Shown: positions 1-49,337 of the stretch, piece by piece
How positions within the stretch are numbered: the stretch's first letter is position 1
How the letters are laid out: each line of letters opens with the position of its first letter
Sequence record: OR861627.1
DNA from: Escherichia phage phiD2-2
Direction: 5' to 3' (one strand)
Length of the DNA: 49,337 bases
Position numbers and translations under genes: made by a program
The notes under the pieces: model-generated
Seen by the model: only the letters and a program-made list of their open reading frames with translations
Databases searched by the model: none
Told to the model about the DNA's origin: nothing

Positions 1-39
1 GATTCATCTATCGTCCAGAAATGACAGGATCGCACTAAT
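1..39 (+). CDS. 3' end of an upstream gene truncated by the window edge
   Basis: Open frame from window start to TAA at about 37-39, with the stop inside the first boundary palindrome as at other gene ends. Confidence 0.3.
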
Positions 40-101
40 TGATAAAAACGCCCGAAGGGATTCGGGTATAGTAACCACATCGAAAACAAAGAGGATATAT
101 C
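29..101 (+). promoter_or_regulatory. gene-boundary cassette (degenerate palindrome, GC hairpin, TATAGT, leader)
   Basis: ATCGCACTAATTGATAAAAAC, CCCGAAgggaTTCGGG, TATAGT, CATCGAAAACAAAGAGG, ATG. Confidence 0.5.
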
Positions 102-278
102 ATGAAGCGAGTTAAGTGCATCCGAAATGACTCCAAAACACTTCCATTCCGCGTAAATCAGATCTATAGTGTTGGTTATGATTTCGGTGGGGGATTATTT
201 GAGATTTACGACGGGCGAGGTTCAGCAATTCAGGCTCCTCTGAACGGTAGCTATCTGGAATTTATTGCGATAGATTAA
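102..278 (+). CDS. hypothetical small protein (58 aa)
   Basis: ATG at 102 with AAGAGGA about 8 nt upstream, TAA at 276-278; below the track cutoff, hand-translated MKRVKCIRND...EFIAID. Confidence 0.45.
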   Translation: MKRVKCIRNDSKTLPFRVNQIYSVGYDFGGGLFEIYDGRGSAIQAPLNGSYLEFIAID

Positions 279-297
279 CAATATCATTCATCACCTT

Positions 298-333
298 ACA
301 GGCTGGCATGATTTACATGCTAGCCTTTTTGCG
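298..333 (+). terminator. rho-independent terminator
   Basis: Stem GGCTGGCATG/CATGCTAGCC then TTTTT. Confidence 0.55.
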
Positions 334-396
334 TTGTATCAAGTAAATTTGAAGGTTAAAATCGACTCACTTGTTCAAAAAATATATGGTGAGATT

Positions 397-612
397 ATGA
401 AAGAATTTTTAACAGCAGCTACGTCAAGCACGGGCGGTGCTTCATTAGTCGGGGCCGCTACCGGGCAACTTTATATTGCTGGCGCTACATTCATTTGCTT
501 TCTGCTTTTTGGTGCCTGGGGTGCATACTGGAAGTATCGTGATAGTAAGGCAATTCAGGAAGCGTTAAACGATGGCGATCTAAATAAGGCGCTTAAGATC
601 AGGGGGAGATAA
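397..612 (+). CDS. putative holin (71 aa, one TM helix)
   Basis: Sits directly upstream of the lysozyme with stop overlapping its start; hydrophobic core [21 protein letters not shown] and charged C-terminus. Track start 334 is an upstream in-frame alternative; ATG at 397 has GGTGAG upstream. Confidence 0.55.
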
Positions 613-1100
613 TGAGCTTAAAAAATAACGTTATAGGCGCATCGATCGGGGCTGCTTTGACGTTGACACCCACCCTACTGGAACGAATCGAAGGTATAGA
701 ATACGAGGTGTATTACGATATAGCCGGAGTCCCTACCGTATGCAGCGGAATAACCGGGCCGGACGTCATACCTGGTAAGAAATACACTAAGCGAGAATGC
801 GATGCATTGCTGATAAAACATATCGGCGTCGCTCAGCGATACGTTGACAAAAAGGTGAATGTTGATATTCCGGTAACGATGCGCGCGTCACTGTACAGCT
901 TCACTTTCAACGTTGGAACTGGCGCGTTCGGATCTTCTACAATGCTTAAGCTAATAAATCAGAGTAAGCACAAGGAAGCGTGCAATCAGTTATGGCGATG
1001 GGTATACTACTACAACCCAAAAACCAAAAAGCGAGAAGTGTCTAGAGGACTCAAGAACCGACGCGCTGAAGAATACGCGTATTGCGTTAAGGAATTATGA
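612..1100 (+). CDS. endolysin, T4-lysozyme-like (GH24) with N-terminal SAR signal-anchor
   Basis: N-terminal weakly hydrophobic segment [16 protein letters not shown] followed by E-x8-D-x5-T catalytic spacing ([26 protein letters not shown]); 162 aa. Confidence 0.8.
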
Positions 1101-1501
1101 TGAAACTGAAGAAAACGTGCATTGCGATTACAGTGGCTGTTGGTGTTATTTCTCTATCCGGTTGCTCTACGGCATCTGCCCTGAGCGGTTTAATCGGATC
1201 TAAACCGGAAGTTACAGCACAAATCGGAGAGGAGAACACAAAGCAATTAGCAGGAGTAACCGCAAAATCCGAAGATAAGCGAGATGTTAAAGTTGAGAAG
1301 TCCAATGTAGGAAAGATTGACTCTTCCTTGAAGAAGTCAATTGAAGTGTCAACCATTAAGGCTAACACGGTTAACGCTGAAAGCATCACAATAACAAAGC
1401 CAGAAAACTGGTACGATGCAATTGTAGGATGGACTCTCGTTTTCATTGGCCTATTGCTGGTTTATTTTTCAATTCGTAAGGACGAAAAAAAAGGAGGCTA
1501 A
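1097..1501 (+). CDS. unimolecular spanin (T1 gp11-like lipoprotein with C-terminal TM anchor)
   Basis: Signal peptide plus lipobox (VISLSGCS) and a single C-terminal TM helix ([15 protein letters not shown]); overlaps endolysin stop (ATGA). Confidence 0.7.
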
Positions 1502-1516
1502 GCCTCCTTTTCTTTT
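1486..1516. terminator. bidirectional rho-independent terminator between spanin and leftward operon
   Basis: A-run, stem AGGAGGCT/AGCCTCCT, T-run; both convergent genes end here. Confidence 0.7.
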
Positions 1517-1856
1517 ATGCATCTGCCCACATGTAACTCTCGTTAGTGAGTTTTGCATATTCTCGAACTTCAAACTCGCAAGTGTCACCGTACATCTCAG
1601 CAACCTTCTTCTCGTTAGCTACCGCTGATTCTTCGGTCCACCCATCAGCTTTACTGTAAAGAGTAGGAATCTCACTGCTAGTACCGTTTGAGTGATTGTA
1701 AACGCGAACTACTAAAAATTTGTTAGCCGTGATGTTTTCCTTCAGGTCGTTTCGTTTCGATGAAACAAATATACCCGATGCGAGATCGGGTGTTTTAACA
1801 AAAAGTGCTATTTGTACCTTTTTACGTGAAGGAGTAACTCCCCCTCCTTGTCGCAA
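1515..1856 (-). CDS. hypothetical protein; true start unclear
   Basis: Track ORF starts at a TTG; a boundary cassette lies inside the ORF at 1792-1810 and the codon at the expected start position after its AAGGAA RBS reads ATC, not ATG. Confidence 0.3.
   Translation of the reverse strand: MRQGGGVTPSRKKVQIALFVKTPDLASGIFVSSKRNDLKENITANKFLVVRVYNHSNGTSSEIPTLYSKADGWTEESAVANEKKVAEMYGDTCEFEVREYAKLTNESYMWADA
1714..1810 (-). promoter_or_regulatory. gene-boundary cassette lacking a canonical start codon
   Basis: TAGCACTTTTTGTTAAAAC, hairpin, TATATT, ATCGAAACGA, AAGGAA, then ATC where ATG is expected. Confidence 0.45.
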
Positions 1857-1919
1857 AGATTATGCTCGCTTTCGTTACTGGCCCTCATTGAAGTGAGTAA
1901 CAGACTCAACAACCCTTGC

Positions 1920-2327
1920 TCAAATTCTTCTTTCGTAAGCTGGAGCCTTGCGCACAATTCGACGTTCCGATCTATCAATGTTTCTACGTTCGCCAAACAA
2001 ATCTTCATCACTCATCTCTCCAATGTGCATCATTTCCCACGTATACCGATTGTTGTAGCCATCAATACACATCAGCTTCATCATTACCGGGCGCTTAATC
2101 TTTCCCTTGCACCAGTAAACTCCATCCTTGCGATCTAAGTAACCCTCAGTCACGCAACGAGCGCAAAACTCCTTAGATAGCGCGCTTGTAAATTCACGGC
2201 GAGTCATTCCAGCAGCCTTAGCAAATCGCTCACTTTCCTTGTGGGCGTATATAAATTTCGCTATGTGCTGTCGAGTGTATTTGTCGTAACCTTCGCAGAA
2301 TATGAACAGATCTAGAAGAAGCAGCAT
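1920..2327 (-). CDS. hypothetical protein (135 aa)
   Basis: Track ORF; start 4 nt after the stop of the upstream gene, suggesting translational coupling. Confidence 0.45.
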   Translation of the reverse strand: MLLLLDLFIFCEGYDKYTRQHIAKFIYAHKESERFAKAAGMTRREFTSALSKEFCARCVTEGYLDRKDGVYWCKGKIKRPVMMKLMCIDGYNNRYTWEMMHIGEMSDEDLFGERRNIDRSERRIVRKAPAYERRI

Positions 2328-2331
2328 ATCA

Positions 2332-3900
2332 TTAACCCATCAGCCGAGGATTAATGAAAACAATATCATCAATCCGGCAAGTGTAGTTCATCTCTTCGAG
2401 CGTGATAAGAAGACTATCGATTCGCTCAGATACTTTCTGTTGACCGTTGAAAGGCGTAACGTTCCGGCACTTTGCAACGATGCTATGAATAGGTGCGCGG
2501 CCTTTGTTTTTCTTCGCGATCTCAGTGATAACATCAATCAGCTTACGAGATTCAGCCTCATCACCAGCATACCCGGCAGCGCTGGCAGACGACAGATAAG
2601 TCCTGGAAAGCTCATTGAAGATCATGATTGCTTCCTGCATTGTTTCAAGGTCAATCTCACGGTTGGAACGGTTCGGTGATTCACCCTCCCAATTCTTGAT
2701 CGTGTGGAGAACTGAAGCAATACGCAAGGCGTGCTTATCGAACTTGCCGAGATGACCGCGTAGCATTGAGTGAGAGTATTTCCCACCTGCGGCGAAATCC
2801 GGTTCCATCGCCTGACGCGCAAGGTTTAATTCACGCATAGCATTACGGCTTACAGAGAGAACAACGTTTTCCTCCTTCATGATGTTGTGAACGAGTCTGT
2901 AATATTTGCTAACCAGTCCTCGATCGACTTCTTTATACAATGCATCACCATTTTCATCACAAAGAATACGAGTACCTAAAAGCGGTTCCTCGCGAACTAA
3001 CAGGAAGCGCTCAGATACACCGATACCTCGTTGGCCTGCGTCCATGATACCTTTGATTGTTTCATCCTGCGCAATTACGCAGATCGAGCCAACCGGGCAA
3101 AGAGACAAGTTGTTGTCCTGATTGGAGCGAGCGACCTCCATATGGTTTTTATCCCACGCCTTAAGAATAAGCTCACTGTTAGATTTCTTATCTGAACCTC
3201 CATACGTAAGACCGAGCAATGTATTGATTGCCGTTGCCTCATCAGAAATTACGGAAAAGTGGCCCTGAACAGCGGCTACTTTCGCAAGACCTTCAGGTGT
3301 AGGATCTGATACAGCAAAAACAATATCAGCCATCTTTTTGATCTTCTCTTCCAGTTTTTCTTTGTCCTCGTATAGTGCCGCAGTCGTGTTTCCTTTAGGA
3401 TCATTCTTGATTTCCTTCTCAACCTGGCGTAGCTGACTGGTTAAACGAATACGTTCCTTTTTGCGCTCTTCATTCAGTCGCTGAATCTCCGCACGCATAG
3501 GTGTAATCGCCGCTGAGTTAATCGCGGACTTACCTGTTGATGGTGGCTGGCTGATTACCATGTAAAGCGCGGTCGGCTGTTCCTCTCCGTGATATTGCAC
3601 CCAAAACTTCCCGAGCATCGCGGCTGAGATGCAACCTATAAAATGAGCATACGCGGATGAAACCGGGAACTGGACTGATTCAGCTTTTGCTTTTGCATAT
3701 TCGAATACCAGGTTATCGCCACCTAACGAAATCAGAGGGAACTTATCGTTGCCGCTATTGATATCGATCGGATCTTGCCAAAATGAAACTGAGTCACCAT
3801 AGCTGTTTTCACGAATTGCGATCGCCACCGGATTAACTCCAGTGCTATTGGCGATCTCAATAATCTGTTGGTAATTCAGTTTTGGCTTAATATTAAACAT
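2332..3900 (-). CDS. P-loop NTPase, DUF3987-like putative replication/helicase-associated protein
   Basis: Walker-A-like PPSTGKS, long coiled-coil insert, acidic VISDEAT Walker-B-like stretch; ATG (MFNIKPK) preceded by AAGGAG. Family assignment is from memory of the architecture. Confidence 0.45.
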   Translation of the reverse strand: MFNIKPKLNYQQIIEIANSTGVNPVAIAIRENSYGDSVSFWQDPIDINSGNDKFPLISLGGDNLVFEYAKAKAESVQFPVSSAYAHFIGCISAAMLGKFWVQYHGEEQPTALYMVISQPPSTGKSAINSAAITPMRAEIQRLNEERKKERIRLTSQLRQVEKEIKNDPKGNTTAALYEDKEKLEEKIKKMADIVFAVSDPTPEGLAKVAAVQGHFSVISDEATAINTLLGLTYGGSDKKSNSELILKAWDKNHMEVARSNQDNNLSLCPVGSICVIAQDETIKGIMDAGQRGIGVSERFLLVREEPLLGTRILCDENGDALYKEVDRGLVSKYYRLVHNIMKEENVVLSVSRNAMRELNLARQAMEPDFAAGGKYSHSMLRGHLGKFDKHALRIASVLHTIKNWEGESPNRSNREIDLETMQEAIMIFNELSRTYLSSASAAGYAGDEAESRKLIDVITEIAKKNKGRAPIHSIVAKCRNVTPFNGQQKVSERIDSLLITLEEMNYTCRIDDIVFINPRLMG

Positions 3901-3972
3901 CACAATAAACTCCTTGGTTGACGGTGTAAATGATACACCGCCAATGGTACACGCGTTTTGCAAAAAGTGCTA
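3901..3972 (-). promoter_or_regulatory. gene-boundary cassette upstream of the DUF3987-like gene
   Basis: TAGCACTTTTTGCAAAAC, hairpin CGGTGTA/TACACCG around TATCAT, CCAAGGAG leader. Confidence 0.5.
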
Positions 3973-3976
3973 TTGG

Positions 3977-4393
3977 TTATAAGTATTTGGCCTCAAAGGT
4001 TGTGCCGTCAGCTATGCTAAAACCGATCTCTTCGCGAAACAATGTCCAACGGCAACCATCCTCATCAAAAATATAACCAGCTACGCCGCCGAGAGCGCGA
4101 CCGCTTTCCACCTGGTAACGCTTGCCAAGTTTGAATGATTTTTTCATCGGATTACGATGGTCAAGCCCGGTGCACTTGAGCGTCTTTGTTTTCAACTCAG
4201 CGAACTTCGCGAAGAAGATTTCATCAGATCCGTGAATCTGTAATTCATCATGCTTTTCAAGTTTTAAATACTTTCCGCATTTTAATTTTACTTCGCGAGT
4301 GCCATCATAGCGCTCACGACCTTTGTACAGGTTGTTTACTTCAAATCCTGTGATTTTATCTGCGGAAGTACATTTAAGTTTGATGGATTTCAT
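3977..4393 (-). CDS. hypothetical protein (138 aa)
   Basis: Track ORF preceded by conserved leader CCAATCAGGAG and a boundary cassette. Confidence 0.6.
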   Translation of the reverse strand: MKSIKLKCTSADKITGFEVNNLYKGRERYDGTREVKLKCGKYLKLEKHDELQIHGSDEIFFAKFAELKTKTLKCTGLDHRNPMKKSFKLGKRYQVESGRALGGVAGYIFDEDGCRWTLFREEIGFSIADGTTFEAKYL

Positions 4394-4472
4394 TGCGTTA
4401 GCTCCTGATTGGTTATCTTGAATAAGGTCACTTTATCAAATGACCTTACGGCAATATTAACAAATCGTGCTA
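4394..4472 (-). promoter_or_regulatory. gene-boundary cassette
   Basis: TAGCACGATTTGTTAA, hairpin AAGGTCA/TGACCTT enclosing TGaTAAAGT, CCAATCAGGAG leader. Confidence 0.5.
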
Positions 4473-4473
4473 T

Positions 4474-4686
4474 TTACCAGGGAATATAATCGTCGTCGTC
4501 ATTATCACCAGTATCATCGCCTGGCATATCGAAGTCGGGATTATATTCACTTTCTGCGTCCATATCCATATTCCCTAGCGCGTCGTCAAGCGTAATTTCT
4601 TTATATGCAACCTTGATACACCATTCCGCACCAAGCCCGGCATCGAGCGCTGCAAAATAACGAGTCCAGAAATTATCCTGTTCCAT
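4474..4686 (-). CDS. small highly acidic protein (70 aa)
   Basis: GGAG 8 nt upstream of ATG; C-terminal half is strongly acidic (DMDAESEYNPDFDMPGDDTGDNDDDDYIPW). Confidence 0.55.
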   Translation of the reverse strand: MEQDNFWTRYFAALDAGLGAEWCIKVAYKEITLDDALGNMDMDAESEYNPDFDMPGDDTGDNDDDDYIPW

Positions 4687-4689
4687 TAA

Positions 4690-4914
4690 TTAGCTCCATG
4701 AATTAATGTAAATCGAGTTATCCTCAAGCGTTGCGCGAACATCCGCATCTGTTGCATTTATCAGTCGAGATCCCGGTACACTTCCGATAACGCTATTTCC
4801 GTTACGCGTCTTAGTTACCGTCATTGAAATAAAACCGGAAGACTTATCCATCTTGATAACTACACGGCCTTTTGCGTTAAGATGCTTGATGATATTCTCA
4901 ACTTTAATGCTCAT
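4690..4914 (-). CDS. hypothetical protein (74 aa)
   Basis: Track ORF with AGGAA RBS and its own boundary cassette upstream. Confidence 0.55.
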   Translation of the reverse strand: MSIKVENIIKHLNAKGRVVIKMDKSSGFISMTVTKTRNGNSVIGSVPGSRLINATDADVRATLEDNSIYINSWS

Positions 4915-4993
4915 TTTTAATTCCTTTGTTTTGTTTGGTGTGTGAGTAATATACCTTACTCACTATTTATTGTCTTTAGCAATTAGTGCTATC
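4915..4993 (-). promoter_or_regulatory. gene-boundary cassette
   Basis: TAGCACTAATTGCTAAA, hairpin GTGAGTAA/TTACTCAC enclosing TATATT, AGGAA RBS. Confidence 0.5.
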
Positions 4994-5131
4994 AGTACTC
5001 GGAAATTACTTGGCACTCCTTGATTGTTCCACCTAGAACTACTTTCTGCATCATTGCTTTTTGGTGACTATCGTAAACGCGAACATTTTTTACGCTGTTA
5101 AATTTGCCAGTATAGAAAGTGTGAATATAAA

Positions 5132-5452
5132 TCATTTTTTACCGTCCCAGGTTTGATACGCCGTCACAAGGTTAATGCTATGGTCAAACTCGTCAATGCT
5201 AAGCGAACCTATTCGAACCAGTTCTTTATCATGCTTAATATCAATCATCCGGCTATATGGATGACCTGGCACGTATTTGAACAGTCGCTTGCTGTCAGCA
5301 ATGTCGGCGTTGATTCCATAGAATCGGCCTACTGCCGCCTTCACGCGCTCCATGATGTTTTTTTCGTGGATTGCTGCCGCGTTATTAAGCGCCGCAACCG
5401 TGCTTCCGTTAATCTTCGGTGACTTCGTTGTGATTTTATAAGTGTGGTTCAT
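5132..5452 (-). CDS. hypothetical protein (about 107 aa)
   Basis: Track ORF trimmed to internal ATG (MNHTYK) with GGGGGA RBS, which removes the overlap with the upstream gene. Confidence 0.5.
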   Translation of the reverse strand: MNHTYKITTKSPKINGSTVAALNNAAAIHEKNIMERVKAAVGRFYGINADIADSKRLFKYVPGHPYSRMIDIKHDKELVRIGSLSIDEFDHSINLVTAYQTWDGKK

Positions 5453-5468
5453 TATTCCCCCTAACCAG

Positions 5469-5669
5469 TCAGGATAGCTTTCTCGCTTCATCAATGATAA
5501 CAGGTTCAAGACGCTCAAGTCTAACGCGGAACGTGTTCATAAATCCTTCGTTATTCTTCAGTAGCTCGAATGCGTCTGTTGCCTCAATTGCGCTATTTCC
5601 CATGTAGGCAACTACGCTCTTTTGCGTCCTGCGTGAGATCGCAACCACGCGGTAAATATTATCACTCAT
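5469..5669 (-). CDS. hypothetical protein (about 66 aa)
   Basis: Track ORF trimmed to ATG (MSDNIYRV) with GGAGG 6 nt upstream; ATGAGTGA overlap with upstream stop. Confidence 0.5.
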   Translation of the reverse strand: MSDNIYRVVAISRRTQKSVVAYMGNSAIEATDAFELLKNNEGFMNTFRVRLERLEPVIIDEARKLS

Positions 5670-6033
5670 ATAATGCCTCCTTGACGCGACCCGCAATGCA
5701 GGAGTTGACGGTGATTGAGTAGTTAGCCACACCCCACAATGCAATATTGCCAAGTTCAGTGCGCATTGATGGATTGTTAAGCTGGATTATCATCTCTCCA
5801 GTATCGTTATCTACGAAACGAGACGCGCCAGAATGGTCCGCCACGCGCGTTACTCGGTTCACGCACTCCATTGCATCACTTACACCGTAATAAGCGCTTA
5901 GAGCGGCTCTCACTGCCTTCTCTTGCTTGTTGTAAATCTTGCGCGCAATGTTCTCGATCGCTACGTTCTCTTTCTCGTCAGTCTGGATTGCTGTGCTTGC
6001 TGAGAAGTCCAGGTCTACGAATTGTTTAAGCAT
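5662..6033 (-). CDS. hypothetical protein (123 aa)
   Basis: Track ORF preceded by a full boundary cassette. Confidence 0.6.
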   Translation of the reverse strand: MLKQFVDLDFSASTAIQTDEKENVAIENIARKIYNKQEKAVRAALSAYYGVSDAMECVNRVTRVADHSGASRFVDNDTGEMIIQLNNPSMRTELGNIALWGVANYSITVNSCIAGRVKEALYE

Positions 6034-6108
6034 GGTGATTGCCTCGTTTTCTGTTGATGGGAGAACTATAGCAGCCCTCCCGCATTTTCGTTTAGCAAAA
6101 AGTGCTAT
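6034..6108 (-). promoter_or_regulatory. gene-boundary cassette
   Basis: TAGCACTTTTTGCTAAA, hairpin GGGAG/CTCCC enclosing TGcTATAGT, ATCAACAGAAAACGAGG leader. Confidence 0.55.
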
Positions 6109-6294
6109 TTAGAATTTTACATCTTCAACAAGCTCAACCATTTTGTAACCAAGTCGATAGGAGTCCCCGAACAATAACAGACCCATAAATTCATCGTTGG
6201 TTATTGACTCCTTGCCAACAGTTTTAAGCTCTCCGTTGTGAATCACGGTATCGCCGATCTTGATTTCTGATTTATGAACTAATTTTGTTTTCAT
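6109..6294 (-). CDS. hypothetical protein (61 aa)
   Basis: Track ORF immediately downstream of 6310-6495 in the same operon. Confidence 0.45.
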   Translation of the reverse strand: MKTKLVHKSEIKIGDTVIHNGELKTVGKESITNDEFMGLLLFGDSYRLGYKMVELVEDVKF

Positions 6295-6309
6295 TTACTG
6301 GCCTGTTAA

Positions 6310-6495
6310 TTAGAAGAAAGATACGTAATTTGCAATACCTTTAGCGTCGTCGTTAGGCATTGCCTTGATAGCCAGGTCATAACCAGCCTCGACCTTTTGC
6401 CTTGCTGATTCTTCGCTGTATCCCCATATAACCAGAATTTTAACTACGTTTTCTTTGTTCAGGACTTTAAGGTCTTTAGTGATGCGACGTGACAT
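6310..6495 (-). CDS. hypothetical protein (about 61 aa)
   Basis: Track ORF 6310..6543 starts at GTG; internal ATG (MSRRITKD) has GAGGAA 8 nt upstream and fits the cassette leader. Confidence 0.5.
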   Translation of the reverse strand: MSRRITKDLKVLNKENVVKILVIWGYSEESARQKVEAGYDLAIKAMPNDDAKGIANYVSFF

Positions 6496-6573
6496 TTTGT
6501 TTTTCCTCAATCTCGTTTCGATGAGGTAATTATGCCAAATCACACCGATCGAGTTTTAACAAAAAATGCTATC
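6496..6573 (-). promoter_or_regulatory. gene-boundary cassette
   Basis: ATAGCATTTTTTGTTAAAA, TATAAT, TACCTCATCGAAACGAG, GAGGAA. Confidence 0.5.
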
Positions 6574-6712
6574 AGCAATCGCTTTGAAAAATCCACGAGG
6601 ATATAAGGAACGTATCAGCTTCGTTTTGGCAGACTTGCCGCCCAGCTTGTTTTGCTGTGCAGAGTACCCGTCAGGCAGGCTTACAGGTTTTCTCTCGGGC
6701 ATGACAAAATCG

Positions 6713-7261
6713 TCAGAGGTCCCAAAGACAAGTTTTCTTCGGGTAAGCATCTCGCGGCGCAATATACATCGGGAACCAGGGGTGTGAGTCATTCTCAGGA
6801 AGATAGCCGCCATACTCCCAGGGATTGAAGGAGTGATTTGGTTTTCTCCACGCAGACGACAGGGCGCTCACCGGATTCTCAATGATGTAAGTCACGCCCA
6901 GGCTATCTCCAATGTTCGCAGCAATCCGGGCACTAGCGACAGCCTTCTCCTGGAATAACGGATCGCGTTCACGCTTGCTGGCAAAGTGTCGCGCACCACT
7001 AACAGCCAGGTCAGTGCACGGCGGGAAAGCCATAATGAAATCCGGCTTGCCATACACGCCAGCGATAGCATCACGTTCGAACGTTTCATCAATGAACACG
7101 TTCACATACTCAATGTTCGGATGCTCCACTCTGGCATTGTACTTTTCGTAATCTCCGTGATCGGCTCCGTCAAAGTTGAAGCACATCACCTTATGACCTT
7201 GCTTAGCCAGTTCATGACCTGCAAGACCGGAACCGTCAAATAGCGACCAGATTAATTTCAT
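6713..7261 (-). CDS. DNA cytosine-C5 methyltransferase-like protein, unusually short (182 aa), possibly frameshifted
   Basis: Motif I-like LFDGSGL, motif IV-like FPPCTDLAVSG (PC dipeptide, Q replaced by T), motif VI-like IIENPV; AAGAGG RBS. Overlapping frame 6556..6813 carries an RRKLVFG stretch that resembles motif VIII. Confidence 0.5.
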   Translation of the reverse strand: MKLIWSLFDGSGLAGHELAKQGHKVMCFNFDGADHGDYEKYNARVEHPNIEYVNVFIDETFERDAIAGVYGKPDFIMAFPPCTDLAVSGARHFASKRERDPLFQEKAVASARIAANIGDSLGVTYIIENPVSALSSAWRKPNHSFNPWEYGGYLPENDSHPWFPMYIAPRDAYPKKTCLWDL

Positions 7262-7470
7262 TTCGTTACCTCTTTGAATACCGTCTGCCCGTTATTGGTC
7301 AGGAAGCGATCCCATCCATTCATTGAGCGGAAAACGCCGATCTGATTTTGCTGATTGTCAGTAGCGAAGTACCCACCATCAATAAGGTAGATCTCATACA
7401 CTGATTGATTCGTGAAGCTGTCGGTGCTAACGCTAATGCATTGCACGGCACATTCAAATTTTGGTTCCAT
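7258..7470 (-). CDS. hypothetical protein (70 aa), first gene of the leftward early operon
   Basis: Track ORF preceded by CCAATCAGAGGAAT leader and cassette; stop overlaps the methyltransferase-like gene start. Confidence 0.55.
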   Translation of the reverse strand: MEPKFECAVQCISVSTDSFTNQSVYEIYLIDGGYFATDNQQNQIGVFRSMNGWDRFLTNNGQTVFKEVTK

Positions 7471-7546
7471 TGCGTGATTCCTCTGATTGGTTGATGAGGT
7501 GAATCATACCCGATCGGCAGGACTGATGTGTGGCAAAAAATGCTAT
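7471..7546 (-). promoter_or_regulatory. gene-boundary cassette heading the leftward early operon
   Basis: ATAGCATTTTTTGCC, TATGAT, CATCAACCAATCAGAGGAAT leader. Confidence 0.5.
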
Positions 7547-7615
7547 TCCAATAGTTGCTCATTATTCCACCAGCAATGGAATATCTGGAATAATTGCGAT
7601 CCCGATTGATCTAGA

Positions 7616-7690
7616 ATGATGAAATGTGATTGTTGCATGATGTGCAACTGTTGATGTGATTGTTGCTTGGAATGCAATGATTGTGAGAGG
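7616..7690. repeat. tandem operator-like units (GTGATTGTTGC with TTGCA-N5-TGCAA inverted repeat)
   Basis: Two about 30-bp units; first contains perfect TTGCATGATGTGCAA. Confidence 0.5.
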
Positions 7691-7733
7691 GAGGATCTAG
7701 TGTTACCCGGTTCGTCTGGTAGTCATCTCCATT

Positions 7734-7753
7734 TTTAGCAAAAAGTGCTATCG
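7734..7753. repeat. boundary palindrome copy at the edge of the AT-rich hub
   Basis: TTTTAGCAAAAAGTGCTATC. Confidence 0.5.
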
Positions 7754-8154
7754 ATTACACTTTACCTTGTCACGGATGTAATATTTGTCTAGAATCGCAC
7801 TTGTGACAAAATTACACACTGTGACGCCTCTAAATATACATATAGATATATGTATCTATATAATATATATAGTGTTTTTTTTATTTATATATATAGATAA
7901 TTATATTGTAATAGTTGTGTATAGTTGTCTTACATTGTCTAGCGTACTGTTGGCATATTTCTATCTGCATGTTTATATATACAGTACTTTTTTGAGAGCT
8001 ATATATTTCTATAGTGACTCTAGACAGCTAGACAAATGTTACACGGCTTAAAATTGGCTCGCAGGCATTGACAGCTCTACATCGCAATGTCACAATGGCA
8101 ATTGTTGGCACATTATGACACCATTTACACACGAATAGACAAAGAGGGTATATT
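7754..8154. promoter_or_regulatory. AT-rich divergent control hub 1 with GTGTAA/TGTCTA-type repeats
   Basis: Alternating TA tract (7840-7910), TTGTCAC/GTGACA repeats, GTGTAACATTTGTCTAG in reverse orientation near 8027-8046, TTGACA near 8069. Confidence 0.5.
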
Positions 8155-8670
8155 ATGAGCAACACCAATCAGGAATTAAAAATCACCGATATGATTCGAC
8201 TAACCTGCGATGCAATGTATCGCGACAAAGGCATGAATGAGTTCTCTTTCGTGGCTGATGATATGGCCCTCGAGGCCGCGCGATTCTACTTCCGTGACCA
8301 GGAGGTAAGTGATAGCGATCTTGAATCTGCCGCTGCCGGATGGGTGGACCAGAACCAGGGTGAGGTGGAGAAGCGATTCAAGTCTGCTTTCATTACGCCA
8401 ATCATTACCCGGCACTTTTGCAAGTATGGCAAGGTGGCAAAGGTGAAGGTAGGCCGGAATGACGCTGCAATCACAATGATAACGGTTATCGTTACCGACG
8501 AAGAGATTCCCGTGAAGAAGCGCCGCAGCCGGAAAAAAGTTAGCCTGGCCGACTGCCTGGATTCGTTTGATGTTGATGTTGGCAAGCTATCGGATAGCGA
8601 GTTAATGGTTCGCGACGTGAATGAGATCGTACGCCAGATGAAAGCACATATCGAAAAGTGCGGGCTGTAA
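8155..8670 (+). CDS. hypothetical protein (171 aa), first rightward early gene
   Basis: Track ORF with AAGAGGG RBS; acidic patches. Confidence 0.6.
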   Translation: MSNTNQELKITDMIRLTCDAMYRDKGMNEFSFVADDMALEAARFYFRDQEVSDSDLESAAAGWVDQNQGEVEKRFKSAFITPIITRHFCKYGKVAKVKVGRNDAAITMITVIVTDEEIPVKKRRSRKKVSLADCLDSFDVDVGKLSDSELMVRDVNEIVRQMKAHIEKCGL

Positions 8671-8684
8671 CGCTGATAGGTGAA

Positions 8685-8760
8685 ATAGCACTTTTTGTTA
8701 AAGCCCGGTCGAGCGGATCGGGTATTATCTTCTCATTGACACGATACAGAGGAATCGAAG
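8685..8760 (+). promoter_or_regulatory. gene-boundary cassette
   Basis: ATAGCACTTTTTGTTAAAG, hairpin CCCGG..CGGG, TATTAT, CAGAGGAAT. Confidence 0.5.
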
Positions 8761-8955
8761 ATGGAAACGCAAATTGACGTAGTGGTTGTTCAGCGAGACT
8801 CAACTCATGAAAAGGGTCTGTTCAAGAAAGGAACCGAAATCACGATCGACCTTGAGGATATGGTTGCGTATCACTCTGGCCTCACTTGGAACGTGGTGCG
8901 CGTAGGCAGCGACTACAAACTCAAAGGCTTTAACACTTACTTTGCGGAGGTTTAA
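8761..8955 (+). CDS. hypothetical protein (64 aa)
   Basis: Track ORF with cassette and GAGGAA RBS upstream. Confidence 0.55.
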   Translation: METQIDVVVVQRDSTHEKGLFKKGTEITIDLEDMVAYHSGLTWNVVRVGSDYKLKGFNTYFAEV

Positions 8956-8957
8956 TT

Positions 8958-9428
8958 ATGGCGACAATTACCGTATTTCTTGCTAAAGATGAGCTTGATG
9001 GCGAAATGTCATTCTTCGCGTTTGAGCATAAAACCGGCTCGCACTGGCACACTTACAGCCATTACACGGTTATCTCAATTGAAGCGTACGACGGCGAACT
9101 GCTCACTGATAAACTGAGTAATTTCATTGAAGCCGTTAAAGCTAGCGGCGGCTGCGAGTGGAAGGAAGATCACGAAGTTATGCGAATGTTTGAGATGGTC
9201 AATCCGGTTCGCCTTGAGTCGTTCGAGCTTGATGCTAATGTGACTATCAAGGTGAGAAAGTCGGGTGAGTTATTGCCAGGGATGCGTGTACTGACTGGTT
9301 ACTCTGGCCGTAAGGTGTGGCGCACTGTATCCAAGATTCGCCAGCGCTCGGCAACATGCTATAGCGTATTCTTTGATGATGGTTGGAATATGATGTCCGG
9401 TAGTGAGGTAAAGTATCTCACCAAATAG
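8958..9428 (+). CDS. hypothetical protein (156 aa)
   Basis: Track ORF with GGAGG RBS; TAG stop lies inside the downstream palindrome. Confidence 0.6.
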   Translation: MATITVFLAKDELDGEMSFFAFEHKTGSHWHTYSHYTVISIEAYDGELLTDKLSNFIEAVKASGGCEWKEDHEVMRMFEMVNPVRLESFELDANVTIKVRKSGELLPGMRVLTGYSGRKVWRTVSKIRQRSATCYSVFFDDGWNMMSGSEVKYLTK

Positions 9429-9506
9429 CACGAATTGTTAAAACCTGATCGGGGTATCTTGCTATAGTTACCCCATCGAAACGAGATACCAATCAGAGGA
9501 ATAACC
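9425..9506 (+). promoter_or_regulatory. gene-boundary cassette (upstream stop TAG inside palindrome)
   Basis: ATAGCACGAATTGTTAAAAC, hairpin GGGGTA/TACCCC enclosing TGcTATAGT, CATCGAAACGAG, CCAATCAGAGGAAT. Confidence 0.6.
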
Positions 9507-9737
9507 ATGTCAATCGTCAAGAACCAGCAAGCCATCGATTCAACCAACAACAACCGCTTTGCTATTTTCATCACTCGCGACAACAAGCGTTTTGCGGTCA
9601 AGGTAGTACCGGGTGGATACAATACATACATGGAAGGTAACGGAAAATGGGTTCGGTGTGACAACCTCTCAAACTTCCTGGTCTGGAATGCAGAACTCCA
9701 GGGATTTGATGATATCAGCACTTTAATTGAGGAGTAA
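9507..9737 (+). CDS. hypothetical protein (76 aa)
   Basis: Track ORF preceded by cassette and CCAATCAGAGGAAT leader. Confidence 0.55.
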   Translation: MSIVKNQQAIDSTNNNRFAIFITRDNKRFAVKVVPGGYNTYMEGNGKWVRCDNLSNFLVWNAELQGFDDISTLIEE

Positions 9738-9742
9738 TAATC

Positions 9743-9970
9743 ATGCCACGTTACAGCAACCTAACTCAACTAACCCGCGTCAACGGGCACATGATCCCGG
9801 CTAAATCTACTCACTGCGCGAAAGGCGCAAAGCACGGATTATATTTCAAGTGGCGCGGCCAATGGAACTTCACAGCTGTGAATAATTTCTACATGCGAGT
9901 TCCAGGTGATGACCCGCAATCAGTAGTAGAAAACTCAATCGGTGACAACAAGATCGAGGTACTAAAATGA
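9743..9970 (+). CDS. hypothetical protein (75 aa)
   Basis: Track ORF with GAGGAG RBS. Confidence 0.55.
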   Translation: MPRYSNLTQLTRVNGHMIPAKSTHCAKGAKHGLYFKWRGQWNFTAVNNFYMRVPGDDPQSVVENSIGDNKIEVLK

Positions 9971-10077
9971 ACTTTAATACAGTAGCGCTATGGTCTGCCG
10001 TCTGGTTCTTCTGCATGGGTCACGTCATGGTCGGCATCGTGGTAATGCTTCTCCTGTGTGCGGGGGCGTTCGAATGA
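9967..10077 (+). CDS. small hydrophobic membrane peptide (about 36 aa)
   Basis: Hand-translated (MNFNTVALWSAVWFFCMGHVMVGIVVMLLLCAGAFE); ATGA start/stop overlaps on both sides; below track cutoff. Confidence 0.35.
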   Translation: MNFNTVALWSAVWFFCMGHVMVGIVVMLLLCAGAFE

Positions 10078-10247
10078 TGCGTATATTGATTTGCATGATG
10101 GCTGCTGTCGCCCTGACTATCCTGGTAGTGTCCGGCTGCGGCGAGGTCAAAGAGCGATGCCATGAAACCGGGAGCCAGGTTACTACTTTCGTGATGGTTG
10201 GCAACGTATTGCTACCAATCACATCAAATGAAATCACTTGCGAATAG
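10074..10247 (+). CDS. small putative lipoprotein (about 57 aa)
   Basis: Track ORF 9990..10247 trimmed to MMRILICMMAAVALTILVVSGC, a signal peptide with lipobox-like VVSGC. Confidence 0.4.
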   Translation: MMRILICMMAAVALTILVVSGCGEVKERCHETGSQVTTFVMVGNVLLPITSNEITCE

Positions 10248-10281
10248 GATGTTAAAATGGCTGATTTTATGCACCAAATGA

Positions 10282-10449
10282 TTGGCAGTATTCAAATGTA
10301 GTGATGACCAGGAAGTTAAAGAGTGCTTTACCGTTGACAAGCCTTATAACGCATCGCTAACCAGCTTCGGGAACATCTCATTGCTTGATGATAATGGCGA
10401 CCCCTGGATATTCGACGAAGACACCGATTGCTTCGAAATTAAAGAATAG
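10282..10449 (+). CDS. possible small acidic protein (about 55 aa), TTG start
   Basis: Hand-translated open frame ending at the TAG inside the 10447 palindrome; no convincing RBS. Confidence 0.25.
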   Translation: MAVFKCSDDQEVKECFTVDKPYNASLTSFGNISLLDDNGDPWIFDEDTDCFEIKE

Positions 10450-10520
10450 CACTTTTTGTTAAAAATAAATTCCGGGGTTGCGATATAGTAACCCCATCGA
10501 CAACGAACGAGGACGATAGC
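10447..10520 (+). promoter_or_regulatory. gene-boundary cassette
   Basis: TAGCACTTTTTGTTAAAAA, hairpin GGGGTT/AACCCC enclosing TATAGT, CATCGACAACGAACGAGG. Confidence 0.55.
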
Positions 10521-11009
10521 ATGAAAATCAAATTAATTTGCACTGGCGGTTACAAGGGATTTACCCGAGATCTGGAAGCGGACCCTATCGTGGTTGATGC
10601 GGTGAAGTGTGATTCCAGTACTGGAGGCTACCGTGTTAAGGTTGACGATCTGGTAAAAGCTGGCGTGTACGATCTTGATTATGGGCTTTCGGTTAGCCCG
10701 GTATTTGGTCCGGCCGACTTCAACGAGAAAGACGGAACGATGTTCTTTTTTGAGTGGGAAGTGCAAGCGAACGTCAAGCCTCGTAAGGTTCGACTTCTCA
10801 ACAATGGCGGCTACCCGATGAGACCAGGTTATGAGAATCGCACGTTCCCAGTTATTGTGGACTTCACCGAAATCACTAACAAACTGGTCTACGTCAGCAA
10901 TGAGCATTTCCAGGCTGTAGGATTCACTGGCGGTATGCATAAAGAAGCGCTGTGCTTCGTTCGAGAAGAAATGCACGGTTACTATTCTGAGTGCGAGTTA
11001 GTTTACTAA
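10521..11009 (+). CDS. hypothetical protein (162 aa)
   Basis: Track ORF with cassette and GAGGA RBS. Confidence 0.6.
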   Translation: MKIKLICTGGYKGFTRDLEADPIVVDAVKCDSSTGGYRVKVDDLVKAGVYDLDYGLSVSPVFGPADFNEKDGTMFFFEWEVQANVKPRKVRLLNNGGYPMRPGYENRTFPVIVDFTEITNKLVYVSNEHFQAVGFTGGMHKEALCFVREEMHGYYSECELVY

Positions 11010-11080
11010 GAACGAATTGTTAAAAGGGGATTTGGCCTGACTGGTATAATCCCCGCATAAACCACTAAGAGGAAAGCATC
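11008..11080 (+). promoter_or_regulatory. gene-boundary cassette (degenerate palindrome)
   Basis: TAAGAACGAATTGTTAAAAG, hairpin GGGGATT/AATCCCC enclosing TGgTATAAT, AAGAGGAAA. Confidence 0.5.
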
Positions 11081-11587
11081 ATGTTAAAATTAGAAGACGT
11101 AAAATTCCCGATTAAATTTATCAGCCTGGGTTGCGGTGAAATTACATTCACCAGTGAAGATAAAGGCAAGTTGGCCACTGGTGAGGTGTCTCAGCTTAAG
11201 TTGGATTGGTTTATCAATCGGCACAATGAAGTAAATCCTGAAAACTCAGCCAAGAAGGATTACCATTACATTATTAGTTGTAGTTATGATGCGTACGGAA
11301 AGTATGATGGTTGGAAAACTGATCGATCCATCTTCCACCCCTCAAAGCCAGAAGTCGAGCCATCGCTACAATGCACTCAGATCGAGAACATGCCATTGAG
11401 CGCTACGCTAAAGGGCGTCCAACTTGATAGCGAATCCTGGGCCGAGATTACAGCCACACCTAAAACTATTGAGGTACATGATGATGTGGTGATTCTCCTG
11501 TTGCATTACGGCAGCTTTAAGCACAAAACGGTATCAGGTGAAATCAGCATTAAGCGCGGAACGCTTGTACGATATGAGGTGAAATAA
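11081..11587 (+). CDS. hypothetical protein (168 aa)
   Basis: Track ORF with AAGAGGAAA RBS. Confidence 0.6.
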   Translation: MLKLEDVKFPIKFISLGCGEITFTSEDKGKLATGEVSQLKLDWFINRHNEVNPENSAKKDYHYIISCSYDAYGKYDGWKTDRSIFHPSKPEVEPSLQCTQIENMPLSATLKGVQLDSESWAEITATPKTIEVHDDVVILLLHYGSFKHKTVSGEISIKRGTLVRYEVK

Positions 11588-11736
11588 TGGCTGCGTGGGT
11601 CTTGATTATCTTGATGAGTACCGGTCCGGATCACGTATACATGGAAAGTCAGCAATCATGCAACAAGGCTCGGGAGGTGATTTCAGAGAACAAGCCGTTC
11701 GGATACGAAGTAAAAACGATGTGCGTTAAACGATAG
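11587..11736 (+). CDS. small membrane protein (about 49 aa)
   Basis: Hand-translated; ATG overlaps upstream TAA; hydrophobic N-terminus (AAWVLIILMSTG); TAG stop inside the 11733 palindrome. Confidence 0.35.
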   Translation: MAAWVLIILMSTGPDHVYMESQQSCNKAREVISENKPFGYEVKTMCVKR

Positions 11737-11816
11737 CACGAATTGCTAAACCTTCCGCAAGGCCATTTGATATAGTGGCCTTATTGAAGCAGAGCGACCA
11801 ATCAGAGGAATCGGCT
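11733..11816 (+). promoter_or_regulatory. gene-boundary cassette
   Basis: ATAGCACGAATTGCTAAAC, hairpin AAGGCCA/TGGCCTT enclosing TGaTATAGT, CCAATCAGAGGAAT. Confidence 0.6.
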
Positions 11817-12116
11817 ATGAAAATCAGATTAACCAGTAGCTACTTTAACCGTGAATCTTTCAATCAGTACATAATCACAGACGGAATGAATACAGGCATC
11901 GTCCTTGATGTATCCCACAACATTGGCGACGTTATGTTTGTATCAGCAACTGAGCTTGCAAAGTACGCAAAGCCAGAACATCGCCACCTGGCAGAGCCGC
12001 ACTTGAGCGATGGAAAGGTTACAGATTACGCATTCACCAAAGGTGAGTATGAAATCGTGAGATCTGGACCTTTCAGATTCTGGAACAAACTTAAATCAGG
12101 GGAGTTATTCAAATGA
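11817..12116 (+). CDS. hypothetical protein (about 99 aa)
   Basis: Track ORF 11775..12116 trimmed to ATG (MKIRLTSSYF) after CCAATCAGAGGAAT leader. Confidence 0.55.
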   Translation: MKIRLTSSYFNRESFNQYIITDGMNTGIVLDVSHNIGDVMFVSATELAKYAKPEHRHLAEPHLSDGKVTDYAFTKGEYEIVRSGPFRFWNKLKSGELFK

Positions 12117-12400
12117 GCAAAACTCATAAGTTAAAAATCGCCCCTGTACATTTCATTGGTGTAATGAACGGAACCAAAACGGCAGAGTTCCGCATCAATG
12201 ACCGAAACTTCCAATCTGGCGATATCCTGGAGCTATGCGAGTTCGATCGAGATGAGTTTACCGGGTGGGAAGTTCACGCCAGGGTATCCGATGTTACCGA
12301 TGTGACGCCATACATCAATCGCGGGTATGACGAGCAAGAATGCGACTTCACGCAATACGTGATGTTATCAATCAAGCCTTACAGGAAGGTTAGACCATGA
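12113..12400 (+). CDS. ASCH/PUA-like domain protein (95 aa)
   Basis: G-x-K-x-x-E-x-R followed by GD (NGTKTAEFRINDRNFQSGDILEL) matches the ASCH signature as I recall it. Confidence 0.5.
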   Translation: MSKTHKLKIAPVHFIGVMNGTKTAEFRINDRNFQSGDILELCEFDRDEFTGWEVHARVSDVTDVTPYINRGYDEQECDFTQYVMLSIKPYRKVRP

Positions 12401-13035
12401 AATTTGAATGTGTGCTTAGTAACGGATCTGGATTTAAGTACGGCAAAATCTACGAAGGCGCTCGCGTCAATTGCAACAGCTTCGTTATCACGGATGAGCG
12501 CGGTAGAAATGTTAACGTTGTCCGGCGTCACGAATACCAGGAAATTTTCCTGCCGTACGGCAATAGTTCAAAATACATCTTCCATCGAATCGTTGATGGT
12601 GTTAAATTTAAAGACGTAATCGAAGCAATCAACCAACTTCATAATAAAGAGGTAAAATTTATGAAATTCGAATGTATCAGCGATAACACCAAAAAATTTA
12701 CTGTTGGCAAAATTTACGATGTTCCCTCTGAGCACGCTAAGCACACGGCTGTAATTACCGACGACACGGGCCGCCACCGCATTGCAACCGTAACGCACAA
12801 CGGTGAAGGTCTTCGCTGGAATAGCGGCGGCACTAAGTTCGCAACGTTCGGCAAGAAGCGCAAGCGCACTTTCTGCGTCAAGGGCAATGTTGCGGCGAAC
12901 AAGACCCACAACGACAAGGCGTCACAAGTTGACCGCAAGCCAGCATTGAAGTTTGAAGAGAAAGCGGATTTATCCGGCCTGGCTGTTGCGCTTGTTCTCC
13001 TGGTAGCTTCGATTTCGCTGATGTTCATCATGTAA
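12397..13035 (+). CDS. membrane-anchored protein with tandem duplicated domain (212 aa)
   Basis: Two copies of an MKFEC...GKIY...ITD..GR module starting at residues 1 and 89; C-terminal TM helix LAVALVLLVASISLMFIM; internal ATG at about 12661 has its own AAAGAGG RBS. Confidence 0.6.
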   Translation: MKFECVLSNGSGFKYGKIYEGARVNCNSFVITDERGRNVNVVRRHEYQEIFLPYGNSSKYIFHRIVDGVKFKDVIEAINQLHNKEVKFMKFECISDNTKKFTVGKIYDVPSEHAKHTAVITDDTGRHRIATVTHNGEGLRWNSGGTKFATFGKKRKRTFCVKGNVAANKTHNDKASQVDRKPALKFEEKADLSGLAVALVLLVASISLMFIM

Positions 13036-13040
13036 TTTTA

Positions 13041-13076
13041 ACGGGGAATCGGATCTGAACGGTTCCCCTTTCTTTT
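13041..13076 (+). terminator. rho-independent terminator
   Basis: Stem GGGGAA/TTCCCC then TTTCTTTT. Confidence 0.6.
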
Positions 13077-13088
13077 GGAGAAAACACT

Positions 13089-13199
13089 ATGCCAGACTTT
13101 TCTAACTGGAATAACGAGCCGCCATCATTTCAGGAGTTGCTATTTTGCCTCCTGGTCCTGACATTATCTCTTAAGGGTGTTTTATGGCTACTATCATAA
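13089..13199 (+). CDS. possible small hydrophobic peptide (about 36 aa)
   Basis: Hand-translated ORF after a terminator, GGAG RBS; overlaps start of next ORF. Confidence 0.25.
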   Translation: MPDFSNWNNEPPSFQELLFCLLVLTLSLKGVLWLLS

Positions 13200-13402
13200 C
13201 CGCAGAAGATGCGGCGCGTGACGCAGTGGAAGGAATGCGCCCAAATACCTCCAGAATCGCCCACTACTACAAGTTTGAGGTGTCGGCAGTGCAATTGGTC
13301 CACGAAATTTTAAGGCTCCCACAAGTCGATTCAGCGCGAGTAGTGACGTGCTTAAAAAATTATTTTTGCATCACTATTAAAACGAATAGCACGAATTGCT
13401 AA
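13184..13402 (+). CDS. hypothetical protein (72 aa)
   Basis: Track ORF; stop is the TAA inside the 13386 palindrome. Confidence 0.45.
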   Translation: MATIITAEDAARDAVEGMRPNTSRIAHYYKFEVSAVQLVHEILRLPQVDSARVVTCLKNYFCITIKTNSTNC

Positions 13403-13469
13403 AACTTGCTCAAGGGTATTTGATAGAATGCCCTTCGTTGAGTTAAGCAACCAATCAGAGGAATAAATC
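13386..13469 (+). promoter_or_regulatory. gene-boundary cassette
   Basis: ATAGCACGAATTGCTAAAAC, hairpin AGGGTA/TGCCCT enclosing TGaTAGAAT, CCAATCAGAGGAAT. Confidence 0.6.
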
Positions 13470-14081
13470 ATGGATAAAATTACCATTTGGGGCCAGACTG
13501 TCAACCTGTTTCTAGGTACTCGCCGTGTGGCAATCTTTGACTTCGACGGAACGCTGAGTGACGGCTCAAAACGTCTTCACCTGCTACCGACAAAAGATTT
13601 GCACTTGACTGAAAGCTGGTCTGAGTTTAACCGCGCGGCAATATTTGATAACCCAATCCAAAGCACGATCGACGTAATGAACTCCATGTATGCCGCTGGT
13701 TATCATGTGATAATTTTAACCGGGAGAAGCGATGAGGTGCGTTACGCATCTGAGTTATGGCTTAAGCATCACGGCGCAAGATATGATTACTTAGTCATGA
13801 GGCCGCATACCGACAACCGCAAAGACACGGTAATGAAAGAAGAGGCGGTGCGCGCGATCGGCGTTGATAACATTCTGGCAGCTTGGGATGACTCACCGCA
13901 AATTATTCCATTATTCCGATCGCTTGGAATAACCACGTATGCCGTAGTTGACTATGGCGATAACGTTCACGATCATTTAAAATCTCACGGGGTGGATGAG
14001 GTTTGCAATCATGAACCATCTGAGCCGCTACCGCCATTTGGCGATAAAATATGCATTAAGTGCAAGGAGTTATTGAAGTGA
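13470..14081 (+). CDS. HAD-superfamily phosphatase, resembles the 3'-phosphatase domain of T4 polynucleotide kinase/phosphatase
   Basis: Motif I FDFDGTL, motif II-like ILTGRS, downstream NRKDTVMKEE and AWDDSPQII...VVDYGD; resemblance to T4 Pnkp C-domain is from memory. Confidence 0.6.
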   Translation: MDKITIWGQTVNLFLGTRRVAIFDFDGTLSDGSKRLHLLPTKDLHLTESWSEFNRAAIFDNPIQSTIDVMNSMYAAGYHVIILTGRSDEVRYASELWLKHHGARYDYLVMRPHTDNRKDTVMKEEAVRAIGVDNILAAWDDSPQIIPLFRSLGITTYAVVDYGDNVHDHLKSHGVDEVCNHEPSEPLPPFGDKICIKCKELLK

Positions 14082-14191
14082 ACCTGTACGAATTTATTGC
14101 AGCACATCCTGTATTGACGGTTATCATCCTGTTAATCATCAATCACACTATCATCAATGTGGCAAAATTATTTTTAGGGAGATACTAACAT
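14078..14191 (+). CDS. possible small membrane peptide (about 37 aa)
   Basis: Hand-translated GTG-start ORF between phosphatase and kinase (VNLYEFIAAHPVLTVIILLIINHTIINVAKLFLGRY). Confidence 0.25.
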
Positions 14192-14762
14192 GAAAACAGC
14201 TATCATTTTAAACGGCGCACCTGGAGCGGGAAAAGACACTATCGGATGCATCCTTGCTGACACTTACGATCACGTAGCCTTGCGCAGCTTCAAAGCGCCA
14301 ATGTTTGAGATTGCCAGGGCAATCCTGGGTGAAGCTAACTACGAGTATTTCATGTTCTTGTATGAGGACCGTCGATATAAAGAAGAGCCAGCATCAATCC
14401 TGAACGGTAAAAGCCCGCGCCAGTTTATGATCTGGATTAGCGAGGAAGTCATCAAGCCGCAGTTCGGAAATCGCTTCTTCGGTATGCGAGCGGAAAGCAA
14501 GGTGAAAGAGTCGCACTCCCTTTCGGTATTTACTGATGGTGGATTCAAAGACGAAATCTTGCAGATGATTGAAGGTGATATCCAGGTCAAGCTATGTCGA
14601 ATACATCGCAACGGTTGCAGCTTTGATAACGACAGCCGCGACTATATCTATCTTGACGACATGATCGGGGTTAACGGTTATCAGGAATGTGACTTCTTTT
14701 CTGTCGAAGGTCATCCAGAAATTACCGCTCAGCACATAGCCGCCACGTTCATCAATAAATAG
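14190..14762 (+). CDS. deoxynucleoside monophosphate kinase-like P-loop kinase (T4 gp1-like)
   Basis: P-loop GAPGAGKDT, FKAPMFEIARAILG and LNGKSP motifs resemble T4 gene 1 dNMP kinase from memory; GGGAGA RBS. Confidence 0.55.
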   Translation: MKTAIILNGAPGAGKDTIGCILADTYDHVALRSFKAPMFEIARAILGEANYEYFMFLYEDRRYKEEPASILNGKSPRQFMIWISEEVIKPQFGNRFFGMRAESKVKESHSLSVFTDGGFKDEILQMIEGDIQVKLCRIHRNGCSFDNDSRDYIYLDDMIGVNGYQECDFFSVEGHPEITAQHIAATFINK

Positions 14763-14834
14763 CACGAATTGCTAAAACGTCGATGGGGTGATTTGATATA
14801 GTTACCTCATCGACAACGAAGAGAGAAAATCTAA
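14760..14834 (+). promoter_or_regulatory. gene-boundary cassette
   Basis: TAGCACGAATTGCTAAAAC, hairpin enclosing TGaTATAGT, CATCGACAACGAAGAGAG. Confidence 0.6.
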
Positions 14835-15044
14835 ATGACGGTATCAACTGATAAGTTTTTCACTTGCACTAAAACTTCTGAAGTATTCGAACTGGTTCAT
14901 ACTGATAATGGTGATTTCATGCATGACGGTTGCGACGTTTTCATTGAAGTGAAAGAAAGCGACTATGACGACGGAGTTTATTACAGCCCGGCAGTTAACA
15001 CGCAGTTTTTTACCCCGATCGAGGAAGATGGAGAAGAGGCATGA
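14835..15044 (+). CDS. hypothetical protein (69 aa)
   Basis: Track ORF with cassette upstream. Confidence 0.5.
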   Translation: MTVSTDKFFTCTKTSEVFELVHTDNGDFMHDGCDVFIEVKESDYDDGVYYSPAVNTQFFTPIEEDGEEA

Positions 15045-15400
15045 TTACGATTAACCTGTCAGAGAAGCAAGCTCGTGAAATCCTGGACACGATCGGCGAC
15101 CAGTTACACATCAAGGGCGCTACCGCCGAACTTCTTAACCAGATCGAAAGGCAGCTTACCCCAGCATCAACGAATCAAGCTGAGTTCGCAGCATGGAAGA
15201 GTGAACGCATCTTGCCAAATATCATCAAGGCATGGAAGCGCAAGCATAAAAAAGAAATCAACGTTGAGGATTTGTTTACCGACGAATTAAGCCCTTCAAA
15301 GGTTGCTCAATATCAGTTGCGATACATGGAATCAGTTTGCAATCAGGTTTTAGGTGTTAATTTTCATTTTGGAGAGGTAAATAATGTTCGGATTAAGTGA
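15041..15400 (+). CDS. hypothetical protein (119 aa)
   Basis: Track ORF, start overlaps upstream stop. Confidence 0.55.
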   Translation: MITINLSEKQAREILDTIGDQLHIKGATAELLNQIERQLTPASTNQAEFAAWKSERILPNIIKAWKRKHKKEINVEDLFTDELSPSKVAQYQLRYMESVCNQVLGVNFHFGEVNNVRIK

Positions 15401-15614
15401 AGCGGAATGGAACGTGGTAAAGCGCGCGGCGAAGGAATTAAATAAATTCGTCAGTGGCATGAAGAAAGAAGATCGGAAAAACGACAAGATCATGATTGAC
15501 GTTATTTCTACTCACCACAAAAAGGTCGAATTACTCATCGATCGCTACAAATTTGTCTGGACTGCCGGGTATATTGCCGGGCGCGTAGGTAACAAAGAAG
15601 GGGATTACGAATAA
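15384..15614 (+). CDS. hypothetical protein (76 aa)
   Basis: Track ORF with GGAGAGG RBS. Confidence 0.5.
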   Translation: MFGLSEAEWNVVKRAAKELNKFVSGMKKEDRKNDKIMIDVISTHHKKVELLIDRYKFVWTAGYIAGRVGNKEGDYE

Positions 15615-15817
15615 TGGCTAATTTACCGAAGAAAGGAGATCAGGTTCGATGCATCACTTCACGTAATGGCGATGCTTTCTCAGCTGGGTGCTTGTATGAC
15701 GTTGAAAAAGTCAGTAAAGCAAAGAGGCTCGTATATGTGTACGGCGACGATGGAAACCTGCATGAGATTAATTACCCGCAGGATATGACTAAGGGTCAAT
15801 TTGAAATTAATGATTGA
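15614..15817 (+). CDS. hypothetical protein (67 aa)
   Basis: Track ORF with ATAATGG start overlap. Confidence 0.5.
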   Translation: MANLPKKGDQVRCITSRNGDAFSAGCLYDVEKVSKAKRLVYVYGDDGNLHEINYPQDMTKGQFEIND

Positions 15818-15843
15818 CCTACGTCCCTGAGCGGTGATAGTAT
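15814..15843 (+). promoter_or_regulatory. sigma70-type promoter with extended -10
   Basis: TTGACC, 18-bp spacer, TGaTAGTAT; drives a roughly 130-nt structured leader. Confidence 0.5.
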
Positions 15844-15978
15844 TAATCCCGTAGACAAACTAGGCGCAATGAAGCGCAACGCGTGAGACGATTCTCACAC
15901 TTCCAGCTAACAAGCTCGGTTGCATAGTGGTTAAGCAACGCCGCAGACCCGTAAGCGGCAACAATTCAAGAGGATTGC

Positions 15979-16143
15979 ATGATGCAAAACACCAAAGACG
16001 AATCAGTAAAAATTGAAATTAAAGTAACTCGCAACGGTGAAACCACTCGTTATAAAAAACGATTAAATCCGGGAGAGGCTGTTATTGGTCGAATTGCTGG
16101 CGTTATGATTAAGGCGCAGGAAGATGAAGCGATTCAAGGTTAA
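15979..16143 (+). CDS. hypothetical small protein (54 aa)
   Basis: Hand-translated; AAGAGGA 6 nt upstream of ATG; follows a structured leader. Confidence 0.4.
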   Translation: MMQNTKDESVKIEIKVTRNGETTRYKKRLNPGEAVIGRIAGVMIKAQEDEAIQG

Positions 16144-16309
16144 ATTAATTATTCGAAAGATGGGGATGTTTTGCCAGTCGTGCAAACAATCTTTCGAAAC
16201 AGAATTATCTGCAACCAGTCAGGCAGAAGCCATCACGAAAGCAAAAAAACTTTCCGGCGCTAACCTTGACACTCACAAAATAAATATTGAATTAATCAAG
16301 GAGATTTAA
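16124..16309 (+). CDS. hypothetical small Cys-containing protein (CQSCKQ); start uncertain
   Basis: Track ORF overlapping the previous gene; poor RBS at listed start, internal starts possible. Confidence 0.3.
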   Translation: MKRFKVKLIIRKMGMFCQSCKQSFETELSATSQAEAITKAKKLSGANLDTHKINIELIKEI

Positions 16310-16310
16310 C

Positions 16311-16538
16311 ATGACAATTTTTTTATTGATTATCGCTGGTGTCATTATTTTTGGTGCTGGTTTGTTTGCTGGCTTCGCACTTGTGGCGGCAGCAATTGCG
16401 ATGGACGCGAAGGATAAAACTGGTGTATGGCTGACCTACTCACCTAAGAAGGACCAATGGGAGATGACTGGCGACCTTGCTCACTGCTACTCTAAAGCTC
16501 AGACCCACCCTAAAGGAATTAAGCGACTATTGTCGTGA
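16311..16538 (+). CDS. small membrane protein (75 aa)
   Basis: AAGGAG RBS; N-terminal TM helix IFLLIIAGVIIFGAGLFAGFALVAAAIAM; followed by a terminator. Confidence 0.5.
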   Translation: MTIFLLIIAGVIIFGAGLFAGFALVAAAIAMDAKDKTGVWLTYSPKKDQWEMTGDLAHCYSKAQTHPKGIKRLLS

Positions 16539-16546
16539 TAAACACT

Positions 16547-16571
16547 AACCCGCTTCGGCGGGTTTTTTTAT
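16547..16571 (+). terminator. rho-independent terminator ahead of the packaging genes
   Basis: Stem CCCGC/GCGGG with TTCG loop then T7. Confidence 0.7.
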
Positions 16572-16622
16572 GCCTGCAATATGGTAAAATAGCACTAAAT
16601 GTTAAACAAAGAGGATGGATTT
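16572..16622 (+). promoter_or_regulatory. extended -10 (TGgTAAAAT) plus palindrome in the TerS leader
   Basis: After terminator: TGGTAAAAT then TAGCACTAAATGTTAAAC then AAGAGGA RBS. Confidence 0.45.
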
Positions 16623-17147
16623 ATGAGTGAACATAAAAACGCTCCCGTTGTTCAGGGAGGTAATTTCAAAGAGCTATACAAGAAAAAGTTCGGCACTGTT
16701 CTTGCTAAGAATCGGGCAATGACGCCTGAGCAACTATTCGATCTGTCAGTTAAGTATTTCGAATGGGCTGAAGACAATGCGATCAAGGCTTCTGAGTCTG
16801 CCAGCTTTCAGGGTGGCGTTTATGAATCGCTAGTTCATAAGCCGCGCGTCTTCACCTGGACCGGATACCGACTATTCATCGGTGCAAGCGAGGCCGCAAT
16901 CATTAAGTGGAAGCGAGAGGAAGAATACAGTGAGGTTATGGAGTTTGTGGAATCGGTAATCAACGAGCAAAAATTCCAGCTTGCCGCCAACGGTGTTATT
17001 AACGCCTCATTTATCGGTAAGGATCTCGGAATCGACAAGCCAGCCTCAATCAATATCGAAAACTCGTCAGCTTCCGCATCGACCGCTGTCGCCACTACTG
17101 AGGACGCAATGAAAGAGGCTGTAAACAGTATTCTTGACATGCTTTAA
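16623..17147 (+). CDS. terminase small subunit (putative)
   Basis: About 174 aa gene directly upstream of the large terminase; internal ATG with AAGAGGA RBS preferred over track start 16599. Call by position and size only. Confidence 0.5.
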   Translation: MSEHKNAPVVQGGNFKELYKKKFGTVLAKNRAMTPEQLFDLSVKYFEWAEDNAIKASESASFQGGVYESLVHKPRVFTWTGYRLFIGASEAAIIKWKREEEYSEVMEFVESVINEQKFQLAANGVINASFIGKDLGIDKPASINIENSSASASTAVATTEDAMKEAVNSILDML

Positions 17148-17185
17148 CGTTACGGGCGCGCAAGCGCCCATACAGGAGAATTGAT

Positions 17186-18754
17186 ATGATTCAATGGGAA
17201 GAACTCGACGCAACTCAGAAGTTGGCGATCAAAAAAATGAGCGAGGCCAATTTCGAAAAAATGATTCGGATCTGGTTTCAGCTTATGCAGGCTCAGCAGT
17301 TCCAGCCTAACTGGCATCACCTTTACCTATGTCACGAAGTGGAGGAAATTATTGCAGGCCGACGCGGTAACACTATCTTTAACGTCACGCCAGGCTCCGG
17401 TAAAACTGAGGTGTTCTCAATTCACCTTCCGGTGTACGCAATGCTCAAGTGTAAAAAGGTGAGAAACCTTAACGTGTCGTTTGCCGACAGCTTAGTTAAG
17501 CGTAACAGTAAGCGTGTCCGTGAGATTATCAGCAGCAACGAATTTCAAGAGCTATGGCCTTGCAAGTTCGGTACATCGAAAGACGAGGAGATGCAGGTTC
17601 TTAATGAAGACGGAAAGGTTTGGTTTGAGCTAATCTCCGCAGCGGCTGGTGGTCGTATTACTGGTTCGCGTGGTGGGTACATGATGCCAGGATTCTCAGG
17701 TATGGTAATGCTCGACGATATCGACAAGCCTGATGATATGTTCTCAAAGGTTAAGCGTGAGCGTACGCACATGCTATTGAAAAACACCATTCGATCCCGT
17801 CGTATGCATAACGAAACGCCAATTATCGCAATTCAGCAGCGACTACATGCTCAGGATTCAACCTGGTTCATGATGAATGGCGGGATGGGTATTGAGTTTG
17901 ACCAAATCTCAATCCCGGCGCTGGTGACGGAAGAATACGGAAAGACACTTCCTGATTGGTTGCAGCCTTACTTTGAGCGTGATGTTTTATCGTCTGAGTA
18001 TGTAGAATTGGATGGCGTTAAGCATTACTCTTTTTGGCCCAGCAAGGAAAGCGTTCACGACCTGTTAGCCTTGCGAGAAGCTGATCAGTACACCTTTGAC
18101 TCTCAGTATCAGCAGAAGCCGATCGCGCTTGGTGGCTCCGTGTTTAACTCGGAGTGGTGGACCTATTACGGCAGCAGCCTTGACGCTGACGAGCCAGATC
18201 CTGGTAAATATGATTACCGTTTTATCACAGCAGATACCGCTCAGAAGACGGGTGAGCTAAACGACTACACGGTCTTTTGTTTATGGGGTAAGAAAAACGA
18301 TAAGGTTTACTTTATCGACGGCATTCGCGGCAAGTGGGAAGCGACTGATATGGAGAAACAATTTACCGCCTTTGTGAATCAGGCATGGAGGCACAATAAA
18401 TCAATGGGCGTGCTTCGCAAAATCTACGTGGAAGATAAAGCGAGCGGAACGGGCTTGATTCAGAACTTAAGGAAAAAGACCCCGATCTCAATTACACCAT
18501 TGCAACGTAACAAAGATAAAGTTACCCGAGCGATGGATGCGCAGCCAGTTATTAAGGCCGGGCGTGTAGTTCTTCCAGAAGAGCACCCTATGCTTGCGGA
18601 AATCATCGCAGAGCATAGCGCTTTCACATATGATGACACACATCCGCATGATGACATTGTCGATAACTTCATGGATGCGGCGAACATTGAATTGCTGACT
18701 ATTGACGATCCTATTGAGCGAATGAAGCGACTTGCCGGGATGGTTAAGCGGTAA
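17186..18754 (+). CDS. terminase large subunit
   Basis: 522 aa; Walker A NVTPGSGKTEV near N-terminus, acidic nuclease-type C-terminal half; GGAG RBS. Confidence 0.85.
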   Translation: MIQWEELDATQKLAIKKMSEANFEKMIRIWFQLMQAQQFQPNWHHLYLCHEVEEIIAGRRGNTIFNVTPGSGKTEVFSIHLPVYAMLKCKKVRNLNVSFADSLVKRNSKRVREIISSNEFQELWPCKFGTSKDEEMQVLNEDGKVWFELISAAAGGRITGSRGGYMMPGFSGMVMLDDIDKPDDMFSKVKRERTHMLLKNTIRSRRMHNETPIIAIQQRLHAQDSTWFMMNGGMGIEFDQISIPALVTEEYGKTLPDWLQPYFERDVLSSEYVELDGVKHYSFWPSKESVHDLLALREADQYTFDSQYQQKPIALGGSVFNSEWWTYYGSSLDADEPDPGKYDYRFITADTAQKTGELNDYTVFCLWGKKNDKVYFIDGIRGKWEATDMEKQFTAFVNQAWRHNKSMGVLRKIYVEDKASGTGLIQNLRKKTPISITPLQRNKDKVTRAMDAQPVIKAGRVVLPEEHPMLAEIIAEHSAFTYDDTHPHDDIVDNFMDAANIELLTIDDPIERMKRLAGMVKR

Positions 18755-18772
18755 TAAATGAGATATAATCAA

Positions 18773-18797
18773 GGCTGTCAATTGACGGCCTTTTTTA
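18773..18797 (+). terminator. rho-independent terminator between TerL and portal
   Basis: Stem GGCTGTCAA/TTGACGGCC then T6. Confidence 0.55.
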
Positions 18798-18808
18798 TTG
18801 GAGGAAAC

Positions 18809-20092
18809 ATGAAAATTGTTAAACATGATGGATATAACGATATCTTTAACGGCGGCGCGGACGGTTCACCAAAGCCATTTTTTATGTCAGACGCATCATA
18901 TCACGTAGGATCTTTCTATAACGATAACGCAACAGCGAAGCGAATTGTAGATGTGATCCCGGAAGAAATGGTGACGGCTGGATTTAAAATTTCAGGCGTT
19001 AAGGATGAAAAAGAGTTCAAATCTCTGTGGGATAGTTACAAAATTGATCCTAGCTTGGTTGATGCTCTTTGCTGGGCGCGCTTATACGGTGGGGCGGCTA
19101 TTGTAGCAATCATTAATGACAACAGAATGCTAACCAGTCCAGTTAAGCCTGGGGCTAAACTTGAAGGTGTGCGTGTTTACGATAGGTTCGCAATTACAAT
19201 CGAAAAAAGAGTAACCAATGCGCGATCGCCTCGCTATGGTGAGCCTGAGATCTATAAGGTGTCACCTGGTGACAATATTCAACCTTACTTAATCCACCAC
19301 ACAAGAATTTTCATTGCTGATGGTGAGAGAGTTACCCCTCAGATGAGGAAGCAGAATCAGGGGTGGGGTGCTTCAGTTTTGAATAAGTCACTGATTGATG
19401 CAATCTGCGACTACGACTATTGCGAATCACTTGCGACTCAGATCCTTCGGCGTAAGCAACAGGCGGTATGGAAGGTCAAAGGTCTTGCCGAAATGTGCGA
19501 TGATGACGATGCTCAGTATGCGGCGCGTCTGCGACTTGCTCAGGTTGATGATAACTCCGGCGTAGGCCGCGCGATCGGTATCGATGCTGAGACGGAAGAA
19601 TACGATGTTCTAAACTCTGATATCAGCGGAGTACCTGAGTTCTTATCAAGCAAGATGGATCGTATTGTTTCCCTTTCCGGGATTCATGAGATTATCATCA
19701 AAAATAAGAACGTAGGCGGCGTATCAGCGAGCCAAAACACGGCGCTTGAGACTTTCTATAAGTTGGTAGATCGTAAGCGTGAGGAAGATTACAGGCCGCT
19801 TCTTGAGTTCTTGCTGCCGTTCATTGTTGACGAGCAAGAGTGGTCGATCGAGTTCGAGCCTTTATCTGTTCCGAGCAAGAAAGAGGAATCAGAGATCACG
19901 AAGAATAACGTTGAGTCGGTTACGAAAGCTATCACTGAGCAAATCATCGATCTGGAAGAGGCTCGCGATACGTTGCGCTCTATCGCCCCTGAGTTTAAGC
20001 TAAAGGACGGTAATAACATCAACATTCGCGAACCGGAAGAGCCAACCGAACCGGAGCCGGGATTAGGGGAGAAGTTAGAAGATGAAAATTAA
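18809..20092 (+). CDS. portal protein
   Basis: About 427 aa gene after TerL, acidic C-terminus; track ORF trimmed to ATG (MKIVKHDG) with GGAGGAAA RBS. Confidence 0.7.
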   Translation: MKIVKHDGYNDIFNGGADGSPKPFFMSDASYHVGSFYNDNATAKRIVDVIPEEMVTAGFKISGVKDEKEFKSLWDSYKIDPSLVDALCWARLYGGAAIVAIINDNRMLTSPVKPGAKLEGVRVYDRFAITIEKRVTNARSPRYGEPEIYKVSPGDNIQPYLIHHTRIFIADGERVTPQMRKQNQGWGASVLNKSLIDAICDYDYCESLATQILRRKQQAVWKVKGLAEMCDDDDAQYAARLRLAQVDDNSGVGRAIGIDAETEEYDVLNSDISGVPEFLSSKMDRIVSLSGIHEIIIKNKNVGGVSASQNTALETFYKLVDRKREEDYRPLLEFLLPFIVDEQEWSIEFEPLSVPSKKEESEITKNNVESVTKAITEQIIDLEEARDTLRSIAPEFKLKDGNNINIREPEEPTEPEPGLGEKLEDEN

Positions 20093-20843
20093 TGGCGTTG
20101 CTACTCAGTGGCGCTATCCTGAAATGAGCGAGCGCGCAATGTCGCGCTCCCTACAGGATGTAGCAGCCAAACTAACTGAAAAAATGCGTGACGAATTAAA
20201 GCCTATGAAATTTGATGCTACCGACGAAGAGATAGATCAGGCAGAAAGGTCATTGCTTGATTACGTTGAATCGCTCATCTCGCCGATTATAGGTTCTCTA
20301 TCATCCGTTGCGCTCACGATCTATAAATTCAACTCTAAGCAGTGGCTGCGCATCGCTCGCAATGCTGGAGGTAAGAAGAATCAAGCCGTGATGCTACTTG
20401 CCCTGATTGGTCCTACCGCTGACGAAAGCTGGTACTCAGGACAATATAATCTGTGGCGATCGCAGGTTACTACTTCTATCAGGAAATTTGCCGCCAACAT
20501 GGTTACTGATTTCACTGATAAACTTCGTGCGGCATCCGGTCAGGGTAAAAGCAAGGATTTTGTTGTTGAACTTGCTAAGGAACGATTTGGTATTTACCGG
20601 AACTGGGCCAAAAATAGAGCGTCGGGAATTGTCGGAACATGGAACAGTAGACTGATGCGGCAGCGTGTAAAAGACGCTGGTGTATCTTACTATTTCTGGC
20701 GCGGGGTGATGGATTTACGCGAACGTGAAAAACATGTAAGATGGGAAGGTAAGCGCATAGCGGTAGATTCCGATCACGTATTCCCGGGTGAAGAATACAA
20801 CTGCCGTTGTTGGGCTGTTCCAGACTTTTCCACAGGAGATTAA
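20082..20843 (+). CDS. head morphogenesis protein (Mu F-like minor head protein)
   Basis: 253 aa, downstream of portal; C-terminal FPGEEYNCRCWAVP motif typical of the F-like family. Confidence 0.65.
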   Translation: MKINGVATQWRYPEMSERAMSRSLQDVAAKLTEKMRDELKPMKFDATDEEIDQAERSLLDYVESLISPIIGSLSSVALTIYKFNSKQWLRIARNAGGKKNQAVMLLALIGPTADESWYSGQYNLWRSQVTTSIRKFAANMVTDFTDKLRAASGQGKSKDFVVELAKERFGIYRNWAKNRASGIVGTWNSRLMRQRVKDAGVSYYFWRGVMDLREREKHVRWEGKRIAVDSDHVFPGEEYNCRCWAVPDFSTGD

Positions 20844-20845
20844 AA

Positions 20846-21958
20846 ATGAAGGCAAAGCAAAGATTCGATTCGGTAAAAATCAAGGCACACTTTGATGATA
20901 ATGGTTTTTTGGTTGATCGCCCCATCGTGGCGAGAATTGGTGCTCAGGTTTACAAGACTCCACACGGCGATCGCGTTGAGTTCCGTCCGGCGTCCGAAGT
21001 TTTCAAGCAAGATTCATTGCAAAGTTTTGCAGGCAAGCCGATTACAGTAGGTCACGTAACGGTAACTCCCCAAAATGCTAAGGATGTTGTTGTCGGATCG
21101 TGTGCTGGCGCTGGTATTGCTTCAGGGGTTGGCGTTGAAGTTCCTTTGAGTATTTACAGCGACTACGCGATCAGCAAAGCTAAAGCGAAGGAGGCCGGGG
21201 AATTATCTGTAGGGTATACGTCGGTAGATATTGATAAGCCCGGCTGGGGTTCAAATGAGACTGGAGAATATATCTTCGAAGAGGATATGAAACAGGACGA
21301 AGCGCCGCCTGAAGGTTGGGTGAAATTCGACGCGGTACAGACTAATATCAAGGTCAACCATATTGCCCTAGTTTTTAAAGGTCGTGCGGGAATTGCTAAA
21401 TTAAATCTTGATGCCGAACAGGAGTTCCCGTATGATAATAACGTTCAATTAACTAACGAGGACAAGCAAATGAAAAAAATTAAGATCGACTCAGTTGATG
21501 TGGAAGTAACCGAAGACGTTGCGAACCATATCGAAAAATTAACCGCTCAGATTGCCACCATTCAGGGGAAAGCTGATGGCTTCGAAGCTGAGCGCGATGC
21601 GCTGAAGGTTAAGGTTGACTCTCTGCCGGAACTTGTGAAGGCCGAGGTAGAGAAGCAAAAAGCCGATGCCGCCGCACGCGCAGAAGTTACCGCAGTAGCA
21701 GAAACCGCAGGCGTCAAACATGATGGTCTTGATATCAAAGACGTCAAGATTGCCGTAGTTAAAGCCATGCTTGATAAAGATGTTAGTGAAAAATCTGATG
21801 CATATATCGACGCTATGTTTGATGTTGCTAAAGATTCTGATATCATGGCTATTCAGCGTAAAGCAGTAAAAGGCGACTCTATCGAAGGCGGTAAGCCGGA
21901 AGAGAAAAACGACGCCGCGCCTGTTACGCCAAATTCACGTTTAAGCAAAGTAATGTAA
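20846..21958 (+). CDS. putative scaffolding (or protease-scaffold) protein
   Basis: Track ORF trimmed to MKAKQRF with GGAG RBS; C-terminal half is alanine/lysine/glutamate-rich predicted coiled coil. Confidence 0.4.
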   Translation: MKAKQRFDSVKIKAHFDDNGFLVDRPIVARIGAQVYKTPHGDRVEFRPASEVFKQDSLQSFAGKPITVGHVTVTPQNAKDVVVGSCAGAGIASGVGVEVPLSIYSDYAISKAKAKEAGELSVGYTSVDIDKPGWGSNETGEYIFEEDMKQDEAPPEGWVKFDAVQTNIKVNHIALVFKGRAGIAKLNLDAEQEFPYDNNVQLTNEDKQMKKIKIDSVDVEVTEDVANHIEKLTAQIATIQGKADGFEAERDALKVKVDSLPELVKAEVEKQKADAAARAEVTAVAETAGVKHDGLDIKDVKIAVVKAMLDKDVSEKSDAYIDAMFDVAKDSDIMAIQRKAVKGDSIEGGKPEEKNDAAPVTPNSRLSKVM

Positions 21959-21969
21959 GGGGAAATATC

Positions 21970-22446
21970 ATGGCACAAATTAATGCATCTTATCAGCGAG
22001 ATATGGCGATTGCGCTTCCGGGTATGGTTGCGGATACTTCAAAGTACAATATTGACGGCGCTTGTGTCGTTAATGAAGGTGATGTTCTTGTTGGCGCTGC
22101 CGTACAAGTTGTTCAAGCTCAGGCGGTTGATGGTCATAAGTTGGTTAAGGCTCTTACTACCGGAACCACTCCTTACGGCGTGGCAATCCGATCTCACTGG
22201 CAGACTGTTAACGCTCAAAATCAGATGATTTACGAAGATGGCGGCGCTATCAACGTGATGACTTCAGGCCGAGTATGGATGCTTTCCAAATCCACCGAAG
22301 CACCAACTTTCGGCTCTGCCGTTAAACTTGATGTTGATGGTCAGGAAAAATCTGATGGCACGATCGAAACAACCTGGACCTACGCTGGCGGTTGGACTAA
22401 ATACAAAGATATTCAGCTTGTTGAGGTTCAGTTGCATCAACTGTAA
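21970..22446 (+). CDS. capsid-associated protein, paralog 1 (possible decoration protein)
   Basis: Shares N-terminal block (TSKYNIDGACV...AVQVV...TPYGVAIRS...GRVWML) with the next gene; terminator follows. Confidence 0.4.
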   Translation: MAQINASYQRDMAIALPGMVADTSKYNIDGACVVNEGDVLVGAAVQVVQAQAVDGHKLVKALTTGTTPYGVAIRSHWQTVNAQNQMIYEDGGAINVMTSGRVWMLSKSTEAPTFGSAVKLDVDGQEKSDGTIETTWTYAGGWTKYKDIQLVEVQLHQL

Positions 22447-22462
22447 TTAGCGTTTAATATGG

Positions 22463-22495
22463 GGACTATCTTTTTTTTGGATAGTCCTTTTTTTA
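22463..22495 (+). terminator. rho-independent terminator
   Basis: Stem GGACTATC/GGATAGTCC then T7. Confidence 0.65.
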
Positions 22496-22508
22496 TGGAG
22501 AAATCATT

Positions 22509-23276
22509 ATGGCTTACGAAAATTTGTTCTTGCGCCCCGCGTGTCCGGGAAATATTTCTGATACTTCAACCTACAATATTGATGGAGCTTGTGTGGCTCA
22601 AGGTGACATTGGGTTCGGCTCAGCGGTTCAGGTTGTAGGCATCGTTGACGGTGTAAAAGTTGTGGCGGCGCTTCCTGATGGTGGAACTCCTTACGGTATC
22701 GCTTTCCGTTCCCAATATGAACACCTGAGCGGTAAAATCCTTGACGGTGAAGTGTGCAACGTCGTTTCTCACGGTCGCGTATGGACTCTTACTTCTCTTG
22801 GTGAGGCTCCCAGCTTGTTCTCAAAGTTACAGTTTGGGTCTGGTGGAGTTGTTACTGGTGGATCTGGTTCCGCAGGTTGGACATTTGCGGGTGGCTTTGT
22901 TAAGCATGAAGATGGCTACATCATTGAGGTTCAGGTGAAACAAAATGCTTTCATCGCTCCACCGCCACCGCCCCCTGTCGTTCTTGTTGAATCTGCTACA
23001 ATCGCCACTGACAAGGAAAGCCCTCAACCAAACAATGTTACGATCCAGTGTGTAGCTAATGCTCTTCCGGATAATGCAACCGATAAGACTGGTAAATGGT
23101 CAATCGACGCTACCAATATCGCCACTGTCGATCCGGACTCAGGTCTTGTAACTCCTGTTGGTGGAGAGGTAGTCGGTGATTTCAATATTACCTGGACGGC
23201 TAACGATGCCAGCAAGACGACGGCAACTATTGCTTATCGCGTAGAAGCAGTGCCAACGCCAGAGGTTGATGCATAA
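22509..23276 (+). CDS. capsid-associated protein, paralog 2, with poly-Pro linker and C-terminal Ig-like domain
   Basis: N-terminal block paralogous to 21970-22446; APPPPPPVV linker; C-terminal beta-rich segment resembling a bacterial Ig-like (Big_2) fold. Confidence 0.45.
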   Translation: MAYENLFLRPACPGNISDTSTYNIDGACVAQGDIGFGSAVQVVGIVDGVKVVAALPDGGTPYGIAFRSQYEHLSGKILDGEVCNVVSHGRVWTLTSLGEAPSLFSKLQFGSGGVVTGGSGSAGWTFAGGFVKHEDGYIIEVQVKQNAFIAPPPPPPVVLVESATIATDKESPQPNNVTIQCVANALPDNATDKTGKWSIDATNIATVDPDSGLVTPVGGEVVGDFNITWTANDASKTTATIAYRVEAVPTPEVDA

Positions 23277-23296
23277 CATAAAAACACTTTGACGCT

Positions 23297-23313
23297 TTAA
23301 CAAAAAGTGCTAT
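23297..23313. repeat. boundary palindrome copy adjacent to a terminator
   Basis: TTTAACAAAAAGTGCTAT. Confidence 0.5.
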
Positions 23314-23318
23314 TATTG

Positions 23319-23348
23319 AAGCCGTGAACATAATCACGGCTTTTTTAT
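23319..23348 (+). terminator. rho-independent terminator ahead of the major capsid gene
   Basis: Stem AGCCGTGA/TCACGGCT then T6; a palindrome copy lies just upstream. Confidence 0.65.
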
Positions 23349-23367
23349 TAACTACGGAGAAGTAATA

Positions 23368-24327
23368 ATGACTACTAAAAAATTTGATGAAGCAGATAAA
23401 AGCAATGTTGAAATGTATCTGATCCAGGCTGGCGTAAAACAGGATGCAGCCGCAACGATGGGTATCTGGACCGCTCAGGAACTACACCGCATCAAGAGTC
23501 AGTCCTATGAAGAAGACTACCCGGTCGGCTCCGCTCTACGAGTATTCCCGGTTACAACCGAACTCTCTCCGACCGACAAGACGTTTGAGTACATGACCTT
23601 TGATAAGGTTGGTACTGCTCAGATTATCGCTGACTATACCGATGACCTGCCTCTGGTTGATGCACTTGGTACTTCTGAATTTGGTAAGGTGTTCCGTTTG
23701 GGTAACGCGTATCTGATCTCAATCGACGAAATCAAAGCAGGTCAGGCAACTGGTCGCCCACTGTCAACCCGTAAGGCGAGCGCGTGCCAGTTGGCGCATG
23801 ATCAGCTTGTTAACCGCCTGGTGTTCAAAGGTTCCGCACCGCACAAGATTGTGTCCGTGTTTAACCATCCGAACATCACTAAAATTACCTCCGGTAAGTG
23901 GATTGATGCATCTACTATGAAGCCGGAAACTGCGGAAGCTGAGCTAACTCAAGCGATCGAAACCATCGAGACGATTACTCGGGGTCAGCACCGCGCAACC
24001 AACATCCTGATCCCGCCTTCCATGCGTAAGGTTTTGGCGATTCGTATGCCTGAGACAACCATGTCTTATCTGGACTATTTTAAGTCTCAGAACTCCGGTA
24101 TCGAAATCGACTCTATCGCAGAGCTTGAGGATATTGACGGCGCAGGCACCAAAGGCGTACTGGTGTACGAAAAGAATCCGATGAACATGTCCATCGAGAT
24201 CCCGGAAGCATTTAATATGCTGCCAGCACAACCGAAAGACTTGCACTTTAAAGTGCCTTGCACTTCTAAGTGTACTGGTCTTACAATTTATCGCCCGATG
24301 ACTATTGTCTTAATCACTGGCGTGTAA
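23368..24327 (+). CDS. major capsid protein (putative)
   Basis: 319 aa gene with strong RBS, flanked by terminators, in the expected position after scaffold; no motif-level proof. Confidence 0.6.
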   Translation: MTTKKFDEADKSNVEMYLIQAGVKQDAAATMGIWTAQELHRIKSQSYEEDYPVGSALRVFPVTTELSPTDKTFEYMTFDKVGTAQIIADYTDDLPLVDALGTSEFGKVFRLGNAYLISIDEIKAGQATGRPLSTRKASACQLAHDQLVNRLVFKGSAPHKIVSVFNHPNITKITSGKWIDASTMKPETAEAELTQAIETIETITRGQHRATNILIPPSMRKVLAIRMPETTMSYLDYFKSQNSGIEIDSIAELEDIDGAGTKGVLVYEKNPMNMSIEIPEAFNMLPAQPKDLHFKVPCTSKCTGLTIYRPMTIVLITGV

Positions 24328-24334
24328 TATTATA

Positions 24335-24362
24335 GGGGCTAACTTAGTTAGTCCCTTTTTTA
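24335..24362 (+). terminator. rho-independent terminator after the major capsid gene
   Basis: Stem GGGCTAAC/GTTAGTCC then T6. Confidence 0.65.
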
Positions 24363-24376
24363 TTGGAGAAATCAAA

Positions 24377-24664
24377 ATGGCTAAAGAAAAAACTGTTGTT
24401 ATCGTAAACGTTGGTGTAGCTCTTCAGATGTTCCGTCTTGAAGATGGTTCCTTTGCTAAAGTTCTTCCAGATGAAGAGGTCACGCTTCCGGCGTCCGTTC
24501 TTGATTTGCCTGGCCTGCGTTGCTTAATTGCTCGCGAAGAAATCGAAGTTAAAGACGACAGTGCAACCAACCGCAAAATCCGCGCTGAAATGGCAAAGAT
24601 CACTAAGCCAGATCCGTGGGATAGCAAAAGCGTTAAAGAGCTTGAGGACGGCGGCGAATATTAA
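24377..24664 (+). CDS. hypothetical head-region protein (95 aa)
   Basis: Track ORF with GGAGAAA RBS between two terminators. Confidence 0.5.
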   Translation: MAKEKTVVIVNVGVALQMFRLEDGSFAKVLPDEEVTLPASVLDLPGLRCLIAREEIEVKDDSATNRKIRAEMAKITKPDPWDSKSVKELEDGGEY

Positions 24665-24670
24665 TCATCA

Positions 24671-24696
24671 AGGCGCTCATGTAGCGCCTTTTTTTA
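24671..24696 (+). terminator. rho-independent terminator
   Basis: Stem GGCGCT/AGCGCC then T7. Confidence 0.65.
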
Positions 24697-24707
24697 TGGG
24701 GGTAATT

Positions 24708-25118
24708 ATGAATCAAGAAACTTTAATTGCAGCTGTTGAGCAAATGCGAAAGCTGGTTCCGGCACTTCGTAAGGTTCCAGACGAAACGCTTTATGCGTGG
24801 GTAGAAATGGCTGAGCTTTTTGTATGCCAGAAGACCTTTAAAGACGCATACGTCAAAGCGATCGCTCTTTATGCATTACACCTTGCTTTCCTTGATGGGG
24901 CGCTAAAAGGTGAAGATGAGGATCTGGAATCGTACTCACGCCGCGTTACGTCATTCTCACTGAGCGGTGAATTTAGCCAGACTTTCGGAGAGGTTACGAA
25001 GAACCAGTCAGGGAACATGATGCTTTCTACGCCGTGGGGTAAGATGTTCGAACAGCTTAAAGCGAGACGCCGTGGTAGATTCGCATTAATGACAGGACTC
25101 CGTGGAGGATGCCACTAA
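24708..25118 (+). CDS. head-tail connector/adaptor protein (putative)
   Basis: Track ORF 24528..25118 trimmed to ATG (MNQETLIAAV) after terminator; call by size and position. Confidence 0.45.
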   Translation: MNQETLIAAVEQMRKLVPALRKVPDETLYAWVEMAELFVCQKTFKDAYVKAIALYALHLAFLDGALKGEDEDLESYSRRVTSFSLSGEFSQTFGEVTKNQSGNMMLSTPWGKMFEQLKARRRGRFALMTGLRGGCH

Positions 25119-25489
25119 TGAACTACTCACAGATTGAAAGAATGGCTCGCAAAGGCGTGGCTTTCTTCACCGATCCGTCAAGACCTATGAACCTGATAAA
25201 ACAAGGTGAATACGGATATGATGAAAACGGATTCGAGATCCCACCGATGGAACAGGTTATTCCAATATCCGGCGCGACGAGAAGACCGAACGCGCGTGAG
25301 ATTGACGGGGAAACTATCCGCGCCTCAGATATTTTGGGGATCTTCAATAATGATCATGAAATAAACGAAGGTGACTATATAGAGATTGATGGCATTCGTC
25401 ATGTTGTCGTTGATGCTCGCCCGGTTCAGGCGTCACTGGAACCAGTTGCCTATCGTCCAGTGTTGCGGAGGGTATCAGTCGGTGGCTAA
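25118..25489 (+). CDS. head-tail joining / head closure protein (putative)
   Basis: Track ORF; second ATG preferred because GGAGGA abuts the first; call by position. Confidence 0.4.
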   Translation: MNYSQIERMARKGVAFFTDPSRPMNLIKQGEYGYDENGFEIPPMEQVIPISGATRRPNAREIDGETIRASDILGIFNNDHEINEGDYIEIDGIRHVVVDARPVQASLEPVAYRPVLRRVSVGG

Positions 25490-25925
25490 TTATCAGATTC
25501 GTAGATTTCAAGGCGAGATTGATGCGTGGATTAAGGCAGCTGAAAGCACGTTAGAACATGCCATTGAGATATTCGTAAGGGATGTTCACGACGCTCTTGT
25601 TAGCCGCTCCCCTGTTGATACAGGTCGATTCAAGGGTAACTGGCAGATAACTTTTAACGAAATCCCTAACCACGCATTAAACCGATACGATAAAACTGGC
25701 AGTGTCGTAAGAGGTGAGGAGCAGGCCAAAACTTATGGCATGTTCAGCCGTGGCGGCGCGATAACATCAGTTCACTTTTCAAACATGTTGATTTATGCAA
25801 ACGCTCTTGAGTACGGTCATTCACAGCAAGCACCGAGCGGAGTTGTCGGTCTTGTGGCATTAAGGCTGAGATCATATATGGCTGACGCAATCAAGCAGGC
25901 AAGGAGACAGCAAAATGCACTATGA
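25482..25925 (+). CDS. neck/tail completion protein (putative); start uncertain
   Basis: Track frame 25386..25925 overlaps previous gene; GTG at about 25482 with GGAGGG upstream is the best start. Confidence 0.35.
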   Translation: MANYQIRRFQGEIDAWIKAAESTLEHAIEIFVRDVHDALVSRSPVDTGRFKGNWQITFNEIPNHALNRYDKTGSVVRGEEQAKTYGMFSRGGAITSVHFSNMLIYANALEYGHSQQAPSGVVGLVALRLRSYMADAIKQARRQQNAL

Positions 25926-26313
25926 GTTATCAGCGGCGGCGCGAGCCGCTTTTCTATCAAAGTACAGAGACTTTCCTCACTACATGGAAAACAGAAATTT
26001 CACACCTCCTAAGGATGGCGGCATGTGGCTGAGGTTCAACTACATTGAGGGGGATACGCTTTATCTATCCATTGACAGAAAGTGTAAATCTTACATCGCA
26101 ATCGTTCAGATCGGCGTAGTGTTCCCTCCAGGCTCCGGCGTTGACGAAGCAAGATTGAAGGCAAAAGAGATTGCTGATTTTTTCAAAGATGGTAAAATGC
26201 TTAACGTTGGTTATATTTTCGAGGGTGCAATCGTGCATCAAATTGTTAAACATGAAAGCGGGTGGATGATTCCGGTTCGCTTTACAGTACGAGTAGACAC
26301 AAAGGAGACTTAA
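25915..26313 (+). CDS. tail terminator-like protein (putative)
   Basis: 132 aa, AAGGAG RBS, immediately upstream of the major tail gene. Confidence 0.4.
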   Translation: MHYELSAAARAAFLSKYRDFPHYMENRNFTPPKDGGMWLRFNYIEGDTLYLSIDRKCKSYIAIVQIGVVFPPGSGVDEARLKAKEIADFFKDGKMLNVGYIFEGAIVHQIVKHESGWMIPVRFTVRVDTKET

Positions 26314-26314
26314 T

Positions 26315-26983
26315 ATGCACTTACCAAATGGCGCGCAAATTTTCGTGGAAACCTCTCGCGGAGAAGAGATAGAGGCGACCGCTGTCACTAACGAAAAAAA
26401 TCCTGTTGCTACAGTTGCATCTAAGGGCGACTTAGCAAAAGGCGATTACGTTATTGTAACTCAGTCAACCTGGGCCAAGATGGTCAGTCGAGTGCTAATT
26501 GTTACTGACGCTCAGGAAACAAGCATCACTCTTGCTGGGATTGACACCTCTGATACTCTTGTTTTCCCGGCTGGCGGTACGATGAGCTTTGCAAAAATTA
26601 CTGGCTGGACTGAGATTCCTTGCGTACAGGAGATTGGTCAGGACGGCGGCGAGCAGCAGTATTATACTTATCAGTGCTTGTCAGACGATAAAGAACAGCA
26701 GATCCCAACGTTTAAATCTGCGATCTCGCTAACGTACACTTTCGCGCACGAATTTGATAACCCGATCTACCAGATTCTGCGCAAGCTGGATTCGTCTGGT
26801 CAGGTAACAGCGGTTCGAATGTACGTTCCGAAAGCGAGCGAAATGCGTATGTGGGCTGGCATCTTGTCGTTTAACGATATCCCATCCACGCAGGTTAACG
26901 AAATGGAAACGGTGGAACTCGCCGTATCCCTGAAAGGTGACTTTACTTTCATTTCATCCACTCTGGCATCGCCTGGTGCTTAA
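26315..26983 (+). CDS. major tail protein (putative)
   Basis: 222 aa gene directly upstream of the G/GT chaperone pair, followed by a terminator. Confidence 0.55.
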   Translation: MHLPNGAQIFVETSRGEEIEATAVTNEKNPVATVASKGDLAKGDYVIVTQSTWAKMVSRVLIVTDAQETSITLAGIDTSDTLVFPAGGTMSFAKITGWTEIPCVQEIGQDGGEQQYYTYQCLSDDKEQQIPTFKSAISLTYTFAHEFDNPIYQILRKLDSSGQVTAVRMYVPKASEMRMWAGILSFNDIPSTQVNEMETVELAVSLKGDFTFISSTLASPGA

Positions 26984-26994
26984 ATCCTATCCAT

Positions 26995-27020
26995 AGGGGG
27001 CTTGCGCCCCCTTGTTCATT
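26995..27020 (+). terminator. rho-independent terminator after the major tail gene
   Basis: Stem GGGGGC/GCCCCC then T-rich run. Confidence 0.6.
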
Positions 27021-27056
27021 TCTGTAAAATCATCCTATCAACTTTATTCGATTAAC

Positions 27057-27096
27057 TTTTAACAAAAAGTGCTATCAACCAATCAGGAGAAACATC
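27057..27096 (+). promoter_or_regulatory. palindrome plus conserved leader upstream of the G chaperone
   Basis: TTTTAACAAAAAGTGCTAT then CAACCAATCAGGAGAAACATC then ATG. Confidence 0.45.
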
Positions 27097-27414
27097 ATGG
27101 CTAAATTCAATTTCGTGTTGGGCCAACTTCCAGACTTCAAACTTCCGGTGACATTCACCATGCCAAACGGCGAGGATGCGACTATTATTTTTACAGTACG
27201 CCACCTTTCCAGTAAAGAAGTGCAAGATATGTATGCGAAGCAGGGCGAAATGAATGATAGCGATTTCATCACTAAGATCGCGTCAGGCTGGAATCTGGAA
27301 GAAGAATTTAACGAAGAGAATGCGCGTAAACTGGTACAGTATTATCCTTCCGCAGCATACAATCTGACGGCAACTTACATCAAGGCGCTCGCCGGACACC
27401 GCGCAAAAAACTAA
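27097..27414 (+). CDS. tail assembly chaperone (lambda gpG-like)
   Basis: 105 aa gene immediately upstream of the tape measure gene; ends just after a slippery heptamer. Confidence 0.7.
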   Translation: MAKFNFVLGQLPDFKLPVTFTMPNGEDATIIFTVRHLSSKEVQDMYAKQGEMNDSDFITKIASGWNLEEEFNEENARKLVQYYPSAAYNLTATYIKALAGHRAKN

Positions 27415-27731
27415 AAAGGGCGGTTTATCTGTTATATCAGAAACCGCCGACAGAAGAGCAATTGCGATCGGTTGGTCTTAGTCTTTCTGACTATGAAGGC
27501 GAGGAACCGGAAACGATAATCGGCGATGCTGAAATGGTGAAGGCGTGGAATGTTTTTACGTCAATGCTCACTCAGTGGAGAAGTTCAGGCGCTGGAGCTT
27601 ATGGTCTTGACTATAATGTTTTGCCTATGTTGTTCAAAATCTATAAAATAGAAGATGAAGAACTGGCATTGCAGGACGTTAGGATCATGGAAGCGAAAGC
27701 GCTTGAAATGATTGCTAAGCAAAACAACTAA
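27097..27731 (+). CDS. tail assembly chaperone frameshift fusion (gpGT-like), by -1 slip near 27405-27411
   Basis: -1 frame is open from the slip site to the stop at 27729-27731 (about 211 aa total). Confidence 0.55.
27405..27448 (+). other. programmed -1 ribosomal frameshift signal (slippery A AAA AAC plus downstream hairpin)
   Basis: Heptamer at 27405-27411 sits 1 codon before the G stop; 7-nt spacer; perfect 8-bp stem GGCGGTTT/AAACCGCC at 27419-27448. Confidence 0.65.
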
Positions 27732-27753
27732 GCCGCCGTTTGGCGGTTTTTTC
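27731..27753 (+). terminator. terminator-like hairpin between GT stop and tape measure start
   Basis: Stem GCCGCC/GGCGG then T6. Confidence 0.5.
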
Positions 27754-27769
27754 GTATATAGGGGGTTAT

Positions 27770-30643
27770 ATGGTTGATAAGGTAGCAGGTCTGTCGCTTG
27801 ACGTTGATGTGTCAACAGTGCAGCGCGCCGTCAAGTCACTGAAAGAGTTTTCAAAGGCCAACGACCAGGCCGCTGATTCTATGGGTTCTTTAATCAATGA
27901 GTCAGAGGTTGCAAAACAGAAGGCCAAAGAACACGCTGAACAACTCAGGCGTCAGAGAAAAGAGTATGAGGCCGTGGAGAAGGCAATCGATCCTACAGTA
28001 TCAAAAATGGAAAGGTTGAAGATTGCATCTCAGCAGCTTGATAAACTCTGGCAGCAGGGAGTCGTTCCAGATGAGACATTTTTCCGTTTGGGTGAAATGC
28101 TGGATCTGCAAAACGCAAAACTTGCTCTCAGCCGGGCTATGCTTACGGAAGAAGGTCAGGCGGCATTGCAGGAAGCGAAAGCAAAAGAGCAGGCGGCAGC
28201 ACGAAGCAAGGCGTTCATGGATGCCCTGAATGGTCAAGTTAACGCGATCGGCAAGACTCATGCTGAATTGATGGAACTGAAAGCGGCTGAGCTTGGTTTA
28301 TCGAAAGAAGCAGCACCACTAATCGCAAAACTTAAAGATCAAGGCCGGGCTATGAATGCAGCAGGTATTAGCGCCGGGGAATACAGGCAGGCAATGCGAA
28401 TGCTTCCTGCACAGATTACCGACGTCGTTACATCTCTTGCATCCGGCATGCCAGTTTGGATGGTTGCCATCCAGCAAGGCGGTCAAATCAAGGACTCGTT
28501 CGGCGGGATCAGTAATACGTTTAAAGTGTTGCTGAGTTATATTAATCCAGTCACAGCAGGGGTTGGCGTTCTCGTTGGCTCGTTAGGTCTTCTGGCGAAA
28601 GCTGGTTATGACTCTTACAAGTCAATAACTGATATTCAGAATGCGCTTATTGAGACTGGCGGTTATGCAGGTGTTACGGCTGAAGAGCTTGATTCAGTGT
28701 CTAAAAAGATCGCACAGACAAGCAACTCAACCATTGGGAGTATTCGCGATATTGTAACGGAGTTGGCGAGTTCTGGTAAGTACACCCGCGAGCAGATCCA
28801 GAACATCACTAAGGCTACCGCAGAGTGGTCAGCGTCAACAGGAAAATCAGCAAGCCAAATTATTTCTGAGTTCGACAAAATCGCAAGCGATCCGGTAAAA
28901 GGCCTGAAGAAGTTAAACGAGCAATATAATTTCCTTGAAAAAGGGCAACTTACCTATATCGATACATTAAGCCGGACGAAAGGAGAAACTGAGGCAGTAT
29001 CAGAGGCTACCAAACTATTCGCAGACGTAATGGAAAAGCGAATGAAGTCGATCGCGGATAACGCTACTCCTCTGGAAAAGATGTGGAGCGATATTAAACA
29101 ATGGGCTTCGGACGCGTGGGGATGGGTTGGTGATCATACACTCGGGGCGCTAAACCTGATTGTCGACGTTGTTCAGGGTACAGTGATTCAGGTTAAAATG
29201 ATTCTTGCGAAGGGTGATGAGTACATCTCAAACTTTATCGCCTCAGCCATAAAGGCAACTCAGTCACTACCTGGAATGAGTGATTTCGGCGCTGATGTGC
29301 TGAAGGAGCAGGAGAACATCGTAAAAAGTTCTCGCGACAACTACGACCAGTTGGCTTCAGAGCTTGATGCTATTAACGCTCGCGTAGAAAAAGGCGAGAT
29401 GGGATACGTTGAAGCGATGAAGCAGCGTCGAACTCTTGAAAAGCAGTACAGTGAGGAAACTAGGGAGGCAATAAGGAAAGAAGCAGAAGAGATCGAGAAG
29501 CGAAACCGAGAAAGAAATAAGCAGTCGAAAATTGTACGCTCACCGACAGAGCAATTCGACAAGGAGTTAATTTCACTCAAGGCTCAACTTAAGGTATTGC
29601 AGGAGCATAAGGAGATCGGTCAAAAACTTTCCGCGCAGAGAAAGGCGCTGTTTACTACCGAGGCTACGATTGCTGTTCTTCGTGAAGCCAGCTCTAAGCG
29701 TCAGTTGTCTGCGGAAGAAAAAGCGTTGCTGGCAAGTCAGGAGAGAGTTATTGAGCTTGCGAAACAGAAGGCCGAGATTGGCGATCAGATTGTTAAGCAA
29801 CAACAGTTGAATGATCTTACCGATAAATCTCTGAAGTTTGTCAATGAGATGACGGCAGCTACAGAACAGCTAAACGCGTCTCGAGGGATGAGCACCCGAG
29901 AAATGGAAAGGCAAGCTGAGTTGGCTAAGATCACTACTGATTATATTAATGCAGGTGGCAGCGAAGGAGATGAAAAACTCCAGAACATGATCAAGGCACA
30001 AAATGATTACTATGCTGCGGAAGATGCCAAGCGTTCTGACTGGTTAGCAGGTGCTGAAAGTGCATTTGCAGATTACGGCGATTCTGCAATGGATATGTAC
30101 GGCAATGTGTATGATATCGCGTCAAGTTCACTTAACGGAATGAGTGACATGATGACCCAATTCCTGACTACAGGTAAGGCAAATTTTGAGGACTTTGCGA
30201 AAAACATCATTAGCATGATTATTAAGATGATTGCTCAAATGGTAATCTTCAATACGATCTCAGGCATGATGGGCGGTAAGACGTGGAGCTTTGCTGGAGG
30301 GGTGTCGCCTGGTGCTTCTGCGGTATCACAGGCAACTCCTACGCCTGCCGTCTCTGGTTTTAGGTCTTTATCTTCAGGCGTCGCTGTTACCTCGCTTGCT
30401 GCCGCTGCGGGTAGTGTTGCAACATCTGGATTTAACGCATCTAAATCCGCACCGAAGGCAGTGAACCAATCAGCAGGCGGGACGGTCGTTGATGTTAGGG
30501 GTATGGAGGTTAAAGTTGACAACGGTTCAGATCCGAGAGGAATTTCTCAGGGCGTAGAAATGATGTTCAAAAAAATGATTCGAGAGTCTTGTTCACAGGG
30601 CGGAGAGGTTTACAATTACATTCAGGAAAAAACAGGAGGCTAA
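27770..30643 (+). CDS. tail tape measure protein
   Basis: About 957 aa, coiled-coil-rich N-terminal two thirds, glycine/hydrophobic segment near C-terminus; track ORF trimmed to ATG (MVDKVAG) with AGGGGG RBS. Confidence 0.85.
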
Positions 30644-30645
30644 TA

Positions 30646-30999
30646 ATGGCGACACTTGACACTTTCAGTTGGTGTACGCAGGTTCAAGGGGGCGGCGGCT
30701 CCCTTACCACTACCAACAATGACAGATCCATACAGTTTGGAAACGGCCACATGCAGCTTGCATCTTCTGGATTTAACACCACGCGACGCGAGTATTCAGT
30801 TGTCTATGCTGGGGAAGATTTCATGGCTGTTTACGACTTCTGTGATTCTCACCGCATTAAACCTTTCGCATGGACGCCGCCGGACGGGAAGATCGGAATA
30901 TGGGTTGTTAAGCCTAACAGCCTGGGCGCGAAGCCAGTATCACGCGACGTGATGGAAATTAATGTCACGTTTATGGAGCAGTTTACATCTATGGAATAG
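30646..30999 (+). CDS. minor tail protein (lambda gpM-like)
   Basis: About 117 aa gene right after TMP; track ORF trimmed to MATLDTF with AGGAGG RBS. Confidence 0.55.
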   Translation: MATLDTFSWCTQVQGGGGSLTTTNNDRSIQFGNGHMQLASSGFNTTRREYSVVYAGEDFMAVYDFCDSHRIKPFAWTPPDGKIGIWVVKPNSLGAKPVSRDVMEINVTFMEQFTSME

Positions 31000-31010
31000 C
31001 ACTTCATGAC

Positions 31011-31037
31011 AAAAGCCCGCCTTGCGCGGGTTTTTTT
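31011..31037 (+). terminator. rho-independent terminator (repeated cassette, copy 1)
   Basis: CCCGC-CTTGC-GCGGG then T7; same stem as 33196-33224. Confidence 0.7.
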
Positions 31038-31040
31038 GTA

Positions 31041-31050
31041 GCTGTAGAAT
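31041..31050 (+). promoter_or_regulatory. extended -10 promoter element (TGTAGAAT) after repeated terminator
   Basis: TG-n-TAGAAT about 30 nt upstream of the gpL-like start. Confidence 0.4.
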
Positions 31051-31078
31051 GGTTGCAACTAAACAAGAGGAAAAGACA

Positions 31079-31861
31079 ATGAGCGAAAACAAAAAACTTT
31101 ATGATGAAGAAAGCGGGAAGAGCCTGTTTCACAACTGCCTTCAATCACTATACCCTGGAGAGATAATCACTCTGATTGAAGTTGATGGCAGCAAGTTCGG
31201 CGCTCAGGTGTACCGTTTCCACGGGGAAAATATCCAGTACACTCCAGAAGAAATCATGCAGGCACAGCAAACCGGAACGCTACCGCCGAAAGAAATCACC
31301 TTCCGTGGCGAGCAATACGGCGCGCGACCTTTCGGTATATCCGGGATCTCGTTCGACAGTTCCGGCAAGGCCACAAAGCCACAATTAACGGTGGCAAACA
31401 TCGATAGTCGCGTATCTGCGATGATTCGTGCATATAACGGACTAATGCAAGCTAAGGTGACTATCTGGATCACTCAAAAGGACTTAATTCAACATAACGG
31501 CTCAATCGCTGACGGAGCTTACCGAAAACTGGTATACTATATCGAACGCCCGAGCTATGTCGATAAGAGTGTCGCCAGGTTCGATCTAACGTCTCCTTAT
31601 GATATGGATGGAATCATGATACCGTCACGACTAACTCAAAGCGTTTGCTATTGGGCGCAGAGGGGATGGTATAAAACCGGGAAGGGGTGCGGATACAACG
31701 GGCAAAATGGTTACTTCGATAAAGACAATAATCCGGTAGACGATCCTTCGCTGGATTTTTGCCCGGGAACGGTAACGGCCTGCCGCCTGAGATTCGGCGC
31801 AAACAATGAATTGGATTTTGGCGGTTGCGCAGTCGCTTCACTACAGAGGAAAAATCAATGA
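31079..31861 (+). CDS. minor tail protein (lambda gpL-like)
   Basis: About 260 aa with C-terminal cysteine cluster (CPGTVTACRLRFG...GGCAV); track ORF trimmed to MSENKK. Confidence 0.6.
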   Translation: MSENKKLYDEESGKSLFHNCLQSLYPGEIITLIEVDGSKFGAQVYRFHGENIQYTPEEIMQAQQTGTLPPKEITFRGEQYGARPFGISGISFDSSGKATKPQLTVANIDSRVSAMIRAYNGLMQAKVTIWITQKDLIQHNGSIADGAYRKLVYYIERPSYVDKSVARFDLTSPYDMDGIMIPSRLTQSVCYWAQRGWYKTGKGCGYNGQNGYFDKDNNPVDDPSLDFCPGTVTACRLRFGANNELDFGGCAVASLQRKNQ

Positions 31862-32592
31862 TTAGTGCAAAAATTAAACTTGAAATTATGACTCACGCTC
31901 AAGAAGAATATCCTCGCGAATGCTGTGGGGTAGTCACCCAAAAGGGCCGCGTACAAAAATACCATCGCGTTGATAATGTACACCGCGATCCCGAGAATCA
32001 TTTCATGATGGATGCTGTACAATACGCTTGCATTGAGGACGATGCGGAATCAACAACAATAGCAATTGTTCACAGCCACACAGGAGACGGGGCTACAACT
32101 CTACCAAGCGCTCACGATACGTGCATGTGCAACGAGATGGAAGTTACCTGGATTATTGTTAGCGTGCCGGAAGGGGATATGCGATTTGTGAAGCCGGAGA
32201 AATTGCCTCTGATTGGTCGTCCGTGGTCATTAGGATCATTCGACTGTTACGGTCTTGTTATGGCGTGGCACAAAGAGCACGGCGTAGAATTGCGCGATCG
32301 CCGATTGAATTTTGAATGGTGGAAACCTGAGTACGGAATTAATCTCTATCAGGATTATTACAAGCAGGATGGCTTCGTTGAGATTCCAGATCAGAATAAT
32401 CCGTCATTCGGTGATATGGTAATCATGCAGATAGGGCAAAACGTTCCGGTATGGAACCATGCAGGGATTTACCTGGGAGATAATCAGATCTTGCATCATG
32501 CCTTCGGCAAGCTATCTCGTCGTGATATTTATTCCGGATGGTATCAGGATCATACTGTTTTAATCGTTCGCCATAAGGATCTTAAATTATGA
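31858..32592 (+). CDS. tail tip assembly protein (lambda gpK-like, JAB/MPN + NlpC/P60)
   Basis: HAQEEYPRECCGVV then HSH...SAHD (JAMM-type), followed by a Cys-His segment (FDCYGLV...H); track ORF trimmed to MISAKI. Confidence 0.7.
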   Translation: MISAKIKLEIMTHAQEEYPRECCGVVTQKGRVQKYHRVDNVHRDPENHFMMDAVQYACIEDDAESTTIAIVHSHTGDGATTLPSAHDTCMCNEMEVTWIIVSVPEGDMRFVKPEKLPLIGRPWSLGSFDCYGLVMAWHKEHGVELRDRRLNFEWWKPEYGINLYQDYYKQDGFVEIPDQNNPSFGDMVIMQIGQNVPVWNHAGIYLGDNQILHHAFGKLSRRDIYSGWYQDHTVLIVRHKDLKL

Positions 32593-33188
32593 ATGATGTA
32601 AAAGTAATTAAATTGTCAGGTTCACTTGGGAGACGCTTCGGCGTCTTTCACCGTTACGCTGTTGACTCTTACCCGGAAGCCATACGGGCGCTATCCAGTC
32701 AGGTGGACGGATTTAAAGAATACATGCAAAGCGAGGTAGGATCTCGTAGCAAGTTTTCAATATTTGTGGATGGCGTTAACGTGGGACACCATGAAGAGGA
32801 AAAATTCAAGTGCGCGAAAGAGATAAGAATCGTACCGATCCCTACTGGCTCTAAGACAGGAGGTCTATTTCAGGTTGTATTGGGCGCGGCAATAATGGTT
32901 GCAGCATTCTATACTGGCGGCGCGTCTCTGGCTTTAATGGGCACAATGTCCTCTTCTCTGTTTATGATGGGCGGCGCTATGGTGTTGGGTGGAGTGATGC
33001 AGATGATTTCACCGCAGCCGGGAGGCGCAAACTTTGAAGTTCAATCAAGCAAGAATAAACCTTCTTACGCGTTCGGCGGTGCTGTCAATACGACGGCGGC
33101 TGGATACCCTCTCCCGGTCCCGTATGGATATCGCGCCGGAGGTGGCGCAACTTTCTCAGCAGGTTCTTATGCCGAGGATATGAGTTAA
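32589..33188 (+). CDS. tail assembly protein (lambda gpI-like)
   Basis: 199 aa with Gly/Ala-rich hydrophobic C-terminal half; between the K-like and J-like genes. Confidence 0.55.
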   Translation: MNDVKVIKLSGSLGRRFGVFHRYAVDSYPEAIRALSSQVDGFKEYMQSEVGSRSKFSIFVDGVNVGHHEEEKFKCAKEIRIVPIPTGSKTGGLFQVVLGAAIMVAAFYTGGASLALMGTMSSSLFMMGGAMVLGGVMQMISPQPGGANFEVQSSKNKPSYAFGGAVNTTAAGYPLPVPYGYRAGGGATFSAGSYAEDMS

Positions 33189-33195
33189 AATTAAC

Positions 33196-33224
33196 CCGCC
33201 TTGCGCGGGTTTTTTTTCGCCTGT
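33196..33224 (+). terminator. rho-independent terminator (repeated cassette, copy 2)
   Basis: CCCGC-CTTGC-GCGGG then T8. Confidence 0.7.
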
Positions 33225-33230
33225 ATAATG
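33221..33230 (+). promoter_or_regulatory. extended -10 promoter element (TGTATAAT) after repeated terminator
   Basis: TG-n-TATAAT about 35 nt upstream of the gpJ-like start. Confidence 0.45.
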
Positions 33231-33243
33231 AGTCCACCGATAA

Positions 33244-33262
33244 ATAGCACAAAAAGGTAAAC
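33244..33262 (+). repeat. palindrome half-copy in the gpJ-like leader
   Basis: ATAGCACAAAAAGGTAAAC between the extended -10 and the ATG. Confidence 0.4.
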
Positions 33263-33265
33263 ATC

Positions 33266-36200
33266 ATGATTCAAAAAGTGATAAGTGGATCTAAAGGCGG
33301 CTCGCCTAAGCCTCATAATCCAGTTGAGATGGAAGACAATCTAATCTCAATCAACAAAATCAAGATCCTGTTAGCTGTATCTGATGGTGAAATTGACGAA
33401 ACATTCAGCCTGAAGCAGTTGATGTTTAACTCAGTCCCGGTGCAAAACGAGGATGGATCGTTCAACTTCGAAGGGGTAAAGGCTGAGTTCAGGCCGGGAA
33501 CTCAGACGCAGGAATACATCAAGGGCATGGAGGATAGTTCCAGCGAGGTAACTGTAAATCGTGAGGTTACTACCGATAACCCATACACGATCTCAGTGAC
33601 CAATAAAACACTATCGGCAATACGCATCAAAATGTTCATGCCTCGCGGCGTACGAATTGAAAGTAACGGTGATAAAAATGGCGTAAGAGTTGAGTATGAG
33701 GTGCAACAAGCTGTTGATGGCGGTTCGTTTGAGACTGTTCTTACTGACGTAATTGAAGGCAAAACAATGTCAGGTTACGACAGAAGTCGACGTGTAAACC
33801 TGCCTAGCTTTAACAACCAGGTAATATTCAGAGTTGTTCGAAAGACTCCAGACTCTAACGACTCTAACGTTGTTGATGCGATCCAGGTAAAGAGCTATGC
33901 CGAGGTGATTGATGCCAAATTCCGTTACCCTCTGACAGGTCTTCTTTTCGTCGAGTTCGACTCGAAGATGTTCCCAAACCAGTTACCTACGATCTCAATT
34001 CGTAAGCGCTGGAAGATTGTAAGCGTTCCGTCGAACTACGACCCAGAATCGCGAACATACAACGGCAATTGGGATGGCACTTTCAAAAAAGCATGGACGA
34101 ACAATCCGGCGTGGGTTCTTTATGACCTGATGATTAATCAGCGTTACGGCTTGGATCAGAAAGAGCTTGGTATCGCTGTCGATAAATGGGCGCTCTACGA
34201 GGCTGCGCAATATTGCGATCAGATGGTTCCTGATGGGAAGGGCGGGACGGAACCTCGATACCTTTGCGACGTGATAATCCAGTCTCAGACTGACGCTTAC
34301 AAGGTTATTCGAGATATTTGCTCAATCTTTCGAGGTATGAGCTTTTGGAATGGCGAAAGCATTTCGGTAATCATCGATAGGCCGCGTGAGCCTGCGTACA
34401 TCTTCACTAACGACAACGTGGTTAATGGTGACTTCTCCTACACGTTTGCAAGCGAAAAGAGCATGTACACGACGTGTAATGTGATGTTTGACGACGAGCA
34501 AAACATGTATCAGCAGGACGTTGAGCCAGTATTCGATCGTGAGGCTACTCTACGGTTCGGGAACAACGTAACGAGCATTACAGCGATCGGCTGCACACGT
34601 CGAAGCGAGGCCAACCGACGCGGGAGATGGATTCTGAAAACTAACCTCCGCAGCACTACGGTAAACTTCGCTACCGGACTTGAGGGTATGATTCCGACAA
34701 TCGGAGATGTTGTGGCAATAGCTGATAACTTCTGGTCAAGTAACTTGACGATGAACCTATCAGGGCGCTTGCTCGAAGTATCCGGTAGTCAGATTTTCTT
34801 GCCGCTCCGGGTGGATGCACGCGCGGGTGACTTTATTATCGTAAATAAGCCAGATGGCAAGCCCGTGAAGCGCACAATATCAAGTGTTAGTGCGGATGGT
34901 AAGACTATAGAGGTTAACATTGGCTTTGGCTTTCCTGTGAAGCCTAACACGGTATTCGCTATCGACCGCACCGACATTGCGTTACAGCAGTACGTCGTGA
35001 CAAAAATCGATAAGGGCGATGATGATGAGGAATTTACCTACAAAATAACGGCGGTGGAGTACGATCCTAACAAGTACGATGAGATTGATTACGGAGTTAA
35101 TATCGACGACCGACCGACGAGCATCGTTGAACCAGATCAGATCCCTAGACCGGAAAACGTGCAAGTGTCCTCAGAGTCACGAATCGTCCAGGGGATGAGC
35201 GTAGAAACGATGATTGTTAGCTGGGATAAAGTGCCGTACGCAGTTTTCTATGACGTCCAGTGGCGAAAGGATAACGGCAACTGGCAAAATGTACCGCAGA
35301 CAGCAAACAAAGAGGTATACGTTGAAGGTATTTACGCTGGCAACTATCAGGTTCGCGTTCGCTCCGTAGCTGGTTCCGGTACGACTTCAGGATGGTCAAA
35401 TGTCGTAGCTGCGACGCTGACGGGCAAACAAGGTGAGCCGGGTGGACCGATTAACCTTACAGCTACGGATGATGTTGTTTTTGGTATCCGTACAAAATGG
35501 GGGTTCTCTGATGGTTCTGGAGATACGGCCTATACAGAGTTGCAACAGTCACCAGATGGAACAGTGGATAACGCAAGTTTGCTTTCTTTGATTCCGTACC
35601 CGCAGCATGAGTATTATCACTCACCGATGCCTGGAGGGAATATTGTTTGGTATCGTGTAAGGACGGTTGATAGGATCGGTAACGTGTCTCAGTGGACTGA
35701 TTTTGTCAGAGGTATGGCATCAACAAACGTTGACGATATCATTGGGGAGATTTCTGTCGATATCGAAAACTCGCCGGGTTACGAGTGGCTTGTTGATAAC
35801 GCAACCGACAACGCGGCGCAGAACGCAGCTAACGCAGAGGCAGCAATAGAAAACGCGCTCGCCAATGACAAAGACGCGATCTACATGAAGAAGGAGAACG
35901 GAAAACGAAAAGCTGAGTACACGAAATCACTGAAACTTATTGCTGATGAGACGCAGGCGCGAGTGACGGCGATCGAGCAATTGAAGGCAAGTTTTGGCGA
36001 TCAGATTAGCGCTAGCAACAGCGAATTGCGTGAAGTTATCGCAACTGAGACTGGAGCGCTATCGCGTGAAATTGACCAACTCAGGGCAGAGATTGGTGAT
36101 GATATCCAGGCAAGTTTGACCGATATCAGAGAGGCTATAGCAAACGAGACTGAGGCGAGAACGCAAGCTGACTTGTCGTTAAGCGCGAGGCTTGGGAATA

Positions 36201-36685
36201 ATGAGGCAGCACTTTCTCAAAAACTTGATTCGTGGAGCAATGCAGATTCGACTGGTGCAATGTACGGCGTCAAGCTCGGTCTGAAGTATAACGGCCAAGA
36301 ATACAGTGCAGGCATGGCTATGTCTCTGATTGGTTCCGGAGCTGCGGTTAAGGCGCAGATTTTGTTTGAGGCATCACGATTTGCCATCATGAATGGAATG
36401 AATGGTCAGACTCAGTACCCATTCGTTGTTGAGAATGGCCAGGTTATTTTAAGTAGCGCGATTATCAAGAACGGATTCATCACGAATGCGATGATTGGTA
36501 ATGTTATTCAATCGAATAACTATGTCGTTAACAAGGCTGGCTGGATACTTGACAAGGGTGGAACATTAGAAAACTACGGAAGTGACGCTGAGGGTGCAAT
36601 GAAGCAAACTAATACCACAATATCTGTTAGGGATGCGAGTGGTCGCCTGAGGGTTCAGATTGGCAGGTTGACTGGTTCATGGTAA
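33266..36685 (+). CDS. central tail fibre / tip attachment protein (lambda gpJ-like)
   Basis: 1139 aa after the M-L-K-I series; coiled-coil segment near residue 850-950. Confidence 0.8.
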   Translation: MIQKVISGSKGGSPKPHNPVEMEDNLISINKIKILLAVSDGEIDETFSLKQLMFNSVPVQNEDGSFNFEGVKAEFRPGTQTQEYIKGMEDSSSEVTVNREVTTDNPYTISVTNKTLSAIRIKMFMPRGVRIESNGDKNGVRVEYEVQQAVDGGSFETVLTDVIEGKTMSGYDRSRRVNLPSFNNQVIFRVVRKTPDSNDSNVVDAIQVKSYAEVIDAKFRYPLTGLLFVEFDSKMFPNQLPTISIRKRWKIVSVPSNYDPESRTYNGNWDGTFKKAWTNNPAWVLYDLMINQRYGLDQKELGIAVDKWALYEAAQYCDQMVPDGKGGTEPRYLCDVIIQSQTDAYKVIRDICSIFRGMSFWNGESISVIIDRPREPAYIFTNDNVVNGDFSYTFASEKSMYTTCNVMFDDEQNMYQQDVEPVFDREATLRFGNNVTSITAIGCTRRSEANRRGRWILKTNLRSTTVNFATGLEGMIPTIGDVVAIADNFWSSNLTMNLSGRLLEVSGSQIFLPLRVDARAGDFIIVNKPDGKPVKRTISSVSADGKTIEVNIGFGFPVKPNTVFAIDRTDIALQQYVVTKIDKGDDDEEFTYKITAVEYDPNKYDEIDYGVNIDDRPTSIVEPDQIPRPENVQVSSESRIVQGMSVETMIVSWDKVPYAVFYDVQWRKDNGNWQNVPQTANKEVYVEGIYAGNYQVRVRSVAGSGTTSGWSNVVAATLTGKQGEPGGPINLTATDDVVFGIRTKWGFSDGSGDTAYTELQQSPDGTVDNASLLSLIPYPQHEYYHSPMPGGNIVWYRVRTVDRIGNVSQWTDFVRGMASTNVDDIIGEISVDIENSPGYEWLVDNATDNAAQNAANAEAAIENALANDKDAIYMKKENGKRKAEYTKSLKLIADETQARVTAIEQLKASFGDQISASNSELREVIATETGALSREIDQLRAEIGDDIQASLTDIREAIANETEARTQADLSLSARLGNNEAALSQKLDSWSNADSTGAMYGVKLGLKYNGQEYSAGMAMSLIGSGAAVKAQILFEASRFAIMNGMNGQTQYPFVVENGQVILSSAIIKNGFITNAMIGNVIQSNNYVVNKAGWILDKGGTLENYGSDAEGAMKQTNTTISVRDASGRLRVQIGRLTGSW

Positions 36686-36690
36686 TATCA

Positions 36691-36718
36691 AGGGCATCGA
36701 GAGATGCTCTTTTCTTTT
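36691..36718 (+). terminator. rho-independent terminator after the J-like gene
   Basis: Stem GGGCATC/GATGCTC then TTTTCTTTT. Confidence 0.6.
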
Positions 36719-36730
36719 GGAGGATTTATT

Positions 36731-37036
36731 ATGGCGTACGGTATATCAACTTGGGACGCAAATGGCGTTTATAATAACTATGGAATTAAGCCTGTTACGG
36801 TTGTTGGTTGGAACTTTTTGTCAGCAGGACAGAATTCAGCATCGTTCAGCTATCAAGTTCCTCCTGGTATGCATGTGAACTACGTTATAAGCCTTGACAA
36901 TGGCGCCATTAGTGGGCCTGGCAGGAAAATTATTGCTAGCGGTAATACGATAACAGTAACGCCAACAAACTCACCCGGGCCAAACGTGTACCCATCATCA
37001 AACTGTTACTTAATAGCATATCTGGAGAATGATTAA
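36731..37036 (+). CDS. small tail-fibre-region protein (about 101 aa)
   Basis: Track ORF trimmed to MAYGISTW with GGAGGA RBS; N-terminus resembles the next gene (MSYGAF). Confidence 0.5.
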   Translation: MAYGISTWDANGVYNNYGIKPVTVVGWNFLSAGQNSASFSYQVPPGMHVNYVISLDNGAISGPGRKIIASGNTITVTPTNSPGPNVYPSSNCYLIAYLEND

Positions 37037-37725
37037 TGTCATACGGTGCTTTTATAGATGTAAACGGAAACCCATTCATAACCCCGTTATCCACGCCATT
37101 CGCCTTATATGAGAGAGGGGAAATTCAATCAGTAAATGTTAGTGGTTCACAGGTTGCGGAGAGATATGTTCGGATACCTACAGGTGTTCCGGTTATAGCT
37201 TTTTGCAAAACAACAAACACGCAGCAGGGGACCGCGCTTTCAGCCTTTACTTTCAGAAGCGGACCCAATGTTGGAACTGTTTATATAAGGGGGACAAATC
37301 CAGCAAACCAATCATACACGCTAACATACTACATATTTGCCATATTTGAGCAGTCACTACCGAGCTGGGGTATGGCAATATGGGATTCGTCAGGAAAGCT
37401 AGTGCTGACAAATGAGACAAAAGTCCTTAGTGATTTGGTTACAATCGGCACTCCTGGATACGCTGGAGGTGGATTAAACATAGACGCAACACTCAGCGGA
37501 AGCTACGCAGTTGTTCCAACTATACTTGGCAACTATCAAATTGTTATTGGCAGGCTGCCAACTGGGCAACCCATAATAGGAAACTCAACAGCAGGCAGCT
37601 CATGCAGATACAACGGGAGCACAACGAGAATAAATGCAGCAGCAACCACTGCGGCAGGTCGGATATTGAACACCACGAATAATGGAAATATTATAACAGC
37701 AATAAAAACGGCAGCATACGACTAA
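37036..37725 (+). CDS. tail-fibre-region protein, possible receptor-binding accessory (229 aa)
   Basis: Track ORF with ATGA overlap to the previous gene; Gly/Thr/Asn-rich. Confidence 0.5.
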   Translation: MSYGAFIDVNGNPFITPLSTPFALYERGEIQSVNVSGSQVAERYVRIPTGVPVIAFCKTTNTQQGTALSAFTFRSGPNVGTVYIRGTNPANQSYTLTYYIFAIFEQSLPSWGMAIWDSSGKLVLTNETKVLSDLVTIGTPGYAGGGLNIDATLSGSYAVVPTILGNYQIVIGRLPTGQPIIGNSTAGSSCRYNGSTTRINAAATTAAGRILNTTNNGNIITAIKTAAYD

Positions 37726-37750
37726 GCCCCTTTCGGGGCTTTTCTTTTAC
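37724..37750. terminator. bidirectional terminator between fibre-region gene and lipoprotein gene
   Basis: Stem AAGCCCC/GGGGCTT with TTTC loop then T-run. Confidence 0.65.
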
Positions 37751-37980
37751 ATCGAGCAATCGTGAGACTTGAAGTTATTCTCTGATACGTAATGGAATGA
37801 GAATGGATACCCAGCACGTAACAGCATCTCATCACCGCGCATCTTTGATCCAAAAACGGAAACCGAGTACTCTGCGTCACCTGATTCATAAATCGCAGTA
37901 CAAGTGCGCTCAGGCATCGATGAGCAACCAGTCAGGATGAATGCCGCAGCAATAATGGTGATTAATTTTTTCATTTGCAT
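37747..37980 (-). CDS. outer-membrane lipoprotein, Cor/Llp-like superinfection-exclusion candidate
   Basis: Convergent to the fibre genes; signal peptide with lipobox (MKKLITIIAAAFILTGCSS); short Cys-containing mature part; GAGGA RBS. Track start 38040 trimmed. Confidence 0.5.
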   Translation of the reverse strand: MQMKKLITIIAAAFILTGCSSMPERTCTAIYESGDAEYSVSVFGSKMRGDEMLLRAGYPFSFHYVSENNFKSHDCSM

Positions 37981-38040
37981 GTCCTCGTCGTTAGTGTGAT
38001 TGCATTGTATGTCGCATTTACTTTTATTGCAATAGCGCAA

Positions 38041-38502
38041 TTACAATTTTTTTTCGTGTAACGGGTGTCTATTTTTGTAACTGGAGATGGTGTTACAAAA
38101 TCTACCCAATCCGAACGCAGGTAGATATGATAAAAACTCTATATAATATATATAGATAGATAATATTTAATTTTAGCTTTATATATATAATTATTGTTGT
38201 GTAACAGTTGTCTATCGTGTAACTGGTGATTTGATTGATTCGTCAAATTTCTATCATATATGTTCAAAATTTAATCAATATGGATTCTACTTGTAGCTAT
38301 CCCTGTATTTCTAAGAAAAAGCGGTTACAAGTATTACACAGTAGACATCACATAAAAATAGACTTAAGCCATTGATTCCGTTAATGCTGGTTGTAACTTG
38401 AGCGATATAGACACGCTATTACACACCAATTACATGTATCCGATTGACTAAACGCTGTTAATGGCTATAATGGATTCATCGTAAACGAGGGAGATAAACG
38501 CA
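38041..38502. promoter_or_regulatory. AT-rich divergent control hub 2 with GTGTAAC-N-GTCTAT-N-GTAACTGG iterons
   Basis: Direct copies at 38055-38084 and 38197-38226, inverted copies near 38320-38350 and 38388-38426, TA-rich tract 38130-38200, consensus promoter at 38444-38471. Confidence 0.55.
38444..38471 (+). promoter_or_regulatory. sigma70-type promoter for the recombination operon
   Basis: TTGACT, 16-bp spacer, TATAAT; about 30 nt upstream of the exonuclease ATG. Confidence 0.65.
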
Positions 38503-39567
38503 ATGTTCCAGGTGTTCACATCAAGTCAGCTTTCTAATGACGAGTATCATAGCAACGAAGGTTGGGCGGCAGAGTATGTAAGCGGTTCTAGCCTTGCAGA
38601 AATTTATCAGACTTGCCCGGCCAACTGGAGATTCAAGAAGAATGAGACAACGAAGGCGCTGGAGTTTGGTACTCAGTCGCATACCAACTTTGAGAGCCGA
38701 GATCTGTTTACTGCAACGTATGCACGTTGTCCGGCTCCGTCAGAGTTCAAGGATCTGATTACGTCACAAGCCGCACTGGCTGCAAAATTAAAATCTTTCG
38801 GCCTGAAAGGTACATCCGGTAAGCAGTACCCGGACCTCATCAAGATGATGGTTGATTGCGGTGAAGAGCTAAACGTCCAATATCTGATCGAGTTGATTGC
38901 GGAAGCAGAGGCGCGCTCTGAAGGAAAGAAATTGGTTGACGCTGACAAATACGACGCTTGCATGAAGATGAGAGCAATCCTTGAACAAAATCCTGATCAC
39001 GAAGCGTGCATCAACAGTGAAACGGCGCAGCGTGAGATTTCAATCTTCGGTGAGATATCCGGCGTCAAGGTTAAGGTTCGACTTGACCATCTGGACTACA
39101 AAGAGAATGTTCCAGGTCGTGTCCTGACTGGTTATGATGAGAATGGAGATCCGGTATTCGAAGATGTTATTTTCCCTGAAGCACTGATTATCACTGACTT
39201 CAAAACAACAATGAGCGCCAACCCGTTAGAGTTCCCGAGACTGGCATACAATCACGGGTATTATCTGAAAATGGCCTTGCAGCATGATCTGCTACGACGC
39301 GCAATCCAGGCTGGCGCTTTTGAAGGCAACTTCCCGGAAGATATCCCGATCGTAGTTCGATTGCTGGCTCAGGAGAAAAAAGAGCCTTACATCGCACTTG
39401 CTTACCGTATGACTATGGAGCAAATCAGGATCGGTCGTAGCCAGTATGTTAGCGTAGTCCACACTTACAAGGCTTGCTCTGAAATGGATGTTTGGCCTGG
39501 GTACGCTGGCGACGCAAGCGAGATTGAACTTGAAACGCCATCATGGGTGCGTTACCAAAATAAGTAA
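38503..39567 (+). CDS. PD-(D/E)XK-type recombination exonuclease (RecE/YqaJ-like)
   Basis: 354 aa upstream of Erf and SSB; RLDHLD, ITDFKTT (D-x-K) and YYLKMALQ segments fit the nuclease core. Confidence 0.6.
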   Translation: MFQVFTSSQLSNDEYHSNEGWAAEYVSGSSLAEIYQTCPANWRFKKNETTKALEFGTQSHTNFESRDLFTATYARCPAPSEFKDLITSQAALAAKLKSFGLKGTSGKQYPDLIKMMVDCGEELNVQYLIELIAEAEARSEGKKLVDADKYDACMKMRAILEQNPDHEACINSETAQREISIFGEISGVKVKVRLDHLDYKENVPGRVLTGYDENGDPVFEDVIFPEALIITDFKTTMSANPLEFPRLAYNHGYYLKMALQHDLLRRAIQAGAFEGNFPEDIPIVVRLLAQEKKEPYIALAYRMTMEQIRIGRSQYVSVVHTYKACSEMDVWPGYAGDASEIELETPSWVRYQNK

Positions 39568-39641
39568 ACGGCACAAATAGCTAAACAAATAATTAATGAG
39601 GTGTTATAATGCACCTCATACACCAATCAGGAGAAGTTAAG

Positions 39642-40289
39642 ATGCAATTATCACCAGAAACAAACGAAATTCTTCCCGCACTGTTCAATGCTCGCAACAA
39701 ATTTGCTAAAGCAAAGAAGGACGCAAAAAACAATCACCTGAAAAATTCATACGCAACCCTTGATGCAATGATGGCGGCCGTTAGCCCGGCGCTCACCGAT
39801 AACGATATTATGATCCTGCAATCAATGCTGGACACCAGCACGGAAACAACCTTCCATCTTGAAACGATGCTGATTCACAAATCCGGGCAATGGGCCAAGT
39901 TCTTCATGATGATGCCTATTGCAAAGCGCGATCCTCAAGGTGTAGGCTCAGCGATGACGTATGCGCGGCGTTACTCATTAGCCGCAGCGCTGGGGATTAG
40001 CCAGAGTGATGACGATGCTCAGCTTGCAGTGAAATCTGTCAAGGACTGGAAAAAAGAACTTGATGCGTGTGAAGATATCGAATCACTGAAAGAGGTATGG
40101 GCTAACGCTTACCGCCAGACGGACACGGCAAGCAAGTCAATCATTCAGGATCACTACAACGCACTTAAGGCTAAGTTTGAGATCGGTAAAGCTCGTGGTA
40201 TTCGCCCGGCGCAACCGGAGCAGAAAAAACAGGTTGAAGCAACGAGCGCGAAGCCTGTACAATCTCAATCAATCACCAACTTCGAATAA
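39642..40289 (+). CDS. erf: ERF-family single-strand annealing protein
   Basis: GVGSAMTYARRYSLAAALGI resembles the Erf core motif; sits between exonuclease and SSB; track ORF trimmed to MQLSPE. Confidence 0.6.
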   Translation: MQLSPETNEILPALFNARNKFAKAKKDAKNNHLKNSYATLDAMMAAVSPALTDNDIMILQSMLDTSTETTFHLETMLIHKSGQWAKFFMMMPIAKRDPQGVGSAMTYARRYSLAAALGISQSDDDAQLAVKSVKDWKKELDACEDIESLKEVWANAYRQTDTASKSIIQDHYNALKAKFEIGKARGIRPAQPEQKKQVEATSAKPVQSQSITNFE

Positions 40290-40335
40290 TCATCAGGACG
40301 GCTTCGGTCGCCCATAAATTTTAGGAGAGAAAATC

Positions 40336-40749
40336 ATGCATATTATCACTGGAGAGATCCGAAAAGAACCTAAGATTCTTGAACGTAACGGCGGGAATAC
40401 TTATATAATCGAACTGGCAGAGAGCTACAAGCCTCGAGATGGAGATCGAGAATACACCAACTACACATTCTTTTTTAGCGACGGTGGAAAGCCTGGCCTT
40501 GCTGACTGGTATCGTGAAGCATTCCAGGTTGGTCGCGTCGTATCAGTATCATGCGAGACGTTGAAGATCTCATCCCGTGAACACAATGGAACGGTTTACA
40601 ATTCATTGCAGGCCGCTGACTTCCCGAAGTTGGTATTTAGTCAACGAGGACAAAGCAATCAACAACGAGCACCGCAGCAACAACAGCGAACGCAATCACA
40701 GCCACAGCCAAATCCTCAATCAACTTTCGATGATGATATCCCGTTCTAA
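40336..40749 (+). CDS. ssb: single-stranded DNA-binding protein
   Basis: Gln/Pro-rich linker ending in the acidic tip DDDIPF, as in bacterial SSB; 137 aa. Confidence 0.7.
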   Translation: MHIITGEIRKEPKILERNGGNTYIIELAESYKPRDGDREYTNYTFFFSDGGKPGLADWYREAFQVGRVVSVSCETLKISSREHNGTVYNSLQAADFPKLVFSQRGQSNQQRAPQQQQRTQSQPQPNPQSTFDDDIPF

Positions 40750-40750
40750 C

Positions 40751-40782
40751 AAAAATCCCCGCAATGCGGGGATTTTATCATT
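40751..40782. terminator. bidirectional terminator between SSB and side tail fibre
   Basis: A5, stem AATCCCCGC/GCGGGGATT, T-run. Confidence 0.7.
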
Positions 40783-42283
40783 TGGACTTCAACATTTTTA
40801 TCTCTTCTTGTAACTCTTCAACTTTCTTTATTGTATCCTGTAAAGCTCTCATAGTGTCAAGCAATAAAGGAGTTGTATCAAGCTCAAGCCTTTCAACTTT
40901 TGGCCCGTTTAGCTCGTGGCTCTCATACACCCTTCTCTTAACATATAGATTGTCGATCTCTTCTATCTCCTGAGCTATAACACCTCTCCTTACCCTTTCT
41001 TGCTCATCATCGTTAAATATAAAGTTCCTAAATCTCATTGATTTTATGTTGTTGTATGCAATGCTTGATTCATCATCCTTTATGCCGTGCTTTATATTTC
41101 TGTCAGATGCCGGAACCTGTTGGAAACTTCCAGCCCCTTGCGGTCCAGCGTAAGATATTTGCCCTGAAGCCATAAACCTGAAATGCATTTGCAGACCAAT
41201 ATTGCCTGCTCCATCCCTATCTTGAGTGCCTACTGATATTTGTGCCCTGGGCCATTCAGGATTACCCGTAGTCATCATGCCAAATGCTACGCCGCCAACG
41301 TATCCCTGACCTCTGGTGTCACACGATCCAGCAATAAGTGATTGATAGTTTTCAGCACCACTATCAGCGGTGTAAGCATTACCCTGGAAGCATGAAGCAG
41401 ACCACATCTGGTTGTAACCCATAGATGTTTTCTGGCATAAAAACTGATTAGCTCTGAATCTATTGTTAGTCTCGAAGTAGTTTGCCCCCTCATAAAATAA
41501 TAAAGCCCCAGCATAACCATTATCGCTACGTTCTTTTCTGACGTAAATACCTGGCGTAGATATTCCATCAGGTGACATAATCATCAATGATGACAATATG
41601 GACTGACTACCCCAGCTAGAACCGTCCCATGAATTCCTTCCTGCACCTATAGCGCCAGTGGTGTTAATAGCAAGAAAGTTAACAGCATCATTTTCACCTA
41701 ACCCAATATTTTTTCTTGACTCTTTTTTATCCTCAAGACCAGCTAAATTGCCATCCTTAGTTAAAAGATTTTCAGCATTGATGCTGTTAGCTGCGTCTTT
41801 TGCTTCTTGAGCACTTACCGCAGCCGCATCTTTTGAGCTTACCGCATCGTCACGCGCTAATTCAGCCTGATTTTGCGCAGCTTGAGAATCAGATTTCGCC
41901 TGATTCACATCAGCAACTATTTGCTCAAGTTTATTCATATCAAGCTGATTTATCAGGTCTATAGCTGCCGCAATCTCAGTCTCTTTGCTTTGATAGTATC
42001 GAAGAGTCTCGGCGACGTTTTGAGCTAATCCGTTAACGGTTAGAGAGTCATTAAGTAGGATCACATACTTACCGTCATCGGCAGTCTGACCATCAGTAGA
42101 GATAGCCTTTAATTCTGTATCACTAACGATATCGCTAATCACAGCTAGCTTAATTGGTTGCTCAAGGAACACGATAGTTGCACCTACGCGAATAAGAGCA
42201 AGCTGGTCTTTCCATTTTGTATCGGTTCCGTGAACCGTTCCGTCTGCATCCATTGATGCAGTACCGCGTCGATATAAAGCCAT
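40778..42283 (-). CDS. side tail fibre with C-terminal intramolecular chaperone (peptidase S74-like) domain
   Basis: 501 aa; coiled-coil N-terminal region, Gly-rich beta region, C-terminal PASDRNIKHGIKDD followed by helical segment. Confidence 0.7.
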   Translation of the reverse strand: MALYRRGTASMDADGTVHGTDTKWKDQLALIRVGATIVFLEQPIKLAVISDIVSDTELKAISTDGQTADDGKYVILLNDSLTVNGLAQNVAETLRYYQSKETEIAAAIDLINQLDMNKLEQIVADVNQAKSDSQAAQNQAELARDDAVSSKDAAAVSAQEAKDAANSINAENLLTKDGNLAGLEDKKESRKNIGLGENDAVNFLAINTTGAIGAGRNSWDGSSWGSQSILSSLMIMSPDGISTPGIYVRKERSDNGYAGALLFYEGANYFETNNRFRANQFLCQKTSMGYNQMWSASCFQGNAYTADSGAENYQSLIAGSCDTRGQGYVGGVAFGMMTTGNPEWPRAQISVGTQDRDGAGNIGLQMHFRFMASGQISYAGPQGAGSFQQVPASDRNIKHGIKDDESSIAYNNIKSMRFRNFIFNDDEQERVRRGVIAQEIEEIDNLYVKRRVYESHELNGPKVERLELDTTPLLLDTMRALQDTIKKVEELQEEIKMLKSK

Positions 42284-42322
42284 AATATAAACTCCTTAAG
42301 TAAATAGCACGAATTGCTAAAC
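42284..42322 (-). promoter_or_regulatory. palindrome in operator-like position in the tail-fibre leader
   Basis: TTTAGCAATTCGTGCTATTT lies between the predicted promoter and the AAGGAG RBS. Confidence 0.45.
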
Positions 42323-42326
42323 ACAG

Positions 42327-42355
42327 ATTTTATCATCGCGCCACGAGTCTTGCAA
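42327..42355 (-). promoter_or_regulatory. candidate sigma70 promoter for the side tail fibre gene
   Basis: Leftward reading TTGCAA, 17 bp, TAAAAT; predicted start falls on the palindrome at 42304-42322. Confidence 0.45.
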
Positions 42356-42372
42356 CGGGCAATAAAAAACCG
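42340..42372 (-). terminator. rho-independent terminator after primase
   Basis: Leftward reading: AACCGCC-TTCG-GGCGGTT then T6. Confidence 0.7.
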
Positions 42373-42383
42373 CCCGAAGGCGG

Positions 42384-43319
42384 TTATAGTAGATCACTTG
42401 CTGAGAATAACTTAGCTTGCATTCCTGAGCGGTATCCTCCCTGATTCGGGATGATTATTTTTAATTGTCTGTCGTCTGCCATGTATAAAGTTTCTTTATC
42501 AGATGGTTCGCACGCCACCCTTACCTCCCGATCTCCCTTGTATCTGTACGCAACCATTTCTAGATTTTCAGGAGTGAAGCAGGCCCATACCTCTTGCTTT
42601 GTGTGAAATGCAATATGCTGAGCATCAATCCAATTAAGGCATAAGTAGATCGCTTTTTCAGTTTTACCAGTCACGGCAACCGAGCAACTTGTGTATTTCT
42701 TTGCATAAAATGACTCCCTACCCTCCTCATCAATAATCAAAATATTGCAAAACTCTTCATCAAGACCGTCCTCGTGTACAAGTTGACATGGTATGGTGTG
42801 AAATACACTCTCGCCGCCATCCTCTCGACGTTTTACGCCAACGTCGAATGATTCAGTAGGTAGCGACTCAAACATGCTTAGAGGTGTGTTTATGCGCTTC
42901 TCTGTGCGCTCCATAACTTTCATCACTGCCTCGTGTTCTGCCATCATAACATTGACGCCAGCTACCGGAGTTCTTCGCGCTTTTTTGTTGGCCTTGACAA
43001 TGTATTCCTGCGGAACCTTGCCGAGAAATCTTCCCAGGATATTTATACATTCGCTGTACGGCATACCAGTTAATTTAATCAACCAACCGACTCCAGAGTC
43101 GTTACCGCATGAGTTGCAGATCGCACCGCCGTCGCCCGGAGTGTTAAGGTTATCAGTCCAGCGAAAGCGGTCCTTACCCCCGCAGTTAGGGCAAGGTTGG
43201 TGTTTCTTATTAAAAACATCATTCGGCAATCCGCAGATTGATTGGAAAGCCTCGCGCCATAACCCCTTCATGTACGGCAAAACGTCCTCTTTCTGAAACA
43301 TCATAAATTCTTCGTTCAC
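42384..43319 (-). CDS. DNA primase (zinc-ribbon + TOPRIM-like)
   Basis: N-terminal CPNCGGKDRFRW...CNSCG zinc ribbon, acidic C-terminal half; followed by a leftward terminator. Confidence 0.6.
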   Translation of the reverse strand: MNEEFMMFQKEDVLPYMKGLWREAFQSICGLPNDVFNKKHQPCPNCGGKDRFRWTDNLNTPGDGGAICNSCGNDSGVGWLIKLTGMPYSECINILGRFLGKVPQEYIVKANKKARRTPVAGVNVMMAEHEAVMKVMERTEKRINTPLSMFESLPTESFDVGVKRREDGGESVFHTIPCQLVHEDGLDEEFCNILIIDEEGRESFYAKKYTSCSVAVTGKTEKAIYLCLNWIDAQHIAFHTKQEVWACFTPENLEMVAYRYKGDREVRVACEPSDKETLYMADDRQLKIIIPNQGGYRSGMQAKLFSASDLL

Positions 43320-43328
43320 TTCCAGATC

Positions 43329-43370
43329 TCCAAAATAAAAAACGCGTAGAAGGATGTTAACCCGCTACGC
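43329..43370 (-). terminator. rho-independent terminator after the HTH gene
   Basis: Leftward reading: stem ACGCGTAG/CTACGCGT then T7. Confidence 0.6.
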
Positions 43371-43376
43371 GTCGTT

Positions 43377-43397
43377 TGTTTTAACTAAAAATGCTAT
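43377..43397 (-). repeat. boundary palindrome copy containing the HTH gene stop
   Basis: Leftward reading ATAGCATTTTTAGTTAAAA with TAA stop inside; terminator follows. Confidence 0.5.
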
Positions 43398-43833
43398 TGG
43401 TCGTCCCGATATCTTCCTTCTTCACGACGCGCATAAATTTCTTGTTCTTGCATCGCTTCTCAAGGCACTTGCCGTTACCGTCAAACTTCAGGTCGAATCG
43501 CAACCATGCGGCACGAAATCCTTTACACCCCTGTCGTCGGTAAGCACGATGCGCAGCTTCAGCACCTTGCCACGAAATCATGTTGCGTTCTTTCCAGCCT
43601 TGCACCGTCTGATTGCTAACCTTTAGAGCTTTTGCGCAGGCCGCAGGGCCACCATAATATTCGATAAGCGCATCAAGTCGCGCTCGCAATCCGGCGCGTG
43701 TTTCTTCTTTATGAATATAGAAGCCGCAGCGCTGTCGAGGCTTTTTATCTTTACCGCGTCGTGTTCCGTTGTTACCATTGATGTGACGTTTATCGATTTC
43801 ACCAGTTGACTCTGCGATACGTTGAATACTCAT
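43381..43833 (-). CDS. putative DNA-binding regulator (Cro/YdaS-like HTH plus Cys-rich C-terminus)
   Basis: AACAKALKVSNQTVQGWKERNMIS looks like a Cro/CI-type HTH; C-terminal cysteines suggest zinc binding; AGGAG RBS abuts a palindrome copy. Confidence 0.4.
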   Translation of the reverse strand: MSIQRIAESTGEIDKRHINGNNGTRRGKDKKPRQRCGFYIHKEETRAGLRARLDALIEYYGGPAACAKALKVSNQTVQGWKERNMISWQGAEAAHRAYRRQGCKGFRAAWLRFDLKFDGNGKCLEKRCKNKKFMRVVKKEDIGTTNSIFS

Positions 43834-43845
43834 CTTAATTCTCCT

Positions 43846-43932
43846 ATAGCACTTTTTGCTAAAAACGTTTACTGTATGCCGTGTATTATAGCGTAAACGT
43901 TACAACGATTCAAAGGATTAATAGACGTGACA
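43846..43932 (+). promoter_or_regulatory. divergent palindrome/cassette between HTH gene and helicase
   Basis: ATAGCACTTTTTGCTAAAAAC, hairpin AACGTTTAC/GTAAACGTT enclosing TATAGC, AAAGGA. Confidence 0.5.
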
Positions 43933-45945
43933 ATGAACATTAAAAAGCAGATTGCATTACTTGGCGAGGACTATATAAAGCGAACTCAGGAGCGATTCAC
44001 TGTCGGTGAGGTTGTTCCTTATCCGTACCAGGTTGTTGCTTATGCTGAGATCGCGAAACGCCTATCAAATTACGAGCATCCATTCTTTGTTAAAGCGTCA
44101 GTATCTGCTGGTAAGACCATCATTTTTGCTATGGTTGCAAAGCAGTGTCAGAAAATGGGCTTAAAAATGCTCGTTCTGGCTCGCCAGGGTGAGATTGTCG
44201 ATCAGGATAGCGAGGAGATTGACAACTTTGGGGTAACTAACTCCATATTCTCAGCCTCATTAGGTATTAAGTCCTGCTATTTTCCTATCGTGGTAGGCTC
44301 AGAGGGTACTGTTGCAAATGGCCTCGACAATGAGCTTGCTGATTTCGTCCCGCATGTAATTGGGATCGACGAATGTCACCAGGTGGATTGGGAAGACCTT
44401 GCGCAAGCCATTGAGGGCAAGGAAACAATGGAACAAATGAGGGGCGAGAAGGGAAAAATCATCATGGATGGAGATATTCCCCTGATTGGTAATGATGGAA
44501 AACCTTTGCTTGGGACTAAGCGCAGTCAGTACACAATCGTAATCATGGAAATGATGCGGCGCTGTAAAAAGGTTCACGGTCACGATCTCAGAATATTTGG
44601 TATGACTGGATCTGAATTTCGTGGCGTAGTTCCTATTCTGGTAGAGAATCCGAAAGCATTGGGATTCTGGCGTGAGCGAGTAACTGATATCGACACAAAC
44701 TATCTGATTGAGTTCGGTTCTGTTGTGCCGACAATATTCGGTTCAACAGACGGAGTTCATTACGATCTGGATAAGTTCAAGGCGTCGAGCGAGGACGGAG
44801 TGCAGGACTTTACAGAGAAAGACATGAAGGCTATGGAAGATGAGATCCTTCATGATAAATCTCTTACTCAGCGAATCATGCAAATGGTTGCCAAAAAGGC
44901 TGAAGAGCGTAACGCGGTACTGATTACATGTGCTGGTGTGCGCCACTGCAAAGAGGCAGCGGCAGCACTTCCTCCGGGAAGCACCTATGCAATTATTACT
45001 GGCGACACAGACAACAAAACGCGCAAGAAGATTCTGGACGATGTAAGGGCCGGAAAAATTAAATACACCTTTCAGGTAATGGCGCTCACTACTGGTGTTA
45101 ACGTTCCAAATTGGGATTTCAGTGTCATACTCCGCAAAATAGGGTCGCTCACACTGTTGATTCAACTTTTGGGTAGGGGTATGCGTCTGCTTAAATCCTG
45201 GCAGGTTGCTGAGGGAATGGTTAAGCAGGACCATCTGGTATGGGATTTCGCAGGTACGATGGATGAGTTGGGCCAGCTTTATTTCGATCCGATACTTGAG
45301 CAGGCGCAATTCCAAAAGCGTTTTGAAAACGGCAAAGATCCGAAAACATGTCCGAAATGCGGTTGCGTAAATAGCTTCTATGCTCGACGATGCGTTAATG
45401 TCATTGATGGTGAACGTTGTGATCATTTCTGGACTTCTCAGGTTTGTGAGGACCAGGTTGACGAGCGCACCGGAAAAATCCTTGTTAAAGGATGCGGCGC
45501 AGAGAATGACGTTGTGGCCAGAGTCTGTCGTTGCTGTGATGTTTCGCTTGTCGATCCTAACCTGAAGTTATCCGGTAAGGCGTACACTAAGAATGACTGG
45601 TATGAAGTAAAGAATTTTGAGGTTACGCTAACCAAAAACCAGAAAGGCATAATATACAAATACACTCTTATTAACGATGATGGTGATGAGTTCAAGGCGT
45701 ATGAAAAATTCTTCCCCGAGTCTGACTCTAAGATTTGCGGTACGCTATGGAAAACTAAAGGTGTATTGCCACACGTATCGGATCCTAAAATGCGCCGATA
45801 CTTTATCGGAATGAAGAACGCCATCAAGATTTTGCAATACTCACATCATATTGCTCACCCGGTGCGCGTAACTCATCGTCGCAACCAGAAGAAAGAAGAT
45901 ATTATCTCACGAAAAGACTTTGGTATGGAGGATATCCCGGAATGA
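43933..45945 (+). CDS. ATP-dependent helicase (SF2, DExH-type)
   Basis: Walker A SVSAGKTIIF, DECH box, C-terminal Cys cluster; track start 43927 is an upstream GTG. Confidence 0.8.
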   Translation: MNIKKQIALLGEDYIKRTQERFTVGEVVPYPYQVVAYAEIAKRLSNYEHPFFVKASVSAGKTIIFAMVAKQCQKMGLKMLVLARQGEIVDQDSEEIDNFGVTNSIFSASLGIKSCYFPIVVGSEGTVANGLDNELADFVPHVIGIDECHQVDWEDLAQAIEGKETMEQMRGEKGKIIMDGDIPLIGNDGKPLLGTKRSQYTIVIMEMMRRCKKVHGHDLRIFGMTGSEFRGVVPILVENPKALGFWRERVTDIDTNYLIEFGSVVPTIFGSTDGVHYDLDKFKASSEDGVQDFTEKDMKAMEDEILHDKSLTQRIMQMVAKKAEERNAVLITCAGVRHCKEAAAALPPGSTYAIITGDTDNKTRKKILDDVRAGKIKYTFQVMALTTGVNVPNWDFSVILRKIGSLTLLIQLLGRGMRLLKSWQVAEGMVKQDHLVWDFAGTMDELGQLYFDPILEQAQFQKRFENGKDPKTCPKCGCVNSFYARRCVNVIDGERCDHFWTSQVCEDQVDERTGKILVKGCGAENDVVARVCRCCDVSLVDPNLKLSGKAYTKNDWYEVKNFEVTLTKNQKGIIYKYTLINDDGDEFKAYEKFFPESDSKICGTLWKTKGVLPHVSDPKMRRYFIGMKNAIKILQYSHHIAHPVRVTHRRNQKKEDIISRKDFGMEDIPE

Positions 45946-46358
45946 TTACAGACAAAGGTGATTATTTAGAATTTTACGAGAGAGATCCAAGCGACACTCG
46001 AAAGGAGGACGCTCATCAGGTGGATTGTGTATCCTGGCTGAAATACAATTTTCCTCACCTTCTATTTTGGCACACTGTCAATGAAGGTGAAAAAACAATC
46101 ACATCGGCGCTCAGGGATGAGCAGGCCGGATTACTTAAAGGCGTGTCAGACTTCGTTATCCTGATTGGTGTTAACTCACGATACCCGTTTGCAGCAATCG
46201 AACTTAAGCGGGTTAATAAGTCAGGCAAAGGAAAGGCGTCACCAGTCAGCGACAAGCAAAGGGAATTTCTCCAAAAGGTCCGGGAGCGTGGCGGCTTCTC
46301 TGCCGTCGCATACGGATTCGGGCAATTCAAGATCGCAATTTACGAAATGATGAAATAG
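45942..46358 (+). CDS. VRR-NUC domain nuclease
   Basis: GVSDFVIL...AAIELKR...SDKQREFL spacing fits the VRR-NUC core; overlaps helicase stop. Confidence 0.6.
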   Translation: MITDKGDYLEFYERDPSDTRKEDAHQVDCVSWLKYNFPHLLFWHTVNEGEKTITSALRDEQAGLLKGVSDFVILIGVNSRYPFAAIELKRVNKSGKGKASPVSDKQREFLQKVRERGGFSAVAYGFGQFKIAIYEMMK

Positions 46359-46425
46359 CACTTTTTGTTAAAACTGCCGGGATGGAATCTGGCATTATTA
46401 TCTCACCAAAACGAGAGGAATAAAA
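46355..46425 (+). promoter_or_regulatory. gene-boundary cassette upstream of Dam
   Basis: ATAGCACTTTTTGTTAAAAC with the VRR-NUC TAG inside, hairpin, ATTATT, CACCAAAACGAGAGGAAT. Confidence 0.55.
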
Positions 46426-47139
46426 ATGAAAGACTTTAATGATATCGAAACTATCGACTTTGCAGAAACTGGTTGCTCATTCACTCGCGAAGCAATAGCA
46501 TCAGGCGGTTATTATCAGGCATTGAAAACGCCAACCTGCAAAGAGATTTCAGGGCGTCGATACAAGGGGACAAATACCCCTGACGCTGTTCGTGATTTAT
46601 GGTCAACCCCGCGCGAGGTTATCGCATACCTTGAGGGTCGTTACGGAAAATATGATCTAGACGCTGCGGCAAGCGAAGAAAATAAAGTTTGCGAGAAGTT
46701 TTATTCCCAGGAAACAAACTGCTTAAAACGTTGGTGGGGTAAAAATAAGCACGTATGGTTAAATCCTCCTTATAGTCGACCTGATATATTCGTCAAGAAG
46801 GCGATCGAGCAAATGGAGCACAACAATCAGATTGATATTCTGTTGCCTGCCGATAATTCCACAGCGTGGTTTACTGAGGCGAGACAGAACGCGGCTGAGA
46901 TTATCTGGATTGAAGCTGACTTGACTGAAGATATCGACGGTAACGAGTACGCCAGATCTGGTCGCCTGGCTTTCATATCCGGTGAAACTGGAAAGGCGGT
47001 TGACGGCAATAACAAGGGTTCGGTAATTTTCATAATGCGCGAACTTAAAGAGGGTGAGACACAGCAAACTCACTATATCCCAATCACAAGCATTTGCCCT
47101 TCGGTGAAAAACAAGCGCGCAAAAGTGAGGAAAGTATGA
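46426..47139 (+). CDS. dam: DNA N6-adenine methyltransferase (phage Dam family)
   Basis: WSTP, DLDAAAS and NPPYS motifs; own boundary cassette upstream. Confidence 0.75.
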   Translation: MKDFNDIETIDFAETGCSFTREAIASGGYYQALKTPTCKEISGRRYKGTNTPDAVRDLWSTPREVIAYLEGRYGKYDLDAAASEENKVCEKFYSQETNCLKRWWGKNKHVWLNPPYSRPDIFVKKAIEQMEHNNQIDILLPADNSTAWFTEARQNAAEIIWIEADLTEDIDGNEYARSGRLAFISGETGKAVDGNNKGSVIFIMRELKEGETQQTHYIPITSICPSVKNKRAKVRKV

Positions 47140-47387
47140 TGAACGAGAAAATGATTCCGGTTAAGTTAACTGATCAAGGTTTATGGCTGCTTTATCGAGC
47201 TACCTGCTGCGAAATCATGGAACAAAACGGATTGACGCAGGATGTTATTGGTTGCGATCTGTGGGAGTTCACTAGCTCTCTTGATATGTCTTTCGATGAG
47301 ATAAAAAATGAATACATAGAGAATTGGCCTTCAATCATACAGAGAGACGTAGAGGAACTTAAAGCTGATATGATCGTTCAGCACTAA
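47136..47387 (+). CDS. hypothetical protein (about 83 aa)
   Basis: Track ORF 47094..47387 trimmed to MMNEKM with GAGGAAA RBS. Confidence 0.5.
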   Translation: MMNEKMIPVKLTDQGLWLLYRATCCEIMEQNGLTQDVIGCDLWEFTSSLDMSFDEIKNEYIENWPSIIQRDVEELKADMIVQH

Positions 47388-47453
47388 TTGCTAAAACTAC
47401 CCGGCGAAAGTCGGGTATAGTTATTTCATCGAGACGAAATGAGGAATCAAAAG
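47379..47453 (+). promoter_or_regulatory. gene-boundary cassette
   Basis: CAGCACTAATTGCTAAAAC with TAA stop inside, hairpin CCCGGCgaaaGTCGGG, TATAGT, CATCGAGACGAAATGAGGAAT. Confidence 0.55.
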
Positions 47454-47663
47454 ATGGCACGCATTAACGCAAACTTTTTCAATATCGCTCAACAGTCCGC
47501 AAAAATGGCTGTTCATATCACTGACAAGAAAGGCGGCAACTTTGATTGGGATATTGCTATGAACTTCCTTAAAATGGCTTATTACCTCTGCTCAGTCAAA
47601 GATGTTGAGTGTTTTATTGAAAGCGTGGAGAAACCAACCAATGCTGATAAAAAAACAAGGTAA
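47454..47663 (+). CDS. hypothetical protein (about 69 aa)
   Basis: Track ORF 47439..47663 trimmed to MARINAN with GAGGAA RBS. Confidence 0.5.
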   Translation: MARINANFFNIAQQSAKMAVHITDKKGGNFDWDIAMNFLKMAYYLCSVKDVECFIESVEKPTNADKKTR

Positions 47664-47913
47664 ACGAGAGGTTTGGGATCACGCGAAGGAGTGCGGAATC
47701 TCAGACGATATAGCACTAATAGCAAAATATTTCGATATAAAGGATGTTAGCATCATCTCAAACGGAAAGATTTCATTTATGGAAGATATGCCGAGAAAAA
47801 TGCATAGAGTGCCAGCCACCCCATCACTTGAATTTTATCGTGAAGAAGGAAAGAGAATTGAGCGAGAACGAAAAACAGCAAAGAACAACAAGTCTTCCAG
47901 GCTTAAACATTAA
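47641..47913 (+). CDS. hypothetical protein (about 90 aa); start uncertain
   Basis: Track ORF 47602..47913 trimmed to the ATG after GGAG; overlaps previous gene. Confidence 0.35.
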   Translation: MLIKKQGKREVWDHAKECGISDDIALIAKYFDIKDVSIISNGKISFMEDMPRKMHRVPATPSLEFYREEGKRIERERKTAKNNKSSRLKH

Positions 47914-48145
47914 CGCAGAAGATTATCAGACTATCTGGATCGGAAAAAAGCAGGTTAAGAAAATCCCTTTCTCTGATTGGTTGCCTCCTGACTTCGTTAA
48001 TGTGCTTTGCACCATCGGTATGGAACAGGAGTTGCATATAGGTTATTACTCACCAGGTAGAAACAGCATAATGCTTGAGGTTGATGGGAAACTTGTTGAG
48101 TTTAAATCTTCAGATCTCGGATTCTGGTTAAAGGCTGTGGCATGA
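47744..48145 (+). CDS. hypothetical protein in the +1 frame, overlapping 47641-47913; start unresolved
   Basis: Track ORF; protein-like downstream half (DYQTIWIGKK...GFWLKAVA) but no good RBS at the listed ATG. Confidence 0.3.
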   Translation: MLASSQTERFHLWKICREKCIECQPPHHLNFIVKKERELSENEKQQRTTSLPGLNINAEDYQTIWIGKKQVKKIPFSDWLPPDFVNVLCTIGMEQELHIGYYSPGRNSIMLEVDGKLVEFKSSDLGFWLKAVA

Positions 48146-48223
48146 ATCTTTATTTTGCTGTAGTATTAACACCGCTAATTTCATTTTTAGTAATGTATTT
48201 CATTATCATGTAAGGATTAAAAT

Positions 48224-49337
48224 ATGTCACAAGCTAAAATCACTACCGAACAACTTGTCGAAGAGCGCATGAACGGCCTAACACTTCGCGAGATCGCGGA
48301 AAAGTACGGTATGCACATTCGAACTGTTGAAGCTCGCCACGCAAAGTTGGCAAAAGAAGGTCACTTCCACGGTAACGAGCATGTTGCTAAGAACGTACCG
48401 GAAGGATTCATGGTAAAAGGCACATCAACGATGATTCGCGGCGATGGGACCGAGGTGGTGCGCTGGGTTAAGACCGATCAGGACCGTGAGAAGATTGCAG
48501 CAATGATGGAAGCGGCGCGTATTGCATTCTGTGAAGATCTGCCGCGAGCAAAGCCAACTGAGCTACTAACCTCACAAGGGCTTACTACAGCGATGGGTAA
48601 GCTGGCACTCTATCCGGTATTCGATCTTCATATTGGCGCGCTTGCTCATAAGCATGAATGCGGAGAGAACTATTCTACCGATGTAGCGGAAAAAGTGCTG
48701 AGTGACTTCTTTAATTACGCGATCGATATTGCTCCGAACGCAGAGAAGGCTGTTCTGTTAATCGGCGGTGACTTCCTGCACTCTGACGGACTTGATGCAG
48801 TTACTCCGGCAAGCGGTCACGTTCTTGATCAGGATTCACGATATGCTAAATTGGTGCATGTAGCGATTCGATCGGTGCGACGAGCTATAGACAAAATGCT
48901 GACGAAACACAAAGAGGTCGAAGTTCAGGTTATCGAAGGAAACCACGACCAGGCCGGGATGATTTGGTTACGCGCAGCAATGGCAGCATACTATGAAGAC
49001 GAGCCGCGAGTATTCGTTGACGTCAGTCCTATGATTCTGCATAAGACTCGTTGGGGAAATACCTTGTTGGGATACACTCACGGGCACACTATGAAAAAGG
49101 CAGACACGCGACTTGCAGCGATGGCAGCAGATTTCCGATCGGATTTCGGCGAGAGCAAGTATGTGTATACTCATAGCGGGCACTGGCATCACCAGACAAT
49201 CACTGAGCACTCGCTAGGTATTGATGAAGTACACGGTCAGTTAGGCGCGAAAGATGCATACGCAGCACGCGGAGGGTGGCGCTCATATCGCCAGGCGGCG
49301 GTAATTGTTTACGATAAGCAGTTTGGTGAAATCGGTC
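48224..49337 (+). CDS. HTH-containing calcineurin-like metallophosphoesterase (SbcD/Mre11-like?), 3'-truncated by window edge
   Basis: AAGGA RBS; N-terminal HTH-like LTLREIAEKYGMHIRTVEARHAKL; phosphoesterase motifs FDLHIG, GGDFLH, GNHD, YTHGH, SGHWHH; frame open to window end. Confidence 0.6.
   Translation, partial: MSQAKITTEQLVEERMNGLTLREIAEKYGMHIRTVEARHAKLAKEGHFHGNEHVAKNVPEGFMVKGTSTMIRGDGTEVVRWVKTDQDREKIAAMMEAARIAFCEDLPRAKPTELLTSQGLTTAMGKLALYPVFDLHIGALAHKHECGENYSTDVAEKVLSDFFNYAIDIAPNAEKAVLLIGGDFLHSDGLDAVTPASGHVLDQDSRYAKLVHVAIRSVRRAIDKMLTKHKEVEVQVIEGNHDQAGMIWLRAAMAAYYEDEPRVFVDVSPMILHKTRWGNTLLGYTHGHTMKKADTRLAAMAADFRSDFGESKYVYTHSGHWHHQTITEHSLGIDEVHGQLGAKDAYAARGGWRSYRQAAVIVYDKQFGEIG

Follow-up and report, generated by a model that had tools for sequence, protein, structure and literature searches.

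Two small open reading frames (ORFs), encoding 36 and 57 residues, follow one another on the plus strand at positions 9967-10247 of Escherichia phage phiD2-2 (OR861627.1), directly behind a gene for a DUF7274 protein. The window, by which the whole stretch of 49,337 nucleotides that was analysed is meant, represents a T1-like phage of the genus Tunavirus (Drexlerviridae). A megablast search with positions 9400-10600 matched 71 phage records, of which vB_EcoS_SH2 is the closest (99.8% identical), followed by other T1-like coliphages and by Shigella phages. The elements of the locus are as follows.

9743..9970, plus strand: upstream gene, 75 aa, DUF7274, phrog_6080, orthologue of T1 ST74; its stop overlaps the start of the 36-aa ORF
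9956..9960, plus strand: Shine-Dalgarno sequence GAGGT, 6 nt before the ATG of the 36-aa ORF, conserved in relatives
9967..10077, plus strand: 36-aa hydrophobic micro-protein, orthologue of T1 ST73, phrog_25570, with one predicted membrane helix
10062..10066, plus strand: G-rich Shine-Dalgarno sequence GGGGG, 7 nt before the ATG of the lipoprotein gene; GGAG or GGGAG in relatives
10074..10247, plus strand: 57-aa prolipoprotein, orthologue of T1 ST72, matching phrog_8628, lipobox VSG-C
10074-10136, plus strand: predicted signal peptide of the 57-aa protein, residues 1-21, followed by the codon of the lipobox Cys22 at 10137-10139
10158-10241, plus strand: predicted beta-hairpin, residues 29-56 of the 57-aa protein, between the near-invariant Cys29 and Cys56; the mature lipoprotein has 36 aa

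Reading frames and their conservation

The preliminary description of this DNA had stated that two ATGA junctions link the three reading frames, and both junctions are seen. The TGA stop codon of gene 9743-9970 (9968-9970) lies within the ATGA at 9967-9970, and that of the 36-aa ORF (10075-10077) lies within the ATGA at 10074-10077. Translational coupling of the 36-aa and 57-aa ORFs, each equipped with its own putative Shine-Dalgarno sequence, is supported by this arrangement.

Conservation of the ORFs in related genomes, a check that had been proposed when they were first described, was assessed on loci from IMG/VR and GenBank that were collected with the upstream DUF7274 gene as an unbiased anchor. 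Of the 16 related genomes, 15 retain the two ATGA junctions and the lengths of the two ORFs. Pooled Nei-Gojobori pN/pS values are 0.11-0.15 for the 36-aa ORF, 0.19 for the 57-aa ORF and 0.22-0.25 for gene 9743-9970, the 36-aa sequence being the most constrained of the three, while the two alternative frames give values of 1.06-3.4. The variable nucleotides are concentrated at third codon positions (P=0.006 and 0.0001), and Rfam and tRNA scans gave no RNA gene that could explain the conservation. The preserved junctions and lengths, the in-frame purifying selection and the third-position excess together indicate more than chance.

The annotation of phage SH6 contains a different gene at this locus, an 85-aa protein (P0045) that begins at the ATG corresponding to 9990, and the ORF 9990-10247 is also open and listed in the window. 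That this frame is the true gene, or that the two small ORFs arose by chance, is nevertheless scarcely credible. Over 9967-10074 the 85-aa frame has a pN/pS of 2.7-3.4 against 0.11-0.15 for the 36-aa frame, and in one related locus (L015) the only start codon is the ATG of the ATGA overlap; the frame-specific substitution pattern refutes both possibilities. Another view takes the 36-aa ORF to be a mere spacer or leader for coupled translation of the lipoprotein gene, its peptide having no function of its own, as its very small size and the flanking ATGA overlaps might suggest. It is very improbable, since no other of the three genes is as strongly constrained in its amino-acid sequence. The 36-aa ORF is also retained in genomes that have lost the lipoprotein gene by deletion (the metagenomic genome L009) or do not have it (Badaguanvirus IME347), and it is missing in L020, where a lipoprotein-like gene occurs by itself. 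Both the constraint and the separate occurrence of the two genes largely refute the spacer reading. Almost certainly, the two ORFs are genuine protein-coding genes that are translated together and are orthologous to phage T1 ST73 and ST72; they are located in the promoter-proximal operon at the left end of a virulent T1-like phage.

The pair is not new but consists of catalogued T1 genes. Both products match PHROGs over their full length (phrog_25570, E=5.4e-27, for the 36-aa peptide and phrog_8628, E=6.9e-29, for the 57-aa protein), and their tblastn identities to T1 ST73 and ST72 are 83% and 89.5%, respectively. T1 ST73 and ST72 (YP_003871.1 and YP_003872.1) have the same lengths, the same order behind the DUF7274 gene and the same ATGA overlaps, and nothing material differs. 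Annotated in 2004, they are found at 1992-2102 (ST73, 36 aa) and 2099-2272 (ST72, 57 aa), both as 'hypothetical protein' and both inside the annotated 2.8-kb terminal repeat of T1. ST69 and ST67, the counterparts of two further small ORFs described below, are likewise annotated in T1 as hypothetical proteins. The exact window sequences are present in NCBI and UniRef, where the 57-aa protein carries the name 'Lipoprotein'. The suggestion that these micro-ORFs had gone unnoticed was therefore wrong, as GenBank, PHROGs and UniRef hold them and T1 has ST73, ST72, ST69 and ST67. Deposited annotations are uneven, however. The 36-aa gene is missing from those of SH2, Chapo and ISF001, whereas both genes are annotated in LeonhardEuler; the lipoprotein of SH6 is annotated with a wrong start, and the IME347 annotation lacks its 36-aa homologue.

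The distribution of both genes is narrow. The lipoprotein family comprises 22 clusters among 5.8 billion proteins, all of them T1-like, and a profile search of 1.84 billion cluster representatives gave nothing beyond this family. By tblastn, the lipoprotein occurs in about 55 Tunavirus records, with nothing convincing elsewhere. According to tblastn of phages, pattern scans of IMG/VR and a scan of species genomes, the 36-aa peptide is confined to Tunavirus and IME347, whose homologue is unannotated, syntenic, ATGA-coupled and also 36 aa long, is 44% identical and shares His19 and the C-terminal AGAF-D/E. The peptide is conserved more widely and more strictly than the lipoprotein; in ISF001 it is 97% identical, compared with 63% and 74% for the flanking genes. 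Searches for the pair in 5,426 complete E. coli genomes, among plasmids and across 185,579 species genomes gave no match. A literature search found no paper that assigns function, expression or essentiality to these T1 genes.

Three other micro-ORFs downstream had been described together with the pair as similar hydrophobic ORFs.

11587..11736, plus strand: 49-aa ORF, orthologue of T1 ST69, phrog_5579, pN/pS 0.11
13089..13199, plus strand: 36-aa ORF identical to T1 ST67, with a C-terminal hydrophobic helix, pN/pS 0.34
14078..14188, plus strand: 36-aa hydrophobic ORF that begins with GTG, overlapping the PNK/phosphatase gene in GTGA, pN/pS 0.10

All three are under purifying selection, but the similarity does not extend to the first, whose product as a whole is not hydrophobic (GRAVY -0.17). 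It has a short hydrophobic N-terminus of no more than ~11 residues and two conserved Cys, and it is conserved across several Drexlerviridae genera. The ORF at 13089-13199 overlaps the next gene by 16 nt. The last of the three, given earlier as 14078-14191, is a real and selected ORF that starts with GTG at 14078, where most relatives have ATG, and that ends at 14188. Neither 13089-13199 nor 14078-14188 has a PHROG match. Divergent homologues of these ORFs are found in other Drexlerviridae genera. The analysis is thus mainly a clean confirmation that five ORFs of less than 60 aa, which some deposited annotations omit, are genuine and selected.

The predicted products

The 36-aa ORF encodes MNFNTVALWSAVWFFCMGHVMVGIVVMLLLCAGAFE. 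As described previously, this peptide is hydrophobic. It has no Lys or Arg, a hydrophobic span of 30 residues and a best 19-residue hydropathy window of 2.46, and because of these properties its simplest reading is a single membrane helix. His19, in the middle of the helix, is invariant and is preceded by Gly in most sequences and by Ser in phage 008. The C-terminus, AGAF-E/D, is conserved and has a single acidic residue. Taken together, the sequences point to a single-pass inner-membrane peptide with a conserved mid-membrane His. AcrZ, CydX, MgrB and TisB are small proteins with a single hydrophobic helix, and the 36-aa peptide falls into a like size class as these host small membrane proteins and type I toxins; no relatives of it were found in bacterial genomes (185,579 species) or in NCBIfam. 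Holins and pinholins are membrane proteins of the lysis cassette, usually with a charged cytoplasmic C-terminus. The peptide was rejected as a member of either class on the grounds that it has no holin match in PHROGs or Pfam, contains no Lys or Arg and just one acidic residue at its C-terminus, and is encoded far from the lysis genes.

A peptide of this kind might also form a channel or depolarise the membrane in the manner of a viroporin or a type I toxin, the lipoprotein then being an unrelated neighbour. Its extreme hydrophobicity without basic residues, the His19 that is retained even in the IME347 homologue and a conservation wider and stricter than that of the lipoprotein, as in ISF001, would all agree with such an activity. 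Depolarisation by the peptide would contribute to early changes in membrane permeability, which are on record for T1 and which Keweloh and Bakker reportedly described in 1984 as occurring early in infection. We consider this activity unlikely, as the peptide has no homology to any channel or toxin and the classical permeability change is generally attributed to the entry of DNA, not to gene expression.

The 57-aa protein begins with MMRILICMMAAVALTILVVSG, followed by the lipobox Cys. The lipobox rule used, which is of the PROSITE PS51257 type and was applied by hand, calls for a basic residue among the first 7, an uncharged hydrophobic core and the motif [LVI][ASTVI][GAS]C with its Cys at position 15-35. 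The protein has Arg3, an uncharged core from I4 to V19 and V-S-G-C with Cys22, bearing out the lipoprotein signal that had been noticed at first inspection, and the lipobox Cys is kept in 33 of the 35 distinct family sequences. When all ORFs of the window were scanned with a relaxed lipobox, the 57-aa protein was recovered along with a few short unannotated ORFs and two PHROG-confirmed proteins, Cor (phrog_1119; 37750-37974, minus strand) and the T1-type u-spanin (phrog_1804; 1100-1501). The 57-aa protein would be exported by its lipobox signal peptide and lipidated on Cys22.

An AlphaFold2 model of moderate confidence (mean pLDDT 70), based on a shallow family alignment (Neff 1.7), places a signal-peptide helix at residues 2-19 and a beta-hairpin with strands at 29-42 and 45-56. 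Cys29 and Cys56 are near the open end of the predicted hairpin and are kept even in the most divergent member, P0021 (55% identical), from which a periplasmic Cys29-Cys56 disulphide can reasonably be expected. According to the model, the 35 residues that remain after Cys22 would form a beta-hairpin tethered to the membrane on its periplasmic side. Hydrophobic residues occupy both faces of the hairpin in its distal half, VTTFVMVGNVLLPI, which suggests that this part is buried in a partner or in the membrane and is not free in solution. The C-terminal 21 residues are almost invariant, while the linker and the first part of strand one are variable.

The presence and the anchoring of the lipoprotein vary among relatives. 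L009 has lost the lipoprotein gene by deletion, and frameshifts interrupt it in phage 008 and in P0019, P0020 and P0022; DELF2 has Cys22Phe and SH6 has Gly21Val. Since the gene is deleted or frameshifted, or its lipobox lost, in these relatives, it is dispensable as judged by comparison of the genomes. Most variants have Gly behind the lipidated Cys, the others have Val, Ser or Asp there, and the variant with Asp-Glu (IME18 type) occurs on the largest number of contigs (84). In E. coli, Asp after the lipidated Cys leads to retention in the inner membrane (the +2 rule), and by this rule the Asp-Glu variant should stay there. The predicted membrane sorting of the lipoprotein is ambiguous because the +2 residue is not constant. 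P0021 has no lipobox and directly follows the DUF7274 gene with no 36-aa ORF in between; it probably has an uncleaved signal anchor. With an anchor that varies and a member that lacks the lipobox, the conserved functional unit would be a membrane-tethered periplasmic hairpin and not any particular anchor. Nor are the two genes obligate partners, since they occur apart, the peptide only in L009 and IME347 and the lipoprotein-like gene only in L020.

Database comparisons gave no relatives that would identify the function of either product. Pfam and NCBIfam contain no meaningful match for the pair. A weak match of the lipoprotein to LptM (E=0.15; 12 bits, where the cutoff is 27.7) is limited to the signal peptide and was discarded. 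Sequence searches of the PDB gave only chance-level matches, and a Foldseek search of the PDB with the AlphaFold2 model gave nothing better than E=1.8 (none at E<=0.001). Comparison of the pair with other proteins of the same phage also returned chance-level matches, including VMVG.V..LL, which both products have in common (E about 3).

Operon setting and candidate functions

The pair belongs to a run of plus-strand genes that starts at 8155, downstream of an AT-rich divergent intergenic region, and that has the following putative transcription signals.

7767..8154, plus strand: five sigma70-like promoter matches (consensus matches) in the AT-rich, divergent intergenic region that immediately precedes the first gene of the operon
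13043..13068, plus strand: terminator-like hairpin closing the operon, equivalent by position to the rho-independent terminator annotated in T1 at 4001-4034

The five plus-strand sites lie within ~400 nt, and the whole 8.5-kb scan of both strands gave 11 sites where shuffled sequences gave 16.6. From its consensus matches, the cluster at 7767-8154 is a putative promoter region. ATGA or GTGA overlaps are usual in the operon, with further ones at 12113, 12397, 14078 and 15041. The operon genes scanned have no functional label except for 12113-12400, which PHROGs describe as 'RNA-binding protein'. Gene 8761-8955 falls into Pfam PF25180, as does Bas11 Gp54. The latter is a small protein and a direct activator of the defence protein CapRelSJ46; it is non-essential under laboratory conditions and is suspected by its authors of inhibiting another defence system. 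The position of the pair in an early operon is plausible, the early timing being deduced from the consensus promoter matches upstream and the terminator-like hairpin, and the context fits an early accessory operon. No expression data for the operon or for T1 ST73 and ST72 were found in the literature. Most left-end genes of T1-like phages are functionally blank, and these phages are notorious laboratory contaminants as well as candidates for phage therapy.

A possible, still tentative function for the pair is superinfection exclusion, which the preliminary description had raised alongside manipulation of the host membrane and in which the two products would be dispensable accessory envelope factors that block further delivery of phage genomes. 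Host RNA polymerase would express the pair soon after infection, and its products would close the envelope to further phage genome delivery. The hairpin may bind a periplasm-exposed target by strand addition, either a host envelope protein or the DNA-delivery apparatus of the incoming phage, on the model of the unrelated exclusion lipoprotein Rtp45, which binds LptD. The site of action of the 36-aa peptide may be the inner membrane, where it might not depend on the lipoprotein. Envelope targeting is consistent with the lipobox and its well-kept Cys, and with the hydropathy of a peptide free of Lys and Arg. The predicted hairpin, whose two Cys are kept in P0021, and a Cys layout shared with the proven exclusion lipoproteins Llp and Cor point in the same direction. 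An accessory nature is visible in the loss, the frameshifts and the Cys22Phe replacement of the lipoprotein gene. Also in favour are the operon, with its promoter cluster, terminator and neighbour homologous to the non-essential Bas11 Gp54, and the restriction of the pair to lytic phages, no match having been found in the E. coli, plasmid and species genomes searched.

Several observations argue against exclusion. Neither protein is homologous to any exclusion protein or characterised family. The pair is not located beside receptor-binding genes, a slot in which the window already has Cor (37750-37974). The residue that determines the membrane anchor is not constant, and the Asp-Glu form commonest on contigs is predicted to be in the inner membrane; a fixed outer-membrane receptor target does not agree with P0021, which has no lipobox. 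The two genes occur separately and are not an obligate pair. In addition, the early timing depends on consensus promoter matches only, and the alignment behind the structural model, itself of moderate confidence, is shallow.

The main rival to exclusion is counter-defence or host takeover, whereby the peptide, the lipoprotein or both would neutralise a component of the host envelope and not act on other phages. Example targets are a membrane-embedded immunity effector or sensor, a stress-signalling protein or a transporter. The left-end operon consists of small, non-essential, fast-evolving genes and includes the homologue of Bas11 Gp54, itself a suspected inhibitor of another defence system. 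The dispensability and variable presence of the lipoprotein gene and the confinement of the family to lytic T1-like phages are also what such a function would predict. Neither product, however, resembles a known anti-defence protein or a PHROG with a function, and no target can be named. What speaks for this rival is context throughout, and we regard it as rather unlikely.

Involvement in lysis timing or envelope protection can be considered on the basis of location. The lysis system of T1 consists of a pinholin, a SAR endolysin and a u-spanin, which act in a compartment that both products are predicted to span or face. There they might inhibit the SAR endolysin or pinholin from a periplasmic tether, or protect against lysis from without. 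Given that ~8.5 kb separate the genes from the lysis cassette, which belongs to another transcription unit, that their products have no similarity to antiholins or spanins and that the u-spanin already covers the spanin function, such a role is highly unlikely. Spanins are outer-membrane lipoproteins of the lysis cassette with an inner-membrane anchor that is either a partner protein or fused to them. The pair was also rejected as a spanin in its own right, having no spanin PHROG match and lying outside the lysis cassette, while the T1-type u-spanin is encoded at 1100-1501.

Comparison with exclusion lipoproteins and other envelope proteins

Comparisons of the pair with exclusion proteins and characterised families through PHROGs, Pfam, NCBIfam, hhalign and the PDB (sequence and fold) gave no homology, and the resemblance that favours exclusion is one of design. 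T4 Imm and Sp, HK97 gp15 and Ltp of Streptococcus phage TP-J34 are exclusion proteins that block genome entry after adsorption. All are small proteins, either located in the inner membrane or extracytoplasmic and tethered to a membrane, and they are produced early or by a prophage. The pair is like them by analogy only; PHROGs and Pfam show no homology.

Rtp45 of phage Rtp (Drexlerviridae; PDB 9RPS), a lipoprotein that blocks LptD, binds its target by beta-sheet formation at the periplasmic face and resembles the predicted hairpin of the 57-aa protein. The hhalign probability for the two is 0.6% and concerns the signal peptide or lipobox only, and no PDB fold match is significant. Like Cor and Llp, Rtp45 has its gene next to the receptor-binding locus, the Cor cassette having been described beside receptor-binding or tail genes and the Cor gene of the window itself adjoining tail genes, whereas the pair, in its left-end operon, does not adjoin receptor-binding genes.

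A more specific but quite doubtful proposal goes further. The 57-aa protein, as a lipidated beta-hairpin of 35 residues, would be the smallest of a convergent group of disulphide-clamped exclusion lipoproteins, its target would be, for example, TonB or the conduit for incoming DNA, and sealing or gating of the inner membrane would fall to the His-bearing 36-aa peptide. Since Cor covers the receptor, the target would lie elsewhere; the products would act as a second, receptor-independent layer on a periplasm-spanning step shared by many phages. A target that spans the periplasm would explain why anchoring in the outer membrane, in the inner membrane or without lipid is tolerated. If the products do modify the envelope, a receptor-independent layer would be added to the Cor system. 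A 35-residue hairpin scaffold that binds an envelope target would, if true, also be of interest as a peptidomimetic lead.

Further parallels are the FhuA-blocking proteins, Cor of phi80, T1 and N15 and Llp of T5, which are small lipobox lipoproteins like the 57-aa protein and prevent infection by phages that depend on FhuA. Its mature part of 36 aa is shorter than that of Cor and Llp (~59-62 aa), and its family has Gly, Val, Ser or Asp at the +2 position where Cor and Llp have Ser. Sequence comparison does not connect them. The 57-aa protein gives no match at E<=0.1 to phrog_1119, the Cor family, and no BLASTP alignment with the Cor of the window, and in hhalign only the signal peptides align (probability 13% for Cor and 7% for Llp, the Llp sequence used being 100% identical to T5 llp). 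What Llp, the Cor of the window and the 57-aa protein do have in common is the layout of their Cys residues, in which the lipidated Cys is followed by a second 8-11 residues later and by a third near the C-terminus (+1, +8 and +35 in the 57-aa protein; +1, +11 and +58 in Llp; +1, +9 and +57 in Cor). Llp is periplasmic and its Cys11-Cys58 bond constrains the termini; by analogy, a disulphide would clamp the termini of the 57-aa protein. With no relationship in sequence or fold, the design of the 57-aa protein, as far as its sequence tells, is of the same kind as that of Cor and Llp.

Natural variants and relatives of the two small proteins

The lipidation or sorting of the 57-aa lipoprotein (window 10074-10247; lipobox cysteine Cys22) would be altered by natural variants found in related phages. 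In DELF2 the lipobox is lost through Cys22Phe, and in SH6, where the gene is annotated with a wrong start as an 85-aa product, the change is Gly21Val. The protein of IME18 has Asp at the +2 position (Cys-Asp-Glu), which from its sequence would act as an inner-membrane retention signal, and this type is the commonest variant by contigs (84). Outlying relatives of this protein and of the 36-aa membrane peptide encoded just before it (window 9967-10077) are as follows.

L020 (Logan DRR001793 contig), 1838-2014: counterpart of the 57-aa protein, at 55% identity the furthest diverged of its relatives
Badaguanvirus IME347 (MH051918.1), 1750-1860: unannotated 36-aa ORF, ATGA-coupled to the gene upstream

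The L020 protein is without the lipobox cysteine (..IIILSYDD..), but the two cysteines of the predicted hairpin are still present, as is the C-terminal strand that does not vary in the family; no 36-aa ORF lies directly 5' of its gene. The IME347 ORF is 44% identical to the 36-aa peptide of the window, with His19 and the C-terminal AGAF-D/E common to both, and it is followed by no homologue of the 57-aa lipoprotein.

Neighbouring genes and the upstream region

The surroundings of the micro-ORFs include the following features.

7563-8154: AT-rich divergent intergenic region with five sigma70-like sites on the plus strand
8761-8955: Gp54 homologue, 64 aa (Pfam PF25180, 'phage antiviral trigger protein Gp54', E=2.6e-36)
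10257-10449: phrog_11551 gene, split because a G absent from phage SH2 is present at 10284/10285
12397-13035: phrog_10580 protein, 212 aa, the final gene before the terminator-like hairpin

The intergenic region, which also contains several palindromes and short direct repeats, is probably the counterpart of the stretch that in T1-type genomes forms the physical left end and holds the promoters. The Gp54 homologue shares one operon with the micro-ORFs; Gp54 of Bas11 is a direct activator of the CapRelSJ46 defence protein (PMC11578894). The 212-aa protein consists in part of two internal repeats, each starting with MKFEC...GKIY, and ends in a hydrophobic tail anchor. It matches phrog_14592 (E=1.2e-05), as does, weakly, ORF 10282-10449 (E=0.064).

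In the split phrog_11551 gene the frame opened by the ATG at 10257 stops after 14 codons, as against 63 aa in SH2, and the remainder is left only as this TTG-started ORF, 10282-10449. The extra G is either a sequencing error or the mark of a fresh pseudogene; T1 and the metagenomic genome L009 do not have the gene at all. Codon 25 is an in-frame stop in the JMPW1 orthologue (3956-4102) of micro-ORF 11587-11736, reflecting either sequencing error or gene loss.

Internal similarity and comparison with other lipoproteins

The string VMVG.V..LL occurs both in the 36-aa peptide (HVMVGIVVMLL, 10020-10050) and in the lipoprotein hairpin (FVMVGNVLL, 10188-10215). The match is at chance level (E about 3), so that it gives no evidence that the pair arose by duplication. 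Besides the 57-aa protein, PHROG confirms two lipoproteins in the window.

37750-37974 (-): Cor exclusion protein (phrog_1119)
1100-1501 (+): T1-type unimolecular spanin (phrog_1804)

Homology among Cor, the T5 exclusion lipoprotein Llp and the 57-aa protein is not detectable, but a three-cysteine layout is common to all three.

Follow-up and report, generated by a model that had tools for sequence, protein, structure and literature searches.

The ASCH (PUA-like) fold is understood here as defined in PMC7641849. ASCH proteins with a Glu-type octapeptide (TthASCH, EOLA1, TRIP4, and others) are reported in a 2026 preprint to deacetylate tRNA ac4C and to have an essential Lys/Glu dyad (10.64898/2026.02.27.708502); 19 proteins were assayed in that work, the DUF3850 family not among them, and two of the Glu type, ZmASCH and the ASCH domain of TRIP4, did not hydrolyze free ac4C (10.64898/2026.02.27.708502). 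In Escherichia coli YqfB, residues K21, T24, and R26 act together with E74 in the hydrolysis of N4-acetylcytidine. For the phage-associated family DUF3850, fusions to ParB-CTPase that are enriched in prophages have been described (PMC12704722); our literature searches on DUF3850, on P2 orf91, and on ASCH with anti-defence found no functional data.

The gene described here lies at 12113-12400 in a stretch of 49,337 bases, the whole of which is called the window. Its product is almost certainly a stand-alone DUF3850 protein with a minimal ASCH fold (a PUA-like beta-barrel). The features of the locus are collected in Table 1.

Table 1 Features of the DUF3850 locus. Positions are those of the window; residue numbers are those of the DUF3850 protein.
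Feature	Position	Strand	Basis and remarks
DUF3850/ASCH-fold CDS, 95 aa	12113..12400	+	ATG-to-TGA ORF; Pfam and PHROG profiles, AlphaFold2 and Foldseek, dN/dS
Shine-Dalgarno-like GGGGAG	12099..12104	+	8 nt 5' of the ATG; read from the sequence
Codons for G20-T-K22-T-A-E25-F-R27 (GxKxxExR octapeptide)	12170..12193	+	Family alignments; K22, E25, and R27 invariant
Codons for family-specific N29-D30-R31, then G36-D37	12197..12223	+	Family alignments; D30, R31, and D37 invariant
Ten-residue insertion, residues 71-80, GYDEQECDFT	12323..12352	+	Exclusive to the T1-like clade
gp11, 5' neighbor	11775..12116	+	113 aa with a GTG start at 11775, or 99 aa with an ATG start at 11817
gp13, 3' neighbor, 212 aa	12397..13035	+	MKFEC... 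repeat present twice; hydrophobic tail at the C-terminus
Insertion of about 0.86 kb relative to T1	11792..12648	+	blastn against NC_005833; holds gp11, the DUF3850 gene, and the first gp13 repeat
Repeat element ATAGCACGAATTGCTAAA...TGATATAGT...ACCAATCAGAGGAAT, copy before gp11	11726..11811	+	Repeat families D1-D5
Intrinsic-terminator-like hairpin and T-run	13043..13076 (hairpin 13043-13068)	+	Directly 3' of gp13

The DUF3850 protein, its family, and its fold

The gene is 100% identical to the gp12 CDS of Escherichia phage FCWL1 (PP558327.1, 3883-4170), and its translation begins MSKTHKLKIAPVHFIGVMNGTKTAEFRINDRNFQSGDILELCEF. A sequence-only reading of this stretch had proposed a small ASCH-like protein here from the signature G-x-K-x-x-E-x-R followed by GD. 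Both the 95-aa reading frame and the signature are present, and the octapeptide satisfies the ASCH pattern GxKxx[E/T/S]xR.

The strongest Pfam match is DUF3850 (PF12961), with E 3.5e-16 and 59.6 bits where the cutoff is 22.9; it spans positions 1-72 of the 77-position profile. ASCH itself (PF04266) scores 17.3 bits, under its gathering cutoff of 21.2, and is matched at E <= 0.001 by 32 of 47 longer family members; DUF3850 is therefore regarded as a sister family in the same clan and not as a member of PF04266. These two were the only Pfam families at E <= 1, with no match to PUA, EVE, YTH, or SRA. The best PHROG match is PHROG 986 ('RNA-binding protein'; E 2.4e-37), whose profile has 253 positions; the 95-aa protein matches positions 94-177 only, so members can exceed the length of the domain. 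NCBIfam gave no match for the DUF3850 protein or its two neighbors. By sequence, the sole solved relative is PDB 3IUW, from Enterococcus faecalis V583 (NP_814290.1) and deposited as 'activating signal cointegrator'; it was found at E 9e-7 with the single sequence and at 8.6e-26 with a 72-sequence family profile. HMMER, run exhaustively over 1.84 billion representative proteins, returned 2420 relatives at E <= 0.001; a word-indexed homolog search gave close T1-like orthologs only, and the diversity of the family used here comes from the exhaustive scan and the profile search.

AlphaFold2 run on the single sequence gave a pLDDT of 52, which was unusable; a 70-sequence alignment was used instead and gave a model with pLDDT 91.2 and pTM 0.79. 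The model consists of a strand, a helix, and four further strands (strands 4-9, 24-28, 38-45, 48-63, and 82-93; helix 11-19), in agreement with the fold of the ASCH superfamily (PUA-like clan). Residues 71-80 have a mean pLDDT of 63 and form a low-confidence loop; these columns are filled in just 6-10% of the 70 aligned family members, and variants of 91 aa with a shorter loop exist. In a Foldseek search against the PDB, 3IUW ranked first (E 6.9e-8; TM 0.74 normalized to the query, 0.88 to the target), and ranks 3-18 were ASCH-domain structures without exception; PH0355, YqfB (including its ac4C complex), ZmASCH, PF0470, PF0455, and TTHA0113 followed 3IUW, with the ASCH domain of TRIP4 lower down. 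A search of a viral structure library returned phage DUF3850 and ASCH proteins. The ASCH fold proposed from the letters alone is thus borne out twice, by the HMM search (strong for DUF3850, weak and sub-cutoff for ASCH) and by a confident structure prediction that matches 3IUW and, after it, ASCH-domain structures only; a lack of any ASCH or PUA profile or fold match, named beforehand as the result that would speak against the proposal, did not arise.

FCWL1 gp12 is labeled 'RNA-binding protein' in GenBank, as is the ortholog of phage SH2 in RefSeq; other records label family members 'DUF3850 domain-containing protein'. Public databases already contain the gene, its family, and a structure from that family, so that the finding is a known one. 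The annotation is correct but ordinary, and nothing in the evidence marks the gene as surprising.

An accessory gene in a three-gene unit, and its surroundings

The region is 99.9% identical to FCWL1 (PP558327.1, 49,336 bp; Tunavirus, Drexlerviridae), rotated; the window is apparently the complete genome, circularly permuted relative to that record, position 1 of which corresponds to about position 8231 of the window. The TGA of gp11 and the start codon of the DUF3850 gene overlap as ATGA at 12113-12116, and the stop of the DUF3850 gene overlaps the ATG of gp13 in the same manner (ATGA at 12397-12400); with such overlaps on both sides, the three genes look translationally coupled. gp11 matches PHROG 24939, a PHROG without assigned function. 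gp13 is built from two tandem copies of an MKFEC... domain of about 88 aa (E 7e-8 between the halves), behind which come a basic linker and the C-terminal hydrophobic tail LSGLAVALVLLVASISLMFIM; it has no Pfam, PADLOC, or NCBIfam match, and its ortholog in SH2 is longer (267 aa).

Phage T1 is without the DUF3850 gene (comparison with NC_005833). Alignment with T1 stops at T1 position 3593 on one side of the insertion and resumes at 3607 on the other, with nothing aligning between the two flanks (blastn, NC_005833), and ST68 of T1 consists of the second gp13 repeat and the hydrophobic tail only. The DUF3850 gene is accordingly accessory, carried by some T1-like phages only. On the left, the insertion has its edge inside the repeat copy that precedes gp11. 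At least seven copies of this intergenic element are found in the window (8679-8702, 9418-9502, 10439-10500, 11726-11811, 13386-13464, 14752-14813, and 16583-16606), where it precedes successive clusters of small genes upstream of the terminase genes; it resembles an extended -10 promoter with a ribosome-binding site and may, judged by its letters, act as a promoter. Because the insertion begins within one of the copies, the arrangement suggests an exchange of cassettes through recombination at the repeats. At the position that corresponds to the hairpin behind gp13, T1 has an annotated rho-independent terminator, right behind ST68. Bounded by the promoter-like element and the terminator-like hairpin, the DUF3850 gene lies in a three-gene unit of its own, apart from the HAD phosphatase gene at 13470.

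Between this gene and its ortholog in SH2 there are 18 nucleotide and 3 amino acid differences, with dN/dS = 0.04; the gene is maintained and functional, under strong purifying selection. An ortholog of at least 80% identity is found in about 59 phage records. The N-terminal gp13 repeat occurs in 61 records, always beside a DUF3850 gene where annotation is shown, and gp11 in 10 only; as the carrier phages are closely related, the linkage of gp13 to the DUF3850 gene is weak evidence for a functional tie.

Downstream lie two genes that had been taken, in the sequence-only reading, as a hint of a role in nucleic-acid modification sensing. One (13470-14081, plus strand, 203 aa) is annotated 'polynucleotide kinase' and has a HAD_PNKP phosphatase domain only, with no kinase domain; the other (14190-14762, plus strand, 190 aa) encodes a P-loop protein with a match to a dNMP-kinase PHROG and no informative PDB sequence match. 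The pair could be a split PNKP, or its annotation could merely be misleading. In T1 the HNH endonuclease gene ST63 lies between the HAD phosphatase and the P-loop genes. The proposed tie to nucleotide metabolism is not supported by the context: T1 keeps the phosphatase and the kinase-like gene without the DUF3850 gene; the hairpin at 13043-13068 and the promoter-like element at 13386 separate the DUF3850 unit from the phosphatase gene; and elsewhere the family occurs in unrelated places (behind P2 gene A, between Kayfunavirus tail tubular genes, upstream of the terminase of prophages). A functional module with the two downstream genes was therefore rejected, and proximity is no evidence for a common pathway.

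In P2-like phages the homolog is orf91, directly 3' of replication gene A. In prophages of Enterococcus, Clostridium, and Cronobacter, homologs stand among small genes that run from the replication/recombination module to the terminase; further homologs are found on a freshwater viral contig and, in an ordinary cellular neighborhood, in the genome of an archaeon (Methanomassiliicoccaceae). The prophages of these three genera, the contig, and the archaeon, five unrelated contexts, hold no conserved partner gene, and the one recurrent feature among them is a position between replication genes and terminase. Escherichia phage PH1061 (Kayfunavirus) has a 75-aa DUF3850 gene (3995-4222) between two 'tail protein' genes of a T7-like phage, a late-gene position unlike that in T1-like phages and prophages. 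Fusions of DUF3850 to DUF551, DUF7415, and HTH domains also occur. Two metagenomic proteins (195-197 aa) combine DUF3850 with a C-terminal segment like the post-GGQ part of RF-1 (VTHIPTGI...). As fusions to an RF-1 peptidyl-tRNA hydrolase these were rejected (31.6 and 32.5 bits, with the Pfam cutoff at 35; no GGQ), and for the same reasons no link to the ribosome is argued from them.

Conserved residues and candidate functions

The alignment of 70 diverse members has nine invariant columns (H5, K8, K22, E25, R27, D30, R31, D37, and L41), and nine more are at least 90% conserved, N29, G36, E43, T50, G51, and Y82 among them. All invariant residues are intact in the protein studied here, in the pattern HxLK...GxKxxExRxNDR...GD; given the ASCH topology, we infer that they cluster around one pocket. 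The ortholog of Shigella phage vB_SflS-ISF001 reads G-T-I-T-A-E-F-R, with Ile replacing Lys22, and has 79% identity with many other substitutions; it may be a decaying copy or the product of a sequencing error.

The protein has a pI of 5.9 and a net charge of -2; the family has a median pI of 6.5, and 61% of its members are acidic. This mild acidity disfavors generic electrostatic binding of RNA and favors a specific pocket or active site, so that a specific nucleobase pocket is, on balance, the more probable arrangement. Position 13, nine residues ahead of Lys22, is Tyr in 84% of members and His in this protein; the offset equals that from Tyr14 to Lys23 in TthASCH. The Lys/Glu dyad of the Glu-type ASCH deacetylases is present as K22 and E25, both invariant in DUF3850.

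On the strength of the invariant charged set, the acidity, the dyad, and the aromatic residue at position 13, a nucleobase pocket with deacylase-type activity is ranked first. By analogy with these relatives, the best explanation, which we offer tentatively, would be a nucleobase-pocket protein with hydrolase or reader action on a modified (N-acylated) base; that the action is hydrolytic and of deacylase type is possible and is proposed with a little more reserve. The pocket would be made of Lys22, Glu25, and Arg27 of the octapeptide with the family-invariant His5, Lys8, Asp30, Arg31, and Asp37, and would accommodate one nucleobase or nucleoside, probably a modified one, that is either free or flipped out from an RNA. 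An exocyclic N-acyl group would most likely be hydrolyzed, as in the removal of N4-acetyl from cytidine by Glu-type ('GKER') ASCH proteins, and during infection the phage could gain from this by editing or clearing a modification of host RNA or nucleotides. Against this explanation count the sub-cutoff ASCH score, Glu in place of Thr24 of YqfB, the want of a counterpart to Glu74 of YqfB, the failure of ZmASCH and the TRIP4 ASCH domain to hydrolyze free ac4C, the lack of a conserved gene neighbor indicative of a substrate, and the exchange of Lys22 for Ile in the ISF001 ortholog.

In a more particular form, the protein could be an eraser or sponge that removes an N-acyl mark, either from host tRNA (e.g., ac4C34 in the elongator tRNA-Met of E. 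coli) or from a base that a GNAT-type toxin has acylated, or that binds or destroys a modified-mononucleotide alarm; we consider this distinctly unlikely. If it were true, translation would be tuned or a defence system disarmed, and it would be the first function for DUF3850, with its thousands of phage members, and the first viral RNA-modification eraser of such a type.

A purely non-catalytic reader is the strongest of the alternatives and is judged somewhat unlikely. Such a protein would bind RNA, or DNA with a modified base (e.g., Dam-type N6-methyladenine), and so regulate or shield nucleic acid. Reading of modified bases is widely predicted or shown for domains of the PUA/ASCH clan, and a role as m6A reader has been put forward for ASCH (PMC4738411, PMC7641849); the ASCH domain of TRIP4 has been crystallized with dsDNA (PDB 8YFJ, 9KYL), and phage DUF3850 domains are fused to ParB-CTPase and HTH domains. 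The phage also encodes a Dam methyltransferase (46426-47139), but Dam is present in T1 without the DUF3850 gene, hence there is no coupling between the two. The database label 'RNA-binding protein' implies a reader as well; it derives from the name of the PHROG, however, and not from experiment. Like most of its family, the protein is acidic to neutral, and the invariant Lys/Glu/Arg together with Asp/Arg/Asp/His resembles an active site more closely than it does the usually aromatic cage of a reader.

An unlikely alternative is a counter-defence factor that sequesters or destroys a nucleotide alarm signal, or that reverses the acylation of a base or of aminoacyl-tRNA by a host GNAT-type toxin. 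The gene is accessory, has a patchy distribution, and is located in variable parts of phage genomes that are not related; one E. coli defence system detects the mononucleotide m6-dAMP through a domain of the PUA/ASCH clan (10.64898/2026.01.15.699771), and GNAT-EVE toxin-like operons are accompanied by ASCH proteins (PMC7641849). Neither the DUF3850 protein nor either neighbor matches a PADLOC model at E <= 0.1, however; the gene has no defence-related neighbor, no published anti-defence result for DUF3850 was found, and the archaeal copy has an ordinary cellular context.

Activity as a small single-strand-specific ribonuclease like ZmASCH of Zymomonas is highly improbable. ZmASCH does appear in the fold search (Foldseek E 3.6e-4 to 5e-3; query-normalized TM 0.61-0.65) and has the Glu-type octapeptide too, but with its 140-150 or so residues it is covered to about 44% only, and the target-normalized TM of 0.42-0.45 leaves the barrel alone in common; the deposited point mutants of ZmASCH include S128A, beyond the end of the 95-aa protein, and no metal-binding motif is evident. 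That the ORF is without function, a chance frame or a pseudogene in decay, as the loss of Lys22 in the ISF001 ortholog and the ability of T1 to manage without the gene might suggest, is effectively refuted by HMM E-values of 1e-16 to 1e-37, the dN/dS of 0.04, the ribosome-binding site, the start/stop overlaps with both neighbors, and the full set of invariant residues.

With 2420 representative clusters at E <= 0.001, DUF3850 is a common phage family, and the wider value of the locus is as a convenient test case: the natural contrast of phages with the gene (SH2, FCWL1) and without it (T1), together with the new ASCH deacetylase assays, makes it a cheap one for the family.

Comparison with described ASCH proteins

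The nearest relative is the DUF3850 family itself, with 3IUW as its structure: the HMM match is full-length, the fold (TM 0.88 by the target) and all invariant residues are common to both, and the gene is typically one of phages or prophages; this protein differs by the ten-residue loop at 71-80, found in the T1-like clade only. ParB-CTPase-DUF3850 prophage fusions (PNAS 2025, PMC12704722) have the DUF3850 domain in common with it, whereas here the domain is bare, with neither a ParB fold nor a parA neighbor.

TTHA0113/TthASCH (PDB 2DP9), EOLA1, and the ASCH domain of TRIP4 have the beta-barrel and the GxKxxExR octapeptide with its Lys/Glu dyad in common with the phage protein, which is much smaller than these Glu-type proteins (95 aa against about 120-150), is without their extra helices, and has H5, K8, D30, R31, and D37 as additional invariant residues specific to DUF3850. 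ZmASCH (PDB 5GUQ), an ssRNA-specific ribonuclease of Zymomonas mobilis, likewise has an ASCH barrel with a Glu-type octapeptide and is about 50 residues longer, at 14% identity and the query-normalized TM given above (0.61-0.65).

E. coli YqfB, the N4-acetylcytidine amidohydrolase (PDB 1TE7, 9KYF, 9KYH), is also a small single-domain ASCH protein, with a fold match at E 2.3e-4 and a profile match at just E 0.4. Its K21, T24, and R26 align in the profile alignment to K22, E25, and R27, so that Thr24 of YqfB is Glu25 here; Glu74, its general acid, lies on a helical segment for which the 95-aa protein has no room. By the alignment and the AlphaFold2 model, the combined marks of the YqfB subtype (octapeptide Thr together with Lys21 and Glu74) do not characterize the phage protein, whose octapeptide is that of the Glu-type ASCH proteins.

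Follow-up and report, generated by a model that had tools for sequence, protein, structure and literature searches.

The open reading frame at positions 12397..13035 (+) of the window (the whole 49,337-nucleotide stretch of Escherichia phage phiD2-2, record OR861627.1, that was analysed) encodes a 212-residue protein in which two diverged copies of a small module, each predicted to fold as a six-stranded β-barrel, precede a basic tether and a C-terminal transmembrane (TM) helix. Taken as a whole, the gene is best explained as the Tunavirus version of T1 orf68, to which a barrel was fused upstream and which would be read from two starts, an explanation that we hold with moderate confidence. Sequence comparison establishes how the protein is built, that its two modules are homologous, in which direction the gene evolved and that the signals for internal initiation are conserved.

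The 2-kb stretch around the ORF is 99.9% identical to Escherichia phage FCWL1 and 88–97% identical to many other Tunavirus (T1-like, Drexlerviridae) phages; the ORF corresponds to FCWL1 gp13 and to JMPW2 gp11, both annotated as hypothetical proteins. It lies in a left-arm block of small accessory ORFs on the same strand, upstream of the terminase, between an ASCH gene and a polynucleotide kinase gene; the host-takeover region in which the original prediction had placed it is not supported. The local order is a repeat copy at 11735, gp11, the ASCH/DUF3850 gene, the ORF, a terminator, two tiny ORFs, a further repeat copy and the gene for polynucleotide kinase/phosphatase (PNKP). The elements that frame the ORF are:

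11735..11750 (+), copy of the T1-family intergenic direct repeat AGCACGAATTGCTAAA, identified from repeat counts and a match to phage TLS
12113..12400 (+), gene for an ASCH/DUF3850 RNA-binding-like protein (Pfam PF12961, E 3.5e-16; phrog_986)
12383..12389 (+), Shine–Dalgarno (SD) sequence of the first start, AGGAAGG, 7 nt before the ATG at 12397 (anti-SD duplex −7.2 kcal/mol)
12397..13035 (+), full ORF, 212 aa plus stop (phrog_10580, E 4.9e-132 over residues 1–212 of 212, hmmscan)
13043..13078 (+), rho-independent terminator directly 3′ of the gene, a 9-bp GC-rich stem followed by a T-tract

The repeat at 11735..11750, which is followed by a hairpin (11758–11781) and then a leader, is likely to be the head of a transcription unit comprising gp11, the ASCH gene and the ORF. 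The TGA stop of the ASCH gene overlaps the ATG at 12397 (ATGA), and a terminator after the gene is also annotated in T1, SA30RD and Chapo. The AGCACGAATTGCTAAA motif occurs in 19 copies in the window versus 0.74 expected (at 11735–11750, 13388–13403, 14761–14776 and 42306–42321, plus about 15 degenerate ones); it has a palindromic core, TAGCA-N5-TGCTA, and every copy is oriented with its downstream gene. In phage TLS the corresponding 21-nt direct repeat has been described as aaATAGCACnnnTTGnTAAAA (PMC11447400). Note that many copies of the motif are followed by a hairpin whose stem differs from copy to copy but whose loop keeps a −10-like TATAGT/TATAAT, and that about half of these hairpins also carry a common leader, ACCAATCAGAGG; such variable stems around a conserved −10-like loop appear to have found no explanation so far.

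The protein itself was originally described as a tandem duplicated module anchored by a single C-terminal TM helix, and both points were borne out. The self-alignment on which the repeat was to stand or fall matches residues 1–39 with residues 89–128 at a score of 76, versus 24.7±4.1 in shuffled sequences (0/2000 shuffles reach 76). Family profiles of the two modules align over 50 columns (hhalign, probability 94.7%, E 5.9e-8), and each module HMM retrieves the other module among the 863 six-frame ORFs of the window (i-E 5e-5 to 7e-5). The self-similarity of the two halves is thus that of a tandem internal domain duplication. The modules are about 36% identical, with their similarity confined to 40–50 aa; the structural unit is a six-stranded barrel of about 60–65 aa and 88 aa is the spacing between copies, which replaces the module of about 85 aa first proposed. 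The long form is laid out as follows:

12397..12660 (+), module 1 (aa 1–88), predicted six-stranded β-barrel (aa 2–66) and α-helix (aa 71–82), from the AF2 model
12661..12855 (+), module 2 (aa 89–153), predicted six-stranded β-barrel, the conserved core of the family
12856..12969 (+), disordered K/R-rich tether (aa 154–191), with pLDDT below 50 at 154–191
12970..13032 (+), C-terminal TM helix, the predicted tail anchor (aa 192–212), at the hydropathy maximum

The sole hydrophobic segment is formed by the C-terminal 21 residues, with 0 residues beyond it, and the N-terminus is non-hydrophobic; the segment is helical in both AF2 models. At the level of sequence and model, the protein therefore has the traits of a tail-anchored protein: a single TM segment at its extreme C-terminus, no N-terminal signal sequence and a bulk predicted to be cytoplasmic. 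The T1 orthologue is annotated with a single TM segment, N-in/C-out. The 43 residues preceding the TM segment (150–192) contain 12 K/R versus 5 D/E, and the length of the tether differs among homologues. As an aside, the gp08 homologue encoded at 10521..11009 (+), 162 aa long, may also be an internal duplication (MKIKLICTGGY... vs RKVRLLNNGGY...): phrog_13367 matches it in two stretches and its self-alignment is borderline (7/1000 shuffles, best of several cuts). For gp09 and for the ORF at 3980–4432, self-alignment against shuffles gave no significant internal duplication.

Structure prediction of the repeat with AF2, which had also been proposed originally, yielded two six-stranded barrels. 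With a 27-sequence family alignment as input, the model (pLDDT 68.9; the models span 69–72, i.e. moderate confidence) displays six strands within residues 2–66, a helix at 71–82, six strands within residues 88–150, disorder at 154–191 and a helix at 192–211, and the models leave the mutual orientation of the two barrels undefined. The closest structural relative is Gp54 of phage Bas11 (PDB 9AXB), a non-essential 66-aa protein that directly activates the defence protein CapRel-SJ46 as a second trigger (PMC11578894), and whose crystal structure is a six-stranded barrel with a prominent β1–β2 loop, a topology termed very rare (PMC11578894). In the predicted structure both modules are small six-stranded barrels with a prominent β1–β2 loop, and their strand pattern agrees with the description of Gp54. 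No sequence homology connects the modules with Gp54: phmmer against PDB sequences gave no hit, and the module HMMs gave no significant hit on Gp54, which belongs to phrog_7421 while the modules belong to phrog_10580. The modules thus have a predicted Gp54-like fold without a sequence relation, so the protein is not a member of the Gp54 family; moreover, Gp54 consists of one soluble 66-aa domain, whereas here the barrels stand in tandem on a predicted membrane tether. SH3 domains also appear among the structural matches, with Z scores of ≤4.8 and ≤3.6, far below Gp54; SH3 and SH3-like small barrels have five strands versus six here, and no SH3 Pfam family matched.

Searches with the protein against Pfam, NCBIfam, PADLOC and PDB sequences gave nothing above threshold. 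Foldseek against BFVD returned many phage proteins with single or tandem similar barrels, all of them uncharacterised, and the literature on these phages, on T1 transcriptomes and on tail-anchored phage proteins yielded nothing on this gene. The window also contains, at 8761..8955 (+), a 64-aa ORF (METQIDVVVVQRDSTHEKGLFKKGTEITIDLEDMVAYHSGLTW...) that is a clear homologue of Gp54(Bas11) (phmmer, E 3.9e-16); the phage therefore has a true Gp54 homologue besides the Gp54-like barrels of ORF 12397..13035. For two weak paralogue candidates, the ORFs at 7261–7503 (−) and 15593–15814, searches against PDB sequences gave chance hits only.

The family is small. A word-indexed search collected 44 clusters (90% identity); 1.84 billion representatives, scanned exhaustively with HMMER, contained only 7 clusters (50% identity), all from T1-like phages; and a metagenome scan added 5 further loci only. 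Residues 89–212 are 82% identical to T1 orf68 (CPTT1_010, AAP49932, 124 aa), and the distant members P0046/IME347 (Badaguanvirus), P0048, P0049 and P0050 are 29–41% identical to the same residues. Each of P0046, P0048, P0049 and P0050 consists of one barrel, a linker and a C-terminal TM segment. The window gene has the core layout of phrog_10580 (cytoplasmic barrel, tether, C-terminal TM segment and matching genome position) and adds an N-terminal module. This position is shared: P0048, P0049 and P0050 come from T1-like contigs of about 50 kb in which they lie at the position of the window gene; in IME347, to which P0046 is similar, the order is ASCH, gene, PNKP; and in the loci L031 and L032 the single-module gene has DUF3850 directly upstream and PNKP downstream (at L029, no DUF3850 or PNKP hit was recorded). 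In T1, IME347, L031 and L032, the repeat, a hairpin and an SD directly precede the single-module gene; at L029 the repeat is absent from the 100 nt examined upstream.

Module 1 is absent from all distant homologues and has no stand-alone gene among the 1.84 billion representatives, and the proteins that match it alone (P0045 and P0047) are frameshifted fragments of two-module genes. Since all distant homologues have a single barrel, the one-barrel form is ancestral and module 1 is an N-terminal addition, which the comparison of genomes shows to be specific to a Tunavirus subclade. It most likely arose by partial duplication, in tandem, of the gene's 5′ portion. Module 1 scores 51–88 against every orthologous barrel, versus 86–217 for the orthologues against each other, making it the most diverged member of the whole family. 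Acquisition from another phage's allele is not supported, module 1 being about equally distant from all orthologues. The two-module form is common to lineages with a mean dS of about 0.8; together with the divergence of module 1, this indicates that the addition is old. Hence, of the recent gene fusion or duplication suggested at the outset, the fusion or duplication stands and its recency does not. Both modules are under purifying selection, module 1 less tightly (dN/dS 0.23, versus 0.06 for module 2), and the 29 unique two-module genes all lack a stop codon between the modules; the long form is thus maintained as well.

Two metagenomic two-module loci, L024 (543–630) and L025 (627–713), carry between the ASCH gene and the gene an AT-rich degenerate relic of the module 1 tail (ATGAAAATACATCTTCCATAAAATAATG...), flanked by direct repeats GTGAAACCATGAAA, which indicates repeated unequal recombination at the locus.

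At the boundary between the modules lies a second set of initiation signals, as originally noted:

12646..12652 (+), internal SD, AAAGAGG, doubling as the codons K84-E85-V86 (duplex −7.1 kcal/mol)
12661..13035 (+), nested in-frame ORF for a putative 124-aa short isoform (barrel 2, linker and TM segment), orthologous to T1 orf68 (CPTT1_010)

The internal ATG (12661–12663) is separated from AAAGAGG by a spacer of 8 nt, and the duplex of the internal site with the anti-SD compares with −7.2 kcal/mol at the annotated start and about −6 kcal/mol for neighbouring genes. Among the long ORFs of the window, only 7/300 internal in-frame ATGs have an SD this strong, and several of these 7 resemble true gene starts. 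The mRNA is accessible at the internal start, with a mean unpaired probability of 0.625 versus 0.467±0.074, in the top 2.7% of the gene. A promoter scan inside the gene revealed no internal σ70 promoter for the short form, and no credible −35/−10 pair was seen by visual inspection.

The suggestion that a shorter isoform could be made receives strong support from related phages. T1 lacks gp11, the ASCH gene and module 1; its orf68, with an annotated RBS, starts at the equivalent SD and ATG, and upstream of the junction T1 matches the gp10–gp11 intergenic region of the window exactly. Chapo and two metagenomic contigs (L026 and L027) have lost codons ~1–58, retaining the ASCH stop, a 29-codon relic without a plausible start, and then AAAGAGG and the ATG. 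In T1, Chapo and the metagenomic deletion variants, AAAGAGG plus ATG is thus the sole start, and in these module-1-less phages the 124-aa ORF is intact, with a dN/dS of 0.14–0.28 versus the window. Given that an intact, selected 124-aa ORF persists in T1- and Chapo-type phages, AAAGAGG and the ATG suffice for its expression. Within the 29 unique two-module genes, the ATG is kept in 29/29, the SD heptamer in 28/29 (the exception, L025, has AAAGATG) and the spacer length is constant, while the sequence of the 8-nt spacer and codons 82–83 vary, including non-synonymous changes. Synonymous diversity in codons 82–88 is 0.039 versus a gene mean of 0.23, which ranks first of 148 seven-codon windows (P about 0.001, codon resampling). 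An antisense ORF at 12568..12909 was rejected as the cause of this conservation, being open in only 24/29 homologues.

Altogether, the internal start is probably a retained, working initiation site that yields a 124-aa isoform. That both the 212-aa and the 124-aa products are made in two-module phages, as the comparison suggests, we consider rather likely; the window gene is then likely a nested gene, and the 124-aa product would be a candidate for addition to the annotation.

The main alternative is that only the 212-aa protein is made, AAAGAGG and the ATG being an inert relic of the fusion that was kept by a need for the residues or by recent coalescence. This has some appeal. Structurally, barrel 2 begins with M89, and the family as a whole keeps MK.EC; furthermore, the whole tail of module 1 (codons 59–88) is low in both dS and dN with an unchanged dN/dS (0.21), and the low diversity near the start could therefore stem in part from a younger coalescence or from recombination, and not from selection for the SD. 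However, the residues near the SD do vary (H82N, N83S, V86A, K87R/E and F88T), while the single change in the heptamer is not synonymous, and GAG, a minority Glu codon (67 GAG versus 123 GAA in the gene), is yet fixed at E85. The internal site also equals the first start in strength and lies in the most accessible part of the mRNA, and in T1 and Chapo-type phages the same signals suffice as the sole start of an intact and selected gene. We regard the alternative as unlikely.

According to the two-start explanation that we favour, the ancestral gene would have encoded one cytoplasmic six-stranded Gp54(Bas11)-like barrel, a basic disordered tether and an extreme C-terminal TM segment (N-in), and would have followed an ASCH gene, from which a repeat/hairpin/SD cassette of its own separated it. 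In the window's lineage, a second barrel, now strongly diverged, and a short helix would have been fused in frame upstream, displacing the intergenic cassette; the old SD, spacer and ATG would have been kept, and would now encode K84-E85-V86...M89. A transcript from behind the 11735 repeat would cover gp11, the ASCH gene and the ORF, and would end at the terminator. Ribosomes finishing the ASCH gene would restart at 12397 and produce the two-barrel form of 212 aa, and de novo ribosome binding at AAAGAGG would lead to a start at 12661 and to the one-barrel form of 124 aa, the equivalent of T1 orf68. Both forms would be inserted N-in and tail-anchored, with their barrels on a flexible, positively charged tether; since the tether and the TM segment are common to both isoforms, both would reside at the cytoplasmic face of the inner membrane.

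A more elaborate reading, which we find distinctly doubtful, holds that the last ~35–45 nt of module 1 are a former leader and SD turned coding, that the isoforms co-assemble and that the extra barrel could mask a surface. More specifically, the ancestral 5′ leader and SD would survive as 12617–12660 (roughly E76–F88, where the linker helix ends), read through by the duplicated barrel; identical nucleotides would then both encode the linker and bind ribosomes, and the phage would produce a fixed mixture of two- and one-barrel tail-anchored forms. The extra barrel could then mask or diversify the surface that CapRel-type sensors see in Gp54-like barrels.

As to function, we can offer only a guess, with low confidence: the barrels may bind a host or defence protein and hold this partner at the membrane, and the protein may be a non-essential accessory factor for host interaction or anti-defence at the cytoplasmic face of the membrane. 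This guess follows from the nature of the only structural relative, a dispensable small barrel whose binding partner is a host immunity protein, from the location of the gene among accessory genes (ASCH, PNKP) and from the repeated loss of module 1. A role in the timing of lysis, or in blocking the DNA of superinfecting phages at the inner membrane, with the long and short forms as an antagonist pair like λ S107/S105, we grade as weaker and consider very unlikely. In favour of such a role, the gene codes for a small membrane protein whose two putative nested products have one TM segment in common, the losses of module 1 suggest that it is partly dispensable, and holins are known for dual-start control, a dual start having been proposed for the TLS holin (PMC11447400). 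Yet in related genomes about 30 kb separate the gene from the holin/endolysin/spanin cluster (Bas11; T1 per PMC11447400), the protein has no predicted periplasmic exposure, so that it could not meet incoming tail proteins there, and the isoforms differ by a whole folded domain and not by a charged residue adjacent to the TM segment.

That the modules are two separate genes, joined into one frame by an error of sequencing or annotation or by a chance fusion of very recent date in this phage, is scarcely credible: the internal SD and ATG, with an out-of-frame TAATAA (12642–12647) just upstream, do resemble a normal gene boundary, and several database entries are frameshifted (vB_SsoS_008, P0024, P0045 and P0047), but the junction frame is open in 29/29 unique sequences from independent isolates and metagenomes that span a dS of about 0.8, module 1 never stands alone, and the TAATAA frame has no upstream ORF, which also led us to reject a frameshift fusion through it. 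In Shigella phage vB_SsoS_008 (L005, 1501–2112), several frameshifts interrupt the orthologue, whose annotation comprises three small ORFs and one antisense ORF; this reflects either a pseudogene or sequencing errors.

The window protein is a member of the T1 orf68/phrog_10580 family with an extra domain, i.e. a new architectural variant. Both genes have the SD, the ATG, the basic tether, the C-terminal TM segment and a terminator directly downstream; T1 orf68 has one barrel and no gp11 or ASCH gene upstream, whereas the window protein adds an N-terminal barrel and helix. Nested in-frame genes with an internal SD and start are well established in phages: for T7 gene 4A/4B, λ C/Nu3, ϕX174 A/A* and λ S107/S105, both products have been demonstrated experimentally. 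The window gene resembles them in having one frame, two initiation sites and a short product that is the C-terminal part of the long one; it differs in that the short product is here deduced by comparison and in that the internal site can be traced to the start of an ancestral shorter gene. Tail anchoring also has counterparts in the host, since E. coli ElaB, YqjD and YgaM are C-tail-anchored inner-membrane proteins, helical and ribosome-associated. They share with the window protein a cytoplasmic N-terminal domain, a single TM segment at the extreme C-terminus and the absence of a signal peptide, but are unrelated to it in sequence or fold, the window protein being phage-encoded and made of predicted β-barrels.

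The locus provides a dated, stepwise example of the growth of a phage accessory gene, with natural deletion variants that serve as controls. The Gp54-type barrel, known only as a CapRel trigger, also exists in T1-like phages in variant forms, in this case as a membrane-tethered pair, which hints at a widespread use of such small barrels in building phage accessory proteins. The gene is a small, dispensable candidate for anti-defence and host-interaction screens, its practical value being modest.

Two further observations concern the variability of the region. In phage vB_EcoS_SH2 (L002, 2198–3001; window equivalent 13033–13199), the stop codon of the orthologue is lost, and the annotated 267-aa ORF runs through the terminator into a 36-aa hydrophobic ORF (window 13089..13199, T1 orf67); such read-through would add a second TM segment, and may be a real variant or a sequencing error. 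Finally, the ORF layout after the gp01 homologue differs between the window (8155–9428) and the FCWL1 record (378–1127), with an offset shift of about 450 nt. Despite their near identity at the ORF, the window and FCWL1 are thus not collinear over their whole length, and the left arm is likely to be mosaic.

Follow-up and report, generated by a model that had tools for sequence, protein, structure and literature searches.

In the PseT/Rnl1 pathway of bacteriophage T4, the phosphatase domain of Pnkp (PseT; structures 1ltq, 2ia5 and 5uj0) heals 2',3'-cyclic phosphate ends. Pnkp1 of the bacterial Pnkp1-Rnl-Hen1 complex for RNA repair (4xrp, 4xru) is bifunctional as well (312 aa, with a kinase domain) and has a ligase and Hen1 as partners. 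A different group of phage enzymes phosphorylates dNMPs. T4 gp1 (1dek, 1del) serves the hydroxymethyl-dCMP DNA of its phage; to our knowledge, T1-type phages do not carry modified bases. T7 gp1.7 supplies the dNTP pool with dNMPs released from degraded host DNA and is encoded among DNA-metabolism genes, alongside those for ligase, endonuclease and exonuclease. It is an unrelated protein in which the P-loop is absent, and can be considered a functional analogue only. T5 Dnk (T5.043), which is 250 aa long and carries an insert of about 45 residues, comes from a phage that has canonical DNA and destroys the DNA of its host. According to the papers that cite the original work, T5 Dnk is active on all four dNMPs (cited in PMC10653934 and PMC11447400). 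Its gene is not adjoined by that of a Pnkp-type phosphatase in T5.

Organization of the locus

The stretch of DNA analysed here (49,337 nt, hereafter the window) is from a Tunavirus (T1-like) genome. Two neighbouring early genes of this coliphage, for a phosphatase and a kinase, form a three-gene cassette on the + strand with the tiny membrane ORF of 36 aa between them, and the cassette is flanked by two promoter-like repeats. The features are as follows.

13386..13429, + strand: promoter-like repeat, copy 1, upstream of the cassette
13470..14081, + strand: stand-alone HAD (DxDxT) phosphatase of 203 aa, of the T4 Pnkp 3'-phosphatase clade
14004..14078, + strand: optional C-terminal tail of the phosphatase, putative zinc-binding knuckle
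14078..14188, + strand: single-pass hydrophobic ORF of 36 aa
14190..14762, + strand: short P-loop kinase of 190 aa, of the T4 gp1/T5 Dnk dNMP-kinase kind
14759..14802, + strand: promoter-like repeat, copy 2, overlapping the kinase stop codon
48224..49337, + strand: calcineurin-type metallophosphoesterase, annotated as 'DNA repair exonuclease'

The last of these genes is cut by the end of the window because the genome is circularly permuted. The phosphatase and the kinase are each 100% identical to proteins of Escherichia phage vB_EcoS_SH2, and all three ORFs of the cassette are under strong purifying selection (dN/dS of about 0.04-0.1 for the phosphatase and mostly 0.04-0.1 for the tiny ORF). 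The PADLOC defence models gave no match for the phosphatase or the kinase, and NCBIfam gave sub-threshold generic HAD and kinase matches only. Annotations of the pair already exist for T1-like phages, and papers on TLS (2024) and KanT1 (2026) have discussed it. Gp09 and Gp14 of TLS are likewise annotated as a phosphatase/kinase pair (PMC11447400), and the KanT1 paper proposes a role in 'enhancing nucleotide supply' (PMC13164509). Our literature search found no experimental paper on the short kinase or the stand-alone phosphatase. The retron Eco2 paper was discarded as a lead, T4 PNK being merely a reagent there.

The phosphatase

A reading of the letters made earlier (the sequence-only reading) had placed a HAD motif, FDFDGTL, in an ORF at 13470-14081 and had likened the product to the 3'-phosphatase domain of T4 Pnkp without its 5'-kinase domain. 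The ORF is exactly there, with FDFDGTL at residues 22-28 and motif I (D24-F-D26-G-T28) at nt 13539-13553. The likeness is borne out by the Pfam profile HAD_PNKP (PF25109), which matches residues 20-163 over profile positions 3-141 of 143 (62.4 bits versus a gathering cut-off of 27.6, E 6.6e-17), and by PHROG 415 (218-position profile, E 1.2e-67), which is distinct from the full-length PHROG 505. Among solved structures, the family profile matches Pnkp1 best (4xrp, 5.7e-16; 26-27% identity over the phosphatase domain), with T4 Pnk at 3.4e-9 (1ltq), and the top Foldseek match of the predicted model is T4 Pnkp again (5uj0, 6e-8). Sugar phosphatases are not among these nearest solved relatives. 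Secondary weak Pfam matches were to class B acid phosphatase and, for the homologous protein of K1G, to NT5C deoxyribonucleotidase.

The HAD superfamily motifs are all present, namely D24-F-D26-G-T28, T84 (LTGRS), K118/K123 and D140-D141 (WDDS), and across 33 homologues each of their residues is either invariant or conserved in at least 90%. With hhalign, residues 6-165 align with residues 146-301 of T4 Pnkp (probability 97.6%, E 2.9e-12; 20-28% identity). From the hmmsearch and hhalign alignments, with the T4 numbering verified on the sequence, D24, D26, R35, R86, D119, D140 and D141 correspond to T4 D165, D167, R176, R213, D254, D277 and D278, and these seven equivalents are invariant or nearly so across the family. 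Mutagenesis of the T4 enzyme reportedly found Asp165, Asp167, Arg176, Arg213, Asp254, Asp277 and Asp278 to be essential for phosphatase activity. The window protein is thus a stand-alone Mg-dependent HAD acyl-phosphatase, homologous to the T4 Pnkp 3'-phosphatase and complete in its set of catalytic residues. A 5'-OH kinase domain is absent from the polypeptide, since just 19 residues precede motif I and the alignment covers T4 residues 146-301 only. The 'polynucleotide kinase' label that is widespread in GenBank and PHROG is therefore wrong in one respect: the T1-type protein is a phosphatase only, has no N-terminal P-loop kinase domain, and is not the bifunctional enzyme that this misnomer implies.

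Some features of the phosphatase have no counterpart in T4 Pnkp. Directly after motif I and R35 there is an insertion of about 16 residues (approximately residues 36-51, LHLLPtkDLhlTESW), which is common to the stand-alone clade (T1-like phages, Msk, K1G, AHPMCC11 and JSE) and is missing from Pnkp1 as well as from T4 Pnkp; the DPTKYYR insertion of the T4 enzyme is in turn lacking here. The predicted model has an extra helix (residues 48-59) at this place, with low confidence (pLDDT 62-77). The insertion is at the position of a HAD cap, and the substrate may accordingly be large or small. Unlike T4 Pnkp, the phosphatase also has a conserved C-terminal SHG motif and an optional C-x-H...C-x-x-C tail (C179-x-H181-x13-C195-x-x-C198). 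The four putative ligand positions of this tail are kept in diverged homologues, which suggests a small zinc-binding knuckle (pLDDT 53-67, low confidence). The motif is doubled in P0137 and missing from T1 and many Tunavirus relatives.

The kinase

The kinase motifs are GAGKDT (residues 12-17, within the P-loop G9-T17 at nt 14214-14240), FKAPMFEIARAILG (residues 34-47) and LNGKSP (residues 71-76). The sequence-only reading had compared these blocks to T4 gp1. GKDT and LNGKSP are truly present in T4 gp1 (RSGKDT at residues 11-16, LNGKSP at residues 90-95), as is the DR(E) motif, but the block FKAPMFEIARAILG is nearer to FAKPVYELASVILG of T5 Dnk than to LAGPIKDALAYAWG of T4 gp1. PHROG 139, 'deoxynucleoside monophosphate kinase', matches the window kinase with an E-value of 4.7e-46 over profile positions 82-260, and T4 gp1 over the matching region (positions 83-261, E 1.9e-65). 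The Pfam DNMK profile (PF21448), which gives 354.9 bits for T4 gp1 itself, has no match to the window kinase at E<=1. The best structural similarity over most of the chain is to the dNMP kinase fold (T4 gp1, 1dek). PDB sequence searches with the kinase, by phmmer and with the family profile, returned generic P-loop matches only, and it took PHROG, fold and profile-profile comparison to connect the protein with T4 gp1. By profile comparison the closest characterised relative is T5 Dnk (hhalign probability 96.5%, E 8e-10), with the common motifs SFxKPxxExAxxILG, SPRxxM and TDxxFxxE.

The total hhalign score against T4 gp1 (E 1e-5) is matched by that against T4 Pnkp, which is no worse (E 2.7e-6). 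Because such scores fail to separate T4 gp1 from the T4 Pnkp kinase, the E-value alone was dropped as evidence. The two are told apart by the aligned length (137-178 columns for T4 gp1 versus 24, the P-loop only, for T4 Pnkp), by the motifs outside the P-loop and by the fold ranking. The earlier suggestion of a dNMP kinase rather than a Pnk-type kinase is upheld by the profile, profile-profile and fold comparisons, and we conclude that the protein is a minimal dNMP-kinase-like P-loop kinase, homologous to T4 gp1 and T5 Dnk. The neighbouring protein, currently a 'hypothetical protein' or 'P-loop NTPase', can be renamed accordingly as dNMP-kinase-like protein.

The kinase has 13-20% identity with T4 gp1 and lacks the insert of about 45 residues found in T4 gp1 and T5 Dnk; the 36 residues inserted after LNGKSP in T4 gp1 are missing from it as well. 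Residues K15, D16, T17, R77, D116, E122, R140 and D148 are invariant in the kinase, T4 gp1 and T5 Dnk. In T4 gp1, the phosphate of the dNMP is contacted by K37, R68, R132 and R177, the sugar by M135, and the base by T140, D175, R177 and E181, so that Arg177 touches both phosphate and base (PMC10653934, Table 2). The T4 dNMP-site residues R68, R132, M135, D175, E181, R197 and D204 are found as R61, R77, M80, D116, E122, R140 and D148. Mismatches at the acceptor site are F39 for T4 K37 (with a Lys two residues earlier), E85 for T140, and G118, which replaces T4 Arg177 and T5 Arg172; T4 Arg11 (here G12) and His206 (here Y152) are also unmatched. The short-kinase family has invariant residues of its own (N8, S84, E85, K89, G118, F119 and R150), among which R150 of the lid may compensate for the lost acceptor-site residues. 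After strand 2, the segment SFKAPMF has no Asp where hydroxyl kinases of this fold place their general base, which is Asp35 in T4 Pnk.

Neighbourhood in other phages

In 58 of the 80 viral loci collected with the kinase profile, a HAD_PNKP gene is located within about 2 kb of the kinase gene, always upstream on the same strand and often overlapping it. Part of this co-occurrence may reflect shared ancestry, as most of it comes from related Drexlerviridae. Immediately upstream of the kinase gene, the various phage families encode the phosphatase, a metallophosphoesterase, or the two together. The metallophosphoesterases are of two unrelated families and are encoded ahead of either the pair or the kinase alone, in Drexlerviridae subgroups, K1G-type phages and podovirus-like contigs. 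In these contigs, which also carry DNA polymerase, exonuclease and endonuclease VII genes, the gp1-like kinase is in a position equivalent to that of T7 gp1.7. In one locus (L058) a metallophosphoesterase gene is followed by that of the kinase and then by one for an ATP-dependent DNA ligase, an arrangement reminiscent of the kinase, metallophosphoesterase and ligase modules combined in bacterial Pnkp. A HAD-kinase fusion ORF was found in none of 92 loci, and in close relatives of the window phage the phosphatase is lost and the kinase kept.

Relatives of both proteins adjoin genes of nucleotide metabolism and host-DNA degradation. In Aeromonas phage 4_4572 the kinase comes after ribonucleotide reductase and a nucleoside 2-deoxyribosyltransferase-like gene, and a 297-residue protein in BFVD named nucleoside 2-deoxyribosyltransferase matches the kinase model over 206 columns. 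The T4-like phage JSE keeps pseT and rnlA and has an extra stand-alone HAD of the same clade between nrdB and denA.

The window metallophosphoesterase is 44% identical (E 1e-104) to K1G gp22, which matches PHROG 704 and whose gene abuts the K1G phosphatase-kinase pair. Since its orthologue is found directly upstream of the pair in other phage groups, it is a possible functional partner acting from elsewhere in the genome. The KanT1 paper likewise describes the metallophosphoesterase adjacency in Drexlerviridae (PMC13164509). PDB sequence searches with both metallophosphoesterases gave nothing useful. The window ORFs of at least 180 aa include no ligase, and none is annotated in the near-identical phage FCWL1. 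Within the same scope, the RNA ligase and 5'-kinase of T4-type RNA repair (Pnkp plus Rnl1) are absent, and so are the ligase and Hen1 that accompany Pnkp1.

Function of the phosphatase-kinase pair

Most likely, the cassette performs ordinary DNA-precursor and DNA-end housekeeping and not RNA repair. Homology and neighbourhood suggest, with in our estimation an even chance of being correct, that the pair has a role in recovering DNA precursors from broken-down host DNA and in removing 3'-phosphates. Host DNA is degraded by T1 and TLS and its nucleotides are used again; the enzymes with which T1-type phages make their own DNA out of the host chromosome are yet to be identified (PMC11447400). Such phages would manage with neither DNA polymerase nor nucleotide-synthesis genes of their own, the host chromosome being degraded and its nucleotides rebuilt into phage DNA. 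The kinase would then most likely convert canonical dNMPs to dNDPs, pushing host-derived dNMPs into the dNTP pool like T5 Dnk and T7 gp1.7. The phosphatase would most likely strip 3'-phosphates from DNA ends and oligonucleotides, or from 3'-dNMPs, and the breakdown products and nicked DNA could then be used by 3'-OH-dependent exonucleases, polymerase and ligase. A nuclease or phosphodiesterase step would be contributed by the metallophosphoesterase encoded ahead of the pair in other phages. Because natural relatives have lost the phosphatase and kept the kinase, the two appear to be accessory and not obligately coupled. The sequence-only reading had left two functions side by side, nucleic-acid end healing that counters host anticodon nucleases and nucleotide-pool remodelling. 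The evidence leans to nucleotide-pool and DNA metabolism and away from anticodon nucleases, because of the dNMP-type kinase, the lack of a phage ligase, and the nucleotide-metabolism and host-DNA-degradation neighbours. The cassette, together with the metallophosphoesterase that joins it elsewhere, constitutes a concrete and testable candidate for part of the host-DNA re-use pathway. The practical value is modest.

Some observations weigh against salvage. The kinase fails the Pfam DNMK profile, is without the insert of about 45 residues and has Gly118 at the Arg177 site. A 3'-phosphatase is not obviously needed for dNMP salvage if host DNA is cut to 5'-phosphate products. The adjacency of phosphoesterase and kinase, together with the L058 ligase, is equally expected of an end-healing and sealing module.

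An alternative that we regard as rather improbable is that end healing is split over two proteins: the HAD enzyme would remove 3'-phosphates (or 2',3'-cyclic phosphates) and the gp1-like kinase would be a recruited 5'-OH polynucleotide kinase, a non-orthologous replacement of the Pnk kinase domain. Through the two activities, nicked phage DNA or cleaved RNA would regain 3'-OH/5'-P ends, which a ligase of the host or the phage could seal. The phosphatase is indeed of the Pnkp clade and has all the catalytic residues of the T4 enzyme, the phosphatase-to-kinase order is fixed in several phage families with genes that often overlap, a metallophosphoesterase replaces or accompanies the HAD with a DNA ligase added in L058, and the kinase family lacks Arg177 of T4 gp1 and has invariant residues of its own. 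However, the nearest solved and characterised relatives of this kinase are dNMP kinases and not Pnk-type; R61 and R77, which are acceptor-phosphate arginines in T4 gp1, are retained; the general-base Asp is missing from SFKAPMF; no ligase is encoded among the window ORFs of at least 180 aa; and neither the lack of fusions in 92 loci nor the close relatives that drop the phosphatase and keep the kinase fit such a division of labour. The broader form of this idea is quite improbable, namely that metallophosphoesterase, Pnkp-type HAD and gp1-like kinase, joined by a DNA ligase in some podovirus-like contigs, form a mobile end-repair module in which a dNMP-kinase fold phosphorylates 5'-OH polynucleotide ends. 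If true, it would let phages of several families mend 3'-P/5'-OH breaks made by host nucleases, and an enzyme of the dNMP-kinase fold that works on polynucleotides would be a novel way of healing ends.

It is possible, if doubtful, that the HAD protein acts on mononucleotides, as a 3'- or 5'-(d)NMP nucleotidase, and not on polynucleotide ends. Its task would be to trim or sanitise the nucleotide pool, for instance of dead-end 3'-dNMPs or unwanted nucleotides, with the kinase channelling the wanted dNMPs forward. Capless HAD members act on macromolecules and those capped at the C1 site on small molecules, and it is at the C1 site that the clade-specific insertion with its modelled helix is located; this insertion is short and modelled with low confidence, however, and the cap remains putative. 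The clade member next to nrdB in JSE, a phage with a full pseT, and the weak acid phosphatase and NT5C matches point the same way, whereas a nucleic-acid substrate would agree equally well with the optional Cys/His tail and the neighbouring nuclease genes. A 5'-dNMP phosphatase beside a dNMP kinase would moreover create a futile cycle unless their specificities differ. This nucleotidase role overlaps with the salvage explanation, which already allows 3'-dNMPs as substrates. Finally, the cassette is unlikely to serve in T4-style tRNA repair, and we consider RNA repair against host anticodon nucleases such as PrrC and RloC very improbable. The one point in its favour is that the phosphatase is homologous to the domain with which T4 Pnkp heals 2',3'-cyclic phosphate ends. 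The phage has no Pnk-type 5'-kinase and, among the window ORFs of at least 180 aa, no RNA ligase, and neither protein matches a defence-related model. The host RtcB ligase uses substrates that carry a 3'-phosphate, and removal of this phosphate would rob it of them. JSE, besides, has real pseT and rnlA genes in addition to its stand-alone clade member.

Flanking repeats and the tiny membrane ORF

The repeats flanking the cassette share a 20-nt element that was first spotted by eye, its copy count being confirmed afterwards: seven copies are present in the window versus none expected. In the aligned copies the conserved element is followed by a TGnTATAGT-like box. Copy 1 consists of the element ATAGCACGAATTGCTAAAAC at 13386-13405, with the palindromic core TAGCA-N5-TGCTA, and an extended -10-like box TGATAGAAT at 13421-13429; the phosphatase gene probably has its ribosome-binding site in AGAGGA (13456-13461). 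The element of copy 2 (14759-14778) overlaps the kinase stop codon TAG at 14760-14762, and its box TGATATAGT is at 14794-14802. A sigma-70 promoter and terminator scan remained at chance level around the cassette. The architecture of the repeats suggests that they are promoters, in which case copy 2 would be the start of the next transcription unit and would therefore bound the three-gene cassette.

The tiny membrane ORF that the sequence-only reading had seen between the two separate genes proved to be a conserved unit. The longest reading is a GTG ORF of 42 aa (14060..14188), and the conserved unit is the 36 aa from GTG 14078, which has AAGGAG before it. Its sequence is (V/M)NLYEFIAAHPVLTVIILLIINHTIINVAKLFLGRY. 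The GTG overlaps the phosphatase stop codon (GTGA), the ORF starts with ATG in relatives without the phosphatase tail, and its own stop codon ends one base before the kinase ATG. No family match was found in Pfam, PHROG, NCBIfam or PADLOC. The ORF is 94-100% conserved across 13 Tunavirus loci, with weaker homologues in two further loci (L046 and L018), and is annotated as a 111-nt CDS in phage LeonhardEuler (Bas13). In T1, an HNH endonuclease occupies its place.

Identity of the phosphatase and kinase genes

The window is the genome of a T1-like phage (Drexlerviridae, Tunavirus). Because it is circularly permuted, it starts and ends inside a metallophosphoesterase gene.

Genes and gene parts considered in the window
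13470-14081 (+), phosphatase gene, 203 aa
14004-14078 (residues 179-203), optional C-terminal tail of the phosphatase, C-x-H-x(8-15)-C-x-x-C
14190-14762 (+), kinase gene, 190 aa
48224 to end, continuing at base 1, metallophosphoesterase gene

Over the 2.1 kb around the gene pair, the match is 99.9% to phage FCWL1 and 98.8% to Escherichia phage vB_EcoS_SH2; 63 phage records have a coverage of 80% or more here. Both proteins are 100% identical to their SH2 counterparts. The sequence-only reading had seen here a Pnkp-like HAD phosphatase devoid of a 5'-kinase domain, next to a dNMP kinase of the T4 gp1 kind. The finding is real and this identification is correct, down to the exact ORF positions, the FDFDGTL motif (residues 22-28) and the GAGKDT, FKAPMFEIARAILG and LNGKSP blocks of the kinase.

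The phosphatase scores 62.4 bits with Pfam HAD_PNKP (cut-off 27.6) and matches PHROG 415 at 1.2e-67. A profile of 33 homologues retrieved only Pnkp-type phosphatases from the PDB, among them Pnkp1 (5.7e-16) and T4 Pnk (3.4e-9). The predicted structure (pLDDT 82.6, tail poorly modelled) is closest to the 3'-phosphatase domain of T4 Pnkp (5uj0) and to Pnkp1. With hhalign, residues 6-165 align to T4 Pnkp 146-301 (probability 97.6%) and nothing aligns to the T4 kinase domain. D24, D26, R35, R86, D119, D140 and D141 are equivalent to T4 D165, D167, R176, R213, D254, D277 and D278, which we take to be the phosphatase-essential residues from published mutagenesis, their numbering having been checked on the T4 sequence. 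All seven are invariant or nearly so across the family. These family matches and conserved residues indicate that the protein is very probably an active member of the Pnkp clade, and they make 'polynucleotide kinase' a misnomer. GenBank records name the gene 'polynucleotide kinase' or '3'-phosphatase, 5'-polynucleotide kinase'; the product names given for the kinase gene are 'deoxynucleoside monophosphate kinase', 'putative P-loop NTPase' and 'hypothetical protein'.

The kinase is outside the curated DNMK family: it scored above threshold with none of the Pfam and NCBIfam models and had no match to Pfam DNMK, a model based on T4. It does match PHROG 139 'deoxynucleoside monophosphate kinase' (4.7e-46), on the same part of the profile as T4 gp1 (1.9e-65). 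Its confident predicted structure (pLDDT 95) has, among predicted viral structures, named matches that are almost all dNMP kinases; a 297-residue BFVD entry named nucleoside 2-deoxyribosyltransferase matches over 206 columns. Profile-profile comparison with T5 Dnk gave an E-value of 8e-10, with SFxKPxxExAxxILG, SPRxxM and TDxxFxxE in both. T5 Dnk reportedly phosphorylates all four dNMPs (cited in PMC10653934, PMC11447400). The comparison with T4 gp1 (E 1e-5) extends over 137-178 columns with an identical LNGKSP; this E-value by itself does not discriminate between T4 gp1 and T4 Pnkp, because the T4 Pnkp control reached a similar total score, yet with only 24 P-loop columns aligned. Residue roles of T4 gp1 were taken from a table in PMC10653934. 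Kinase R61, R77, M80, D116, E122, R140 and D148 correspond to T4 gp1 R68, R132, M135, D175, E181, R197 and D204, and five of them (R77, D116, E122, R140 and D148) do not vary between the short kinase family, T5 Dnk and T4 gp1. In contrast, T4 gp1 R177 (R172 in T5 Dnk) is replaced by an invariant glycine in the short family, R11 and K37 are not conserved, and the ~45-residue insert of the T4 and T5 enzymes is lacking. Taken together, these comparisons place the kinase in a divergent branch of short dNMP-kinase-like phage proteins.

Insertion, tail and loss of the phosphatase

The stand-alone clade has a conserved ~16-residue insertion after R35 (LHLLPtkDLhlTESW), present in the T1-like, Msk, K1G, Aeromonas AHPMCC11 and JSE homologues and absent from T4 Pnkp and Pnkp1. 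In HAD enzymes, the matching site carries the substrate-selecting cap. The substrate may thus differ from that of T4 Pnkp. The four putative metal ligands of the C-terminal tail are kept in diverged homologues. The tail motif is duplicated in one homologue (P0137) and missing from T1 and many near-identical Tunavirus phages, which indicates that the tail comes and goes as a 26-residue indel. The phosphatase itself is not obligatory, being naturally lost with the kinase kept. Locus L038, compared with L040, is a close relative with a clean ~1.4-kb deletion, phosphatase gone and kinase intact, and in Shigella phage phiL a premature stop (~4186 in locus L002) lies just after motif I of the phosphatase (annotated CDS 408 nt).

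Organisation of the cassette

A tiny membrane ORF had been proposed between the two genes. A 42-aa GTG ORF does exist there; the conserved unit is only 36 aa and begins at GTG 14078. An AAGGAG stands ahead of this start, which overlaps the stop codon of the phosphatase gene; in relatives whose phosphatase has no tail, the ORF begins with ATG instead. Phage LeonhardEuler (Bas13) has the ORF as an annotated gene, and most of the substitutions in it among Tunavirus relatives are synonymous. Against these relatives, the kinase has a dN/dS of ~0.02; values for the phosphatase core are 0.04-0.1, as are most of those for the tiny ORF. In T1 (5465-5959, equivalent to window 14078-14188), a 164-aa HNH/AP2 homing endonuclease replaces the tiny ORF between the two genes and alters the phosphatase C-terminus.

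A 20-nt element, ATAGCACGAATTGCTAAAAC, with the palindromic core TAGCA-N5-TGCTA, occurs in 7 copies in the genome versus 0 expected.

Copies of the 20-nt element in the window
4973-4992 (-)
9425-9444
11733-11752
13386-13405
14759-14778
42304-42323
47378-47397

Downstream of most copies, at a distance of 16-18 nt, comes an extended -10 box resembling TGnTATAGT, plus the conserved TACCTCATCGA. TTGCTA within the element is 22 nt away from the -10 box, over-long for a standard -35, and the element is probably an early promoter/operator signal of the phage. With one copy 84 nt ahead of the phosphatase start and the next overlapping the kinase stop codon, the three closely spaced ORFs seem to form a single transcription unit. 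The 72 nt after the kinase gene (14763-14834), with the second of these two promoter-like elements, are absent from FCWL1.

Neighbourhoods and possible role of the pair

The kinase profile found 80 loci in viral contigs, 58 of which have a HAD_PNKP homologue within ~2 kb of the kinase, always upstream on the same strand and often overlapping it; no HAD-kinase fusion ORF was seen among 92 loci. Three layouts were distinguished. In Tunavirus, the pair is surrounded by early genes, and the gene for the calcineurin-type 'DNA repair exonuclease' has a different location (here 48224-end). In other Drexlerviridae, Msk and K1G (Guernseyvirinae), this exonuclease is directly upstream of the pair; that of K1G is 44% identical to its window counterpart. 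In podovirus-like genomes, a different metallophosphoesterase (PHROG 221) precedes the pair or the kinase alone, beside exonuclease and endonuclease VII genes.

Conserved units in unrelated phages, with a metallophosphoesterase, in some cases a Pnkp-type HAD, and a gp1-like kinase
L058, 7492-11520
L085, 265-4145
L084, 1889-4055

The order in L058 is exonuclease, endonuclease VII, metallophosphoesterase, kinase and ATP-dependent DNA ligase. Elsewhere there are links to nucleotide metabolism, with the kinase gene placed after genes for ribonucleotide reductase and a protein like nucleoside 2-deoxyribosyltransferase.

The pair has already been annotated in T1-like phages and discussed in the literature. 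According to the TLS re-annotation, phages T1 and TLS break down the host genome and recycle its nucleotides by means of early genes that it calls unknown; it lists Gp09 and Gp14 as 'polynucleotide kinase' and dNMP kinase (PMC11447400). The KanT1 paper states that in Drexlerviridae the DNA repair exonuclease gene is often followed by polynucleotide kinase and dNMP kinase genes, and suggests that both are additions to the replication module that improve the supply of nucleotides (PMC13164509). Our literature searches turned up no biochemical work on either of the two proteins.

What the analysis shows for the pair is to which families the proteins belong, that catalytic residues are intact, that selection is purifying and that the genes are repeatedly linked. 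The sequence-only reading had left two functions side by side, nucleotide-pool remodelling and end healing against host anticodon nucleases. The former is the most economical, and we hold with about even confidence that the pair serves the use of host-DNA-derived dNMPs and the clearing of 3'-phosphates. The kinase would boost conversion of host-derived dNMPs to dNDPs. The phosphatase would act in the breakdown of host DNA and in the DNA metabolism of the phage, clearing 3'-phosphates off DNA ends, oligonucleotides or 3'-dNMPs, and the metallophosphoesterase would often join the two. It is possible, if rather doubtful, that the HAD enzyme is a mononucleotide phosphatase, because its insertion occupies the cap site.

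End healing in the form of T4-style tRNA repair is highly improbable, since the phage has no Pnk-type kinase and no ligase was found among window ORFs of at least 180 aa or in the FCWL1 annotation. Moreover, the T4-like phage JSE keeps genuine repair genes (pseT and rnlA) besides a stand-alone Pnkp-type HAD (158 aa, L091 3498-3974, motif I DLDFT). The latter overlaps the end of nrdB upstream of denA, and is closer to the T1-type phosphatase (32% identity, E 1e-21) than T4-type pseT genes are. A split end-healing module, with the gp1-like kinase acting on 5'-OH ends, would fit the phosphoesterase-kinase(-ligase) neighbourhoods equally well and is consistent with the loss of T4 Arg177 from the kinase family; we consider it unlikely.

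Of the small early genes near the cassette (12113-12400 and 15041-15400), one encodes a DUF3850/ASCH-like protein, which goes by the name 'RNA-binding protein' in relatives, and another a DUF7180 protein; other neighbours had no family match. The FCWL1 record PP558327 puts all CDSs on the + strand. Window ORFs 2332-3963 (-), 40778-42283 (-) and 42384-43319 (-) have the same coordinates and lengths as PP558327 CDSs on the opposite strand, examples being a 501-aa tail-fibre-like protein with a Peptidase_S74 chaperone domain and a DUF3987 protein. The deposited strand annotation thus looks wrong.

Follow-up and report, generated by a model that had tools for sequence, protein, structure and literature searches.

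The leader locus of phiD2-2

The window, by which we mean the whole 49,337-nt stretch of DNA that was analyzed, is a complete T1-like phage genome (Escherichia phage phiD2-2, record OR861627.1), essentially the whole 49.3 kb. The region considered here is 100% identical to that of Escherichia phage FCWL1 and approximately 93% identical to that of coliphage T1. A gap of 161 nt separates the homologues of T1 orf58 and orf57 and contains the leader described below (Table 1). The orf57 homologue is a 54-aa ORF for which a preliminary description of this DNA had noted a ribosome-binding site, and both the Shine-Dalgarno (SD) sequence and the start codon are indeed present. It is followed by the homologues of orf56 and orf55; all three proteins belong to PHROGs of unknown function, with a weak HMA likeness in the orf56 homologue. 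The ORF upstream of the gap was considered as a candidate NusG-KOW-like protein, an assignment that Pfam and PDB sequence searches did not support.

Behind the three small ORFs the gene order is intrinsic terminator, terS, terL. A strong terminator was found 480–900 nt past the leader start in all lineages examined, and the terminator closing the leader unit is present in all but one of the distinct relatives. Right behind its T-run and ahead of terS, the sequence GCCTGyAAT-N-TGnTATAAT is kept in 21 representative lineages; this is a near-consensus extended -10 promoter, predicted to serve terS. The presence of a conserved terS promoter behind the terminator indicates that the mini-operon driven by the leader promoter is closed and that the late genes are separately promoted. 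As read from the sequence, the leader, the three small ORFs and the strong terminator form a self-contained mini-operon, of which the leader is the 129-nt 5' UTR when counted from the predicted start. Intrinsic terminators are numerous in the late region of T1-like genomes; here it holds 33 terminator-like sites, compared to 18.5 ± 4.4 in shuffled sequence, and several of these are followed within a few nucleotides by an SD and an ATG, leaving no space for a promoter. Approximately 20 early promoters make up a separate class, marked by the 21-nt repeat AAATAGCACnnnTTGnTAAA (26 copies compared to 0.8 expected). The leader promoter belongs neither to this class nor to that of the terS promoter.

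Table 1. Features of the leader region of phiD2-2 (positions are those of the window; promoters and the transcript start are predicted).
Feature	Position	Strand	Remark
Upstream ORF, T1 orf58 homologue	15614-15817	+	TGA stop codon overlapped by the -35 hexamer
-35 hexamer TTGACC	15814..15819	+	overlaps TGA stop of upstream ORF
Spacer motif CTGAGCGG	15827..15834	+	family consensus CTGAnnGG; kept while other spacer bases vary
Extended -10 TG-A-TAGTAT	15835..15843	+	9/12 consensus matches, TG present
Invariant single-stranded 5' 14-mer CGUAGACAAACUAG	15850..15863	+	family consensus CGUnnACAnAAGAG
Hairpin 1, GCGC-AAUGAA-GCGC	15864..15877	+	all 4 pairs change on both sides
Linker AACGC	15878..15882	+	AA invariant, CG nearly invariant (32-sequence MAFFT alignment)
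Hairpin 2, GUGAGA-CGAU-UCUCAC	15883..15898	+	4/5 modelled pairs change on both sides
Possible hairpin 3, AGCU-AACA-AGCU	15905..15916	+	unsupported by relatives
UCGG (conserved) and hairpin 4, (G)UUGC-AUAGUGGUUAA-GCAA(C)	15916..15939	+	stem 15919-15939
Hairpin 5, GCCGC-AGACCCGUAA-GCGGC	15940..15959	+	CCGUAA conserved at 3' side of 10-nt loop
Conserved 3' flank AACAAUUCA, SD and start of 54-aa ORF	15960..15981	+	SD AAGAGG at 15968-15973
54-aa ORF, T1 orf57 homologue	15979-16143		ATG at 15979
Three small ORFs of the mini-operon (T1 orf57, orf56, orf55 homologues)	15979..16538	+	
Strong intrinsic terminator	16547..16571	+	end of leader-promoter transcription unit; annotated in T1
terS promoter GCCTGCAATA-TGG-TAAAAT	16572..16590	+	context, outside the element

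Promoter and predicted start of the transcript

The promoter proposed in the preliminary description, TTGACC followed after an 18-nt spacer by TG-A-TAGTAT, was found in every part (TG at 15835-15836, TAGTAT at 15838-15843), the promoter itself still being a prediction. A scan of positions 13000-19000 returned 11 promoter-like sites, compared to 10.5 ± 3.3 in shuffled sequence, and so no excess. Among 55 distinct relatives, the hexamer TTGACN occurs in 51 and a 17-nt spacer in 46, and the -10 element is conserved as TAnnnT, frequently with the TG extension. The conserved 5' motif of the leader starts 5-6 nt past the -10 element in 47 of the 55, and the bases lying between the two are variable, indicating that conservation begins at the predicted start site. 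We place this predicted start at 15850 ± 1 and consider the conserved promoter to be, in all probability, of the host sigma-70 type with an extended -10 element.

A two-hairpin core is conserved across the Drexlerviridae

Syntenic regions for comparison were drawn from annotated Drexlerviridae records, from viral contigs recovered by a pattern scan, and from 72 metagenome loci (terS alignment). The annotated genera were Tunavirus, Sertoctavirus, Badaguanvirus, Guelphvirus, one other Braunvirinae phage, Lindendrivevirus, Webervirus, Tlsvirus, Warwickvirus, Hanrivervirus and Kyungwonvirus. A gap with the same beginning was found 0.5–0.9 kb upstream of terS in all lineages with enough upstream sequence. 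From a 32-sequence MAFFT alignment (A3) we built a covariance model, R1, that covers the 52 nt at the start of the leader. In phiD2-2 this model finds a single site, at 15850-15901, with a score of 57 bits, the runner-up scoring 8 bits. One site per genome, always on the terS strand, was found in 80 of 92 Drexlerviridae sources; among the misses that were inspected, two were a diverged variant and two were cut contigs.

The universal core consists of the predicted sigma-70 promoter, an invariant 14-mer placed at about +1, and two hairpins. Across lineages the 5' motif follows the pattern C-G-U-n-n-A-C-A-n-A-A-G-A-G. It was unpaired in most individual folds among 33 lineages, and the phage genome contains no second copy of it. 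The stem of hairpin 1 varies from 4 to 6 bp across the family, with 97.7% of alignment cells paired and a loop whose sequence is free to vary. Hairpin 2 has a stem of 5-6 bp and a loop with the consensus RCGnnn; within the Tunavirinae, GCAUC/GAUGC substitutes for GUGAG/CUCAC.

The two hairpins are maintained by compensatory change. In A3, 91.3% of the cells of hairpins 1 and 2 are paired, compared to 62.1% after column shuffling and 24-48% with slid partners, and 8 of the 9 pairs change on both sides. The covariation score of 0.717, as against 0.199 in shuffles, was reached by none of 500 shuffled alignments. For the 55 distinct R1 rows the corresponding values are 89.2% compared to 60.1% paired and a covariation score of 0.708 compared to 0.192; these pairing counts are too low, since in Webervirus R1 and MAFFT place the 5' strand of hairpin 2 out of register. 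When 33 diverse cores were folded one by one, the same two hairpins formed from differing stem sequences, and RNAalifold predicted hairpins 1, 2 and 5 from eight Tunavirinae leaders. Variation among 17 distinct Tunavirus sequences affects 3 of 48 paired positions compared to 13 of 81 unpaired ones.

These comparisons carry the argument. The preliminary description had listed at least four stable stems; all of them are present at the positions given, but their stability is ordinary. The 136-nt leader folds at -37.1 kcal/mol (z = -1.05), with 32 of 200 shuffled sequences folding at least as well, and the minus strand gave z = -1.42. In the phiD2-2 sequence taken alone, the promoter and the fold are no more than chance would produce, and it is the relatives that decide. 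Compensatory changes across the family are the opposite of the loss of structure in relatives that had been named as evidence against the element; covariation is strong for stems 1, 2 and 5. The earlier reading of a structured 5' UTR or small RNA is thus upheld by promoter, 5' end and hairpins that are conserved family-wide. We conclude that the leader is very probably a selected RNA structure, conserved by essentially all T1-like phages.

The 3' part of the leader differs among lineages

The universal core is limited to two hairpins, and in Tunavirus hairpins 4 and 5 are added to it. A possible hairpin 3 is not supported: it is absent from the RNAalifold prediction, it is broken in the close relative L020 (AGAT), and its region is unrelated sequence in SRT8, IME347 and LF82-10. 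The stem of hairpin 4 is exchanged for UUGG/CCAA in SRT8, GGGC/GCCC in IME347 and L025, and GUGC/GCAC in LF82-10, with the loop AUAGUGG kept across these swaps; these compensatory changes come from a few diverged Tunavirinae, a small sample, as only about five distinct sequences carry the hairpin. For hairpin 5, direct parsing found all five pairs kept in 19 of 19 distinct complete sequences, the model-based pairing count being too low because R2, a second covariance model made for this hairpin, and MAFFT mis-register its 5' strand in the Tunavirinae. Nine different stem versions occur, G-U pairs included, and the loop always ends in CGUAA save for one CGUAC. With R2, a single hit per genome was obtained in 36 sources. 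That R1 and R2 are both single-copy fits a site tied to one operon.

In the Tunavirinae, Tlsvirus and a large metagenomic clade, the leader ends with a 3'-terminal 5-bp hairpin with the loop A(n)CCGUAA; AAC-n-A-UUCA and then the SD come next. The Hanrivervirus/Warwickvirus type of leader ends with a strongly covarying hairpin of 7-9 bp that carries CCGUAAGAC in a large loop and is followed by a U-run and the SD. The Webervirus leader consists of the core only, and in some members hairpin 2 (GCCCC-GCUUU-GGGGC) is followed by UUUUAUU. A hairpin with a T-run stands at the leader end in approximately 30 of roughly 74 distinct leaders, an ending like that of a small RNA and one that runs against a cis-acting platform. 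The window belongs to the remainder: as the preliminary description had it, no terminator-like U-run is present, there being no run of at least four T from the promoter to the 54-aa ORF.

Lineages without a tRNA always have the last hairpin 8-10 nt ahead of the first SD; in phiD2-2 the SD starts 8 nt past it. In three separate lineages, tRNA genes lie 9-13 nt past the last hairpin and ahead of the first SD, namely Ser-GCU (LF82-10-like phages), Arg-UCU (Braunvirinae) and Arg-CCU plus Val (phiEB49). RNase P would be expected to release the leader in these lineages. A BLAST match of the leader to a feature annotated as 'tRNA-Ser' was traced to a leader adjoining a real tRNA, with an overlap of only 9 nt.

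The element probably acts as plus-strand RNA and preserves no coding frame

G-U cells (14) outnumber C-A cells (4), the mismatches by which the opposite strand would be recognized; this favors the plus strand as the functional RNA. Several G-U pairs are fixed within clades (GCCC/GGGU, CGGCG/UGUCG, GCGGC/GCCGU). No coding frame is preserved across the leader, relatives being separated by indels of 1-2 nt. A leader peptide encoded by the mini-ORF ATG-AAG-CGC-AAC-GCG-TGA, which begins in the loop of hairpin 1, was rejected, as it is not conserved and T1 has AACTAA there. Minus-strand ORFs of 31 and 34 aa were likewise rejected, being disrupted by indels of 1-2 nt among relatives. Pairing of the CCGUAA loop with the 5' motif or with UCGG, as a pseudoknot, was also set aside; at most three invariant pairs could form, which places it beyond the reach of covariation.

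The leader compared with known RNA classes

The Rfam scan called for in the preliminary description gave no match in the whole window at the gathering threshold, nor on 15845-15985 at E <= 10, and in 15 relatives Rfam returned only true tRNAs. The thermosensor proposed earlier finds no support, as the SD takes part in no conserved pairing: positions 15960-15981 are unpaired in the consensus structure, and the pairing of the SD region in the single-sequence minimum free energy fold is not conserved. An attenuator or riboswitch is likewise not indicated, the phiD2-2 leader having no terminator and inspection revealing no conserved alternative pairing. The RfaH ops element, whose non-template-strand consensus we take to be GGCGGTAGnnTG, is absent; Tunavirus shares only GTAG with it, and other lineages read CGTTTACA or CGTGAACA. 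Taken together, the architecture does not fit nut, put, attenuator or thermometer, and fits a terminator-ended small RNA in part. As a phage leader or small RNA it is of a general kind that is familiar; as an RNA family it is new.

Discussion

Our tentative preference is for the leader as a cis-regulatory RNA platform to which a trans factor binds. The element sits at what is predicted to be the extreme 5' end of the transcript from a conserved promoter. Short hairpins with stems of free sequence display a fixed set of invariant unpaired nucleotides, comprising the 5'-terminal 14-mer, the linker AACG, the loop of hairpin 2, UCGG and the CCGUAA loop of the last hairpin, and these nucleotides may be contacts for a partner acting in trans. 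The partner could be a phage-encoded protein, itself conserved, or a component of the host common to the Enterobacteriaceae. Its binding would set the fate of the transcript in cis; this could concern whether transcription continues or ends just downstream, how the transcript is processed, how stable it is, or how the first ORF is translated. The cleavage expected of RNase P at a tRNA between the leader and the ORFs argues against a cis role that is purely post-transcriptional, and the resulting separation in the tRNA-bearing lineages favors a co-transcriptional or a trans role.

A close rival, possible in our estimation though with a lesser chance of being correct, is a trans-acting small RNA: the leader, once released, would act through the 14-mer, as a seed, on a conserved target in the host or the phage. 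Release could occur at the hairpin and U-run, by RNase P ahead of a tRNA, or possibly by RNase E in the AAUUCA flank. Several features are those of a small RNA gene, including its own strong conserved promoter, identified by prediction as of the sigma-70 type, an invariant unpaired 5' end with hairpins behind it, the T-run right behind the last hairpin in the leaders counted above (some Webervirus among them), the tRNAs closely following the last hairpin in three lineages, and the conservation of the leader where such a tRNA separates it from the ORFs. On the other side, a 3' intrinsic terminator is lacking in phiD2-2, no T-run preceding the ORF, and the U-run is absent from all Tunavirus and Tlsvirus leaders as well. 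The U-run hairpins of the Hanrivervirus/Warwickvirus type have loops of 18-22 nt and resemble the hairpin-U-run-SD modules found between many late genes. The phage genome contains no complement of the 14-mer at up to three mismatches.

Known small RNAs offer only partial parallels. Hfq-dependent small RNAs of the RybB and OmrA/B type have 5'-terminal seeds. They share with the leader an invariant single-stranded 5' end, hairpins and a promoter of their own, and a terminator-like 3' end with part of the leader family, whereas the Tunavirus leader has no terminator and runs straight into mRNA. The stable RNAs C and D (species 1 and 2) of phage T4 derive from its tRNA gene cluster. They too are structured phage RNAs co-transcribed with tRNAs and presumably released by tRNA processing, but T1 has no tRNA and the leader always stands at the 5' end of its transcript. 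Short promoter-proximal RNAs are made from lambdoid late promoters, examples being lambda 6S RNA and StxS from PR' (PMC7547250), and by-products of this sort can function as small RNAs. The likeness here lies in a constitutive-looking promoter, a short structured untranslated RNA and, in some lineages, a leader that ends at a hairpin and U-run just before the genes. Unlike these RNAs, the leader has no terminator in phiD2-2, the late genes are separately promoted, and neither a Q-like protein nor a sigma-dependent pause element could be recognized.

An improbable alternative is a processive antitermination signal of the lambda nut or HK022 put type, by which the nascent leader, either by itself or together with a phage protein, would enable RNA polymerase to read through the terminator before terS and the many late terminators. 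The layout gives some reason to consider it, since the leader lies right behind the last -35-bearing promoter ahead of the late genes, a strong terminator follows it across lineages, the late region is rich in terminators of which several leave no room for a promoter, and a linear conserved element is combined with hairpins. As with lambda nut, the RNA is nascent and promoter-proximal, a linear element precedes a short hairpin of 4-6 bp, and small genes follow directly with terminators downstream. In contrast to nut, the leader element starts at +1, occurs once per genome, and is followed by a downstream operon with a promoter of its own. A boxA (CGCUCUUA or CGCUCUU(U)A) is not found on the transcribed strand, where the leader reads as the 14-mer in Table 1. 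The GNRNA pentaloop of boxB is absent from phiD2-2, the loops being AAUGAA and CGAU (or ACGAUU); the hairpin-2 loop GCGGA, which fits GNRNA, is limited to some other lineages. A scan of ORFs of at least 35 aa for an N-like protein found arginine-rich windows mostly in short ORFs unmatched to annotated genes, and no candidate was prominent, such proteins being hard to recognize.

The HK022 put RNA is a factor-independent antiterminator of approximately 73 nt, which suppresses terminators in cis and needs no phage protein (PMC9378689). Its two stem-loops are long and irregular, contain bulges and a base triple, and bind the zinc-binding domain of the RNA polymerase beta' subunit. The leader resembles it in having two adjacent stem-loops near the 5' end, a strong promoter, and conserved nucleotides left unpaired, through which it could contact a conserved machine of the host. 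It differs in that two perfect hairpins of 4-6 bp stand behind a 14-nt single-stranded 5' end, and the two RNAs have no sequence similarity. Antitermination of the late operon was downgraded because of the extended -10 promoter right after the terminator before terS, which is conserved in every lineage examined. A related view, which we also regard as unlikely, is that the universal core represents a new class of nascent-RNA signal acting on host RNA polymerase and unrelated to nut and put. The core, alone or with a conserved phage protein, would then alter pausing or termination, and transcripts would thereby pass the terminator before terS and the late terminator-SD modules.

Two further explanations were judged very improbable. 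The first is an element that functions as DNA or single-stranded DNA (an operator, a replication or priming signal, or a packaging site), with the hairpins as inverted repeats. A run of inverted repeats adjoining the packaging genes, the non-canonical motif CTGAnnGG conserved in the promoter spacer, and the tolerance of single-stranded DNA for G-T pairs fit this view, but the half-sites vary freely with pairing kept, which a protein operator would forbid, clade-fixed G-U pairs such as GCCC/GGGU and CGGCG/UGUCG do not form duplex palindromes, and the onset of conservation coincides with the predicted transcription start. The T1-type terS is related to that of P22, and the pac site of phage TLS, placed by similarity to P22 pac, is not at the leader (PMC11447400). 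The second is that hairpins 4 and 5 are the functionless remains of a decaying tRNA gene at a hot spot of tRNA insertion, a view suggested by the D-arm-like hairpin 4, the anticodon-arm-like hairpin 5 with its loop ending in CGUAA, and the real tRNA genes that come and go at the same junction; against it, ARAGORN found no tRNA and the Rfam tRNA model no match at E <= 10 over 141 nt, the hairpin-5 loop has 8-10 nt and not 7, a T-arm and acceptor stem are absent, the compensatory changes in stems 4 and 5 indicate continuing selection, and LF82-10 has the hairpins and a true tRNA side by side.

Neither a transcript map nor a leader RNA of T1 or the Drexlerviridae was found in the literature searched, and the 2024 re-annotation of TLS lists only three sigma-70 promoters, none of them at the leader (PMC11447400). 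The element is more widely conserved than the small genes around it, homologues of orf57 and orf58 being missing in some lineages, and its carriers include phages of Escherichia, Shigella, Klebsiella, Salmonella, Citrobacter and Cronobacter. Although T1 belongs to the seven classical T phages, very little is known of its gene regulation. The leader provides a handle on the control exerted in T1-like phages between the early and the late genes, one that comprises a 52-nt core, a defined set of invariant nucleotides, and designs for compensatory mutations derived from the alignment. Other conceivable uses are as an RNA part for transplantation or, in metagenomes, as a marker of Drexlerviridae. 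Should the target of the element turn out to be RNA polymerase, or should it work as a small RNA directed at the host, it would represent a new class of regulatory RNA in a virulent phage.

Leader promoter and its transcription context

The promoter of the conserved structured leader contains in its spacer the motif CTGAnnGG (15827-15834), which is unusual for a spacer, is conserved in the same position in relatives, and may be a regulator site. The TGA stop (15815-17) of the upstream 67-aa ORF falls within the -35 hexamer (15814-15819). No terminator was found between the early promoter at ~14757 and the leader, so that read-through transcripts would also cover the leader.

That early promoter belongs to a set marked by a 21-nt repeat, AAATAGCACnnnTTGnTAAA, present in 26 copies in the window compared to 0.8 expected. 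A TGnTATAnT-like -10 sits 16-18 nt downstream of the TTGnTA within the repeat; an inverted repeat often flanks this -10, and ACCyCATCGAAAC often comes next. These sites look like the early promoters of the phage, with the repeat serving as UP-like element and -35. The function of the repeat was left as an open question in the re-annotation of the T1 relative TLS (PMC11447400). Two minus-strand copies oriented against the late genes are intergenic, adjoin hairpin terminators, and may be promoters for antisense or short RNAs.

Coordinates of features in the window and in relatives (L002, L025, L026 and L086, own coordinates)
Feature	Position	Strand	Remark
tRNA insertion, L002	2551-2638
tRNA insertion, L025	1233-1320
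tRNA insertions, L026	2024-2101; 2108-2206
tRNA insertion, L086	1265-1418
Terminator-promoter modules	16547-16590; 31016-31050; 33193-33225		window
AAATAGCACnnnTTGnTAAA repeat, examples	8683; 9423; 10444; 14757; 42302; 46353	+	6 of 26 copies
AAATAGCACnnnTTGnTAAA repeat, examples	1794; 6091; 7734	-	3 of 26 copies
Repeat, antisense copies	23296-23315; 27058-27077	-	n=2, opposite to late-gene direction
T1 orf56 homologue	16124-16309	+	61 aa; GMxCxxC motif
Late-region intrinsic terminators closely preceding next gene	18771; 22461; 24334; 24670; 27730	+

Variation at the leader and downstream of it

A hot spot for tRNA insertion lies where the final hairpin of the leader meets the first Shine-Dalgarno sequence (SD); the inserted tRNAs are Ser-GCU, Arg-UCU, and Arg-CCU plus Val. 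Phage EC3a has a second tRNA-like sequence of ~99 nt (41 bits, Rfam), which is without annotation in the record and was not detected by ARAGORN. Downstream of the leader in nearly all lineages lies the orf56 homologue, which matches the N-terminal domain of a Cu-ATPase (PDB, E = 1.5e-5) and, weakly and below the cut-off, a heavy-metal-associated domain (Pfam, E = 0.002).

Leader hairpins 2 and 5 are broken in the record of Shigella phage vB_SsoS_008 (L005; MK335533, 1736-1870). This region has only 82% identity to the window, and a terminator scan of L005 did not find the terminator preceding terS. Either the sequence is of poor quality or this phage carries a naturally mutated leader.

Terminators and late gene expression

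Each terminator-promoter module consists of a strong terminator with GCCTG...TGnTAnAAT immediately downstream. The module preceding terS is kept in 21 of the 21 representative lineages examined, and its promoter probably serves the packaging and late genes. Farther into the late region, the gene that comes next has its SD and ATG only 3-10 nt past each of the five terminators tabulated, a spacing too short to accommodate a promoter. These genes must rely on read-through for their expression.

Follow-up and report, generated by a model that had tools for sequence, protein, structure and literature searches.

A tandem pair of capsid cement paralogues, the second carrying an Ig-like domain, in Escherichia phage phiD2-2

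The locus and its two paralogous genes

In this study, we examined two adjacent genes, here called A and B, in DNA of Escherichia phage phiD2-2 (OR861627.1), the window being the whole stretch of 49,337 nucleotides that was analysed. As an original prediction made from the letters alone had proposed, two genes lie next to each other here; they are open reading frames of 158 and 255 amino acids on the same strand, separated by a gap of 62 nt (Table 1). Their description as capsid-associated is correct, as the pair sits between the head maturation protease gene, which ends at 21958, and the gene of the major capsid protein. The head module runs in the order portal (PF06381), MuF-like protein, DUF2213 head maturation protease, A, B and major capsid protein (PF09950), and this order is the same in nine related phage records. 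Region 21500-24400 has 100% identity with Escherichia phage FCWL1 (PP558327.1; Tunavirus, Drexlerviridae) and 97% with T1. Gene coordinates are offset by 8302 from those of PP558327.1, and we infer that the window represents a FCWL1-type whole genome in another rotation. In the FCWL1 annotation, A is gp28, "decoration protein", and B is gp29, "IgG-domain-containing decoration protein"; the curated T1 record (AY216660.1) uses the same names for gp49 (A) and gp48 (B).

Table 1. Features of the A-B locus and its flanks, in window coordinates
Feature	Position	Strand	Evidence
Shine-Dalgarno-like AAGGGG before gene A, sharing bases with the protease stop codon	21957..21962	+	sequence; RBS at the equivalent position of the T1 record
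Gene A, main cement/decoration protein, 158 aa (FCWL1 gp28 = T1 gp49)	21970..22446	+	ORF, PF22758, PDB identity
Intrinsic-terminator-like hairpin (11 pairs, 22461-22489), then T-run	22461..22496	+	terminator scan, T1 annotation
Shine-Dalgarno GGAG of gene B	22497..22500	+	sequence; RBS annotated at the equivalent T1 position
Gene B (22509-23276, 255 aa), cement domain, residues 1-146	22509..22946	+	BLASTP, PF22758 E=5e-17
Gene B, linker AFIAPPPPPPVV, residues 147-158; six Pro codons at 22959-22976	22947..22982	+	sequence
Gene B, Big_2 Ig-like domain (residues 177-240 = 23037-23228), short tail and stop	22983..23276	+	Pfam
Sigma-70-like promoter TTGACG-16-TATTAT with TG upstream, between B and the capsid gene	23289..23316	+	motif scan, T1 annotation
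Hairpin (23318-23343) and T-run, after the promoter and before the capsid-gene RBS	23318..23349	+	scan; terminator in the T1 record
Major capsid protein gp30, HK97 fold, surface bound by A and B	23368..24327	+	PF09950 E=4e-63; phrog_264

The proposed kinship of the two proteins was borne out by pairwise alignment: residues 15-157 of A and 11-145 of B share 62/143 identities (43%) in BLASTP, with E=3e-33, a value at which chance similarity was rejected. The shared block had been described as N-terminal, which holds for B, where it covers the first ~146 residues, and not for A, of which it makes up the whole. In the alignment, the cement domain of B lacks the first four residues of A. Downstream of this domain, the poly-proline linker and C-terminal Ig-like segment that had been read from the sequence were both recovered; APPPPPPVV lies within the longer linker AFIAPPPPPPVV, and the ~95-100 aa domain that follows contains a match to Pfam Big_2 (PF02368), whose score of 31.9 bits exceeds the gathering cut-off, 22.8.

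Both proteins match Pfam PF22758 Phage_cement (cut-off 27), A with 106.1 bits (E=2e-30) and B with 62.9 bits, as do eight orthologues from other Drexlerviridae. They also score above the cut-off for PF23982, the model of XM1 gp53. Pfam defines PF22758 as "Structural cement protein (E217 gp24/Pam3 gp6)", and by these profile matches A and B are assigned to the Phage_cement (beta-tulip) family. When the cement-domain profile was run against PDB sequences, the only other solved relative found was the XM1 cement protein (8HDT, E=4e-6); lambda gpD, TW1 gp56, E217 gp24 and Sf11 gp40 were not reached by this search, and kinship to them rests on the Pfam definition and on published fold comparisons. 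Likewise, the fold assignments for A and B are based on published structures together with profile matches, the single-sequence AlphaFold2 model of B having a mean pLDDT of 34. For the C-terminal domain, Big_2 was matched individually by six of seven homologous domains, and a profile built from all seven retrieved the C-terminal part of the DT57C tail tube protein (8hqz, E=2e-9) and of T5 pb6 (5ngj, 7qg9; E=4e-5 to 7e-5), as well as a Big_2-bearing glucanase (7quz). The matched C-terminal regions of the T5 pb6 and DT57C tail tube proteins are solved Ig-like domains.

The pair on the capsid

That the two genes encode a decoration-protein pair, as first proposed, is established by identical chains in virion structures, to which mass spectrometry annotations can be added. 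PDB chain 9kmg_a matches A at 158/158 residues, and exact copies of A and B are among the chains of 9KMG and 9KMH, two cryo-EM entries in which they are named "Decoration protein" and "Decoration protein gp29". The condition set to refute the original prediction, absence of both proteins from virions, is thus contradicted by the structures. The T1 orthologues are found in 9KZJ, where the chains have identities of 100% with A and 95% with B, and in phage mar001J1 both orthologues carry the annotation "confirmed structural protein by MS". Because both proteins are present in virion structures, a role as non-virion assembly factor was rejected. The cement pair is thus already known, cryo-EM structures of both proteins having been published in 2025. 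The FCWL1 structure paper (Cai et al. 2025, Structure 33:663) is cited in PMC13033339, where FCWL1 is named as one of the phages whose cement proteins are trimeric.

The assembly has been described for T1, whose T=7 head contains the major capsid protein in 415 copies and, on the capsid surface, cement trimers at threefold and quasi-threefold sites, of which 80 are A homotrimers and 60 are heterotrimers of two A and one B (PMC11945409). Both gp49 and the N-terminal part of gp48, the latter modelled over residues 2-153, adopt a beta-tulip fold like that of TW1 gp56 and lambda gpD. With its extended N-terminus, gp49 comes as far as the inner surface of the capsid, a feature that the T1 authors call unlike earlier cases; gp48 is attached only on the outside and its N-terminus is not inserted into the shell (PMC11945409). 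Residues 154-255 of gp48 correspond to weak protruding density and were modelled by AlphaFold3, not experimentally resolved. This is consistent with the original prediction of an Ig-like domain possibly displayed on the capsid surface; as to adhesion, which that prediction had also raised, the T1 authors propose, by analogy with T5 and crAss001, that the protrusion "may assist T1 adsorption" (PMC11945409).

Applied to the FCWL1-identical pair, these published findings suggest an arrangement in which the beta-tulip domains of A and B would trimerise outside the T=7 HK97-fold head, each trimer clamping three capsomers where they meet, at the threefold and quasi-threefold points. With copy numbers taken from T1, A would be the bulk subunit, forming 80 homotrimers and filling two of the three places in 60 others (~360 copies), with its N-terminus extending to the inner capsid surface. 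B would take one subunit place in 60 trimers (~60 copies), on the outer surface only, and would hold a single Big_2 Ig-like domain off the shell on its proline-rich linker. These points of assembly, copy number and outward display derive from the published structures, and what we propose below on the transcription of B and on the optional nature of its Ig domain is our own reading. In the FCWL1 entries themselves, gp28 accounts for 43 chains in three entries, and the gp29 sequence occurs in one entry only, with 5 chains. It may be that gp29 was modelled only in a fivefold (vertex) reconstruction of FCWL1. Given its single entry and five chains, the copy number or location reported for FCWL1 gp29 may differ from the 60 heterotrimers of T1.

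How the pair relates to known systems can be stated at several levels. FCWL1 gp28/gp29 are the same proteins in the same gene order and with the same annotation, without any difference at the protein level, and T1 gp49/gp48 are their orthologues, alike in gene order and annotation. E217 gp24 and Pam3 gp6 are the namesakes of the family model (PF22758) matched by A and B, and XM1 gp53 (PF23982, 8HDT) is linked through common cement models, its solved chain of 166 aa being too short for an Ig domain. E217, Pam3 and XM1 are myophages. Single decoration proteins that form homotrimers are found in lambda and, as gp40, in Sf11. Lambda gpD and TW1 gp56, which act in a like manner, share the fold class and occupy all threefold and quasi-threefold positions of T=7 shells as trimers (PMC11945409), with no sequence similarity to A or B detectable in PDB sequence and profile searches. 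T1 goes beyond such a simple homotrimeric lattice in two ways, both published, namely the paralogue-containing heterotrimer and the N-terminal arm that reaches the inside of the shell (PMC11945409). T5 pb10 and T4 Hoc resemble B in combining a capsid anchor with one or more flexible, outward Ig-like domains and a proposed role in adherence. The Ig domains of Hoc figure in the model of bacteriophage adherence to mucus, and both pb10 and Hoc are monomers that sit at hexon centres through unrelated anchor domains. In contrast, the anchor of B is a cement-protein paralogue within a quasi-threefold heterotrimer, so that both anchor and site differ. The likeness to T5 is an analogy drawn by the T1 authors (PMC11945409).

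The original prediction had also allowed for a head fibre. In favour of such a fibre, comparable to phi29 gp8.5, in place of a cement lattice, the T1 protrusion is flexible and poorly resolved (PMC11945409). We consider it very improbable and rejected it, as B is extended by just a single monomeric Ig-like domain (~100 aa), carried by a proline linker of 12 residues, with only one B per trimer in T1 (PMC11945409). Moreover, A and B match cement families and gave no match to fibre families in Pfam and phrog profile searches, the published maps already speak against a fibre, and the reannotation paper on phage TLS favours a lambda gpD-like decoration protein over a capsid fibre for Gp34, which it takes to be the decoration protein of the TLS capsid.

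Comparative anatomy and selection

To place the pair in its wider family, the layout of the cement genes was compared in ten Drexlerviridae-type phage records. An A-then-B pair was found in Tunavirus, Sertoctavirus, Warwickvirus, Kyungwonvirus and a Klebsiella phage; Webervirus and Veterinaerplatzvirus have one cement gene only. The length of B varies with its Ig content, from 166 aa without an Ig domain (Cronobacter phage ESP2949-1) through 255-268 aa with one to 337 aa with two (mar001J1). T1, Sfin-4 and mar001J1 have the same linker but for one residue, and BrunoManser and K50 have none. In a tree of cement domains from 7-8 phages of several genera, A copies and B copies fall into separate clades, which indicates that the pair stems from one old duplication. 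Across the compared phages, identities are 52-100% for A, which is conserved, and 32-94% for B, which diverges faster.

A broader survey used IMG/VR loci retrieved with the cement-domain profile, of which the best 80 of 164 were analysed, a redundant and biased sample. Tandem A-then-B pairs were present in 51/80 of these loci, divided into 25 in which B has no Ig domain, 24 in which it has one and 2 in which it has two; a further 28 loci had a single cement gene and one was truncated. Whenever an Ig domain occurred among these best 80 of 164 loci it was on B, never on A. With 25/51 copies of B lacking it, Ig display is not what defines the second paralogue. This Ig-less half of the B family, which we did not find described in the accessible literature, is one of two features newly seen here, the other being the terminator that is always kept between the paralogues.

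Estimates of dN/dS against T1 and Sfin-4 gave 0.006 for the protease, 0.017-0.028 for the major capsid protein, 0-0.08 for A and 0.16-0.18 for B, the cement domain of B having values of 0.11-0.15 and its Ig part of 0.16-0.23. Judged by these low ratios, both A and B are functional and both halves of B are under purifying selection. At the nucleotide level, gene A (21970-22443) differs from T1 at 1/474 positions, amid flanking protease, B and capsid genes that differ from T1 by 3.6-5.4% (dS 0.15-0.18). A near-identical A between divergent flanks suggests a recent recombination patch covering this gene.

These comparisons bear on what B is for. It could be primarily an adhesin, whose Ig domain binds glycans of the host surface or of mucus and speeds adsorption, cementing being incidental. 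Such a role would account for the purifying selection on the Big_2 domain and for an Ig count that is one in some relatives and two in others, the kind of variation that a module facing the environment should show, and it agrees with the outward projection of the Ig part and the help in adsorption that the T1 authors propose by analogy with T5 and crAss001 (PMC11945409). Nevertheless, we hold it to be rather unlikely, since the 25 Ig-less copies among 51 (best 80 of 164 loci) still retain the pair, the gene order and the intergenic terminator, and since the cement domain of B is itself under purifying selection. As roughly every second B of the related phages does without the Ig domain, we prefer to see site-specific cementing as the basic job of B, to which the Ig domain would be an optional add-on. 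The Ig domain may bind weakly to cell-surface or environmental glycans and so help adsorption.

Terminator, promoter and the supply of B

The gap between A and B contains a hairpin with a centroid fold of -14.4 kcal/mol (z=-2.4), which AY216660.1, the T1 record, lists as a rho-independent terminator. Hairpin and U-run are kept in seven phages of different genera with differing stems, and compensatory changes occur at 3 pairs in the same comparison. Among the best 80 of 164 IMG/VR loci, a hairpin with T-run directly follows the stop codon of A in 51/51 tandem pairs, in the form of 26 distinct sequences with at least eight unrelated stems, and of random 95-nt windows drawn from these loci only 5.8% contain a comparable element. 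No promoter-like site was detected by the promoter scan between this hairpin and B. The best promoter-like site in 18000-27000 lies instead downstream of B, at 23289-23316, with 10/12 matching positions. Its motif is kept at the same position in 8/8 phages compared and is annotated as a promoter in the T1 record; the motif search returned four sites against 1.5 expected by chance, with an exact match only at 23289.

Gene B thus occupies a slot between a terminator and the capsid promoter, from which we infer that it is probably made only from read-through transcripts, an expression mode that fits the roughly 6:1 ratio of A to B in T1 virions. On this arrangement of elements, the intergenic terminator probably keeps B scarcer than A, and the abundance of B would be set at least partly by transcription. 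We did not find this link between terminator and scarcity of B in the accessible literature.

The ratio of A to B might, however, be purely a matter of capsid geometry, the shorter N-terminus of B being accommodated at only a single subunit position within one quasi-threefold site class and the hairpin being generic operon punctuation. If only one site class accepts B, the same stoichiometry could result without transcriptional control. This explanation draws on the four residues missing from B relative to A and on the B N-terminus that is not inserted into the shell. It also draws on the terminator-like hairpins that follow several other genes of the late region and, among the best 80 of 164 loci, the single cement gene in 20/28 single-gene relatives; given the latter, the hairpin after A may just end a transcription unit older than B. 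In addition, with reference to earlier work on T1, the T1 late region is portrayed in the TLS paper as a succession of transcription modules with terminators on their flanks. Yet the hairpin has been lost in none of the 51 pairs despite complete turnover of its stem sequence, and B has no promoter-like site of its own in the promoter scan. As the sole explanation of the ratio, geometry has in our judgement a clearly less than even chance, and it is in any case not mutually exclusive with transcriptional control.

A further influence on the yield of B may lie in its linker. The B proteins of BrunoManser and K50 lack the run of six consecutive proline codons (PPPPPP), which is conserved in T1, Sfin-4 and mar001J1. 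Poly-proline runs stall ribosomes, which then need EF-P, and the PPPPPP run might further lower the yield of B. A more specific history can be put forward tentatively, at a probability clearly short of one half, in which B is an old site-specific structural subunit of many Drexlerviridae lineages, made scarce by the conserved terminator and possibly by stalling at the prolines, and the Ig domain came later, being repeatedly gained or lost. For the reading as a whole, in which A and B form a cement pair, the scarcity of B is partly transcriptional and the Ig domain is an optional add-on, we consider the probability to be high.

For a FCWL1-type phage this adds little, both proteins having been solved on the FCWL1 and T1 capsids. 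The gain is comparative, in that T1-like phages commonly have tandem cement paralogues, the second of which is Ig-less in half of the cases. Together, the always-present terminator and this Ig-less half offer a simple, testable model for how two capsid subunits can be provided in unequal amounts. The C-terminus of B would also be a naturally tolerant display site, at ~60 copies per T1-type head, of practical interest for phage display and capsid engineering.

Several smaller observations concern the surroundings of the pair. Between B and the capsid gene (23289-23349), a hairpin follows the promoter within 2 nt, an arrangement kept in 8/8 phages. A transcript starting ~7 nt past the -10 element would begin inside the 5' arm of this hairpin, which for that reason could stop read-through from upstream yet spare transcripts of the adjacent promoter. 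Further upstream, the longest portal ORF, which is also that of the FCWL1 annotation, starts at 18758 and encodes 444 aa, and the curated T1 start corresponds to the ATG at 18809 (427 aa). A 9-pair hairpin at 18771-18792 is followed by TTTTTTATT, GGAGG and this ATG, and the 17 codons with which the FCWL1 portal annotation begins are probably non-coding, representing the terminator after the large terminase gene. In the whole 49.3 kb, ARAGORN found no tRNA or tmRNA genes, and no Rfam family reached its gathering threshold. Finally, between the capsid and adaptor genes lies a conserved ORF of 95 aa (24377-24664; phrog_2716, FCWL1 gp31), whose bracketing by terminator-like hairpins at 24334-24356 and 24670-24690 points to a mini transcription unit of its own.
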